This document shows, in pieces, positions 1-64,000 of a stretch of DNA of 64,000 nucleotides. Both the position numbers and the translations under genes were made by a program. Source of the stretch: Okamejei kenojei (lineage: Eukaryota); assembly GCA_035221665.1 (NCBI GenBank), contig CM069131.1, forward strand, positions 76,012,001-76,076,000. The letters are read 5' to 3'. Below the pieces are notes generated by a model that saw nothing but the letters and a program-made list of their open reading frames with translations, searched no databases and was not told the DNA's origin. Position 1 is the stretch's first letter. Every line of letters begins with the position of its first letter.

Positions 1-388
1 CGTTCCCTCCTATTGCCAGGTCAAATTACGACCTGTCTGAGAGGGACCAGTATCACATTATAGGAACTGCTATTACACGGGGACCTGAGCTAGGACCTGC
101 TCAACCATCTTCCCCTCGGGGCAGCGTGCACTCGCTACCTTCCCTGTCAGACTCGCGCCTCCAGTCATTCTCTTCGTTCACAGATGAGGATGACGTGTTT
201 GTCCAGGATTTGGACACTAGGGTCCCTGCTGGAGGTTTTCAGCCCCTTCCGCCCCCACATCCACAGGATCCCAGAGCTGTACCGGAGACCAGAGACAACG
301 AATTTCCACCGCTGCCTTTTCCGAATGCGTTTAAAGATCAGAGGACTGAGGAATTATTTAGCAGGAGTGATGAACAAGCTGTGATCAG
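1..388 (+). CDS. SHROOM3: SHROOM3 internal coding exon (5' end outside window), Pro-rich region
   Basis: Frame open from nt 3 (FPPIARSNYD...DEDDVF...PLPPPHP...EQAVI); donor AG|GTAACT at 388/389, phase 2, compatible with the acceptor at 8824/8825. Confidence 0.75.
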
Positions 389-999
389 GTAACTGCTAAA
401 TTATTATACTCTAGATTCACAGGCTTTTTTAAAGCACTGGTGTGGGTCTTATGAATTTTTATCAAACATTTTTCTCTCATGTCCCACTCAATTTATATTT
501 GAACTTACATGACTTGATATGATATTTTGTTCAGTAGAAATGGCTTAAAGTTCACAGTGTTTGAATTGATAGGTTGTGTGTATGGCTTTCCTTTGAGAAT
601 CATGCAATTTGAATTGTCATTCCTAGCTCTGGACATTGTGCACTGGTTTGATGTTGTCTCAGAATCCAAGAAATAATTTGCGTTGTTGGTGTTTCGATTT
701 GTGTCTGTACTGGCAATGGGAACCATATTATTTATCCATCACCGTTTAGAAGAAGCCATAGTTAGGAAAGAATGCATAATTAATCGATATGTAAGATAGA
801 CACAAATGATGGAGTAGCTCAGTCAGACAGCATCTTTGGAGAAAAGGACTAGGTGATGTTTCGGGTCGAGACCCTTCATTAAACCATCATCTGCAGTTAC
901 TTCTTACACACTTAATGTTTGTTTTCGATAAAAAAATAAGTAAAATTCACAAACGTAAGATGTTTTTCAGTAAATCAATTATGCAATTTTAGTTGCCCT

Positions 1000-1460
1000 G
1001 CTATAGTGAGGATGTAATTGTATTGGAAATAGTGCAGAGAAAATTTATGAAGATGTTGGCAGTCCTCGAGGGCCAGAGGAAATGTTGGGTAGGCTTTATG
1101 TCTTGGAGTGCGGGAGTCTGAGAGGTGACCTTACAGAGGTGAATAAAATCATGAGGGGGATAGTCAGGATGAATCCAGTCTTTTACCCAGGGTAGTGGAA
1201 TCAAGAACCAGAGGACATATGTTTAAGGTAAGTGGCAAGAATTAATAGGAACCTTGAGGGCAAGGTTTTCATCGTGGGTGGTGGGTTTTTGGAGCATGCT
1301 GCAAGAGGAGAAGGTTAAGGCAGGTATTGTAACACTATTTTAAAAACATTTGGACAAATTGCATGCATAGGAAATGTTTAGATGAATGTGGGCAAATTGA
1401 ACTAGTTTAAATGGGGCATCTTGGTCAGCATGGATAAGTTGGGCTGAAGGGCTTGTTGTG
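1000..1460 (+). mobile_element. Degenerate CR1/HER1-type LINE 3' fragment
   Basis: Remnants of the SLE.R.LRGDL..V and SRTRGH motifs; 3' tail gggctgaagggcttgt. Confidence 0.7.
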
Positions 1461-1489
1461 CTGTGTTACTCCAATGGGGGGACTCTCAG

Positions 1490-2680
1490 AATGCAGCCAG
1501 CTCAGATGGAGTCCCTGGACGGGTTCTGAAAATGTGCGCAAATCAACTGGCCACAGTCTTTACTGATGTCTTTAACCTCTCATTTCAAGTCTACTGTCCC
1601 CATCTGCTTCAAGGAAACCTTTCTCATTCCAGACCCCAAGAAAAATAGTGACCACTGTGACCAAAAATCAATTACCACTGCCCAGTAGCTCTGACATTGA
1701 CCACAATTAAGTACTTTGGAAGATTGGAGATGGCAAACATTTGTACCAGGCTTCAGATAATCTAGAACCCCTGCAAACCACCTAGAGTAAAAATAGGTAT
1801 GTGACGGATGCCATCTCTATTGTGCTACATTCAGTCTTTGATCACGTTGATAAGAACACCTATGTCAGGAAGTTATTCATTGACTAGAGATAATACCAAA
1901 TAAGCTCATCTCTATGCACCTTGGCCTTAGAGACTCCATCTGCAACTGATATATAGACTTATTGACTGGCAGATATCAGTCCATTAGAATTAGTCATAAC
2001 ACTTCCTCCTCCCAGTACACAATGGCTCAAGTACAATGCCAACTCAATGTTTAAGTTCACCGATAGCAACACTTTTGTCATATAGATCAACAAGAACGAT
2101 GAGGTGAAATACAGGAAAGAGATTGAGAACCTAGTGCCATGATGTCAGGACAATAAGTTGCCCATCAATGTTAACAAGACGAAAGAGTTGTTAAGTTGAC
2201 TTAAGGAAGCGGGGGAGTGAACACAAAGTAGCTGTTGTCGTCACGCTCGGGTTCCCAGGCATCCGTATCACTGGCAATCTAACCCGGTCCCTTCACACTG
2301 GTGATCAAGAAAGCACATCAGCCTATTTACTTTCTTGGGTGTTTAAGAAGATTTGGCATGTTAATGAGGATTCACTTGAACGTCTACAGATGTGCTTTTG
2401 AACGTATTCTGATAGAATACATCTCAGCCAGGTATGGCAACTGTTTTGCTCGACCACCTGAACCTGCAAAGAGTGTTCTACACAGCCTGTCTCAGACATT
2501 TTCTTTCTTCCATCCTGTCCATTTTCAAGATGTCGCATCAGGAAGGCTGAAATAATTGGCGAGGATGTCTGCCAATTTGGCCAATCCCTTTTTGCTCTGA
2601 CCACCTTTGATAAGATATAGGAACATGAAAGCTCGGATATCTAGACTTAAGAACATCATCTGCTATCTGAATCCTGAACC
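1490..2680 (+). mobile_element. Degenerate Rex1/Babar-type LINE fragment
   Basis: PDGVPGRVLK.CANQLA.VFTD.FNLS and KKAHQ..YFL..LRRFG motifs with many stops. Confidence 0.75.
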
Positions 2681-3039
2681 AACCACCTTTTTCACAGCCC
2701 ATTCCCTGAGATGCTGCCACATACTCTTAAATCTACCTGAATGGGCATTCCATTGTTACACTTTAATATTCTTTGCACTTCTCGAATTTTCAGTACAAAC
2801 TTGCATCATTCACTCATCGTATTGTTTTTATCATTACTATGCTGTTTATTCGGAGCTTTCCCATGAACAAGGAATTTCATTGTACCCTGGTGAATATGAT
2901 AAACTAATCAAATCTAAGTTAATCACAGTCTGGGCAAGCAGCTGGGTTTAAATGGCCAGGATCACTGTATCTTCACCCCTCAATTTAAGCTCAACCTGAA
3001 TAGACAGTTTGTAGTAGCTCCTAAAAAGGATGACACTAC

Positions 3040-5000
3040 AATGAACATACAATTAATAAAATTTCTTTATACGCAGATGATGTATTATTATATAACACAA
3101 ACCCCAAAATTAGCATTCCGAGTTTATTAAATCTTATAACACAATTTGGCTCATTCTCCAGATATAGAATTAATTGAAGTAAAAGTGAAATTATGCCGAT
3201 AGCGGAACAAAATCCGTCTATACTACAACAATTTCCTTTTAAAATCGCCTACGAAAAGTTTAAATATCTTGGAATCTATGTGACCAGGAAATATACTATT
3301 CTATTTAAATCAAATTTTCCTTTCTTAGTTACTAAATTACACAGAAATATCCGATTTTGGAAAACGCTTCCCATCTCACTAGTTGGTAAAATTAATGCCA
3401 TAAAGATGAGTATTCTCCCACAACTTATTCCAATCAATTCTGATATATCTTCCAAAAAAAATTGATTCCATCATTACTAATTTTATTTGGGATTATAAGA
3501 CCCATAGAATAAACAAAATACATCTATGTACATCCAAGGCTAATGGAGGATTAGCTTTACCAAACTTTCTATTTTATTGTTGGGCGGGTAATAATAAAAA
3601 ATATAACCTTCTGGCTGTATGACATTGATCAGCAGTCAGATTGGCTAAAGATGGAGAACGAGGATTGTTTACCTTCTGACATAGGCTCGATTCTCTTAGC
3701 TTCTATAAATTTGAATTACAAAACATATGAAGGAAACTCAGTTATACATAGTGTTTTCCGTATCTGGAAACAATTACAATTTACCCTAAAATTGGGTAAT
3801 TTTTCTCTTTTGATCCCTCTTGCAAATAACCCTTCTTTCAAACCGTCTTAGATAGAGGATTTGTTCAATGGAAAGCTCATGGAATTAAAATGGTGAGAGA
3901 CCTTTATCAAAAGGGGACTTTCCTCTCTTTTCAGGAATTACAGCAGAAGTACGAATTACATGTTAATAATTTTTTTAGATATTTACAACTTGGAGATTAT
4001 GTAAAATTATAAACGCAAGATTATAGATTTAGGGGCCCAGAAATCCTTGATGAATGTCTGAATCGACATCCTAATACAAATAAATTAATACCTTATATTT
4101 ATAATACCCTTTTAGATACTGACATTCCGTCATCAGAGTCATACAGACGAGCATGGGTGGATGAATTGGCTCAACCCATAATGAAAGGCACATGGGATGA
4201 AAGTCTACAATATATACACTACTGCTCGTTAAACACTAGACATTCCTTAATACAGTTTAAAATATTACATGGATTACACTATTCAAAGACAAAATTAAAT
4301 AGGATTTTCCCAAGCACTTCCCCTCTTTGTAATAAATGTCAATTTCAAGAAGCCAATTTAACTCACACTTTTGTAACTTGTATAAAAATGCAATATTTGT
4401 GGATGGACATTTTTTAAATTATCTCTAAAGTTATCGATAATCAACTGGACCCAGATCCAAAATTAATAATAATAAGATTATTAGAACATACCACAAACTT
4501 TACGATAAGCCAGAGACACTTCCCTGATTACAGTTTAATAACTGCAAAAAAATGAATACTTAAATTTTGGGGAAAAAAACAACAGCCCCCACAATTAAAA
4601 TGTGGATTATGGAAATGACCGAAACCTTGCATTTGGAAAAAATAAGATTTGTCTTAATCGACAAACCAGAACTTTTTTTAAATATGGTTTCCATTTATTG
4701 AATTTTTTTTTTAAGTAAACTGGTTTAACACAAACTTAAAGTCACAACTTGAGTTTAGGGTTGGATGAACAACTATACTTAACATCTCCCGGATCTATCT
4801 CCACAATCTTTATATTTGTAATCTCCTTTCTTTCGTGCTCTTCTTTCCTTTCTATTAGTTTTCTCTTATCTCTTTCTTTCTCTATTTCTTTTCTTTAAAA
4901 TAAAACTTTAAAAATTGAAGCTATGTAAGAACTTTAACCAGTTTGTCGTTTATTATCATTTGTACATATGCCTTTAATAAAAATATATAATTTAAAAAAA
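3040..5000 (+). mobile_element. 5'-truncated L1-clade LINE (RT C-terminal part, Cys-rich domain, AT-rich 3' UTR, poly-A)
   Basis: SLYADDVLLY at ~3063, FKYLGI, W..LPISLVGKINAIKM, GGLALPNF, CNKC...H; A-rich tail ~4975-5000. Confidence 0.88.
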
Positions 5001-6152
5001 GACGGCGCTTTCATAATTGCAGCACTCAATACTTTATCAAGTTGCTGCTCTGTATACATGGAACATGTTCCCACAAATGAAGAGAAATGACTTCAAGATG
5101 GCAGTTCCTGGCAAGAACCTGTGGGTGGTAAGAAAATACCCCATTCCCATTGCCATTCACAGCCACCAGTGAGCAACTAAAGGGGAGCCAAGCAAGAGAA
5201 GTCCTGGTGAGACATTGGGCAGTAGTTTGATCATCAATGTTGAAGGCCACATGGAGGACCAAGAGTAATATTTCCAGGGCACAGCAAGCAACAAGGGAAG
5301 GTTTAATTGACTTTGCTTGGGCCTGCCTCAGTACTGAGGGTGGGCTGGAACTCTCGAATTGAAGGGCATTTCTGGAGAGTCCTCTGCATCAGCCAGGTGA
5401 TCCGGAGAAAAGGAGGGCTGCAGCTGGGATAGGCATTGTTTTGGGAAGAAATTATGGATATTTTGGAAGGGGAAGTGTGACAAGCATCTTGTACACTGAA
5501 AGCTGGAATGGGAACCTGGTCTGCTGGGAATGAGATGAAGGAAGTGGGATATTTATTCCTGGATTCACTACATCAACTACTATTTCATTTATGTGGCCAG
5601 CCAGACCGTGTATTAATTTGCGGTTCATTCACTTTCTCTGATACTGAATTACACAGAATATATATACCCAGCAATTCAACTTTGCAATGTGTACATGGAG
5701 TAATTTACTTGCATCCAGAAATGATGAGTGTACATTGAGTCGGATCTTTGTATTTAATTGCAGTGCAGCATCACAACTTATGCAAGCAGCGAGAGCAGGA
5801 TCAGTTAGCAAATCTACCTTCCCTTCAGAAGCATACTGTCATTCACCCAAGGATAGGCATGATGTGGTGCAGAAAATAATTAGGCTTTTTTATGTGATGG
5901 ATCTGTGCATGTTTGAAACCCAAATATGTAAGTATTCCCTGCAATAGTTAGCGTCCTAACCCTGCCACTGCTAAAAACGCTACAGGCGATGGGAATGGCC
6001 TTACTCCTCGGCTGGCTGTATGGAGAACTGCCGCCACCTTGTGCTCAGCAAAGGAATTACGATCAATGTGTTTTATTGCTGGTATTCCAGACCTCCTTAC
6101 TCATAGCAAATTCATGCAGAAAACAGAGAATAAATGTAATGAACAGCAATGA

Positions 6153-7825
6153 TCAAGAGTCAAGAGTGTTTTATTGTCATGTCCCAGATAGAACAATGAA
6201 ATTCTTATTTGCTACAGCACAACAGAATATGTAAACATAGTACACTGTAAACAATATAATAAACGAGAGAGAGAAAAGTTCACTGTGTGTATATAATACA
6301 CATATGTACAAGTACACACATAGAAATGCAATAGTAATAGTCTATTGCAGTTCAGACCTACCGTCACAATAGGTTCACGGAGGATGCAATCTCACTGGCT
6401 CTCCACTCTGCACTGGACCACTTCGACAATAAAAACACTTGCGTCAGGCTGTTGTTCATTGGCTCGCCGTTCAATACCATCATCCCCTCCAAGCTGGTTA
6501 CGAAACTCACTGAACTGGGTCCCTGCGCATCCCACTGCAATTGGATCCTTGACTGCCTCATCCACAGACCACAGTCTGTTCGAATTGGCAGAAACACTTA
6601 ATCCACAGTGATAATCAGTACGGGAGCACCTCAAGGTTGTGTGCTCAGCCCCCTGCTCTACACACTCTATACTCATGACTGTGTAGCCAGACATAGTGCG
6701 AACTCCATTTTCAAGTTCACTGAAGACGTCACCGTTGTGGGACGAATTACAGATGGTGATGAGTTACATAGTATAGAAGTGAGATCCACTGACTGACCAA
6801 ATGGTGCCAGCACAACAACCTGGTTCTCAATATCAGCAAAACCAAAGAACTGATCGTGGACTTTGGAAGAGGAAGGTTGAGGACCCACAATCCTGTTTAC
6901 ATCAATGGGATGATGGTGGAGAGAGTCAAAAACTTAAAATTCCTGGGCATGCATATTTCCGACGATCTTTCCTGGACCCAGCGCACTGGTGCAATCATAA
7001 AGAAAGCACATCAGCGCCTCTACTTTCTGAGAAGATTACGGAGATTTGGTATGTTAAAGAGGATTCCCTTGAACTTCTACAGGTGCACAGTAGAGAGCAT
7101 ACTGACTAGTTGCATTGTGGCCTGGTTTGGCAACTTGAACGTCCAGGAGCGGGAAAGACTGCAAAAAGTTGTAAACACAGCCCAGTCCATCACCAGCTCT
7201 GATCTTCCCACCTTCGAAGGGATCTATCATAGTCGCCGCCTCAAAAAGGCAGCTAACATCATCAAAGAACCACACCATCCTGGCCACGCACATATCTCAC
7301 CACTGCCATCGGAAAGAAGGTACAGGAGCCTGAGAACTGTGACATCCAGGTTCAGGAACAGCTTCTTCCCTACAGCCAACAGGCTATTTAACACTACAAC
7401 CTCATAAGCTATGAACTACAATAGATTATTATTATTATTATTATTGCACTATTATTGTTTTTTTTTTCCTGAGCTTTTGTTATTATGTATTATGATTACA
7501 TATTCTGTTGTGCTGCAGCAAGTAAGAATTTTGTCATTCTATCTGGGACATATCACAATAAAACACTCTTGACTCTTGAGAGCTTATTTGAGGTTGTGTA
7601 CAACAGCCTGATGGCTGTAGGGAAGAAGCTGTTCTTGAGCGTGGACGTTACAGTTTTCAGGCTCCTGTACCTTCTTCCCGATGGCAGGAGTGAAATTAGT
7701 GTGTGGCCAGGATGGTGCAGGTCTCCGATGATGCTGGCTGCTTTTTTGATTCAGCGACTCTGATAAATCCTTTCGATGGTGGGGAGGTCAGAGCCGGTGA
7801 TGGACCGGGCAGTATTCACAACTGT
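6153..7825. mobile_element. Rex1-type LINE (+, ~6357-7578) inserted antisense into a same-family copy (-, ~6153-6356 and ~7579-7825)
   Basis: STGAPQGCVLSPLLY, KAHQRLYFLRRLRRFG, RFRNSFFP; tail aataaaacactcttgactcttga, whose reverse complement lies at 6153. Confidence 0.85.
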
Positions 7826-8824
7826 TCGGGAGCATTATAGAATACTCTCAACTTGTCTGGATAAGTGCAGCTTCAACACTAATGAAACTTGATACCGTAC
7901 AGGCAGAGTACAGAATGCATCTGTTATTGCTTTGTAAATGACTGTTGATAAATTTATTTTCAGCTTCCATTCTGGATACAAAGCAGCAAATATGTATTGA
8001 TTTGAGAGTTAACTGGTATTTTATATTTCTCCGTTACACTAGTAACAAGGACAGAAAAATTATGCCTTTTGCTATTAGGACAAATAAAGTTCAAAAATAA
8101 AGATGGATCTGTTAGATGAACTGCAATTAATGTGGAGTTAACATATGTTGTTGGATCCTGAAGTCACATTTCTTTAAAATCAAATTTTATTGTGAAATCA
8201 TATATGGTTTCTAGTCTAATTATGTTTCCTTTGGCTCACGGTTTACTTGAGCACTACACATCAATCACAATCCTCGATTGTGATTGATTGATTTTGTTTG
8301 TTTGCCCCATCAAGACTGTAATCTCACCGAGTGAAGTGGAGGTAGCGAAATAAAGCAAAAATTATTTAAATAAAAATAGTTATACCACTCTACATCTGAG
8401 ACTGAGGGAAAAAAATCACTCCGATCAATGTTATAAAGCGTTCATTGGAATTATAAAACTGCACTGCACAATTAACCACCAATTTATTTGCCATAATAAG
8501 AATAGTCAACATAATTCAAAGACGTTAGATACTAAGGTGGGTGGAGACATGAGCATCAAATGCAGCTAATAAATGGCACACAGTCTTATTTATAGAAAAC
8601 ATTGCTTTAATCATTCTAAAATACATCAATCATTCAGTTTGCACTAATGAATTGAATTCTAATACAACATCTAAAGTGTCAACCCGTAACAAATTGAATA
8701 AGAAATCAAGCATATTAAATTTCTCTTACTCATTGATGACAGACCTATGAAATTTATTTACAAAATGTTCACAGAAGTAATTCCTTTCAGCTACAGTAAT
8801 GATCTATGTTTTTACATTTTATAG

Positions 8825-9319
8825 GTTTTCAGAAAACGATTCCACCAGGGGCCTGGTGCCTGTGATAAATGACGCAGATGAAAATAGCCGTGCAGTCCCG
8901 CTATGCAGCAGCTCTGCCCAACGCAGCACCAGTGTTAATATACCAACCACTCTTACAACCCAGGAAGAACCCCACTCATCCCAAACTGAGCATTGCAAAA
9001 GCCAGAGCTGGGATTCCCCATGTGATCAAATGCAAAATGCAGCCACAATCCAGGAAAGCTCGGACTGTAAACTCGCTTCAATGCCAATGGAAGAAATCAA
9101 GAAATCACCTGAGGACCTCAAGTCAGAAGAACTTGCCAAAGAGATCATTGGCAAAGACAAGTCTTTGGCAGAGATTTTAGATCCAGATTCGAATTTGAAG
9201 ACAACCATGGACCTGATGGAGGGCATTTTCCCCAGGGGCAGCACAGTGAGGCAGGAGGTGCAACACCGAAGGCCAAGATTACAGAAGATGGTCAACAACT
9301 CTGTATTTGAGGAGGAGAA
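8825..9319 (+). CDS. SHROOM3: SHROOM3 coding exon, start of ASD2 ([38 protein letters not shown])
   Basis: Acceptor ttttatag| at 8824, donor AA|GTAAGT at 9319/9320; Shroom ASD2 N-terminal motif. Confidence 0.92.
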
Positions 9320-9487
9320 GTAAGTTGCAACGTTTTTTAAGGGATAGAATCAAATAATTCTAGTACAGCAACTAAACAGTGTTTGCAATGTATTTACGTC
9401 AATGCTATTTAATCATACGTAAACGAAATGTTGCATTTTCCATCTCCTGTTAGGTGAAACCAGTCATACTAACTCTGGCATTGTCCA

Positions 9488-10554
9488 AAGAGTAGGAGTG
9501 AACGGGTCCTTTTCAGAATGGCAGGCAGTGACAAGTGGAATGCCGCAAGGCTCGGTGTTGGGGCCGCAACTGTTTATCATATATATTAATGATTTGGAAG
9601 AGGGAATTAGGAGCAACACTAGCAAGTTTGCGGATGACACAAAGCAGGGTGGCAGTGTGAACTGTGAAGAGGATGTTAGGAGGTTGCAGGGTGACCTGGA
9701 CAGGTTGAGTAAGTGGGCAGATGCGTGGCAGATGCAGTATAATATAGATAAATGTGAGGTTATCCACTTTGGCAGCAAAAACAAGGGGGCAGATTATTAT
9801 CTCTATGGGGTTAGGTTAGGTAAGGGGGTGGTGCAGCGAGACCTGGGCGTCCTTGTACACCGGTCACTGGAGGTTGGCGTGCAGGTACAGCAGGCAGTGA
9901 AGAAAGCTAATGGAATGTTGGCCTTCATAACAAGAGGATTTCAGTATAAGAGTAAAGAGATTCTTCTGCAGTTGTATAGGGCTCTGGTGAGACCACATCT
10001 GGAGTATTGTGTACAGTTTTGGTCTCCTAATTTGAGGAAAAACATCCTTGTGATTGAGGCAGTGCAGCGTAGGTTCACGAGATTGATCCCTGGGATGGCG
10101 GGACTGTCATATGAGGAAAGATTGAAAAGACTAGGCTTGTATTCACTGGAATTTAGAAGGATGAGGGGGGATGTTATAGAAACATATAAAATTATAAAAG
10201 GACTGGACAAGCTAGATGCAGGAAAAATGTTCCCAATGTTGGGCGAGTGCAGAACCAGGGGCCACAGTCTTAGAATAAAGGGGAGGTCATTTAAGACTGA
10301 GGTGAGAAAAAACTTTTTCGCCCAGAGAGTTGTGAATTTATGGAATTCCCTGCCACAGAGGCTAGTGGAGGCCAAGTCACTGGATGGATTTAAGAGAGAG
10401 TTAGATAGAGCTCTAGGAGCTAGTGGAGTCAAGGGATATGGGGAGAAGCAGGCACGGGTTATTGATAGGAGCGAACCGCCATGATCACAATGAATGGCGG
10501 TGCTGGCTCGAAGGGCCGAATGGCCTCCTCCTGCACCTATTTTCTATGTTTCTA
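9488..10554 (+). mobile_element. Young 5'-truncated CR1 LINE with uninterrupted RT C-terminal ORF (9498-10484)
   Basis: SGMPQGSVLGP, KFADDTK, LVRPHLEYCVQFWSP; (tttctatg)n tail; TGTCCA on both flanks as putative TSD. Confidence 0.92.
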
Positions 10555-11102
10555 TGTCCATTCCCAACACTGCATAAATAGTGGGGCACAAGTGGCCCAT
10601 TGGCAATGATAACAATCTCTGATAATGTTGTAATTACCTGTGCTTGGTGTAATCATTCGATAGTAAAGCAGAATGAATTTTGCTCCTAAACGTGGAGAAC
10701 ACTAAACATGCCTGAAAAATATATACAATAAACCCTTGTTATAAAGGATCATATTGGGGGGGGTGTGGCGTCCACTATTGCCAATTGGCAGCTGTAATCA
10801 AGTAGATTATTATTGTATGTAGTTAAAACAAAAAACTGTAGATGCTTGTGGCATCTACAAGGACACAAGATGCTTGTGGCATCTAAAAGGACACAAAATG
10901 CAGGAGTAACTCAGTGGGTCAGGCAGCATCTCTGGAGAACATGGATAGGTGGTGTTGGGGCCCTTCTTCAGATTGATTCGGTCTACTGAGGTAATTCAGC
11001 ACTTTGTGTTTCATCTTAAAAGCAAATGTCTCTGGTCTGTACCGGGCGAGCCCTTCCCAATCAGCCCGGCGAGAAGGCTTGGACATCGAACAAAGGAGGA
11101 AG

Positions 11103-11953
11103 TGTTAAAGAAGGAACTGCAGATGCTGGAGAATTGAGGGTTACACAAAAGGCTGGAGAAACTCAGCGGGTGCAGCAGCATCTAAGGAGCGAAGGAGATA
11201 GGCGACGTTTCGGGTCGAGACCCTTCTTCAGACTGGTCAGGGATCAGGGAAACGAGAGATATAGACAGTGATGTGGAGAGATAAAGAACAATGAATGAAA
11301 GATATGCAAAAAAGTATCGATGATAATGGGAACAAGCCATTGTAAGCTGTTTGTGGTGTGAAAATGAGAAGCTAGTGCGACTAGGATGGGGGAGGGAGAT
11401 AGAGATAGAGGGAATGCCAGGACCCGAGGGCTGAGGGAGTGGTGGGAAGGGGAGGAGACAGCAAGGGTTAACAGAATTGAGAAAATTCAATGTTCAAGCC
11501 CAAAGGATGCAGACTCCCCAAGCGGAATATGAGGTGCTGTTCCTCCAACTTGCGGTGTTGCTCACTCTGGTCGTGGAAGAGGCCCAGGACCGAGAGGTCG
11601 GATACGGAATGGGAGGGGGAGTTGAAGTGCTGAGCCACCGGGAGGTCGGGTTGGTTTTTGCGGACCGAGCGGAAGTGTTCGGCGAAACGATCGCCAAGCC
11701 TCCGCTTGGTCTCACCGATATAGATCATCAGGCATCTGGAGCAGCGGATGCAGTAGATGAGGTTGGAGGAGGTGCAGGTGAACCTCTGTCGGACCTGGAA
11801 GGACTGTTTGGGTCCCTGAAAGGAGTGGAGGGGGGAGGTGAAGGGACAAGTGTAGCATTTCTTGCGTTTGCAAGGGAAAGTGCCCGGGGAAGGGGTAGAG
11901 CGGGAGGGAAGGGAAGAATTGACAAGGGAGTTGCGGAGGGAGCGGTCTTTGCG
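11103..11953 (-). mobile_element. Penelope-like element fragment (GIY-YIG endonuclease plus 3' terminal repeat with hammerhead-like core)
   Basis: ORF 11468-11959: NLIYCIRC..C...YIGETKRRL..RF.EH...EEQHLI...LGLN; flanks gaacaa(a)ggaggaag duplicated. Confidence 0.88.
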
Positions 11954-12356
11954 GAACAAGGAGGAAGATGACTAAACTTTATTGTCTTCCATCACAGTGA
12001 GGAATGTTGTTTCCACTGTGGTGGATATTATGTTCAATTTTATTGTGTATTCTGTTCTTTTTAGTTGTATGGCTCTATGGTAACTCAAATTTCACTGTAC
12101 CTTAATTGGTGCATGTGCAAAATGTGAACTTGATCACATTGAATGGTGGTGCTGGCTCGAAGGGCCGAATGGCCTACTCCTACACCTATTGTCTATCTAT
12201 CTATGTATTTTATCTTCTTTCTACCTTCTTTCCAGCATCTGCAGTTCCTTCTTAAACTTTTTTTAATGTCTCTTTATTAATGACACCTGATTGAACTACT
12301 TTTATTCTTTTAAAAACCTTTTATGTTCATGTGTAACAAGTACATTTCTTTCTTAG

Positions 12357-12510
12357 GAAAGAGGAGAAAGAGAGGGGAGCAGCCACCGCACATTGTCCCA
12401 CTTACTACAGCACGTCGGCCCTCAAAGCTGAGCTGATGAATAAAATAAAGGATATGCAGAGAAATGATGTTGACGATGAGGAGGAAGTACCGGACATAAA
12501 CGAGAAAAAG
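12357..12510 (+). CDS. SHROOM3: SHROOM3 coding exon (KEEKERGAATAHCPTYYSTSALKAELMNKIKDM...DINEKK); absent from the ORF track
   Basis: Acceptor tttctttcttag|, donor AAG|GTGCTG; phases join both neighbouring exons; matches the Shroom YYSxSAxKAEL motif. Confidence 0.92.
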
Positions 12511-14049
12511 GTGCTGAAATTTCAGAGCTACATTGCTAAAAGCAAAGCCTGACTTCATTCATCTCTGTGACCCAGGAATTGAATACATTAGGCCACTCAC
12601 CCCCCACCCACCTTGATACTGCCCTGCCAAAAGACACAGAATCATTATTAGCACAGAATCATTATTGGCCCATCTGTTCTTTGAAGAATATTACAGTGAC
12701 CTCGATCCTTCTGCTCTCCTTCCATGGCTCTGTAATTCATTTCTAACATACAAATATTAATAAAAACCCAGACTTGAACTACTTGGATATTAGCCTAGCC
12801 AGTGGGTGAATCAGATTACACCTGCTCACTATGTAAGAAAATAGGTCAATTCTCAAGTCAGGTCCTTTCTCACCCTTCATTTTTTGGTAATCCTTTTAAG
12901 TCTGCAGGTGCTTGTGATTCTTCCCATTTGGGACCCGCTTTGTTGTATTTACCTTTTCTAAATTTGATATCCGGCTTTGCTGCAGTTAAATGTCCTGTAA
13001 TCTCAGTAGGAAGAACGTCGGGGCCTCAAGAGAAGGTAAATGTATTGGCTGCATTACATTGACTAGCCCGGCAAGCCTAATTTATGAGTCAATTTTCCCA
13101 AATTATTACATTTTCCTTGTAACCTTCAGAATCTTTGATTAAACTACAGTGATTTTAAAAAAATATCCTGGGATGAATTTGAACCATTCTTATTGCCTAG
13201 CTCTATAATAACGATTATACAGTGATTCTCAAATGCTATTTGTTGTGAAAGGGGTATCCACACCCCTACCAAGTTGTCCCATCCATTGAATGTCATTCAC
13301 TATTATCAAGCACTTGGCACAATTCACAATGCAGCGATTGAACCTGAGCTGGTGTATTGGTGCCCCTTTATATTACAAAGGTTTGTTGAAGTGATTCACA
13401 CTGAGGTGTCCAGTGCTGTGGCATTTGGCCCACTTTACATTTAATGCACTATTCGAAGCACGACCACAAGTGCTTAATGTGCTTACTTTAGTTTCTCTGA
13501 TCCTGCATTGTTGTGTTGAAGTAAACCCTTCTAGAGGATCAGTGAAACTAAAATCTTCTCTTGGCCAAAGAAATAAACCAAATGCTGAAGTAACTCAGCA
13601 GATGAGACGCATTCCTGGAGAACATGGATAGGCAACATTTCAGATCCGAACCCTTCTTCAGTCTGAAGCTGAGTTACTCCAGCATTTTGTCTTTCTTTGG
13701 TACAAACCAGCATCTGTAGTTTCCTGTTATGACACCTTTTCAAACAAGTCGCTTGCAGAAAGGAGCAAAACAGAACTTGCTAGAGTTTCTGTCCCCAACA
13801 ACCAATAGCACCTCATTTAGTTTGCAATTCTGTTTGCTGAAATCAGGTGGCACTGCTTGTGATAGCTTTGTAATGTATAAAGACCAATATTGTATACTGC
13901 GGCCGGCTAACGGAAACCAAAGTATATAGTCATTGTGTAAAAATGTTCAGTTAATGTTTTAAATAATTTTAACAAATAGTTTTGAAAGCAACGTTATGGC
14001 TTCCGACTTTCTTTCACTAACTTAATTCAGTTCTCTTTCTACTTTACAG

Positions 14050-14322
14050 AATGAGCTAATTGAGAGCATAACATGTAAAATTCAAACCCTGCGTGAAGCC
14101 AAGGAGAGCCTAGCAACTGACATTAAACTGAATAGTGCTCTGGGCGAGGAAGTGGAGATCATGATTAAAGGCTTATGCAAGTCCAATGAATTTGAGAAGT
14201 ACAAGATGTTAATTGGCGACTTGGACAAGGTTGTAAACTTGCTGCTTTCCCTCTCTGGTCGTTTGGCACGAGTGGAAAATGTCCTGAAGACTCTGGATGA
14301 AAGTGCAAATGCGGAGGAGCGT
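14050..14322 (+). CDS. SHROOM3: SHROOM3 ASD2 exon ([10 protein letters not shown]...[23 protein letters not shown]...AEER)
   Basis: Acceptor ctttacag|, donor CGT|GTACGT, 273 nt phase 0/0; core SD2 ROCK-binding motif [14 protein letters not shown]. Confidence 0.95.
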
Positions 14323-14794
14323 GTACGTAATCTGATGCTTTAACTCGTGCCCCTCTGGATTAGTAAAACATTTCCACAATTTAAAATCCACAGAGTTTTA
14401 GTTCCTATGCCTAGGAGCTGTCCACTATTAGATGACTAAAATGTAAAGTATATTTGGCTAAGGGTATTGTTTAAATGACTATTGATATTCTTCAATGGAA
14501 GAGTGGATGTTTTGCCAATGGACTAATGCAAAATGTAGAATTTTACATAATTTTGACCAGAAGTACTGCATTTGATCCCTGATCCATTTGGAGCACAGTT
14601 TAAAAGGGATTATCAGCTCTTTGAAACCTTCATTAATCATGAGTGTTAATACACCATTAAATCTTTAGGGTAGAATATATAAATAGCACACACCTTCTGC
14701 CACAGCCCTTTCAGCATCTGACATGCTGTAGAGCGCTATCTAATCTTTTCTCATGGCTCCTTTCTCAGCCCCACTAGATTTCTCCAATAGCATA

Positions 14795-15070
14795 AAGTGG
14801 CACAGCTGGTAAGAGTCACTGCCTCACAGCACTAGAGAGCTGAGTTCACTCCTGACCTCTGCTGCTGTCTGCGCAGAGTTTGCACGTTCCCCTTGTAACT
14901 GCTGGATTTCCTCCCACTTCACAGAGATGTGTAGATTGGCAGATTAATTTGGCCAAGGTAAATTTGGCCATGAATTGTAGGTGAGTGGTACAATCTAGGG
15001 GGATTTGATGAGAATGTAGAATGGTAGGCTGACAGTTGGCATCTGGGTAAGCTCAATGGCCCGTTTCCAT
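14795..15070 (+). mobile_element. tRNA-derived V-SINE (HE1-like)
   Basis: tRNA-like head, gagtttgcacgttc V-domain, ggcccgtttccat tail. Confidence 0.65.
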
Positions 15071-15769
15071 GTCAACTCCAGCACAGCCAAATAGAAGGTG
15101 AAATCTGGTGAGATAAAATAGTCATCAGCTCCTTCCATTAGTAGGAAATTTCACCTAACGATCAAGCTTGGAAGTTAGTAACCATTAGTGCCAATAATTA
15201 AACCATTGAAATGTGTGAGAAATCAAGAATCAAACTGCCAGAGGCCTAGTATTGAAGGTGGTGTTTGGAAGAATGAACTAACAAGCAGCTTGTTGTCCCA
15301 TCTAACTTAAAATTAAATTGAACTATAAATAGCAAAAAGTAGACTCTTGGAAGAATTCAGCAGGGCAGGCAGCATCAGTAGAGACAAAGGATTGGTTGGC
15401 ATTGTGATTCGAGGCTCTGCATGAGGACAGAAAATGCAGTGCTTTTTTTTCCCCCCAATTTCCGGCTTATGCAGTTTCTTGTGTATCTTTTATCATCAGT
15501 GGTTTTGACAGTAATGTTTTGGAAGAAAAAGTATGTGGTGAGAAGACCGAGCGCTAAGAACATTAGATTGTCAAGATAGGTTGTCTCATTCATGGCAGAG
15601 ATGCCATAGTAGAGCGAGTCTCAATACCCTTCATTTAGAGGAACCAGGCTTGCTTTTTCCATGTTATCTATTGACATACTGAAAGTGTGTGGCTACTGTC
15701 GAGCATATTATTGGGAACATATGTACTGATATCCTATGGCCACCAGTACCAGAATAAGTAGACTATTAG

Positions 15770-16115
15770 TTGAGAGAGATACACTGAAGAAACAGGCTCT
15801 TTGGCCCACCAAGTCCATGCCGACCATCAATTACCTATATACTAATTTTATCTTATCCCACTTTTGCAACCTACACACAAGGGACAATTTACAGAAGCCA
15901 ATTAATATATAAACCTGCACATTTTTTGAATGTGGAAGGAAACCAGAGCACCCGAACCCTAACCCACATGGTCACAGAATGTACAAACTCCACTCAATCA
16001 GCACCTGCAGTTGGCACCCAAAGATGCTGCCTGGCCTGCTGAGTTAATCCAGCATTTTGTCTACCTGTAATAGGGATCGAACCAGTGACTGGCACTGAGG
16101 CACCAGCTCTGCCAC
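15770..16115 (-). mobile_element. V-SINE (HE1-like)
   Basis: aaacaggctctttggccc...tgtacaaactccac pattern. Confidence 0.65.
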
Positions 16116-16267
16116 ATATGAAAAACTTAGAGGTCAAATAACATTTAAAGATTTAAACCTGAGTGAGCACATACAAAAAGAGAAAATTGGAGAAGGGAAA
16201 AAATGTTTTCAAAAATGATCATTTTAAGTATCTTGTTGAAACATTAATTATGTTTCTGATGTTACAG

Positions 16268-16606
16268 AATTTGTTAAATGAAAAGCGTCGACTCTTGACC
16301 AGTCAGCATGAGGATGCAAAAGAACTGAAGGAGAACCTGGATCGCAGAGCACGTGTGGTCTTGGCTATCCTGGAGAACTACTTGACCGCAGAACAACTCG
16401 ACGACTACCAGCACTTTGTGAAGATGAAGGCGGCCCTTCTGATGGAGCAGCGGGAGCTGGATGACAAGATCAAGCTGGGTGATGAGCAGCTCAAGTGTTT
16501 GTTGGAAAGCCTACCTGCTGACTTCGTATCGCGAAGGACGGCTCCTTCACCCACCAGCCACTCCCAGCCTAGCACCTCACAGCAGAAATTTACCTCTCCC
16601 CTTTAA
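16268..16606 (+). CDS. SHROOM3: SHROOM3 terminal coding exon (...[15 protein letters not shown]...YQHFVKMK...CLLESLP...FTSPL*)
   Basis: Acceptor gttacag|, TAA at 16604-16606; C-terminal TSPL resembles SHROOM3 rather than other Shrooms; adjacent to SOWAHB. Confidence 0.93.
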
Positions 16607-16653
16607 AATGAGAGTAAGGGATTCTTTTTTTCAGGTTTTAATAGTAAACATTC

Positions 16654-16659
16654 AATAAA
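16654..16659 (+). terminator. Candidate proximal polyadenylation signal for SHROOM3
   Basis: AATAAA about 50 nt after the stop; the repeat-poor sequence to ~18700 suggests a longer UTR is also possible. Confidence 0.3.
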
Positions 16660-18967
16660 CATGAATATCAGAAACAACATATTTAAAGTGCTCTGAGTTT
16701 TAAAGAAACAATGGCTAACATGGTTTGGCCAGAAGATACTCCTCATGGGAACATACCCACATGCAAGTCTACATCAGCACTACACTTGAAAATTCCCATG
16801 GAGAGAAGAATCTTTTCAAAAGTAATGTTTTTTAAAAAAGCACCCCATGAAGGAAAACAGCAGGGTAAAAGATCTCTGCGTAAAAGATATTTTAAAAGCA
16901 ATAAGAAACTGTTTTGTAGCCTTGCCAATAACTTCAGAGAATTACTACTATTTATAATTTTGAAGTATAAGATTCTGTACATACACTAACCTTTCGTGGT
17001 TCTATTGTGTAGGGGGAAAAAAGTCTAATTTTGTAAGAAAATCACTTTTGGAGAGAAATACAACCCAGATCACAAACACTGATTGTAATCTACTGAGTTT
17101 TTGCTTTTCTATTAACAATGAAGGACTTCGGATCACCGGGAACAGAGGAAGCTGAAGATGAACAATCATTTTTGTACCAAATGCTGATAAATTCTTTCAA
17201 AATATGATGAGTTTCCACTTTTAACTCTGTCAGTAACTTTCACTTTTCAAAACAATGTTGTAAACTAAAGGAATTTATACATTTTTGTCCTGATGTTTGA
17301 TGGTTAGATATGACCCCCAGTAGCTGGGTAATCACCCTTCTGTACAGCTGGCAGAAATTATTGCCTGGCATTGCTCTCCAGGACAGTACGGCATGAGTTC
17401 CTCCAGTGCCCTCATTATTTATACCAAGGTCAGGCAATATTGAAATATGTAGAATACTGATTTGTTTCTGAAGTGCCCTCCGTGAATGAAGGAACTCAAA
17501 ACTGGTACACGATGCAACCGAAGCTCTCCTGTCTTCAGAGTTCCCGATTCTATCTGCGTAATGTGATGTTAATTGTAGTGTTGGAAAAGCAGTTTACAGT
17601 GCAGATGAGCACAGCTCCACCCACAGAGCCCTATTTATGTGGGTTTCCTAATGCATTGGATGTTGGGTACAACCTAAAGCTTCTGTAACACTTTTTTCTC
17701 TTTTTTAAATATTCCGATTTCTCAATATAATGGGCTGTATGTACACCACCGTACCAAATACTAACTTTCTGAAGAGCAGACCCTGAGATGGAAGATGCGT
17801 TAAAAATCTTCATTACTTGACTGCTGTCAGATCCAGGTTTTATCTTATTTTAAGCTTTGTTGTGGCATCTGATGAAAACTTTTTTTTTTGTAATTAATAA
17901 TGTTTCATGCTCCACTGTAATGCCAACTTTTTTTATTCAGAGGACAATGACTTTTCAATCACGACTTGGTCACAGCTGTACTCATTCAATGTTTGCCAGT
18001 CAATCCGAGTCTTTGCCCAGACGGTGATGTGAAACACGTTCCATGGCTTCTCACAAATCAGCCTGTAGTGCAGTATGTGAAATGAATCCTTTGCCAAACT
18101 TCTCACAGTCATATGTGTTCTTGACCAGAAATCATGACATTGAAGCTTGCACCCCACTTATTGCTGCAGACAATAAAAATGATGAGTGTCAGCACTGGCC
18201 TGTGTGTTTTTCTTTCTACATTAATAACCGTGGTCTTATGGAGCAGCAACGTTGTGTTAGAGTGCATTTAACACATTTACCAGGATAATCTCAACTTCTC
18301 TTTCTGTGAAACATAATATTCAGATAATCAATAATGAGCCCTATGTAACATCACCACCTTTATGAATGGTTACCATGCACTTATGGACTTTATCCCTAAT
18401 AATTGGAGATTGTGGTTATTAATTATTAATATTCTATCAATAATAATAGAAATACCAGCAATTCCAAGTGTACATGTGAGTGAATACTGAAATCCCAGAA
18501 AGACCTTGCCAATGTTTTCCCAACCGTGCTCCAAAGCAGACTTGGACCATGTTCCAGAACTGCAGTGCTGCTCAGTGTAGAGATTAATAGCTGTGAAGAA
18601 CTTGAGTAAGCTTTAGTTACCTTCCATTTCATTGTTTATTTAGAAACTTTGATTTTTTTTCCCCCCCATCTTAAATGAATTTCATTTTTGATGTGTTTTT
18701 CTAGTCTCTAAATGTTTGTCCTTCAAAGACATTACAACCGATTGATAGCCAGGTAGGCCAGGGGTGTGACTTCTCTGCCTTCTAAAGTTTTCTTCGGTAT
18801 TGATGGGCAGCTTGTTCTGGCCCTTGCCACCCTTTCTATGCAACAAGATTTGAGTGGAAGACTTTGCATGGTGCATGCCTCATCATATAGCTCATCTGGA
18901 CAAGCTGACTGCAGGAGATCCGCACAGGTAAGTGATCCTTTCTCCATGGCAGCATCGAGGGTGTGTG

Positions 18968-19170
18968 TTTAGTTCAGAGATACAACGCGGAAACAGGCCC
19001 TTCGGTTCACCGAGTCCACGCCGACCAGTACGAGGGCAATTGACCTACAAGCCTGTGCGTGTTTGGAATGTGGGAGGAAACTGAAGATCCGTACAGACAG
19101 CACCTGCAGTTGGGACCAAACCCAGGTCTCTGGAGCAGTGAGGCATCAACTCTACCGCTGCACCACTGTG
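18968..19170 (-). mobile_element. V-SINE (HE1-like), internally deleted
   Basis: ggaaacaggcccttcgg...tgtgggaggaaac...ctctaccgctgcaccac. Confidence 0.7.
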
Positions 19171-19720
19171 CTCACATCTGGTGTAAGAGTTTATTCCCCA
19201 GTGGTTTTTTTAAAGGGATAATTTGGGTAAAAGTTTAATATTGCATAGTGTTACAGTAAAGGAATCAGGCAGTTTTTGCCGGTTCTGCAGGCAGTAACGG
19301 GTGTAAAATCAACATGTCTTTACCCAGAGATTGGTTAAAGTAGACCATCCCTGGCACAAATAGTCTTGAAATAGCCAACTACCGTGAAAAGGTGATTAAT
19401 TACTTTAAGTGGAACGATTTTAAGGGAGTTCAGCAGATGATGAAGTTATTAGTCTGAAGAAGGGTCTCGACCCGAAATGTCACCCATTCCTCTCCAGAGA
19501 TGCTGCCGGTCCCGCTGAGTTACTCCAGCATTTGTGTCTACCTTCAGCAGATGATCTCCATTTGAAAAGTGAAGCCAACTATACACACGGTAAGATGTTA
19601 ATGCTTTTCTGGCTGTCACTGTAGACTTCTCTTGAAGTTATTAATACCCTTTTAAAACATGTCTATTACCATTGTAAATATCAATGACAGGGATAAGCAT
19701 TCTGCAAAGTCACGTAATTA

Positions 19721-21751
19721 AAGTGCCCTCCATAATGTTTGGGACAAAGACCCATCATTTATTTATTTGCCTCTACTCCACAATTTGAGATTTGTAATAG
19801 AAAAAAAATCACATGTAGTTAAAGTGCACATTGTCAGATTTTATTAAAGGGCATTTTTATACACTTTGGTTTCACCATGTAGAAATTACAACTGTGTTTA
19901 CACATAGTCGTCGTGTCCCCCCCCCCCCCCCCCAAATTTCAGAGCACCATAATGTTTGGGACGCATGGATCACAGGTGTTTGTAATTGCTCAGGTGTGTT
20001 TAAATGCCTCCTTAATGCAGGTATGTGAGATCTCTCAGCACCTAGTCTTTCCTCCAGTCTTTCCATCACCTTTGGAAACTTTTATTGCTGTTTATCAACA
20101 TGAGGACCGAAGTTGTGCCAATGAAAGTCAAATAAGCCTTTATGAGACTGGGAAACAAGAATAAAACTATTAGAAACATTAGCCAAACCTTAGACTTATC
20201 AAAATCAACTGTTTAGTAACATCAATAATAAGAAGAGAGCACTGGTGAGCTTACTATTTGCGAAGTGACAGGCAGGCCAAGGAAGACCTCCACCGCTGTT
20301 GACAGAAAAATTCTCTCTATAATAAAGAAAAATCCCCAAACACCTGTCCGACAGAAACACTCTTCAGGAGTCAGGTGCGGAGTTGTCAATGACCACTGTC
20401 CGCAGAAGACTTCAGTATACAGAGGCTACACTGCAAGATGTAAACCACTGGTTAAATGCAAAAATAAAATGGCCAGGTTACAGTTTGCCACGAAGTGCTT
20501 AAAACATAGAAACATAGAAATTAGGTGCAGGAGCAGGCCATTCGGCCCTTCGAGCCTGCACCGCCATTCATTATGATCATGGCTGATCATCCAACTCAGT
20601 ATCCTGTACCTGCCTTCTCTCCATACCCCCTGATCCCTTCAGCCACAAGGGCCACATCCAACTCCCTCTTAAATATGGCCAACGAACTGGCCTCAATTAC
20701 CTTCTGTGACAGAGAATTCCACAGATTCACCACTCTCTGTGTGAAAAACGATTTTCTCATCTCGGTCCTAAAAGACTTCCCCCTTATCCTTAAACTGTGA
20801 CCCCTTGTCCTGGACTTCCCAACAATCTTCCTGCATCTAGCCTGTCCAACCCCTTAAGAATTTTGTAAGTATGAGATCACCCCTCAATCTTAAAAGATCA
20901 ACTGCAGTTCTGGGAAAAGGTCTTGTGGACAGATGAGACAATGAGTGATGGCAAGAGCAAAGTATGGAGGAGAGAAGGAACTGGCCAAGATCCAAAGCAT
21001 ACCACCTCATCTGTGAAACACGGTGGTAGGGGTATTATGGGCTGGGCATGTATGGCTGTTGAAGGTACTGGCTCATTTATCTTCACTGATGATACAACTG
21101 CTGATGGTAGTAGCATAATGAATTCTGAAGTATAGACACATCCTATCTGCTCAAGTTCAAACAAATGTCTCAAAACTCATTTGCCGGCAGTTCATTCTAC
21201 AGCAAGACAATGATCCCAAACATACTTCTAAAGCAACAAAGGAGTTTTTCAAAGCTTAAAAAATGGTCACGAGTGGCCAAGTCAATCACCAAATCTGAAC
21301 CCAATTGAGCATGCCTTCATATGCTGAAGAAAACAACTGAAGGGGACTAGCCTGCAAAACAAGCATAAGCTAAAGATGGCTGCAATACAGGCCTGGCAGA
21401 GCATCACCAGAGAAGACACCCAGCAACTGGTGATGTCCATGAATCACAGACTTCAAACAGTCATTGCATGCAAAAGATATGCAACAAAATAATAAACATG
21501 ACTACTTTCATTTACATGACATTGCTGTATCCCAAACATTATGGTGCCCTGAAATGGGGGGACTATGTATAAACCCTGCTGTAATTTCTACATGGTGAAA
21601 CCAAAATGTATAAAAATGGCCTTTATTAAAATATGACAATGTGCACTTTAACCACATGTGATTTTTTTTCTATTACAAATCTCAAATTGTGGAGTACAGA
21701 GGCAAATAAATAAATGATGGGTCTTTGTCCCGAACATAATGGAGGGCACTG
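19721..21751 (+). mobile_element. Tc1-family transposon with long IR/DR terminal repeats and a pseudogenised DD34E transposase; carries a CR1 3' fragment (-, ~20505-20888)
   Basis: TA|aagtgccctccataatgtttgggac ... gtcccgaacataatggagggcactg|TA; GRPRKT, WTDET, QQDNDPKH, SPNLNPIEH; cttaaaa on both sides of the CR1 insert. Confidence 0.92.
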
Positions 21752-22329
21752 TATGCACTTGAAGAGCAAATTATAATAAAACCTACAAATGTTGTTGGCT
21801 CAGTGGTGTTTAGACGTGCACTTGCTTGCATGAAAAGGGCTTTTGCACGATAGATTATTATCAACCAAGCATCCAAAAAGCACTTTACAATGTATCCAGC
21901 AATTCTAAGATGGGCTTAACCAAGCAGGTTGAACCAATCAGCTTAAAATGTTATTACATTGTTGGTGTCTGATTGCTCAGCGAATCCAATATTTTGACAA
22001 TTCTAGTTCAGACTTAGCGCCAACTTCAATGATTTAATGATACTTTATTGTCACGTGTACCTAGGTACAGTGACATGCTTTGTTATGCATATGACCGGGT
22101 AACTATAATATAACGGACCTCACCTGGGCAGTACAGAAGAGTTGCCACATTTCTGGTGATGACAAAGTTACAATAGTTGATCTGATAAAAGTGATGAATT
22201 GGAAATGTTTGATTCTCTTGTCACACCTGCTCTCTAGCCTGCTAAGTATTTTCAGCACTACTTATTTTTATTTTAACATTAGTTCAAATTCTGAAGTAAA
22301 AACAAGCTTGTCCACTCAGTGAAAATAAT

Positions 22330-23250
22330 TGATAGAGGTAAAAAATAGCTGAACTTTAGCACTAATCCAGTCACAGTCTGTCAACATAAGAAAGATCTGA
22401 CTATTCCCACTATTTACTTTGTCTCATAACCATTCTCAATCCATAAGTGCATTTGGTCACAATTCCATATGCTTCAACCTTGTTGACCAACCTGTACCGG
22501 ACATCAACAACCTCCTTAACATCCAAATTCACCATATACACTGGTTTCCTTATCAATACTTCCTACCTAAGAATTCCAACAGATTGGCCAAATATGTTTC
22601 TTTCATAAATCCATGGTGACTGCTCAGTCCTATTTTTTTTCAACACTTGTTATTGCATCATTTATAGTAGATCCCAAGATTTTCCTTGGCTCTGAGGTTA
22701 GGCTAACAAGTCTGCAGTTTCCTGTGTTTCCTTTCCCCTTCCTTAAATAGCAGGGTCATGTCTCCTATCGTTCCATACACAGGAACATTTCATGAATGTA
22801 GAGAATTTTGGGAGGTGATAACTGGAGCATTCATTATCTCGGTAGCCACGTCTGTCAAATCTCCAGGATGTAGATTGTCAAATCCATGGGATTTACCAGC
22901 TTTTAGTCCCGCCAAACATTATCTAGAACTCTTAATAATAATCCCTTCAATTTGGCTTCCCTGCCAGACCACTCTGGTATTTCTCGCAGTTTTGTGTCTC
23001 TTCTGTGAACACAGACAAGGTAGTTATTCAATTCTTGTCTTCTTTTCCTTATTACCTCTTCTCTTTAAGACACACATTTACTCTCGCTAGTATTTTCTTT
23101 TACACATACCTTTAAAAGCATACATGTCTATCCTATAAAACCTCTGACTGTTTGCTTTTATGTTTCTTGCCAATTTAGTCTCATTTTGCATTTTCTAATT
23201 GATTTCTGAGTTCCTTCCTGAGTTCCAAAATGCTCGCAAATCCTCAGGCC
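22330..23250 (-). mobile_element. Old degenerate CR1-type LINE
   Basis: Reverse-strand remnants of K.PG.D.L.P and QHGF.K motifs. Confidence 0.5.
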
Positions 23251-23294
23251 CATTGTTATTTCTGGTAAGTTTTCCTGTTTAATTTTTTTTCTAG

Positions 23295-23605
23295 TTTAGC
23301 TTAGATATACAGTGCGGAAACAGGTCCATCAGCCCACCGAGTCTACGCCGACCACATTCCCCACATATTAACGTTATCGCCTACACACACTAGGGACAAT
23401 TTTTATATTTTACTAAGCCAATTTACTCACAAACCTGTACGTCTTTGGAGTGTGGGAGGAAACCGAAGATCTCGGCGAAAACCCACACGGTCTCAGGGAG
23501 AATGTTAAACTCCGTATAGACAGCATCCGTGGTCAGGATGGAACCCGGGTCTGAAGTGCTGCAAACGTAGTAAGGCAGCATCTCTACCGCTGCACCACCG
23601 TGACG
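23295..23605 (-). mobile_element. V-SINE (HE1-like)
   Basis: gcggaaacagg...gtgtgggaggaaaccgaagatc...ctctaccgctgcaccaccgtg. Confidence 0.75.
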
Positions 23606-24487
23606 CCTATTAATTTTTTTCTGCAGATTGTCATTTTATTCAAATGATAGCCACCAAACCTTTCAATATAATATCCCAAACATTCACAGCCAATTTTTCT
23701 CTCATTCGTTCATAGTTTCCTTTGAGTTAAGACTATAGTTTTGTTCACTTTCAAATCCCACATAAATTTCTATCATGTTCTGATCAGATTGATGGTGATC
23801 CCATTACACAGAATGAGAACTAAAATAACCTTTTCCCTATTATAAAAAGCAGACAATGCTGGAAATACTCAGCAGATTTGGCTGTGGATGTGGGAAAAGA
23901 AGTAGTTAACTTTTCAAATCGGAGACCCTTTGTTATTCTCCCATCTTCCCCCACCTTCCTGCAGCTTCTCGCCATCCAGGCCTGACAAACAGTCTCAGAA
24001 CTGAAACACTAGCTCTGTTTCTCTTTCCACAGATACAGCTTGACCAGCTGAGTGTGTCCAGCATTTTCAGTATGTACCATTTTCAGCACCTACACTTATT
24101 TTAATTTTCCTTGCCTTTTCTATCATCGTTTGCCTCTGCATATTGACCTGGAAAAGCATTTAATGTGTTTGTCTTGCTACTTATTGCTGCCGATTGTGTT
24201 CGTCTGCTCTTAATGTAAATTCAAATCTCCTACATTTACTGTTTAACCCCTATTCCATACTCCAAATTTCCTGCTATGCATATTTTTTTATGCTCTGCCC
24301 AATATAATAACTTTGATTTGATGGCTGATAAACAATTCCAACCCAATGTTTTCTGCCCTTTAAGTTTGACACCATGATCCACTGAGCCATGATCATCTTG
24401 TCATCACTGTACTGATCTTGCCCATTATTTCTATCACCACCTCTTTCTTCTTTTCATGCCTGAATGTCAAATATCCTTGATGCCATG

Positions 24488-24946
24488 GGGTACACAAAAA
24501 GCTGGAGAAACTCAGCGGGTGCAGCAGCATCTAAGGAGCGAAGGAGATAGGCGACGTTTCGGGTCGAGACCCTTCTTCAGACTGGTCAGGGATCAGGGAA
24601 ACGAGAGATATAGACGGTGATGTGGAGAGATAAGGAACAATGAATGAAAGATATGCAAAAAAGTATCGATGATAAAGGGAACAAGCCATTGTAAGCTGTT
24701 TGTGGTGTGAAAATGAGAAGCTGGTGCGACTGGGGTGGGGGAGGGAGATAGAGATAGAGGGAATGCCAGGGCCCGAGGGCTGAGGGAGAGGTGGGAAGGG
24801 GAGGAGACAGCAAGGGTTAACAGAATTGAGAAAATTCAATGTTCAAGCCCAAAGGATGCAGACTCCCCAAGCGGAATATGAGGTGCTGTTCCTCCAGCTT
24901 GCGGTGTTGCTCACTCTGGCCGTGGAGGAGGCCCAGGAATGTGATC
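24488..24946 (-). mobile_element. Penelope-like 3' fragment
   Basis: Near-identical to 11140-11590; atccttgatgccatg duplicated at 24473-24487 and 24947-24961. Confidence 0.85.
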
Positions 24947-25079
24947 ATCCTTGATGCCATGATCACATTGAATGGCGGTGTTGGCTCGAAGGGCCGAATG
25001 GCCTACTCCTGCACCTATTGTCTACTACCTAGTCAGCTCCCAGCTTTTGTCACTCTCCACCCACTTATCAATAATAGCA

Positions 25080-26041
25080 TTCCCCCACTCGCAAACAGGG
25101 CAGAGTCCCCCTGGTCCTCACCTTTCACCCCACCAGCCGGCAAATACAACATATAGTCCTCCGCCAGTTTCGCCACCTCCAACGTGACCCCTCCACCCGC
25201 CACATCTTCCCATCTCCCCCCCTGTCTGCCTTCCGCAAAGACCGCTCCCTCCGCAACTCCCTTGTCCATTCTTCCCTCCCCTCCCACTCTACCCCTTCCC
25301 CGGGCACTTTCCCTTGCAACCGCAAGAAATGCAACACTTGTCCCTTCACCTCCCCCCTCCACTCCTTTCAGGGACCCAAGCAGTCCTTCCAGGTCCGACA
25401 GAGGTTCACCTGCACCTCCTCCAACCTCATCTACTGCATCCGCTGCTCCAGATGCCAGATGATCTATATCGGTGAGACCAAGCGGAGGCTTGGCGATCGC
25501 TTCGCCGAACACCTCCGCTCGGTCCGCAATAACCAACCCGACCTCCCGGTGGCTCAGCACTTCAACTCCCCCTCCCATTCCACATCCGACCTCTCGGTCC
25601 GGCCTCCTCCACGGCCAGAGTGAGCAACACCGCAAGCTGGAGGAACAGCACCTCATATTCCGCTTGGGGAGTCTGCATCCTTTGGGCTTGAATATTGAAT
25701 TTTCTCAATTCTGTTAACCCTTGCTGTCTCCTCCCCTTCCCACCTCTCCCTCAGCCCTCGGGCCCTGGCATTCCCTCTATCTCTATCTCTCCCCCACCCT
25801 AGTCGCACTAGCTTCTCATTTTCACACCACAAACAGCTTACAATGGCTTGTTCCCTTTATCACCGAACTTTTTTGCATATCTTTCACTCATTGTTCCTTA
25901 TCTCTCCACATCACCGTCTATATCTCTCGTTTCCCTGATCCCTGACCAGTCTGAAGAAGGGTCTCGACCCGAAACGTCGCCTATCTCCTTCGCTCCTTAG
26001 ATGCTGCTGCACCCGCTGAGTTTCTCCAGCTTTTTGTGTAC
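25080..26041 (+). mobile_element. Penelope-like element fragment (GIY-YIG plus terminal repeat)
   Basis: Same family as 11103-11953; TSD tatcaataatagca at 25066-25079 and 26042-26055. Confidence 0.9.
25951..25978 (+). ncRNA. Minimal hammerhead-ribozyme-like core in the Penelope terminal repeat
   Basis: CTGAAGA-agggtc-tc-gaccc-GAAACGTC: conserved boxes and stem II are present; stems I and III are very short. Confidence 0.55.
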
Positions 26042-29000
26042 TATCAATAATAGCAATTAGATCACTTACCCCATTACTTCTATTTGTGCCATTATTGTAC
26101 CTACCTCATTGCAAATGCTGCAAGCATCAAAATATAATTACAATTTCATCTTATTGTATTTCATACTTCGACCTGATTTTCCTTTGCCATCTCCTTCTCC
26201 AGCTACTTTTCTACTTTGATGCTCCCACCCCCTGGGAAATGATGTTAACACCTCTCCAGGAGCACAAGGAATTTCTCCACCTCCTCCCCCCTATTCCTCA
26301 GCTACCTACATTGGATACTGGTCCTGCAGAGGTGTAACCCTTGAGATTAGCAGTGAAAATTTGTAGTCCTGCTTGCAAATGAAGTCTGCAGGATATTGAT
26401 GCAAGAATAATTGCAAAGCTAAGTCAGTGAGTAAAAACATCTACCCCCAGGTTGGCAATAGATCAAAGGTTTTCTGTGTTCAGCAATTTTCACACCCGCA
26501 CTCCCTGCGGCTCTGTGTAATTTTCCCATCTGAACGCTGTCCTCTAGCTATGTACCAATTCTCTTTCAGTATTTTCGACCTTTAGTCATTGATGTTCCCT
26601 CCACCACCCCCCCCCCCCCCCCCCTCTTTATTTTGTTGGTTGTTTTATTGAAATCCAAGTCGGGACATCTGGATCTTTTACTGTCCGGTTCCATCAAATT
26701 GTCTGGATTTGAAACTGTAGTTGGCCCTTTGTCATGAAATTTCAGTACACTTTACCCTCGGTATTGTGGACCTCTTTATAACAGATTTGGGATACAGTTT
26801 TAGGACGGAGAGACCCCAAGGTAATCAGATGCCGATGTCTCATTAAGAGCACAAGCTGCTAGTTACATTGTGGAGGCCCCTGAAATTAACAAGCAATTGC
26901 TTCAATCAACACGCGTCACAATGTGCTGGAGTAACACAGCAAGCCAGGCAGCATTTCTGGAGAGCATGGATAGGTGATGTTTCGGGTCAAGACCCATCAC
27001 TGGATTGTGCCGCGCACCTGACTGCTACGAAGCCGAGTCCCGCAGGTGACACATCGCCAACATTCACCGTCTCTCTCAGGCGGGGCCCACAGAAGCTACC
27101 GCCGACCGGCACCACCACTCCAGCCGCTTCCAGACCGGCCCTACTGACCTCTACTGCCAGGCTGGGCAGTCAACACCACACCCGGCCCGCACTGCCTCCC
27201 TGGCACTTCCAGGTCAGACCTACTGACCGCCACTGCCGACCCTTACCTGCACTCCGACTGCCCAGGGGTCGTGACCAATGACTCAATCGATCCTCCCCTC
27301 TCCCCTGGATGACAGCAGGCCGGGACCGTTAACTTACCTGTATTCCAAGCCCAGAGTCCAAACAAGAGTCCGAATAAGTCTCGACCCGAAATGTCACCTA
27401 TCCATGTTCTCCAGAGATGCTACCCCAGCTGCTGAGTTACTCTACTACTTTGGGTCCCTTGTGTATTAACCAGCATCAACTCTTCTACTACTTGTGCAGT
27501 GATACTCTATTGTACTTTATGACTCGATATTTCGTTACTTGGTTATAGCGGACAGTCGACAATAGTCAACCACCATTCCCCGCCCCCGTGGTCCTCTGTT
27601 TCTATTTCAGAACAAAAGCACTCGCACAACACTTCCACCTTGTGGTCATTCTTTGAAAGTACATTTAATTTTTGAATTCCCAAATTTAAAATATAGCAAG
27701 CTTTAGTCCCCGCGGTACATTTATGTCTTATTAAGCAACCTCGGGGGTTTTGTTTTGTATTGCTACAATCAGTACTAAATATTTGGGCGCAAAAGAGATA
27801 TATTAAACATCAATGTCCTTCATTTTCTTGCTACAATTACCAAGTCCCATGAGTTTCTAAGTCTGGATCCACACAGATAGATGAGATGGACAATTTCACC
27901 TCCAGCTGAGGCAGCTTCTCAACCTATTCCTCCTCCCAGCTCTGGCAGTTTGTCCCACGCTGTCTGGCTTTCCTTCAACTTCCTAAATAACTGCAAGAGG
28001 AAGCCAAGCTGCACCATCCGTGCTTATAAGCAACTTGCTTCTGCTGGGGATTTTAAAGAAACTGAAAACTACAACAATATCAACAAGATCATTCCCGTGT
28101 ACCATTCAAACTCAGCTTGGTGTAGAAAAGCCAATAAATAAATGAGCCACCTGCAAGACAAACCCTTTCAATAGCTGATCCAACAAGCTCTTTCAGATAG
28201 AGTGCCTTTCATGATTGGTCACCTTCTCAAAATCAGTAGCCAGGTCATCCTGGGAAGTTTAAAAAAAAACTGATGTTAAAATAACCCCACAGCCAATGAG
28301 GTTAAGAAATTGTGCACAATTTCTCTCTGACCTATGGGCAGTTATAAGTATTGATGTTTTTTTTATTTTTGTCATGTGATGCCTGTCTCAGCCAGGAAGG
28401 GTAAGGCTCACTTTCAAATGTCCCAGCAAGCCACTCAGTTCCCAGACAGCCAACGCAGGCCACATAGTTCCCAAATATCCCATGAAAAAACTGAAAATAA
28501 CTGAGATGAGGAGGAAGTGTGAAGCCTGGATTTGTAGGTCAATAAGAGGCATTGTCCTGAACCGTTGATTGTTCTGGGAGATGACCCGTTTACAGATTTC
28601 TCAAATATCAGGATATAAGAACCAAGCCTTCATTAAAGGTATTTCAATACATTTCAAATACTGTATTCCAAAGACGTGCAGGTTTGTAGGTTAGTTGTCC
28701 CTGGTGTGTAGGATAGAACTAGTGTATAGGTGATTGCTGGTTGGCATGGACCCGTTAGGCCGAAGGGCCTGTTTCCACACTGTCCCACTTAACTATATTA
28801 AAGGTGTTGTCTAGGTGTTCCAGAGATGAGTTTAGGACTAGGAAGAGGTCGTCGGCTATGGACCTGTAACCACAGCAGGAAAACTGCTGTGTATTATAGC
28901 CATCTGGGAGGCTGGATTTAATATGTGCCATCATCAGTCTCTCTAAGCACTTTCATGATGGTGGACGGTAGTCCTAGGTCAGTGTATACTGGTACTGAAT

Positions 29001-29889
29001 TGGTGTTGTGCAACAAGGATTCAGACTTTGGCCCAAATTTATGAGGCTAATCAATGATTATTGTGATAGAAACATACTTGGTGATCTGTTAGTTTAGTAT
29101 TTTAGTTCTCTTTAGTGATTGTGTAGCAGTATTTATAGTATCTACATACTTCTGGAAGCTGGTAGATGCAAGGAACTGCAGATGCTGGTTTACCAAAAAA
29201 GAGGAAACTGGTCTGGAGTCCAGCATGCAATTAAACAAAGGGGGGATTTAGGTCACAAGGACTGGAACCAATGCATGCCATCTACAGGGAGGTGGCTGGG
29301 ACCAAGTGATCCGACAAAGCCCGAGATTAAGGCCAGATGTCCGGCAGTGGATGGTTGACTTAAGTAAATAGTATTATGTTTGTTGCAAATATAGATAAGT
29401 TCAATAAATGTTGTGCAGAGGGACTGAATCAAGGAGGCATTTGAGGAAAACTGAGGGTGATCGTATGGTTGTGCATGAGCCAAAACATCTGGAGCTCAGG
29501 TCCACAAGACATCTCAGGTATTGACAGAGTGCACCAATGTTATTGGGGGTAATAATAAAATAGCAGGAAGCAGTGGGAATGTTACTGCTGGACCTGTAGA
29601 AATGAACTCTTATGCATTATAGTCCAGGTTTACAAAGAAGTGTTGTTACTATTTCATAATTGAATGAGTAATCATTCTAAAAATAAATTAAAACCTTTGG
29701 TTTTCTTGAGCTTTCCATTATGCAAGGAAACAAGATCACAATATGTGGAAGGTTGCTCGCTTCACTTTAATCCATAAAATAATAATGGACAAAAACAACA
29801 GCATTCCAGTTGTCCAGTAGTCATCTGCATTTTTAAGAGTGGCTGCAAACCATTGCATTTTGACAAATTATTCCATGCCATCCAAGTGG

Positions 29890-30850
29890 CATAGAAACGT
29901 TGAAAAATAGTTGCAGGAGTAGGTCGTTCGGCCCTTCGAGCCAGCACCTCCATTCACTATGATCATCTAAAATCAGTACCCCGTTCCTGCTTTTTCCCCA
30001 TATCCCTTGATTCATTTAGCCCGAAGAGCTAAATCTAACTCTCTGTTGAAGACAGCCAGTGAATTGGCCTCCACTGCCTTCTGTGGCAGATAATTCCACA
30101 GATTCACAACTTTCTGGGTAAAAATGTTTTTCCTCATCTCAGTCCTAAATGGCCTAACCCTTATTCTTAAACTGTGACTCCTGATTCTGGACTCCCCCAA
30201 AATTGGGAACATTTTTCCTGCATCTAGCCTGTCCAATCCTTTAAGAATTTTACATGTTTCTATAAGATCCCCTCTCATTCTTCTAAATTCCAGTCGACCC
30301 ATTCTTTCATAATATGTCAGTCCCGCCGTCCTGGGAATTAACCTGCTGAACCTACGCTGCACTCCCTTAATAGTCTTCCTCAAATTAGGAGACCAAAATT
30401 GCACACAATACTCTAGGTGCGGTCTCCCCAGGGCCCTGTACAACTCCAGTAGGACCTCCTTGCTCCTAAACTCAAATACTCTTGCAATGAAGGCCGGCAT
30501 GCCAATAGACAATAGGTGCAGGAGTAGGCCATTTGGCCCTTCGAGCCAGCACCGCCATTCAATGTGATCATGGCTGATCATCCCCAATCAGTACCCCGTT
30601 CCTGCCTTCTCCCCATATCCCCTGACTCCGCTATTTTTAAGAGCCCTATCTAGCTCGCTCTTGAAAGCATCCAGAGAACCTGCCTCCACCGCCCTCTGAG
30701 GCAGAGAATTCCACAGACTCACCACTCTGTGAGGAAAAAGTGTTTCCTCGTCTCTTTTCTAAATGGCTTACTCATTCTTAAACTGTGGCCCCTGGTTCTG
30801 GATTCCCCCAACATCAGGAACATGTTTCCTGCCTCTAGTGTGTCCAATGC
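29890..30850 (-). mobile_element. CR1 3' fragment with a second CR1 3' fragment nested in the same orientation (~30505-30845)
   Basis: RPHLEYCVQFWSP, RRMRGDLIE; two copies of the ggtgcaggagtaggccatt tail. Confidence 0.85.
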
Positions 30851-33800
30851 CATTAGCTTTCTTCACTGTCTGCTGCACCTGCATGCTACTTTTGTTCAGA
30901 AAGGTTTGGGTACTACTCATGATGCCTTGAACATTCAACGCAAGTGGATTCCTTTACTGACCAGCAATCAGCTACGTGAGCTTTAATATCCGTCGTGTTT
31001 TCCTAGAGAGGAATGCTGAAGGGAAACTAAGATTTGAATTGTTGCTCTCTTAAAACACATTTATTACAGGGTCCCGACCTGAAACGTTACCTATCCATGT
31101 TCTCGAGAGATGCACCCTGACCCGCTGAGTTACTGCAGCACTTTGTGCCTTTTTTAAAGACAGTATAATGCCCTTAGTTAAGCTGTAAATCTCTGTTGAG
31201 TATGTGGCCTTGAGATAATAGTGCCACGTTGTAATTGAACATGGGCTTGGAAAAGTTAAGAGCTGGAAAGAGTGTTCTTAAAATTAGTGGCAAAATCACC
31301 ATATTAGATTGAGAGCTTCAACTCAGCAAGATACTGTTGTTGAAGGAGAGGAGCTGAAAATGATATTCAGCTGGGCAGACTGCATGTCAACCATGTTGTG
31401 CAATAATGTACATAATATAAAACTAATCAGAGGTGCAGCAATCAAAAAAGCAAACACTGGATTTAAAGAGATATTAGAACCTCTTACAATATCTGGAAAG
31501 TCATTTTACCTGATCTCAGCCTGCATTTGGTCTTGTTAGGTTGGCAGCTTATATCTATTTTTTCTTTTTTCTTATCCACCTGTTGCATCAACTCAATTAT
31601 TCATGCATTTTCTGCGCCTTTTAAATTACTTTATTTGTACTGGGTTATTTTTCAATTGTCTTGTTAAATTCTTCTCAGCAGTTTAACCACCGTAAACATC
31701 CCAGAGGTTATTTTATTCTACTGGATTTTATTTTTAATTCCTTAGCTTTCATTTCATCTTTAAGCACCATCTTCCATAGATTTTACCAAGTCTGAGAAGG
31801 ACTTGAGCATAAAACATGAGGCCAGATTCTTGCTGGAACATGGTTTCTCACGTTGCTAATTAGATTTTCTCTCTACCTTTTACCAGAAAGAAATCTCCTC
31901 AATGACTTGTTATAAACTGCAATAAACCCAATGCAGCTGGGATTAAAAAGGTTTGCATCGTTGCATCAACTGTCCTTGTTCCAATTATTTCAAGAGTTAG
32001 GGAAGTCAAGAGTGTTTAATTGTCATGGGTATCTGGACAGAAACGATGACATTCCTGTTTCCGTCAGCTTTACTACAGCTCAGTTTCAAGTAGTTTTCAG
32101 TTGGAAAAAATTGATGTCTAAAGTGGTCCAGACACATAGATCATTAAAATGCCATATATTTCTAAAGGTTATTGGAATGCTGGCCATTTTATTTAGAAGG
32201 CAATAATACAAGTCGGACACGTTGAAGACTGTTGGTCGTCTAGGCAGCACACTTTGAGGCTATATATTCACTTTGAAGGAAATGTATTGTAGATTTTCGA
32301 GAAAGACATTTGAACACCAAAGGTTAGATTATAAGGTGGAATTTATTATCAGAACTCTTTTGATCAAAGTTTTCAAAATGTCAATGGGGTATTAATAGGA
32401 TAGTTAACAATGTTCTTCCCTGGATGAATAATTCTGGGACCAAAGATCCTAAATGTTTGACTTGGGTCCTTCGTAGATACATGAGACTACAGATACTGGA
32501 ATCTGAAGCAACAAACCATCTGCTAGCGAAATTCAGTGGGTCGAGCAGCATCTGTGAAGGGAAAGGAATGGTTGATGTTTTGGATAAAAACGTTGCATTC
32601 ACTTCACAAACAATTTGGAATATCTCCTAGTCATTTCAAAAGACAATTGAAACACTCTTCACTTTGAAAATTGTTAATTTTATATGTTTGGCAGACTTTT
32701 GTCAGCCAGAGGTTATAAGGGACTTGTGGTTACAGGGAAGTTTAGTTCACCTTGTATGATGGAACAGGCATGAGAGACTAAATTGCATTCTCCCATGCCC
32801 ATAACTTGCAGTTGCTAGCCATTAGTATTTTGATAATGACGCATATGAGGCCAAGCAAACACATTGCACATTGTTCCTTCTCCATGACCTTTAAAGTTAG
32901 AAAATGAACATCTGGAAGATAGCATAGGAAGTCACATGATTTAAAAATGGGCATTAGAATGAAAGACGTTGTTAACTGCTAGCCATCTGATGCTTAGCTT
33001 TCTTTCTTATATACAAACATTGGGAAGTCCATAATTGGCTCCAGGAAACAGTAAACTATAAATGCAGCTCTGAGACTCTTAGCTCAGCAAGCACAGTGAA
33101 AGAACAGATTATCTCATTTAATAAAGAGTTGGAGGAGAGCCAAGTATTGGTGACGCGTCATTCATTCTGATACAGTATTCTCATTGGGAAGATTACATTG
33201 TGCTGACGAGTTAGCACAAACACGTCACTATGGCATAGTAATCATTGCCGTCTGGAGTAGTAAATGCCACTAAATGCCTACACACAAATGAAAACCAAGC
33301 AGAAAACATAAAGCATGACTTATTTTGCCTCAGGTTTCTCCGGAGAGCATGACAAACATCTATTTAAATGCAAATGCAAATACCTGAGATCAACCAGTAA
33401 TTGTAAAGACTTGATCCACATTTTTTGGAGTTGGGGTGGAGGCAGTTGTGTCTTTCTTTAATTGTAGCCAGGAAAGGTATTATCACCTATTGTATCTTTC
33501 TAGAGAAACAATAAACTATAGATGCTGGTTTAAAAATAAACACAAAGTGCTGGAGTAACTCAACAGGCCAGGCAGCATCTCTGGAGAACATGGATAGGTG
33601 ACATTTTGGGCTGGGACCCATCTTCAGATTGATTGTGGCTGGGGCAGGATCGAAAGCTGGAAGACAGGTGGGGCAGGACGGAACCTGACAAGTGATAGGT
33701 GGATACAGGTGAGGGGGGTTCAGATAGGCTCATGTTTGGACAAACCAACCTTTGTCCAACCATCTGCGTATTATTGTATGTTTCTGTTCAGTATCACTCA

Positions 33801-33874
33801 GGTACTTGCCTGGACATGTCAGATCATTGCAACTTGTTTTGTTGATCAATGTGGGAAACTAAGAAAAACCTAAA

Positions 33875-35420
33875 ATAATCTATGTAAATCAAAAATGAAT
33901 GGAGGTTTTGCATTGTCTAATTTTATGTTTTATTATTGGGCAGTTAATATAAAAAATATGAATTTCTGGTTGGAAGAACTAGATAAACAACCAAACTGGT
34001 TAAAAATGGAAAAGGAAGACTGTTCACCTTTCGAAATTAGCTCGATTTTATTTGCTAACACTACAATACATAAGAAAATTTATAGAGGAAACCCAATAAT
34101 AGAAAGTGGTATACGTATTTGGAAACAATTTAAAAAAACATTAAAATTACAGAATACACCACTAGCTCTTCCAATTGTAAACAATATTACTTTTAAACCT
34201 TTATTGATGGATAAAGGTTTTTTTAAATGGAAGAACTATGGAATAAATAAGATTGGTGATCTCTACAGGGAAAGTTTATTTCTCTCATTTCAGGAATTAC
34301 AACAAAATTATGGATTACACTCCAAAGAATATTTTAGATATCTACAAATTAGAGATTATGTTAAATCAAATACACCAGATTTTAGGAATAGAAAGAGAAA
34401 TTTTAGATGAATGTCTAAATAAACATCCGAATACAGAAAAATTAATATCATATATTTATAATATCTTACTGGAAAATGATTTACCAAATACGGATAAATA
34501 TAGACAAGCATGGGAAAATGAATTAGGTCAAGTAATTAGTAGAGAAGTATGGAATGAAAGTTTACAACATTGCTCATTAATGACCACTGCTCATTAAATG
34601 CCGGACACTCCTTGATACAATTTAAAGTTATACATAGATTACACTTCTCAAAATCCAAATTAAACAGAATTTTCTCAAATGTTTCCGCTATATGTGATAA
34701 ATGTCAACAATTAGAAGCTAATCTAACGCATTCATTCACAAAATGTACAAAGATTACTAATTTTTGGACAGAAATTTTTAAGATAATCTCAATTGTAGTT
34801 AATGCAAATTTAATCCCAGACTCAAAATTAATTATATTGGGAATATTAGAAACGGATCAGATACTAACAACACAACAAATAATTTTTTATTGGTTATAGT
34901 TTAATAATTGGTAAAAAATTAATACTAAGATTTTAGAAAGGTCCCATATCCCCCTACAATCAAAATGTGGATTACAGAAATGTCGGAGACACTTCACCTG
35001 GAACGATTAAGACTTGTCCTAATGGACAGGTTAGATCAATTCAGAGGAATATGGATCTCCATTTATTGAATATTTAAAAGGTTACGATGGTCTGGTTCGA
35101 GGCCATGACTGAAGCCTGAATGAAGGAATAGATGAAGAATTATATACAATAGATCATGAATATATCTCCAATGAAGAATATCTTGCTTATTACTCCACTC
35201 ATTTTATTTATCTCTTTCTTATTTCTCTTTCTTTTTATTACCTATCTTTATTTCCTACTGTTATAAAATAAAAAAAATATAGAAGTATAAATAAGATTGA
35301 CTGTAAATTTTAAAAATATTAAGAATGTATGTGACGAATAATATTTTCTTTTTTTTTTGATTTTATATTATTTCTTCTTAATATGTAATTACTTCTAATA
35401 AAAATATTTTACAAAAAAAA
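33875..35420 (+). mobile_element. 5'-truncated L1-clade LINE with poly-A tail and TSD
   Basis: GGFALSNF..YYWA, CDKC...H; aaaaacctaaaa on both flanks; related to 3040-5000. Confidence 0.88.
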
Positions 35421-38369
35421 ACCTAAAACAAAAGCAAAGCAAAGTAGCAGCTGGCAGTAAAATGTAAAATGCTGGAAAATGTGCACTGGGTCAGACAACC
35501 GCAGTGGATAGAGAAACAAGCTGGATGTCCAATTGTTGACATTCTATTAGGGCTCAATGATGAACAACCATTGATTCCAAACCGGAGTTGTTTCTCACTC
35601 CCGAACTGCTGCCAGATCTGACAAGTATTTCCAGCTCTTCCTGTTTTTCTTTCAAAATTCAGTCACTTTTCACTTCCCTCCATGCTTTTAGTTGAATTGA
35701 TTCCATTTGTTCAGAAAATGCTGGAACTGCTGTCTAATATTTCATCCAGCTCTATATTTTGTTTATGGTTTGTTTGATAAATAAATCCTTAGCAGCAAGT
35801 TGCATGCCGGTATTGCAGCTGCAAGTAATTTTTTTTTTCTGTTGTCAGTACATATGACAATTAAATACTTTTGCTGAATGGTCTTTGACTTGTGATGTTA
35901 ACTCTGTTTTTCTCTCCACAGGTGCTGCCTCACCAACTGAGTGCGTTTTACTGTCTTTAACTGTTCATGTACTTCTTTAGATAGTAAAGCATTTTATTTT
36001 TCCTTGTAATCTATAAAAAGTGGATGTGAGTGGAATGGGGAGTGAAATTTAAACATCATTTGGCTGGATCTAAATAATTGCTTCCCAGCCCAAGCTACAC
36101 TTGATCTTCTGAGACAGTGAGACTTGCTGGCCACTTGCTGGCACTTGCCACTCATAGATGTTCTTGGAAGGAAATACCCAGCAGAATATCCTGACATCTG
36201 CCAGTCCCAATTCTCGGGATCACTGAGTGAAAAATGCTAGTCGACCCAACCTGGTGATGGTGAACTCCTATTCTTTTGTGAATGGAGGGAACACGTTCTT
36301 TGATGGAATTGCAGTTGTCCCATGGCAACACAAATCCCACAGCTTCATTCCACACAAACACTGACCCATATAAAGTTCTCATGATCATGGTGAGAGTCAG
36401 GGCAGTAGAATGAAATCTTGTCCATAGATGCCCTATTGCAGCAGGGACTATCCCACTAGAAATGATACAAGACTGGTTAATACATTGGGCTAGATAAATT
36501 AATCAACAAATGTATATCTACTCAATGTCCATGCCTATACCTGCTTTAATACAGTCACAGGACAGTCTTTTTGAAGAGTCCTTCTACCTCATAGATTCCA
36601 TCCCACAAGATGCAACTGACTCTGACAAGGATTCCCGACCAATAACTATCCTCCATTTTTTATTTTGAAACATTGTGCAATGGAGAAATGGTGATCATGG
36701 TCAGCTTTCTTCCAGGCAAAACTGTAGAAGGTTGATGCTAATATTTTATGACCAGCCTTCTTTGGACATTAAAATCAAATTATTTCCTGGAATAGAATGG
36801 TGCTATTTTGAGAGCTTCTCACCAGTGAACCTTCAAGATTGCCCTTGGAACTGAGCTTGAATTATATTCAATTCATATGAAAATCCCCTTTCACATTGGT
36901 TAAGGAGGGACTGGCTGATACATTGATTTAAAAAATAAACCTTCCACCTTTTGAAGGACTACTTGAAACCTAGATCAACACCATTATCTCTGCAACAGCT
37001 GATGATCATAACATTATAAAATGAAACATGTTCCAGCAGGTTCACAGTTTCACTTGGCATAAGTCCATATTGTGCTTGAGTCAGATATTGAACAGATAAT
37101 GGTCCACAGTTTCTTACTGAGTTTGTATTCTGCTTCAATATATGTATATTTTTTAAATATATTAAATTATCCATTTGTTTTACAAAGAACAAAATAAGAT
37201 AAGAGGAGGCAATAATGTCCGAAGAAGGGTGCCGACCCAAAACGTCACTCATCCTTTCTCTCCAGAGATGCAGCCTGACCCACTGAGTTAGTCCAGCGCT
37301 TTGTCCCTAACATCCCCACATCTCTCTTCCCTCTTTCCTATGACCCCCCACCGGTGCGCTCCCATTTTTCCCACTATTCCGCCCCAGCCACCTTGCTCCT
37401 TTCCCCTCCTTTGTACACTTATCTTTGATCTCAGGGTCCTTCATTTCTCTTTTATCCCACCTCTTTCCCCTCCCCCTGTCCTCTTCCACCTATATTCCTC
37501 CCTTGGGCTGTGCATTTCACTCCTCCTCTTCTCTCCTTACCTGACACCTTTCTCTCCTTATCTGACACCCTTTTTGTCTCCTTTTTATCTTGCGACTTTG
37601 TCCACCCATATGCCAATAAACCGCCCTCACTTATATCCACTTAACACATGCCAGGCTTTGTCTTGCCCCCCTCACCTTGACCCAAAACATAATCTGTCAT
37701 TCGCTCCACAGATGCTGCCTAACCTACTGAGTTCCTCCAGCACATTGTGTTTTGTTCAAGATTTCAGCATCTTCACTTCTTTGTGTCTCTATTCTCAATC
37801 TCACCTCAATTAATTAGGTATTAATAAGAGGAGGAGGACAAGTTGGAGAGGGACCTCTAAGATCCCATTCTTGTGTACTTCTGGGAAATAACTATGTGTA
37901 CCGTGCACAAGATTCACAAGTATATCTTTTGGCTACTGAATGGTTATGAGCAGTGGAAAATAATTAAAATGAATGGTGAATTTAATACTCACAACTATTG
38001 CTGTAGTATATTTAACACCTTTAGTATTTTTGGGAAATGTAGATGCAGTTGGTGCTGGATTTCACTTGTGTAACTGGAACAGTAAGTGGTTCTTGAAGAG
38101 AAGCAAAGGTGAACATTTGAGTTGCTTAGTGATGATGTTTCATTGTTTGTTGAGTGATATAATATCTTAATCCCGCTCTCAGGTCTTGAAAGCTTTATTT
38201 TATTAAACCAAAATACTTTTTTAAACAAACAAAATATATATCATGTGACATTTTACCAGTAAAATTTAGTAAATAAGAAACAACAATGAAGGTTTCTTGG
38301 TTTCATCAAAGACAATTTCATGCACAATGGTGTATCACAATGTAGTCTTCTTATTCTGTGTGGGATGAG

Positions 38370-39183
38370 TCTATACTACGTGTATGGTTTGGAACATGAC
38401 ATTAAATATAATGCTAGTGAGAGTGCTGTTATGGTCTGTAGAACCAAAGAGGATAAAAGCCTAAAATATCCTGATTTTAAATTGTCTGACAACAATCTTA
38501 GTGTCTGTAATAAGATAAAATATTTAGGGCATATTATTACAGAACAAATGACAGATGAGGAGGATATTTAAAGGCAACGACGCATGCTGTATATACAGGC
38601 GAATATCCTCTTGCGTAAATTTGGTGCGTGTGCAGATGTGGTGAAGATGTCGCTATTTAGAGCATACTGCACACCCCTCTACACTGCGCACCTGTGGTCG
38701 AACTATTTAAAGACAAGTATGCAGAGACTAAAGGTGGCATATAACGATGCATGAGAACACTGCTAAGGCAACCAAGATGGTGTAGTGCCAGTAATATGTT
38801 TGTGGCTGCAGGAGTCAGTACTTTAGAAGCTATTCCAAGACACCACATGTATAAATTCATTTACAGGATAAATGACTCTAAAAATGTGCTTATTGTGGCC
38901 TTGACAAACATAAGGGTTAGCACTACACGCTACGAATCCCAGTTGTGGAGACACTGGTATCGTTGTCCGTTGTACGACATTGATCATTTTTTACCCTGGA
39001 TTTTTAACTTAAGTATTGTGGGGTTTTTTGGGGGGTTTTTTTTAAATATATAAATTATGATGTTTTTTATGTGATTTACCATGATTTTATATATATTTAT
39101 GATATTTGATATGCAATGCATTTTTAATGTAATGTTGCCCCTTGTCTGGACTTTGAGTCCGTAATAAAGGTACTATTATTATA
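38370..39183 (+). mobile_element. Non-LTR retrotransposon 3' fragment, clade uncertain
   Basis: KYLGHII, AYN..MR.LL.QPRWCSASNMFV; aataaa followed by a (tat)n tail. Confidence 0.65.
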
Positions 39184-40539
39184 AGGCTTGCCTTTGGCTC
39201 CAGATGTTCGGCGAGCCAAACCCAATCTGGGTAGACTGATTTAAGCCTACAGTCTCAAAGCAGCTGCTTTCGTTGGCAAGATAGCCTTCGGTTCTGGTGC
39301 TGGAGTTTGTAAAAATATATTCAGACAATGCTGAAAATTGTTGCTGCAGCTGCTGCACAAATCGCTCCTTGTCTCATTAACGAAGCTAAGCCGCTTGCCA
39401 TCAATTGAACCACCAGTTGATGGTTCTTGCTCAGTTGGGGGCAACTCTTGTTTTCTGCAGCAGACCTCATTGTCTTCATTATTGTTGATGTTTATTCCAT
39501 GTGAGCTCTTTTCAATCCCTGAACTCGCAACAAAAGAGCTTTCAGTCTGTGTTAGAAGCATGCAATAGTTACTAACAATTGTCTGTTTAACTTATGTCTA
39601 TCAAGGAAAAGTTAGTCCTTGTATCAGGAATAAGATTGGTTCAAGATCTTTGGAAATCCTTTTCACAAGCTGGCCTGTGCCCCTAACCCATTCCCTACAT
39701 CAACACCACACACATGCCACCGCTCTATCCCTCATAAACATTGGTAATAATCAACATTAGGATGACATTTTATCCAACTATAATGTATCCATCTGAAAAT
39801 GTAAGAAACATAAATGGTGAGTAGTTGCTGAGTATCTTTTCGTGCACTCTCTTCTTTGCTCCTTGGGAGACAACGGCTGATAAAGCAGCAGCATTCAATA
39901 CTTTTCACTCGGGCCCCACTTATCTCATTCATGTAACGACCTGCATCCAGGTGGGACACTAGCTCATCCTTAATCTTTATGGGATCATTGGCACTATCTC
40001 TGAGATTATACCTCCTTATTTGATCATATTTAGGGCTTATGGCTGATGGTGCTCAGACATTCCTGAAACATAGTTTTAGTAAATGCAACTCTTGTTTTCT
40101 GCAGCAGACCTCTGCTAAATGCCTCTGCCAAATCCAATTTATTCCGATTTTGTGTTCCCTTGCTTACTATCATCCTGATGTTCTGTTACTTGTAAATTTT
40201 AGTTCATGGGAGAATAACAGATTATTGTGTTTCAAGCAAATTCAAACTTTGAAACTAACCTTTTCTCCACTGGACTTGACTTCCCTCTGTCATATCCAGC
40301 CTGGGTGGGAACTGGGATTTCTACAACTGCTTTACAGGAATAGAATAAATGCCCACGTCTTAATGATTGTTAACATATCTGCTGAAAGTATATTTGTCAT
40401 ACATTGGGACTTGATTAGGTGTGATGGCCCCCATGAATGAATAGTCTGCCAACACTAAGTGTTCGAAACCACAGATGAAAAATATCCACCAGTGAAAAGA
40501 TGGTCCTACATTGGGGCAAGGCAGATTTTGAAGGTATGT

Positions 40540-41610
40540 CAGGAATTTGCAGAGGTCAATTAGGAAACTCCGTTTGCTGGTAAGGTGATGGCTGCAAAGC
40601 TTTTGAAAGAGAGTTAGCAAGAGGCCAGGTGAAGGGCAAGGTTGGCTATTTCAGTGAAGTCCTGGTTGATGAGGGATGTGGAGGCTCTGGTCCGGAATAT
40701 AAATTATGCATACAACAGATTTAGGCTGTCAAGATCAAACAAATCCCTCCCCGAGTATGAAAAGTGTAGGAGTACACTTAAGAAAACAAACAAGAGAGCA
40801 AAAAGCTGAATTGAAATTGATCTGACAGGCAAAGTAAAAGAAAATCCTAAGAGTTTCCGCAAGTATATTTAGAGTAAAAGTGTGGCAAAGGATAAAACAA
40901 GTCCCCTTAAAGATTACAATGGCTCTCGTTGTGCAGAACCACATGAGATGGGAGAGATATTAACTGAATATTTCTCATCCTTTTTTACAAATTAGAATAC
41001 TATGGATGCTAAGGAACTGAGGTATGAGTTGTGATGTCTTCGATCATAGCCAAAAAATCAAAGACAAGGCATTGGTGGTTTTAAATTCCATTAATGTGCG
41101 TGAATGCCCAGGGTCTGGCGAAGTGCATCCTTGGACATTGTGGGAATATGCACAGATATTTGCATAATTGTTTTGCCACAGATGAAGTAGCAGAAAACCG
41201 GAAAGTGGCCAATGTTGTTCCATAATTTAGTAAGGGCAGCAAGGACAAGCCAAGGAACTATAGGCCAGTGAGCATGACATTGGTGGTTGGAAGTTTGTTG
41301 CAGGGGATGTACCAGCATTTCGATAAGCATGGACTGATCGGGATAGGCAGCTTAGCTTTGTGTGTGGGAAATCATGTTTCACAAATCTGAATTGAAGAGG
41401 TCACCAAAAGGATTGAAGAAGTCAGGGCAGTGAACGTTATCTATATGGACTTTCGCAAGGTCTTTGACAAGGTCCCTTTGACAAGATAGACTAGAAGGTT
41501 AGAACGCATGGATCCCAGGTGAGTTAGACAATTGGATTTAAAATTGGCTTTGGGGAAGCAGTCAAAGGATAGTTGTGGAGGGTTGGTTCTCTGATTGGAG
41601 CCTGTTTCTG
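40540..41610 (+). mobile_element. Old degenerate CR1 LINE
   Basis: KENPK, LTEYFSS, PGNYRPVS, YMDFRKVFDKVP remnants. Confidence 0.7.
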
Positions 41611-41709
41611 TGCTGCAGCTCCATAACTCAATGTGCTTATGAAGTTATATCAGGACATGGTAAAAGGTAGAACCATCAGGACATGGTAAAAGGTAGCACT
41701 TTGTGTTTT

Positions 41710-43250
41710 CTGCAAAACACAAAGTGCTAGAGAAACTCAGTGGGTCAGGCAGCATCTGTGGAGGGAATGGACAGATTACCTTTTGGGCTGGGTCCTTTTC
41801 TCAGACTGATTGTAGTAGGGAGGAGAAAGCTGGAAAAAAGAAGTCTCGTAAGTGATAAGGAGGGGAGATAAAAGGAAAATAGAGGACAGGGAGATTAGTG
41901 TACACAGGCGGGGAATGGAGCAGGGTGACCGGGGGGTGGGAGATATGAGACAAATGTATGCACATCGGTGTGGTAAATGGCCCTGGGAAAAAGAAGGGCA
42001 AAGAGGAATATTACCCAAGCAAAATTTATGCTGATGCTCCTGTTTGCTCGTGGCCTCATTCTGGCCATGGAGGAGGCCCAGGACAGGAGGTCAGAATGGA
42101 ATTGGAAAGGAGAGTTAAAATGGTTATTAATTGGGAGATCCAGCAGATTTTGTGGGAACAGCGCGCGTATTCAGTGAAATGGTCGCCGTCTACTCTTGAT
42201 CTTACCAATGTAAAGGAAGCCTCGTTGGGAGCACCAAACGCAATAGACATGGTTTGGAGAGATGCTTGTGAACCTGTCTCATCTGATAGGGCTGCTGGAC
42301 TCCCTGGATGGAAGCGAGAGGAGATGGGTTTAGGCTTATTATCGCCACATGTACCAAGTACAGTAAAATGCTTTGCTTTGCATATAATCCAATCAAATCA
42401 GATAATACTATACATAAATACAATCAAGCAAAACTCAAATACAATAAGTAGAGAGAAGGGAAAGATACACAGTGCAGAATATAGTTCTCAGATGTAGGGA
42501 CAGGTGGCACAACTCCTGTGGTTACAGGGGAACGTTCTTGGGAAGGGGACGGGTTAGGTGGGAAGGGAGGATTTGACATGGGAGTGGGCTGTATGAAAAG
42601 GAAAAGGGGTGGGAAAAGGAAGATGTGACTGGTAATGGGGTCACGATGAATGTGGTGCAAATGTTGGGAAATATTGCATTGGATGTGACGGCTGGTGGGG
42701 TGAAAGTTGGGGACAAGGTGAGCTCTATCCTTGTTCAATCTGCACAGGGAAAGGGAGTGAGACAAGAACACAACGTTGTGGAAACATAGGCGAGGGATCC
42801 ATCCAGAACAACTGGGGTGAAAACACGTTTACTGAAAAAGGAGGACATCTTGAATGTTCTAGAGACACAAATATTGAGAGTAAAGGAGGCAGTAGTGTAG
42901 TCAAAGTAACTATGGGAGTCTGTGCGTTTGTAGTGGATGTCGGTACATAGTTTGTACCCTGTGATGGACACAGAGAGATCGAGAAAGGTGAGAAAGATAT
43001 CAAAGATGGTGCAGGTGAATTTGAGGCCAGGATAGAAAGTTAGTAACAAAGTTGATTAAATCAATTAATGCTGCATGGGTGCAGAGGCAACCCTGATGCA
43101 GTCATCAATGTAGTGGAGAAAATGTTGGGGAATGTTGCCAGAGTATGAGTGTTAAACATTATCATTAAATAGACAGACATCGCTGGGGTCTCAGTGAATA
43201 TCCATAGCTACATCTTTTACTTTCAAAAAACAGGAGTAAAAAGAGAAGTT
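41710..43250 (-). mobile_element. Older Penelope-like element with RT and GIY-YIG remnants
   Basis: HYIDDC (~43105), FLDLSVSI..., TDIHYKRTDSHSY; hammerhead-type terminus at ~41710-41810. Confidence 0.75.
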
Positions 43251-45078
43251 GTTAAGGGTGAGATTGAGAACAGTCATGAAAAGGAATTCAAATTTGGCAT
43301 TTTACTATTCCGTCGCTTGAAGACAAGAGAAATGTGTGTGTTTATACAAGGGTAAGTGTATCAATGCTGGGGAAAATAATACATCACTATTATTTTTTAA
43401 ATTTGCACCAGATGATAAGTGACAATTGACTAATGACAAGTAAAAGGGTTGAAACATTCTTGGAATACCAGAAATAGTTGTGTAATTCAACAGCGAATGA
43501 CCACATTACCTTCAAGAATGTTAGAGACATTCTTGAGAGAAAGCAATACGTGTGGCGTGCAGAATTGAGATGAAGGTAAGTAAGCAAAGGGAATTCCTAT
43601 GCCATGTAACGTCCTGGCTCCAGCCTAACCTATTGCTCAAGGATCAATGACAACCCCCACACGCTGTCCCTACCACTAAAGCCATCCTGGTGATTAATGA
43701 GTGAAAATTCCTGAACACAATAACAAGATAAGTAAAAATGCACTCCTCCCAAAGAATTTCTGCACATTACATCTATGTAATGCCTTTAAAGTAAAGTGCT
43801 ACAAGGCACTTGGCAGGTGTGTAAGGGAAACAACAATGAGATTTCAGACAATTTATCCCTTGGGCAAAGGGTTGATTGTTTATGAGGGCTTTGGGGATGC
43901 AGCATTAGTGCAAGTGACCTCAGCCAACGTTAGAGCAAACAGGAGGCGAGTCATAGAGTGATACAGTGCTGAAGGAAATGAAGAGCTCTGGATTATGATT
44001 GGGCTGAGGCTGCGAAGGGATTTAAACAAGCAGATTAGAATTCTAAATGCAAGGAATTGGATTGGAATCAAGGTAGAGCATTAATTGGGATGATGGGTGA
44101 GCTTGGTTGTGTAAAATTAATTGGCGGCCGAACAATAACATGCAGGCAAGAACAGCTTTCTACTTTTTGCTGATAAAAATACAAACGTTGGGATTTATCT
44201 TCCTAACGTTTAACCATGTGAAATTTAGAGCTACACAGACAGCACAGGTCTGGCAGCACAGGTCATGAAGGGTAAATTTATGTGTAATTAGATTCTTTGT
44301 CTTCAGATGAAGTTATCATATGTCAGCCTGTGGTTGAAGCAAACATTAGATTGTTGAAGGCATCCACGAATAACAATGTGGAAGCAGAGCTCTGCTTGCA
44401 ATTACACGCAGGAGTGTATCAGATAAGTCTCTGCACTGATTTGAGCAGCAGTTAGTTTTGGAGGACAAATCATCAGAACTACAACAGGATATCATCACAT
44501 GTTGTCATCGTGTTGAAATATGCAGTTATGCTCACAGGAGGAACACAGTCACATCTGCTTTACATAAACAGGCACATTCAGGGTTCTCACAGTGCTAATA
44601 CATAGATGTCTTTGAGAAAGGTTATCATAATGCCTGTGCAGAACAATATATACACATGTAATGTTATATCCAATATTCCTTACAGAAACTTGACAGAAAA
44701 ATAGGTCAGACATTTAGAAGAAAAATTAGTTTCTGTTTTTTGTGAAGATAATGGGGAGAAGTGGACTCAATCTTACACAGGAGTTTGGGTTATGAAGTGA
44801 AGGAAACAAAGCAGATTAAAGGATTCCAGGAAATCGGAGGAGAGAGAACCATAGCACTGAGTAAGAAAGGAGCTCTGATCATCTCCAAATTTAAGTAACT
44901 CCAACAGATGCAGCCACCGAGGCTCTGGGCTCTGAAATGCCCTCCCTCAATATCTTCAATTCCCTTTCCTTCTTTGTGGGACATGACATCATGCCATCGA
45001 AACAGATACAATATTTAAAAGGCGGGGCAGGAGAGTGGGAGATGGAGACAGAAAAAAAGGAAAAGAGATCAATTCTGG

Positions 45079-45109
45079 AGAGAGCGAGAGAGAGAGAGAG
45101 AGAGAGAGA
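45079..45109. repeat. (GA)n microsatellite
   Basis: Visible directly. Confidence 0.9.
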
Positions 45110-45279
45110 ACATTGTGTAGGAGAGAGTAGAGAATAAAAGGACATCAGAGGGGTAGAAAATACAGAAGAATCCACACATTGTCAGATTCTAATCTTCTAT
45201 TCAGAATTGTGCATCATGACTCCATCCAGAACAACATAGCTGTATTATTTATGAACAAAATCTGAATACGCTTAGAAAT

Positions 45280-48200
45280 GTGTAGGAAAGAACTGCAGAT
45301 GCTGGTTTACACTGAAGATAAGACACAAAAAGCGGGAGTAACTCAGCAGGTCAGGCAGCATCTCTAGAGAAAAGGAACAGGCTAAGTTTCAGGTCGAGAC
45401 CCTTCTCCAGACTGAGAGACAGGGGAAAGGAACCACAGTCAAAAAGGCCCAACAGAGGATGTACTTCCTGCGGCAGCTGAGAAATCACAATCTGCCACAG
45501 GCAATGATGGTCCAGTTTTAGACTGCCTTCATAGAGTCTGTCCGCACCTTCTCCATCGTGGTCTGGTTTGGCTCAGCCACCAAGCATGACATCCGGAGGC
45601 TGCAGTGCATCGTTCAATCGGCCGCGAAGGCTGTTAGAAACATGGAAAATAGGTGCAGGAGGACACCATCTGGCCCTTCGAGCCAGCACCGCCATTCATT
45701 GCGATCATGGCTGATCATCCATAATCAGTAACCCATGCTTGCTTTTATCCCATATCCCTTGATTCCGCTAGCCCCTATACCTCAATCTAACTCTCTTTTA
45801 AATTAATCCAGTGAATTGGCCTCTACTGCCTTCTGTGGCAGAGAATTCCAAAAATTCACAACTCTCTGGGTGTCATTTTTTTTTCTCAACTCAATTTTAA
45901 ATGACTTCCCCTTTATTCTTAGACAGTGGCCCCTGGTTCTGGACTCCCCCAACATTGGGAACATTTTCCTGCATCTAGCTTGCCCAGTCCTTTTATAATT
46001 TTATAAAATCTATAAGATCCCTTCTCATCCTAAATTCCAGTGAATACTAGCCCAGTCTTTCCAATCTTTCCTCATATGACAGTCCCGCCATCCCGGGGAT
46101 TAACCTCGTGAAGCTATGCTGCACTGCCTCAATAGCAAGGATGTCCTTCCTCAAATTAGGAGACCAAAACTGCACACTCCAGATGTGGTCTCACCAGGCC
46201 TTGTACAAATGCAGAAGGACCTCTTTACTCCTATACTCAAATCCTCTCGTTACAGCCATTTGGAAAAGTGGGCTGAAAGATGGCAGATGGAGTTTAATGC
46301 TGTTAAGTGTGAAGTGCTACATCTTGGCAGGACAAATCAAAATAGGAAGTACATGGTAAATGGTAGGGAATTGAGGAATGCTGTGGAACAGAGGGATCTA
46401 GGAATAACTGTGCATAGTTCCCTGAAGGTGGAATCGCATGTAGATAGGGTGGTAAAGAAAGCCTTTGGTGTGCTGGCCTTTATAAATCAGAGCATTGAAT
46501 ATAGGAGTAGGGAAGTAATGTTAAAATTGTACAAGGCATTGGTAAGACCAATTCTGGAGTATGGTGTACAATTTTGGTCGCCTAGTTATAGGAAGGATGT
46601 CAACAAAATAGAGAGAGTACAGAGGAGATTTACTAGAATGTTGCCAGAGTTCCAGCAACTATGTTACAGAGAAAGGTTGAACAAGTTAGGTCTTTATTCT
46701 TTGGAGCGCAGAAGGTTAAGGGGGGACTTGATTGAGGTCTTTAAAATGATGAAAGGGATAGACAGAGTTGACGTGGATACGTTTTTCCCATTGAGGGTAG
46801 GGAAGATTCAAACAAGAGGGCATGACATGAGAATTAAGGGACAGAAGTTTTGGGGTAACGTGAGGGGGAACTTCTTTACTCAGAGGGTGGTGGCTGTGTG
46901 GAATGAGCTTCCAGCAGAAGTGGTGGAGGCAGGATCGATTTTAACATTTAAGAGTAAAGTGGATAGGTATATGGACGTGAAGGGAATGGAGGGGTATGGT
47001 CTGAGTGCAGGTAGATGGGACTAGGGGAAAACAAATGGTCGGCACGGACTGGAAGGGCCGAGAGGGCCTGTTTCCGTGCTGTAATTGTTATATGGTTTAT
47101 ATGGTTATGAAGGCCAACATGCCATTAGCTTTCTTCACTGCCTGCTGCACCTGCATGTTTACTTTCAGTGACTGGTGTACAAGGACACCCAGGTCACGTT
47201 GCATTTCCCTTTTTCATAATCTGACACAATTGAGAAAGTAATCTGCCTCCTTTTTCTTGCCACCAAAGTGGGTAACCTCAAATTTATCTACATTATACTG
47301 CATCTGCCATGCATGTGCCCACTCATTCAGCCTGTCCAAGACACCCAGCAACCTCCTAGCATCTTCTTCGCAGTTCACACTGCCGCCCAGCTTTGTGTCG
47401 TCTGCAAATTTGCTAGTGTTACTTTAAATCCTATCATCTAAATCATTAATATACATTATAAATAGTTGCAGCCTCAGCACCGAGCCTTGGTGCACTCCAC
47501 TCGCCACTGCCTGCCATTCTTACAGGGACCCGTTTATTCCTACACTTTGTTTCCTGTCTGCCAACTGATTATCCATGTCAATGCCCTACCCACAATAGCA
47601 GGCGCTCTAATTTTGCCCACTAATCTCCGTGTGGGACCTTATCAAATGCTTTCTGAAAGTCCAGGTACACTACATCCACTGGCTCTCCTTCATCCATTTT
47701 ACTTGTCACATCCTCAAAAAATTCCAGAAGATTAGTCAAGCAGGATTTCCCCCTCATGAATCCATGCTGACTTGGACCAATCCTTTTACTGCTATCCAAA
47801 TGAGCCGTTATTACTTCTTTAATTGACTCCAGCATCTTCCCCACCATCGATGTCAGGCTAATTGGTCTATAATTCTCTGTTTTCTCTCTTGCTCCTTTCT
47901 TGAAAAGTGGGATAACATTAGCTACCCTCCAATCCAGAACTGATCCTGAATCTATAGAACATTGGAAAATGATCATCAATGCGTCCACGATTTATAGAGC
48001 CATCTCCTTGAGTACCCTGGAATGCAGACCCTCGGGCCCTGGGGATTTATCAGCCTTCAGTCCCATCAGTCTATCCAATACTATTTCTTGCCTAATGCAA
48101 ATTTCTTTCAGTTCCTCTGTCCTCCTAGTACATCTGGGAGATTGTTTGTGTGTTCCTCAGTGAAGACAGAACCAAAGTACCTATGCAACTCTTCTGCCAT

Positions 48201-48706
48201 TTCCTTGTTCCCCATAATAATTTCACCCGTTTCAGCCTTCAAGAGCCCCACATTTGTCTTTACTAATCTTGTTCTCTTAACATACCTAAATAAGCTTTTA
48301 CTATTCTTCTTTATATACTTGGCCAGCTTACCCTTGTACTTCATCTTTTCACCCCATATTGCCCCTTTTGTTACATTCTGCTGTCTTTTGAAAGTTTCCA
48401 AATTTTTCTTCCCGCTACTCTTCTCTGTTAGACACGTTTTCTTTTAGTTTTATTCCGTCCCTAACTTCCCTTGTCAGCCACAGTTGCCTCTTACTCCCCA
48501 TAGAATCTTTCTTCCTCTTTCGAATGAAATTATCCTGCATCGTCCGGATTATGCCCAGAAACTCCTGCCATTGCTGTTCCACCGTCATTCCTGCTAGGAT
48601 CCTTTGCCAGTCGACCTTGGCCAGCCCTCTCTCATGTCTTCATAGTCCCCTTTGTTCAACTGACCCTTGTGCAACTTTGCTCAGCAGCCTCTTGGCTGGA
48701 ACCTCC

Positions 48707-48738
<32 letters not shown>

Positions 48739-49110
48739 TACACTGCAAGGGCCAGGAAGCGAGCGGGTAAGAATATCTCTGACCCCTCTCACCCTGGCCA
48801 CAAACTCTATGAAGCTCTTCCCTCTGCAAGATGACTGCGGACTGTCAAAGCCGCCACAGCCAGATATAGAAACAGCTTTTTTTCCCCCATGAGCAGTAGC
48901 TCAACTCAACAACCAAAATCCTTTTGTTCTGGTATTTTATTGCATTCTTCACATGTTTAAATTACATTTTACTCTTAATTGTTTACTGTATATTGTGTTG
49001 TTATTTGCGAGCAAAGCACCGAGGCAAATTCCTTGCATGTATACATACTTGGTTAATAAAATGTATCCAATTCAATTCAATGATGCTGCCTGGCCTGCTG
49101 AGTGACTCCA
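45280..49110. mobile_element. Nested cluster: Penelope-derived short repeat / Rex1 (+, ~45432-45635 and ~48690-49080) / CR1 (-, ~45636-48660) / CR1 (+, ~46250-47103)
   Basis: The Rex1 and minus-strand CR1 coding sequences resume after their inserts; inner CR1 ORF 46116-47024; gtta duplicated at the inner junctions. Confidence 0.8.
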
Positions 49111-50585
49111 GATTTAGTCTATCTTCTGAAAATGCTTTAATATTGAGGTCATGTGGATAGTTGTGGATAAATGGTTTGCATGCCATTTGAACAGATACTC
49201 TGTCATCTTGGATGACTCAGAGCCCACCTTTATCTATTAACACTCCTGCAAAGCAACTTGATATGTTTGCTAAATTAAAATGCCATGATAAAATTAGAAA
49301 AGGTTGTTGTTGATAGGACAGAAAAATGATTGAAGTGGGGAAGAGCTCAGGAGATGGGAGATGATGGGATTGGAGTTGAAAAGAAAGGATACAATATTGC
49401 AAAGATGCTAAAATGTTTTACTTTTCATCATAGAGAACACATTAGTGTCTTGGTCCCTTCGTGCATTCCAATCCCACAATCACCCAATGAATCCCCAAAT
49501 TTGATTTGAACAAACACTGACACCCCAGGTTAAACATTATATCAATAAACTATCAGCATCGATTTCTTAATGCAAGTGTGACCACAACCCCACTAGAAGC
49601 TGCACGAAGGACAGGCCAAAGATTGATGGAGAAAATTGTAGACTGGTATGGGTGTATATTAGAAATCACCATTATATATCTCAGGGGTTACTGGTTCTCA
49701 TGTAGTGACTACTTCCCAATCCATGATTTTACCCTTTTCTTCCTCAATCTACACTCACTTTCTCTGTTCAACCTACCTCTCCCAGGCCAGTGAGCTGCTT
49801 TCTCAGGAAAACAGCCTAGAAAATATGATCTTCTAAGATGCGGTAAGGCCTTAAATGCTATTATAGACAATAGCCAATAGACAAAAGACAATAGGTGCAG
49901 GAGTAGGCCATTTGGCCCTTCGATGATTCAGTGCGATCATGGCTGATCATCCCCAATCAGTATCTCGTTCCTGCCTTTTCCCCCATATCTCCTGATTCCG
50001 CTATCTTTAAGAGCCCTATGCAGCTCTCTCTTGAAAGCATCCAGAGAACCTGCCTCCAACATAACACATCAAGATAGCTGGGATTCCTATCTCCAGCATG
50101 TTGCAGAATTTGCTGAAGGCTGAATACGAATTGAACATGACATCTAATCATGACAGATGTGAACAGGGCATACATCATTAGTCTTTAAAATGGGGGGCAA
50201 GTGGAGGAATAAAAGTATAATTGTCACAACTTAATGTATATAATAACCGAGAGTTTGTTGTCTAAGTAAAATGAAGGTAGCAAACCTTGACCTTAAAAAG
50301 GGGAAAGGAAACTGTCCCCTATTTCCATGAATTATGCTGCAAGAGAAAAAAAAAATCACAGATTTTGGATCAGAACAGTTTGCATGTTCTCCATAATTAC
50401 ATTGCTTACATTTGCAATCAAGGGTTTTGGATAAAGTAAGATTGGTGATATCCTGAGCACCTTTACAATTGCCCCCCCCCCCCAGCATACACCAAGCACC
50501 AGATGTGGTGCAAAACAAGAGAGATCTTTACGCAGACTTAAAATAATAAATGAAAATGTCTGTAATTTAAAATCCCATTTCACAA

Positions 50586-50591
50586 TTTATT
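50586..50591 (-). terminator. Candidate SOWAHB polyadenylation signal
   Basis: AATAAA on the minus strand about 220 nt past the stop, in an AT-rich UTR. Confidence 0.4.
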
Positions 50592-50806
50592 ATACTTCAT
50601 TTAATAATGAATGCAGTGATTCTTATGATTGTTGCATGGTCTGAACTTGACTTTGGAGATAAAACTTAATAAAATATTTAAAGAAAATTTGTTAGTTTCA
50701 AAACACAATAGGTTTTTGAATAAATAAATTGCTAAAACACAATCATAATGAATACAAGTAAATATGGTATATAAGATATTCTGAATTATTTAGATTTGGC
50801 TGCATT

Positions 50807-52849
50807 TCAGTTTTCATTTTTCTCATCTTCCTCATTTATTGCAATCAAATTATCAGAGCTCAAGTGCATAAATTTTTGCATTAGATGAGGGGATTTAAGG
50901 AGAGCAGAAAATGATGTTTTTCTCCTAACAGTAGGAGATGATTTTTGTCTACTGATGCCCTTTGCTGAAAATGTACTGTTTATCTGTGTAGGCTTTGCTT
51001 GCTTGGATTCAGGAGCACCCAACATGTAGAACACATCTGCAGAAGCATCACAATTCAGGTACTGCCAGGGTTTTTTGCCACTATGGTCCCTTATATTAAA
51101 ATTTGCATGATATTTGTTAACTAAGTATTGAATGACTTTTAGTTGTCCATACATTGTGGCTATGTGCAGAGGAGTGTACCCACAGGTAGATTTAATGTTC
51201 ACGTTTAATTTTGTTCTCTGTTTCCTTGCACAACCAAAGAATTTGCTGAGTGCACGGTAGTTGCCATGCTTTGCTATCCAGTGAAGTACTGTATATCCAG
51301 AAATAAAATCCTTTTTCATGCCAATGCTGGGATCATCGGAGAACAAGGCACAGGCCTCTTCAAACATGCCCGCAGATGTTTTCACTATCCATTCATGCTC
51401 TTTAGAATCGAGTGGAACCAATGAAGATTCCTCCTCTTTCACTTTTAACAGTTCCTCTTTTTTCTGCTCCTTGAGGCTCGTTGCCTGGACCAAACTTTCT
51501 GGCCGATCCCTTGCGTTCCGAGGTAAATTTCCATCAGTCATTTTACAAACAGTGTGATGGTTGTTGACTGGTGACAATGGTTGGATTTTGTGAGGAAGCT
51601 CGTTGCTCTTGGTCACTTTAGGAGACGCATGGGTTTTGGCTGATGTGTTTTCTCCTTCACAATGCCGACTGTTACCCATTTGTTGCCTATTTCCTGCATG
51701 TAGTCTATCATTCAGTTTTCCCTGCTTCTTTGGGATACATTCTTCTGAACTTACAAATAGCTTAGCGTCGCCACCAGCCGATTGATCTTGCCATACTTTT
51801 GCGTTGCTGCTGTGTTTCTTCGATGATGAGGGGCTTACACGATGGTTGATCAATGTTGTATCACTGGGAGAAGGTGCAGTTCCCTCTATCCTGTGAGAAG
51901 GAATGACTTCCACGAAATTCGCGAAAGAATTACGGTCAGATTTATGCGATGTTTTTTCAGGAACGGGTTTTACAGATATAATCTCAGCGCTGCAGTTGGG
52001 AAGTTTTTTATGGGCAGGTTTCCCACTCCCTTTATGTTTAGCAACAGGTGGGGCGGCATAAGAAAGTATAGGCGAGGCTGTGGAAGAACCTAAAACAGGT
52101 TCATCGAAACTGTTGCCGCGATTGCCTTCACCGTTTAACAACCTGGCAGCCTCACTCGTACACAAAACAGACGCTGCAGAGTTTATTTTACTTTCTCCAG
52201 ACCTCTGTACTTTTGACCCCTCGGCCTTATTGTTCGCTGCCGTGCGATCCTCTTGACCCCGGGGTTGGTCCCCGCTGGCCCTTTCGCGACCTTCCCTGGC
52301 CTCGAGTTGTGTGAGACTCGCCACAGAGGCGCGGTCTCCACCTGGCAACCCTTTCGCCCGGTCCTTTGCCGCCTGTACAACAGCCCGGGACACGTCCGAC
52401 ACCGCCCCGGGTGAACTTCTGGGAGACTGGCGACTCCTGTCGCTCCCTTTCGGTGCCCCGAGCCCTTGAAGCCCTCCATCGGCTCCGGGTTCACCCGGTA
52501 GATGCGGAACCTGCCCGGTGTCCGCAGCCGGCGAGATCCTCTTGCCCGCCCTGTGCCCCTCATTCTCTCCTGTATCTGCAAGCCCGAGCCCCGCGTCGCT
52601 GGGACCGGATACTTCTTCGGGAATGAATTCCACATATCTCTTCCTCAGAAGGACGTACTTGACGCCGTCTTCCACCTTCACCACGGCCAGCGAGTTTACA
52701 AACTTCTTAAAGTGCTCGCGGTTCTGCAGCTGCCGCTCGGGGTCCCTCAGGAAGAGCCTGAAATGGGCGACCAAATCCGCATTCCTCACCTTCCCGCGGT
52801 GCTGAAGGAGGTAATCCAAAACAGTCTCTTGACTGAAAGAGTCAGCCAT
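50807..52849 (-). CDS. SOWAHB: Sosondowah ankyrin-repeat protein B (ANKRD56), single exon, 680 aa from MADSFSQ
   Basis: N-terminal SOWAH domain (SQETVLDYL...FLRDP...FKKFVNSLAVVK...GVKYVLLRKRY); ankyrin repeats (DFISGYTVLHWIAKHG, CGYTPLHIA, RDHSGKKPWQYL); Kozak AGCATGG; convergent to SHROOM3. Confidence 0.9.
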   Translation of the reverse strand: MADSFSQETVLDYLLQHRGKVRNADLVAHFRLFLRDPERQLQNREHFKKFVNSLAVVKVEDGVKYVLLRKRYVEFIPEEVSGPSDAGLGLADTGENEGHRAGKRISPAADTGQVPHLPGEPGADGGLQGLGAPKGSDRSRQSPRSSPGAVSDVSRAVVQAAKDRAKGLPGGDRASVASLTQLEAREGRERASGDQPRGQEDRTAANNKAEGSKVQRSGESKINSAASVLCTSEAARLLNGEGNRGNSFDEPVLGSSTASPILSYAAPPVAKHKGSGKPAHKKLPNCSAEIISVKPVPEKTSHKSDRNSFANFVEVIPSHRIEGTAPSPSDTTLINHRVSPSSSKKHSSNAKVWQDQSAGGDAKLFVSSEECIPKKQGKLNDRLHAGNRQQMGNSRHCEGENTSAKTHASPKVTKSNELPHKIQPLSPVNNHHTVCKMTDGNLPRNARDRPESLVQATSLKEQKKEELLKVKEEESSLVPLDSKEHEWIVKTSAGMFEEACALFSDDPSIGMKKDFISGYTVLHWIAKHGNYRALSKFFGCARKQRTKLNVNIKSTCGYTPLHIATMYGQLKVIQYLVNKYHANFNIRDHSGKKPWQYLNCDASADVFYMLGAPESKQAKPTQINSTFSAKGISRQKSSPTVRRKTSFSALLKSPHLMQKFMHLSSDNLIAINEEDEKNEN

Positions 52850-53060
52850 GCTGGATTTTGCAAAATGCTCATGCAAGCGTTGGTTGCAGCGGCGGCGGCA
52901 GCTCCGGGACTCTGCAGCGGGCGGGTCGCGTCTGGCGGTCGGCCAGCGCGCCGCCCCTCGCGTCTCCATACACCTGCCCCAAGGCCCGCCCCCCGCGCGT
53001 CTCATTGGCCGCTGCTCCCGGGGATCCAGGACCAGGTAGCGGCCGCTCGCCATAGGTGGG
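52250..53060 (-). promoter_or_regulatory. CpG island and probable SOWAHB promoter (GC boxes ~52950-52995, CCAAT ~53004-53008)
   Basis: CpG-rich against an AT-rich background; ccgcccc motifs and attgg. Confidence 0.6.
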
Positions 53061-53189
53061 GCTGCAGGTGAAATGCAGAGAGAGCTGCAGTGGAGTATTC
53101 AACCTGCTCCCTGTCTGCAAGTAAAACTTCAAGTGAGCCGTTTAACTCGCAGATTAATTGGCAAAATAAATGTCCCTTCATCAGTCAGA

Positions 53190-53970
53190 GTATTGAGTGT
53201 AGAAGTTGGGAGGTCATATTGCAGTCGTATAAAGGACCTGTCCCACTTGGGCGTCATTTGCGCATCACACAGATGGCGCGCAAAGATTTTGTACATCCCA
53301 AAATCCTGGGGCGCCGTGTGCGACCGCGTGTCACTGCTACGTCACCATGCACCATGCGCACGTAATGCGCAAATGATGTAGCGTAAATTACGCCCAAGTG
53401 GGACAGGCCCTTAAGACGTTGTTCAGGCCGCATTTAGAGTATTGTGTTCAGTTCTAGGCACCATGTAATATAGAAAAGATGTCAAGCTGGAAAGGGTGCA
53501 GAAAAGATTCACAAGGATGTTGCCAGCACTAGAGGGTCTGAGCTTTCAAGAGAGGTTGTGCAGGCTGGGACACTATTCCTTGGAATGCAGGATGAGGAGA
53601 GGTGATCTTATAGAGGTGTATAAAATCATGTGAGAGGAATAGATCAGGTAGATGCACAGAGTCTCTTGCCTAGAGTTGGGGAACTGATAACCACAGGACA
53701 TAGATTTAAGGTGAAGGGGGAAAGATTTAATAGGAATCTGAGGGGTAACCTTTTCACAAAAAAGTGTTGGGTGTATGGAACAAGCTTCCTGAGGAGGCAG
53801 GGACTATCCCAACATTTAATAAACAGTTAGGCAGATACATGGATAGTACAGGTTTGAAAGGATATGGACCAAAGGCTGGCAAGTGGGACGAGTGTAGCTG
53901 GGACATGTTGGCCGGTGTGGGAAAGTTGGGCTGAAGGGCCTGTTTCCACACTGTATCACTCTATGACTCT
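53190..53970 (+). mobile_element. CR1/HER1 3' fragment interrupted by a MITE
   Basis: RPHLEYCVQF, RGDLIEVYK; gggctgaagggcctgtttcc tail. Confidence 0.8.
53233..53411. mobile_element. 179-bp MITE, PIF/Harbinger-like
   Basis: TIR aggacctgtcccacttgggcgt / acgcccaagtgggacaggccct; TAA TSD on both sides. Confidence 0.85.
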
Positions 53971-54489
53971 AAATCTGCCATGAGTCAACAACTAGAAGAA
54001 GCTTCTCCCTATATACCCCAACAAAATCAATTGGGTTTTCAAGATTGTTTAGGTTTAGGCTTATTTGTGTCATGTTTACTGAGGTACACGTGGATTCAAT
54101 GGATTTATTTCCATTGAATTGTCATGATTTGAGAAGAACTCACCACGCAATTCACAATATGGGTACATGCCATTGACGCGAACAAAGATCATAATCTTGT
54201 ATCAACATTGCTTGAAATCACAGCGAGGGGCCACAAAAAGATAAATCCAAGAGATGAGGCTTTGCTTATTTGGAAAAGTAAGAAGGATCCAAGAAAGACA
54301 AGCAATGCCCTGAAGAAAGATTTGTTGGCTGCAGGAGCCTCAATAAGCTGAAGCACCATGTGCCAATGCTTCATTCAAGTCAGTCGTTTCGCCAGAAGAC
54401 CAGTGAAAGGACAATGACAATAAAGGAATCTGAATGACAATAAAGGAATCTGAATCTGAATCTGAATCTGAAAGAACAACTTCTAACTG

Positions 54490-55760
54490 CCGTGATGAAG
54501 AAGAATTGATATCAATGGGCCATTATATATAGATTGGACATGTGAAGTCTGGAGAAAGGTGATATTTAGTGACAAAAGTCAATTCCTGGTTCAGGGCCAA
54601 TGTAGATGAAATGTTTGGAGATCAGTCAGAGAACCAGAAAGAAAATGCAACATCGACCACTTCATCAAACATCCCAAAAAAAACATTCTGGGGTTGTTTC
54701 AGCTACTGCAGTGTTGGTCTGCTGCACCCAGTTGACAGAATGATGAGATTGCTGCAATATATCCATGTATTACAGAGTGGTGCTGGAGATGGCAAAGACT
54801 TTTCCAGGTGGATCTGGAATATTCCAGTAAGACCTTGCCATCAATCAAAGATGGTGACCCAATTTTTTCAACAGAGGGGGGATACAGTAAACCCGCATTA
54901 TAACAGACCATAGGAGGGGAATGGTGTCCGTTATTGCTGACTATCTGCTATAACCGAGTAAGGGATTACCGATTAATAGAATATTATTGTACAAGTAGTA
55001 GAAACCGAGAACTGTAGGTGCTGGTTAATACATAAAAGGACACAAAGTGTTGGAGTAACTTAGCAGGTTAGACAGCATCTCGGGAGAACATGGATAGTTA
55101 ATGTTTCGGGTGGAGACTCTTCTTCAGACTCTGTCTGGAACTGGGCCTGGAATCCAGATGAGTTGAAGTGAGGATTGGGCGAGCCATTGGTCACAGCCCA
55201 TGGGCAGCCGGAATGCAGGTAAGGATCACCAGGCATGGCCTAGAAGCGGCCAAGGAAGTGTATGGGCCAGCAGTGGCAGCTGTAGGTCTAGCCTGGAAAC
55301 AGCCAGGCAGGTAGTGCGAGCCGGTGTCGGCAGCCCAACCTGGTGAGTAGGACCAGCCTGGAGGTGGCAGGGGTGCCAGTGCAGGCTGGGGTGGCATCGG
55401 CAGCCCAGACTAGAAGCGGCTGGGTTGTCGGGGATGGGGTTGGCAGTCCGGCTTGATGGTGGTTGGCAGATCCGTCCGCTATAAACCAAAACCCATTGTA
55501 AAGAGATCCATTACATGTAATTTGCCTGACTTGAATTGATTGTGAATTTGAGGATACTTATCTAGAACAGACTGAAAGGAAAGGCCTGTACCATGAAACA
55601 GAAGCTCATCAAAGCCATAATTCAGCTATGGTATTGGGATGAATGTCCTTGGGAAATGTCAGAATTTTGTCGATTCCATGTGAAATCATGTCAAACAAAG
55701 GCTTTGATAATAAACTACAGTGGACATATAATGTGCTAAAGATATAATGATGTGATGGTA
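54490..55760 (+). mobile_element. Degenerate Tc1-like transposase remnant interrupted by a composite non-autonomous element (~54883-55515)
   Basis: FWGCFSY, GIFQ*DL, and NLPDLN after the insert. Confidence 0.55.
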
Positions 55761-56680
55761 ATGAATAAAAGGTAACCCTGTGACAAGCATATTAACTTGT
55801 AATATCTGACTGTGCTTGATTCAATTAATTTACAGATGGATATACTATCCAAACAGATCAGATACATAGATACAATCAGCATGTTGCAGCACATGCCACA
55901 TTCAGCATCAAAGGTGCAGAGGTGAAAATGGTTGAGAGCTTTAAGTTCCTTGGCTTTAATTTTACCAATGGTCAAGACTCTCCGACCCAAAACGTCATCT
56001 ATTCCATTTCTCCAGTGATGCTGCCTGACCTGCTGAGTTACTCCAGCATTTTGTGTCTATCTTCAGTGTACACCAGCATCTGCAGTTCCTTCCTATGCAA
56101 TCAGTTCATACTCAAGTGAAATAGATGGTGCAAAAGGGGATGATACAGATTGCAGAATATAGTTCTCAGGATGGTGCTCAATGGGGTAGGGTTGAATCAA
56201 ACAGCTTATGGAAGGACCATTCAGAAGCATAATAATGGTGGGAAAGAAGCTGTTCCCAAGTCAGATAGTATGCATTTTCAAGCTTCTGCACCAGATGGGA
56301 GCAGGGAGAAGAAGGAATGATGAAGGTGGGACAAGTCATTGATTAGCTGGGCTACTTTTCCAAAACAGTGTGAAGTATAGATGGAGTCAATAATGGGAAA
56401 GCTGGACTGTGTGGTGCACTAGGATACATCTATAACTCTCTGCAATTTCTTGCATTCTTGGGGAAAGCTGTTCATAAACTAAGCCACGACAGCAACCCGT
56501 TGGGTCCCACGTTCACACGGGAGGGCTGCACCTCTTCACCAATTCCAATATTGGTGGCCTGTGGGGGGGCTTTCTGAAGCATTGGTATGGGTTCTTGGGG
56601 TGGCAGCTCAGTCCCTCAAGCCTGATGTGCTGGCAGCTCACTCACGGCTTGTGGGCTGACTCAAGGCTATTCCTTGAAAT

Positions 56681-56990
56681 TCCATTTCAAGCAGGGTGCA
56701 AGGCCACCAAATTCAAATCCATTTCCCTACCATTTCAAGCAGGGTGCAAGGCCACCAAATTCAAGTGCAGTTTCTTACCACTTCGAGCAGGGTGCAAGGC
56801 CACCAAATTCAAGTGCAGTTTCCTACCGCTTCAAGCAGGGTGCAAGGCCACCAAATTCAAGTGCAGTTTCATACCACTTCAAGCAGGGTGCAAGGACACC
56901 AAATTCAAATGCAGCTTCATACCATTTCATGCAGGGTGCGAGGCCACCACATTCAAATGCAGTTTCATACCATTTCAAGCAGGGTGAAAC
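56681..56990. repeat. 48-bp minisatellite, about 6.5 copies
   Basis: Unit ccatttcaagcagggtgcaaggccaccaaattcaagtgcagtttccta; gives 16-aa periodic ORFs. Confidence 0.92.
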
Positions 56991-57297
56991 CACCATAAAA
57001 CCACACAAAACACCAAACACGTAGTTCAGTTGACATTCAGTGTGTTCAGTTTATTCACAGCTCAGACAGAGTCGTGACCTCTCCCTCCCCCATCAAGCAG
57101 AGACTGAGCCACACCCACACTTCAGGGCTTTATAACCCCTCCCCCTCCCACCGGAAAAGGTGTGGCCTTCATGACAGGAGAGAGATTCTCAACATTTTTT
57201 AAACACTAATAGCTTTTATTTTTCATTGATGGGAAGAACCCTCTGCACCTGCTGAACGGAGGGGGACTGAGTAAGATGGCCAAAAATCACAGCCATA

Positions 57298-58906
57298 CAG
57301 TGGCTTGCAAAAATATTCATACCCCTTGAACCTTTCCACATTTTGTCACGTTACAACCACAAACGTAAATGTATTTTATTGGGATTTTATGTGATAGACC
57401 AACACAAAGTGGTGCATAATTGTGAAGTGGAAGGAAAATGATACATGTTTTTCAAATTTTTTTACAAATAAAAAACTGAAAAGTGTGGCGTGCAAAAGTA
57501 TTCTGCCCCCTATACTCTGATACCCCTAAATAAAATCCATTGCAACCAATTGCCTTCAGGAGTCACTTAATTAGTAAATCAAGTCCACTTGTGTGTAATC
57601 TAATCTCAGAATAAATATAGCTGCTCTGTGAAGGCCTCAGAAGTTTGTTAGAGAACATTAGTGAACAAACAGCATCATGAAGCCCAAGGAACACACCAGA
57701 CAGGTCAGGGATAAAGTTGTGGAGAGGTTTAAAGCAGGGTTGGGTTAAAAAAAAAATCCCAAGCTTTGAACATCTCACAGAGCACTGTTCAATCCATCAT
57801 CTGAAAATGGAAAGAGTATGGCAAAACTGCAAACCTACCAAGACATGGCCGTCCACCTAAACTGACAGGTCGGGCAAGGAGAGCATTGATCAGGGAAGCA
57901 GCCAAGGTAACTCTGGAGGAGCTGCAGAGATCCACAGCTCAGGTGGGAGAATCTGTCCACAGGACAACTATTAGTCGTGCACTCCACAAATCGGGCCTTT
58001 ATGGAAGAGTGGCATGAAGAAAGCCATTGTTGAAACAAAGCCATAAGAAGTCCTGTTTGCAGTTTGCCACAAGCCATGTGGGGGACACAGCAAACATGTG
58101 GAGGAAGGTGCTCTGGTCTGATGAGACCAAAATTGAAGTTTTTGGCCTAAATGCAAAATGATATGTGTGGCGGAAAACTAACACTGCACATCACCCTGAA
58201 CACACCATCCCCACTGTGAAACATGGTGGTGGCAGCATCATGCTGTGGGGATGCTTTTCTTCAGCAGGGACAGGGAAGCTGGTCAGAGTTGATGGGAAGA
58301 TGGATGGAGCCAAATACAGGGCTATCTTGGAAGAAAACCTGTTAGAGTCTGCAAAAGACTTGAGACTGGGGTGGAGGTTCACCTTCCAGCAGGACAACAA
58401 CCCTAAACATACAGCCAGAGCTACAATGGAATGGTTTAGATCAAAGCATATTCATGTGTTAGAATGCCCCAGTCAAAGTCCAGACCTAAATCCAATTGAG
58501 AATCTCTGGCAAGACTTGAAAATTGCTGTTCACAGACGCTCTCCATCCAATCTGACTGAGCTTGAGCTATTTTGCAAAGAAGAATGGGCAACAATTTCAG
58601 TCTCTAGATGTGCAAAGCTGGTAGAGACATACCCCAAAAGACTTGCAGCTCTAATTGCAGCGAAAGGTGGTTCTACGAAGTATTGACTCAGGGGGGAGCT
58701 GAACTACTTTTGCACGCCACACTTTTCAGTTTTTTATTTGTAATACAATTTGGAAACCATGTATCATTTTCCTTCCACTTCACAATTATGCACCACTTTG
58801 TGTTGGTCTTCACATAAAATCCCAATAAAATACATTTATGTTTGTGGTTGTAACGTGACAAAATGTGGAAAAGTTCAAGGGGTATGAATACTTTTGCAAG
58901 CCACTG
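57298..58906 (+). mobile_element. Full-length Passport-like Tc1 transposon with disrupted transposase (57677-58686)
   Basis: TA|cagtggcttgcaaaa...ttttgcaagccactg|TA, ~200-bp TIRs; MKPKEHTRQVRDKVVE...WSDETK...QQDNNPKH...[11 protein letters not shown]...[10 protein letters not shown]. Confidence 0.93.
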
Positions 58907-59011
58907 TAAGTGGTAGCGTTTTATCTAAAATCAATATACAGTGCAAACAGGAAGTTAGCCAAAGCCCCCAAGCCACCATTTGCAATTGTGCCTTTTCACT
59001 TCAAGCCAAAG

Positions 59012-59580
59012 TGTTGAACTCGGTTTTCGCTTACATCGGTTGTTTCGACAATAATCGACCGGACACCTGGGTTGGTTTAAACGTACGTTTATTTGGCAGG
59101 AGTCTTTACACAGGTCAGCAACCTAGCAAAGAGTCAAGCTCAATGCCCTTATTCGTAATGCCTTATATACATTTAATGCTACCGTTTATGTCTCCCACAT
59201 TACCCAATTAAGCAACAGACACGTACGCAATGGTCAAGATAACAGGCACGTACACATGGGGAGATTTTATTTAGTGGAACAATACTAGGGCTAAGATAGG
59301 TACATTCCTCAGACTTTCTTGCGCGGTGGTTTGTATATTCCTCAGCCTTCTGGTAGCCAGCCATCTCAGTCAGACGGGTGCGGGGAATACCAAAGTCGCG
59401 AATATGCTGCAACAGCAGGACAATGTGTATTTCTCATGACCACAACTTCCTGAAATCTGCAGCCACATAGTCAGCAACTTTGGTCAGCAGACATTTTATG
59501 TTTTAATCCAGTTCACCTGGCCAAACCGTTTTACCTTCACAGAACAATCTTACAGCGTTTATTCAAGATTTACATTCACA
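59012..59580 (-). mobile_element. ERV 3' LTR (~569 bp)
   Basis: Follows PPT AAAAGGGGGGAT; termini TGTGAA...TTCAACA; TATATAA at ~59163-59169 and AATAAA at ~59088-59093 on the minus strand; the left boundary is inferred from the terminal inverted repeat. Confidence 0.8.
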
Positions 59581-61247
59581 ATCCCCCCTTTTGCTATTCT
59601 TATGGCAACACTCATTGTCCAGTAAAAGTCCCATTCGCTGAATCGCGTAATCTTCTAGTTCCCTGGCCACCGTCTCTTGGACCGTCCGGCCCTTTTCCTT
59701 CAATTCTCCTTCCTCACTCACTTAATCGGCTTCGCTGTCGTTGGGCAATGGTAACAGTCTCTCCTGCTCACGCTGTAATATCAACATTCGTACAGAATTT
59801 TTAGCTACCTCGGGGGTGGTCCCCAAACCCGATAAAGCCATCATTAATCGGGCTATGATACATTTCACAATGGCAATCCCCACAAATAAGCAAGTAACTA
59901 CTATAGCAGCATAGATGGCCATGCTGATAATCCAGTTATAAAATTCCCCAAATCCCCAATTCCCCCATCCCTGGTTTTCATTTATTCCATCCAAAAAGGT
60001 GGTAATCTTGAACCCCCATCATACATTTCCCTTTTACGACGGTACAGGTCCCCCCTTCTCTAGCCAATAAGTAATCGAGCGCATATCTATTTTGTAGGGG
60101 AAACATCGTCATTTCGGACATCTGGGTTTTCACTGCCTCCAACGCTCCGGTTGTTCCATTGCCCAGAATTGTCAGGCCACAAACAAGGTAATTCCGGTTT
60201 TTGGCTGCTTCACCTTTACCCACTCCTCCCATGGTTAGCATGCTTAATAATCCTCATCCGATGGAATGTCCTGTGGGTAGCTCCCCTGATCCCTGGATTT
60301 TTCCATTGCACGCAAAACTCGGCCGACACCGCCCTTCGATGAACCCGAGCAATGGGCTTAGTCCATTGCTCGGGACAAGGTACCGTGGTTGGCACCAATG
60401 CTCCAACTGCCAAGTTCTTGGGGAAAGGGGGTTTTAGGACATTGGTTCCTTTCCCATTAAAGAAGAAGTAATATCCTTCCTCCGTACATGATGATCCATT
60501 ACAGCCCCTTCGGGTATTAATGACTTCTCCCCCTCCAGACCAGTCCCTCCACGCTTCACCAATCCCATTGCTATAACTGGGGATTGGCAGGTGATGGGAT
60601 CCTACCGTCAGATGGGTCCCGTTAGCCCATCCACACAACAGCTGAAATCCAGCATTTACAGGGACACATTCCTTAGACGCCTTACATTGGGCTCCTTTAT
60701 AGGTAAGGTTACATGCGGAGCCGTGAACGGGCCCTTGAAGAGCGCAAGTGAGATTGTTTTTAACATATATGACTATACACCCGTGTCCTTGGTTACTAAA
60801 ACAATTTCATATTGCCTAATGTCATTATCGGTGGTGAAGTTACATGGCCTAGCCGATGTCCTTGACACCGTCCGAGATTCCATTATAGCAATTGTCGTAG
60901 TGGTGGTTATTGTTCTTAGGGAGCGGTAAGCAGTTAGCCGGTGGAGCGAGAAGCCCATCATAGCTGATGATAACGGGCTTGACAGGGACCGGTTTTTCGT
61001 CCTGGCACTTCACCAGTCATTCTGCCCCATGCAGGGGATGGGATAAACAGGGAGGTAACCAATGTCATTCGTGGATAACAAACCACCTGCCCCTTCCCGA
61101 ATAGTTTGTTGTGTGCCCGAACAAATAGATTGGGGTTTTCTCGTTCCCCTTTCTTTTCTCGTTTGTTCCGTCTGTATTCAGGCTTTGTCCATTTCCAACT
61201 GAAACCGATTAACCCTACAGTGGTCGTCACACATATTAATGCCACAT
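59563..61247 (-). pseudogene. env: ERV env, frameshifted: signal peptide, SU, basic cleavage site, TM with internal fusion loop, ISD, CX6C, membrane anchor and tail
   Basis: Fragments ALICVTTTVGLIGFSW, RVHRR|AVSAEFC, LQNRYALDYLLAREGGTCTVVKGKC, WIISMAIYAAIVVTCLFVGIAIVKC. Confidence 0.88.
59581..59592 (-). other. Retroviral polypurine tract
   Basis: AAAAGGGGGGAT directly before the LTR TG. Confidence 0.85.
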
Positions 61248-61279
61248 GAAGACCCTCACCTTAGCGGTTTATTTCGTAT

Positions 61280-61315
61280 CTGCGAACACAAGGAAGGGGA
61301 AAAGAGAAAAGAACG
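61280..61315 (-). promoter_or_regulatory. Probable env splice acceptor
   Basis: ttcttttctcttttccccttccttgtgttcgcag about 32 nt upstream of the probable env ATG (61247). Confidence 0.65.
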
Positions 61316-61333
61316 TGCTATTTCATAGCAAAA

Positions 61334-64000
61334 TTAATTTGTACCATACGTTTCGTGGACCGGATCCCTCTCCCTGACCTCAACCTCCCCCCTTATCTCC
61401 CCCCTTTGCTTGGTGTCACCAAGCACTTTACAATGGTGCAATGCACCCATGCCAATCGTCCTTCCACCTTTACCGCAGTGGGGTTGGTAAGGAGAACCTG
61501 GAAGGGGCCCAACCATCGAGGAGAAAGGGTGTCCTTATGAACCCAATTCTTAATCAACACATAAGAACCCGGGGTGATCCGTCTCTCAACGGGAAAGTCT
61601 ATGTCGCCCACATAAGCGGCCTTGACCTCCCCGTGAATCTCATGCAGGGCCCTTGTAAAGGCAAGGACGTAAGAGACCATCTCCTCCGTCATATGATGCA
61701 ATGTCATTGTGGCCGGCATAATGTCCGTCCAGGGGGTGCGCAGGGGTCAGCCATAGATGATCTCTGCAGGAGACAACCTTGTCTTCCCTGCTGGAATGAC
61801 TCTGATCTGAAACAAAGCAACAGGCAACATTTTAACCCAGGTGGAGCCCGATTGGTCCACCAGCTTGGCAAGCTTGGTCTTCAGGGTCTGGTTCAAGCGT
61901 TCCACCATTCCTGCAGCCTGTGGGCGATAAGCACAATGCAGCCGCTGGGTTACGCCCAGCTGTCGGTACAATTCTTTATTAATAGCGGCAATAAAGTGAG
62001 AGCCGTTATCCGAACTAATGGCATTTGGAACCCCAAAGCGAGGAACAAACTGCCGTAACAAAGCCACCAGCGTAGAAGCAGTGCAATGAGTGGTTGGAAA
62101 GGCTTCAATCCACCTAGAAAACACATCAACAATAACCAGCACATGTTTATAAGACTAACACTTAGGCAAATCAATAAAATCCATCTGTAAGGTTTCAAAC
62201 GGAGCAGTAGGTAATGGGGTACGCCCGTCTGGCAGACAACTCCCTTACCAGGGTTGTGTGTAGCACCGGTGAGGCACCATGCGCTAGTTTGGGCTGCCAA
62301 AACCTTAAGGCGACGATGCCACCATGCCTGTAAGAGAGCGTCCACTAGCAAGGTGGCCCCACAGTGAGTGGCTAGATGTAGGCAATCAACGACCCAGGTC
62401 GTTAACTGGTCTGTCATACAGGTCTGTCCGGCCGGCGTGAGCCACAGTCCAGAGTCAGCCTTCCGACAGCCCAGCTGCTCCTATTCCATTATAACATCAA
62501 CAGAGGTGTCCCCCTGTAAGAGCAGTACATCATTCTTGGTTGGCATAGGTTTCTCAGATTCAGACGAGCCCATATAAATGCTTTTCACCCGTCTCATCAT
62601 ACTGCCCTTAGATATACCACATGAAGCGCACTTAGCCACTTCATCAACCACCCTGTTACCGATTTGGACCGGGGAATCTGTCGTGTGGGCTGCACATTTG
62701 ATTACGGCTACCGCAGAGGGCAGAAGGATAGCATTCAACAGGTCAGAGACCAGGATCTGATTGGCAATCTTATGGCCCGTCGAGGTGAGGATTCCCCTAT
62801 TTTTTCCATAACTGTCCGAAATCGTGAACGACTCCAAATGCGTATCGGGAGTCGGTGTAAATATTGACGGAGCGTCCCTCCGCGAGAACACATGCTCGGG
62901 TGGGGGCAAACAACTCAGCCTGCTGAGCTGAAAACGGTGGGTCAAAACTGCCACAATCCAGCAAGTTTCCATCTTGCTTAACTACCGCATAGCCTGACAG
63001 ACGGCGTCCCTGCTCGTCGATGGACGAACTTCCATCGGTATAGAGGATCAAATCTGGAGAGGATAGAAGCTGATCGCTAAGGTCAGGGCTGCGGACTGGT
63101 ATCCACGAGAATAGCCTCCAAGCAATTATGGTCGCATGGGGCGAGGAGATCAGGAGGAGAGCAGAGAAACTCAGCAGGGTTGATTGTAGTGCAGTGCCGG
63201 AACTGTAGCTTGGGATTATTCAACAGGTAAATCTCATATTTATTTTGTCCCAGTAGAGCGGTCACGGAGTGGGAGGAGTATAGGGTAATGTCCTCCTGGA
63301 GAGTCAGGTTGGCGGCCGACAGAAGACTATTTTATACTGCTGTCAAAATCTGTGTACAATGGGGATACCCCAGTGCCACAGGGTCTAACTTGGACCAATA
63401 ATACTCTACTGGTCGGTGCTTATCCCCATGCAGCTGGGTCAAAACCGCAGTGGCACATTCGCCCAGGACGGTACAATACAGCTGAAAAGGTCAATCATAC
63501 AGTGGTCTTCCCAGCGCAGGAGCCTTCTGCAGGGCCTCTCGTAGATTACTGAAGGCGGTCAAGGCTTCATCTGACAATACAAAGGTACCTTCCTGGCTGG
63601 TGTAAGGGGTCAGGTGCTTTATGTCCAGGGCCACATTCGGAATCCACTGACGGCAGTAGTTGATCATTCCCTACCACTGTCGCATTCCCCTGGCTGACCT
63701 GGGGGGCGGTGTCCTGTAAATGGGGTCTGTGCAGCTTTCATCCAACCAACGGCCATCTGCTGAGATTATGACTCCGAGGAATTTCACTTCCTTTTGTCCG
63801 ACATGTACTTTGGAGGGGGACACAACGTACCCCAATGCCTTTATAGCCTCCCTATTCTGCTCCTCCGTTTCACTGGCCAGTATAAGGTCATCAATGTACT
63901 GGATCAATGCAGACCCCTCAGGTAACTGCAGGTCTTGTAATTGCTGTTGCAGACAACGAGAAAATAGGGTCGGCGAGTTTACAAAGCCCTGCGGCAATCT
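61334..64000 (-). pseudogene. pol: ERV pol (RT, RNase H, integrase), class I epsilon-like, disrupted; continues beyond window
   Basis: PQGFVNSP, YIDD, LYTDGSS, SAQQAEL, IYTDSRYAFGVVHDFG, VDVFSRWIEAFP, SDNGSHF, GMVERLNQTLK, PRWLGPFQVLL. Confidence 0.93.

Follow-up and report, generated by a model that had tools for sequence, protein, structure and literature searches.

RESULTS

Provirus anatomy: a class I element with a disrupted env gene

The window analyzed here, a 64,000-nucleotide stretch of the Okamejei kenojei genome (contig CM069131.1, positions 76,012,001 to 76,076,000), carries a dead endogenous retrovirus (ERV) of class I whose env gene is broken; the locus of interest is the part of that gene encoding the transmembrane (TM) subunit. 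The provirus spans about 9.8 kb and continues beyond the window into region L031; LTR, gag, pro, pol, env, and LTR were found in that order, together with a primer-binding site, a polypurine tract, and a target duplication. On the minus strand, the window holds the 3' LTR (TG...CA, 59012..59580), the polypurine tract read from the sequence just before it (59581..59592), the env gene with several frameshifts and stops (59610..61260), a broken integrase with rve core and MLVIN_C (61396..62151), a broken RNase H (62800..63216), and a reverse transcriptase (RT) with a YIDD motif (63674..64000) that runs on into L031, where the protease, the gag zinc knuckle, the primer site, and the 5' LTR (L031:6256-6817) were located. 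The 4-bp target-site duplication was read from the sequence at 59008..59011, with its twin flanking the 5' LTR at L031:6818-6821. The primer site corresponds to a tRNA end, and one of four genomic matches examined was called tRNA-Leu(CAG). The two LTRs differ by 19 substitutions over 569 columns (96.7% alike, K2P 0.034), which, under an assumed rate of 0.5-2e-9 substitutions per site per year, places the insertion roughly 9-34 million years ago.

Judged by its sequence matches, the RT is class I: the best match was MLV-type (E 1e-47), followed by foamy virus (1e-36) and HIV (1e-12), with no epsilon RT among the references returned. An ESM Atlas look-up of the RT left pol without a class. Elsewhere in the skate genome, RTs of copies with the same kind of Env were 52-71% identical to that of the window (2 of 10 regions with RT), and the RT of a copy from a CX6CC Env family was 51% identical (1 of 10 regions with RT); these values, from a very thin sample, are compatible with env swapping within the skate genome.

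Several other features were recorded nearby. About 0.8 kb of the leader/gag region (L031:4938-5712) is missing from the related copy L045 and is likely a later insertion. A Tc1/mariner-type transposon remnant with terminal inverted repeats lies about 100 bases from the 3' LTR (57297-58909) and includes a DDE_3 frame (58162-58686). A tandem array with a 48-bp period occupies 56638-57021, and a minus-strand frame of 763 amino acids without introns (50807-53098), with ankyrin repeats at its C terminus, resembles a SOWAH-family gene.

Layout of the env remnant

The window copy of env makes no protein. Its four pieces are 80-91% identical to an intact 561-amino-acid protein of the little skate (P0001, XP_055521933), and its TM frame is 93% identical to a Leucoraja erinacea protein. 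A sequencing-run search listed no RNA run carrying the sequence. The pieces were left unjoined, and the continuous layout was taken from P0001: signal peptide, surface subunit (SU), basic site at 306-310, Cys317, hydrophobic core, Cys361, sequon at 368, immunosuppressive domain (ISD), Cys406-X6-Cys413, Met414, and a membrane anchor near 455-485.

The corresponding minus-strand elements of the window begin with the basic SU/TM cleavage site RVHRR (60333..60347) and the first fusion-loop cysteine (60312..60314). A frameshift within the loop (60272..60274) precedes the hydrophobic core of this internal loop (60224..60271), which is itself interrupted by an in-frame stop (60254-60256). The second loop cysteine (60179..60181) aligns with the loop cysteine of filovirus GP2 and is followed, 7 codons on, by an N-glycan sequon (N-G-T) at the start of heptad region HR1 (60152..60160). 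Then come an ISD-like segment (LQNRYALDYLL..., 60047..60097), a CX6C motif with Met in place of the third cysteine of CX6CC (60020..60046, Cys codons at 60046/60025), a frameshifting deletion just past it, defined relative to three other copies (60005..60008), and an approximately placed membrane-spanning segment (59842..59934). The loop cysteine codons, at 60314 and 60181, are 44 codons apart, and the first cysteine of CX6C lies 45 codons past the second loop cysteine.

A first-pass annotation made from the sequence alone had listed these motifs, and all that it listed were located on the minus strand where it had placed them. It had put the frameshift at about 60285; the frame actually changes near 60273, and the ELPT in its reading is therefore out of frame. 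Of the loop spacing of 44-45 codons that it gave, 44 was found and 45 was not. The second frameshifting deletion near 60005 and the Met after CX6C had been missed.

Conservation of the loop cysteines and of the missing third cysteine

A search of the skate's own genome scored 150 of 1781 candidates, and conservation was counted over the 30 top-scoring loci, one of which is the window copy. The loop cysteines that the first-pass annotation had described are conserved in the family: of the copies aligned with confidence at each position, 23 of 24 retain Cys1 and 27 of 28 retain Cys2. The HR1 sequon retains Asn in 30/30 and Thr in 28/30. The third cysteine of CX6CC was found in none of these 30 copies, position 414 being Met, Ile, or Thr. 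Twelve weaker Env matches were also fetched from this genome, and the 11 that could be classified all had CC motifs and no loop cysteine pair. Those at L032-L038 and L040-L043 belong to two further Env families, with CX6CC in the first and CX7CC in the second; both lack the loop pair and have long open frames of up to 778 amino acids in 3-kb stretches.

Database proteins of the skate/shark Env family, with named relatives from Leucoraja, Scyliorhinus, Mobula, Heterodontus, and Pristiophorus, are likewise CX6C without the third cysteine and form one clade (98/95 and 99/98). In all seven family proteins measured, polar residues surround Cys1, the TM start is polar, and the most hydrophobic 13-mer, which lacks proline, starts 15-24 residues after Cys1; the loop hydrophobic core has two prolines in Marburg and Lloviu viruses, one in a bird Env, and none in the family. 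The N-terminal fusion peptide of an ordinary gamma-type Env was not found, as the TM start is polar and the hydrophobic peak internal. P0001, P0004, and P0005, all from Leucoraja erinacea and annotated only as uncharacterized proteins, are intact 561-amino-acid frames differing at 3 and 8 positions; three near-identical intact frames indicate that the family was recently active in this species.

At the SU/TM junction, a furin-type site occurs in 3 of 10 family proteins, and P0003, P0008, P0009, P0012, P0015, P0016, and P0018 carry R-x-[LIV]-x-x-R, a motif that presumably recalls the SKI-1/S1P site of arenaviruses. SU and TM pieces of a family Env make up the end of one Scyliorhinus gene model, P0010 (LDLRAD3 isoform X3), probably through mis-joining of the model or exonisation of an ERV.

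Likeness to filovirus GP2 in the heptad core and the loop interior

The unjoined 90-amino-acid TM frame matched Pfam PF22307 (Ebola-like_HR1-HR2) above the cut-off, at E 2.2e-6. A PDB search with the same frame returned filovirus GP2 first (best E 7.4e-12, top match 6BP2_B, Marburg GP2), with gamma-type TMs (E 2e-4 to 5e-3) and the ASLV TM (E 6e-3) at lower ranks. The gap-free identity to Ebola GP2, estimated at about 22/46 in the first-pass annotation, is exactly 22/46 against the database Mayinga sequence; four filovirus representatives gave 19-21/46 core identities. Among 87 loop-less Envs from the match list, which were chosen by likeness to the query, identities ranged from 14 to 23 of 46 (mean, 18.7), and because 10 of the 87 reach 22 or 23, a score of 22/46 is not by itself filovirus specific. 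Within the loop-type TMs, core identity is highest to filoviruses (20.2 versus 15-18 of 46).

The family and the filovirus GP1,2 of Ebola, Marburg, Lloviu, and Mengla viruses are alike in loop cysteine spacing (45 in the latter, 44 here), in a Cys2-to-CX6C distance of 45, in the sequon at +7, and in 19-22/46 core identities. The filovirus proteins differ in having CX6CC and a loop interior unrelated by sequence, and the family is without a mucin-like region. When the loop interior was compared with those of Ebola, Marburg, Mengla, and Lloviu viruses, 817, 99, 421, and 143 of 1000 shuffles, respectively, scored equally well. It does resemble the loops of the reptarenavirus CAS virus (0/1000 shuffles as good), Anolis (11), and Tapajos virus (21), and a loop profile run on 105 targets gave E 4e-6 for CAS virus and 0.6 for Marburg virus. 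CAS virus GP2 shares a loop spacing of 45 and the loop core G-W-G-x-x-x-x-x-T-L/M-G with the family, and it differs in having CX7CC and no SU sequence match. Of the GP2/ASLV-like architecture proposed in the first-pass annotation, the Cys-bounded internal loop and the sequon stand, but the third cysteine and the loop proline are absent, and the loop interior itself is not GP2-like in sequence according to the shuffle tests.

SU homology to Env-Mab2 and, through it, to Tapajos virus

An SU-only profile was built from ten family proteins and run against 77 SU regions and 77 reversed decoys. Its strongest non-family match was Mabuya Env-Mab2 (E 1.9e-13), ahead of the second such match (0.0064) and of the best decoy (0.056). 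With Mab2 added, the profile reached the Tapajos virus GP at E 3.6e-5, Marburg virus remaining at 0.59, and a profile made from the Mab2 and Tapajos SUs ranked family members first. In pairwise scoring, where an unrelated Env reached z 5.5, family-Mab2 comparisons gave z 4-17, with 0/200 shuffles as good for 5/5 family members, and Mab2-Tapajos gave z 17-20; the direct family-Tapajos comparison, at z up to 1.7, was not significant. For Marburg, Mengla, and Lloviu viruses, neither profile nor pairwise comparison produced any match at the SU sequence level. Tapajos GP (P0042) and Mab2 (P0111) align end to end (27% over 463 amino acids, E 2e-43), and this whole-length alignment, SU included, suggests that a complete env was taken rather than the ectodomain alone. 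Coverage by the family profile was 331 columns for Mab2, 202 for Tapajos, and 115 for Marburg. Extension of the profile alignment into the SU C terminus was dropped as evidence since Mab3 shows the same extension. ESM Atlas look-alikes of the SU fell in Avian_gp85/TLV_coat clusters (0.92-0.93), a lead only.

On these sequence comparisons, we consider the family SU homologous to that of Env-Mab2 and, through Mab2, to that of Tapajos GP. The likely nearest non-shark kin are thus the lizard Env-Mab2 and Tapajos GP, nearer than Ebola virus. All three have the loop cysteine pair and lack the third cysteine, are sisters in the TM tree, and share an N-terminal SU motif N-x-F...H...G...CY and a C-terminal SU C-P. 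Mab2 and Tapajos GP differ in having CX7C, a 38-residue loop, and 21% overall identity, and Mab2 lacks the HR1 sequon. The family, Mab2, and Tapajos all have the SU cysteines of VCY and PCP, whereas the Anolis-type group has neither. This squamate-type Env clade (P0039, P0043, P0048, P0051, P0085, and P0138, including Anolis and Pseudonaja) is separate from the family; its members have the loop cysteines and lack both the third cysteine and the two terminal SU cysteines.

TM trees and competing placements

Tree input comprised 158 proteins, 128 with an anchorable core, and two near-duplicates were dropped; tarsier and Varanus elements were left out, and bird ERV Envs stood in for ASLV. Loop-bearing TMs fell on one side of a branch at 79/88 (127 rows by 86 columns) and at 86/89 in a 50-row tree from which three odd loop rows were dropped and for which 16 outgroups were chosen. 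With this moderate support, loop-less Envs are set apart from the family TM and the TMs of filoviruses, reptarenaviruses, and ALV-like Envs, as the first-pass reading had proposed. For 32 loop-type TMs aligned over loop and core (123 columns), the family grouped with Tapajos and Mab2 at 93/94. A single change of third-cysteine state on the TM tree was not used as evidence, as it rests on a 36/0 branch.

In the competing placement that survives best, the cartilaginous-fish ERV ectodomains are sister to ebola-, cueva-, marburg-, and dianlovirus GP2, and the third cysteine went missing separately in the family and in Tapajos/Mab2. Such a grouping received a posterior probability of 0.83 in PMC11521997. 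It fits the PDB and Pfam searches, whose best matches are filovirus GP2, and several features that speak against Mab2/Tapajos kinship: NxNxLVC before HR1 and the CX6 spacing are common to the family and filoviruses, whereas Tapajos and Mab2 have CX7, and the HR1-to-CX6C core is 36% identical to Marburg versus 26% to Tapajos. The predicted SU of the relative P0015 also matches GP1 best (see below), and an AU test did not reject a family-plus-ebola/marburg clade (p 0.137). That clade appeared, however, in only 2 to 107 of 1000 bootstrap trees across three data sets: 2 for loop and core, 8 against 873 for family plus Tapajos/Mab2 without the third-cysteine column, and 107 against 763 with the core alone. 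Together with the dissimilar loop interior (99-817/1000 shuffles as good) and an SU that matches none of the Marburg, Mengla, and Lloviu viruses in sequence, these counts make the sister placement less likely. A single clade uniting Tapajos with every other filovirus GP was rejected by an AU test (p 0.022), in agreement with the separate capture published in PMC11521997.

A mosaic Env, formed by recombination inside env so that SU and loop go with Mab2/Tapajos/reptarenavirus and the heptad core with ebola/marburg, would accommodate the CAS virus loop match, the SU match to Mab2, and the core identity to filoviruses. We consider it unlikely: the core-only tree still favors Tapajos/Mab2 (763/1000), and unequal rates account for the pattern with no recombination. 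Far less probable is that the Env is of the ordinary gamma type, its fusion peptide N-terminal and its cysteines and Ebola likeness owed to chance or general gamma-type similarity. The loop-less Envs that reach 22/46 and the moderate loop-clade support lean that way, but retention of both cysteines across copies and species refutes it. The polar TM start with its internal hydrophobic peak, a Cys2-to-CX6C spacing identical to that of filoviruses, and the rarity of a cysteine near the loop position in the loop-less clade (1 of 86 proteins, P0047) also tell against it. An integrated filovirus glycoprotein gene, suggested by the top database matches, is refuted by the position of env between integrase and polypurine tract/3' LTR of a full provirus; the lack of an SU/GP1 sequence match to ebola/marburg also tells against it.

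Predicted structure of the SU

A model of P0001 built from 20 sequences had a mean pLDDT of 46, and its search against the viral library was uninformative. For the sawshark relative P0015 (33% identical), modeling reached pLDDT of at least 70 at 112 residues, located in the SU; the TM was of low confidence in both models, which gave no disulfide pairings. Against 48,161 representative solved chains, the P0015 model reached Z 5 with nine, eight of them filovirus GP1 (Z 5.5-7.6; best, Z 7.6, rmsd 3.3, 96 aligned residues, 19% identity). Syncytin-2 SU scored Z 5.5 (rmsd 3.0, 82 aligned), SIV/HIV gp120 and HERV-K SU scored 3.1-3.9 (gp120, 3.9), and unrelated chains scored at most 3.3. The absence of ASLV SU from the fold match lists carries no weight. 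With Foldseek, filovirus GP1 filled the ten best PDB rows, but no PDB match fell below E 0.001, and the single BFVD match below that value was V5NYT7, the F-env of Chelonid herpesvirus 5 (E 5e-4), a turtle herpesvirus protein whose origin from an Env has already been published. In the predicted fold, the beta-sheet domain of the P0015 SU thus appears to superpose on the GP1 core and on retroviral SU, with middling scores but with the top ranks going to the homologues expected; a domain shared by retroviral SU and filovirus GP1 has been published previously (Hotzel preprints).

DISCUSSION

Our preferred reading, to which we give a probability of about 0.8, is that the window holds a dead class I ERV env from a loop-type family without the third cysteine, whose fusion machinery was likely GP2/ASLV-like, whose subunits were likely not joined by a disulfide, and whose nearest non-shark kin are likely Env-Mab2 and Tapajos virus.

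Building on the observed provirus anatomy, motifs, conservation, and sequence kinship, we infer how such an Env may have worked. Cleavage, a disulfide-closed loop that inserts into the membrane, and collapse into a six-helix bundle make up the mechanism described for the class in PMC9967133. By analogy, the Env precursor would be cut at the basic site, the two loop cysteines would close a loop that enters the host membrane, the glycan-bearing HR1 would fold with HR2 into a six-helix bundle, and CX6C would form the chain-reversal loop. The bond from TM to SU is made by the third cysteine of CX6CC in gamma-type Envs and in filoviruses (PMC3758190; bioRxiv 2023.10.07.561363). That bond was likely absent here because the motif is CX6C and none of the 30 best copies has the third cysteine, and SU and TM would then have been held noncovalently. 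The conserved SU cysteines of VCY (N-terminal) and PCP (C-terminal) are perhaps paired with each other. The mature-SU cysteine count is even in P0001, P0012, Mab2, and Tapajos and odd in P0003 and P0015, both of which carry CXXC, so that a different SU-TM link may exist.

The main proposal of the first-pass annotation, a cartilaginous-fish ERV carrying an Env of the Cys-bounded fusion-loop class, is upheld and bears on the origin of filovirus GP, but it is not new. Filovirus-like ectodomains were reported in ERVs of Leucoraja, Amblyraja, Scyliorhinus, Chiloscyllium, and Rhincodon by Nino Barreat and Katzourakis in 2024 (PMC11521997), so the family has very likely been catalogued in large part already. 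In their tree, ectodomains of Chiloscyllium, Scyliorhinus, Amblyraja, and Leucoraja are sister to ebola/cueva/marburg/dianlovirus (0.83), and Tapajos joins lizard elements (1.0). Their elements share with ours skate and shark hosts, an LTR-flanked env position, and 6BP2_B as the best match, tabulated there for Leucoraja loci; their Leucoraja elements span 5.8 kb, compared with 9.8 kb for the window provirus. The window env has what delimits their clade, an HR1-HR2 domain with filovirus GP as best viral match inside a cartilaginous-fish ERV. Compared by description, the two sets are very likely the same family. We therefore regard the window env as a further member of a published group, to which are added the missing third cysteine, SU kinship to Mab2/Tapajos, and a GP1-like SU. 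No description of the loop, the missing third cysteine, or the SU kinship was found in the text of PMC11521997 examined, and the words "cysteine," "disulfide," "fusion," and "surface" occur nowhere in the text of its preprint that was searched. Nor was the missing third cysteine, the Mab2/Tapajos SU homology of this family, or the match of the predicted P0015 SU to GP1 found in the literature searched, the coverage of which was incomplete. PMC11089739 treats filovirus-like matches of this kind as ERV cross-matches.

Cys-flanked fusion peptides were unknown outside birds when Henzy and Johnson wrote in 2013 (PMC3758190); they are now reported in bats, and alpha-like envelopes in reptiles (PMC13568524). 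With these avian gamma-type (alpha-like) Envs (ASLV, Mab3/4, and bat CHIRalphaEnv), the family appears from sequence to share a Cys-flanked internal fusion peptide soon after the cleavage site, the HR1 sequon, an ISD before the Cys motif, and, in P0001, an SU without CXXC. It differs in lacking the third cysteine and a proline in the hydrophobic core, in occupying a separate TM branch, and in loop length (40-44; the bird/Mab3 proteins examined have 36-38). Chen et al. (bioRxiv 10.1101/2021.11.23.469661) defined nine classes of anamniote gamma-type Env, with CXnC subtypes and three novel fusion peptides, in a set that covers six hosts among cartilaginous fish and in which epsilon-related pol occurs together with gamma-type Env. 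In the portions of their text available, no Cys-flanked loop is described in the new classes, which may already include the skate/shark family.

A broader proposal, which we rate at even odds, is that sharks and skates, lizards (Env-Mab2), and Tapajos virus share a fourth kind of Env, with an internal fusion loop closed by a disulfide and no SU-TM disulfide, that Tapajos virus took a whole env with both SU and TM, that the compact family SU is the closest retroviral stand-in so far for the ancestor of GP1, and that the entire GP1,2 is a captured retroviral Env. In our preferred reading, the family is one of several retroviral Env lineages in the class that gave RNA viruses their spikes. Published trees used the heptad ectodomain only; evidence from the loop, from the SU, and from the absent third cysteine leads to Mab2/Tapajos instead and suggests that whole env genes were captured. 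None of the three Env types defined by Henzy and Johnson (PMC3758190) accommodates a fusion-loop Env that lacks an SU-TM disulfide, and such an Env would test whether this fold needs the bond. The skate/shark family offers a natural outgroup for reading the evolution of GP1.
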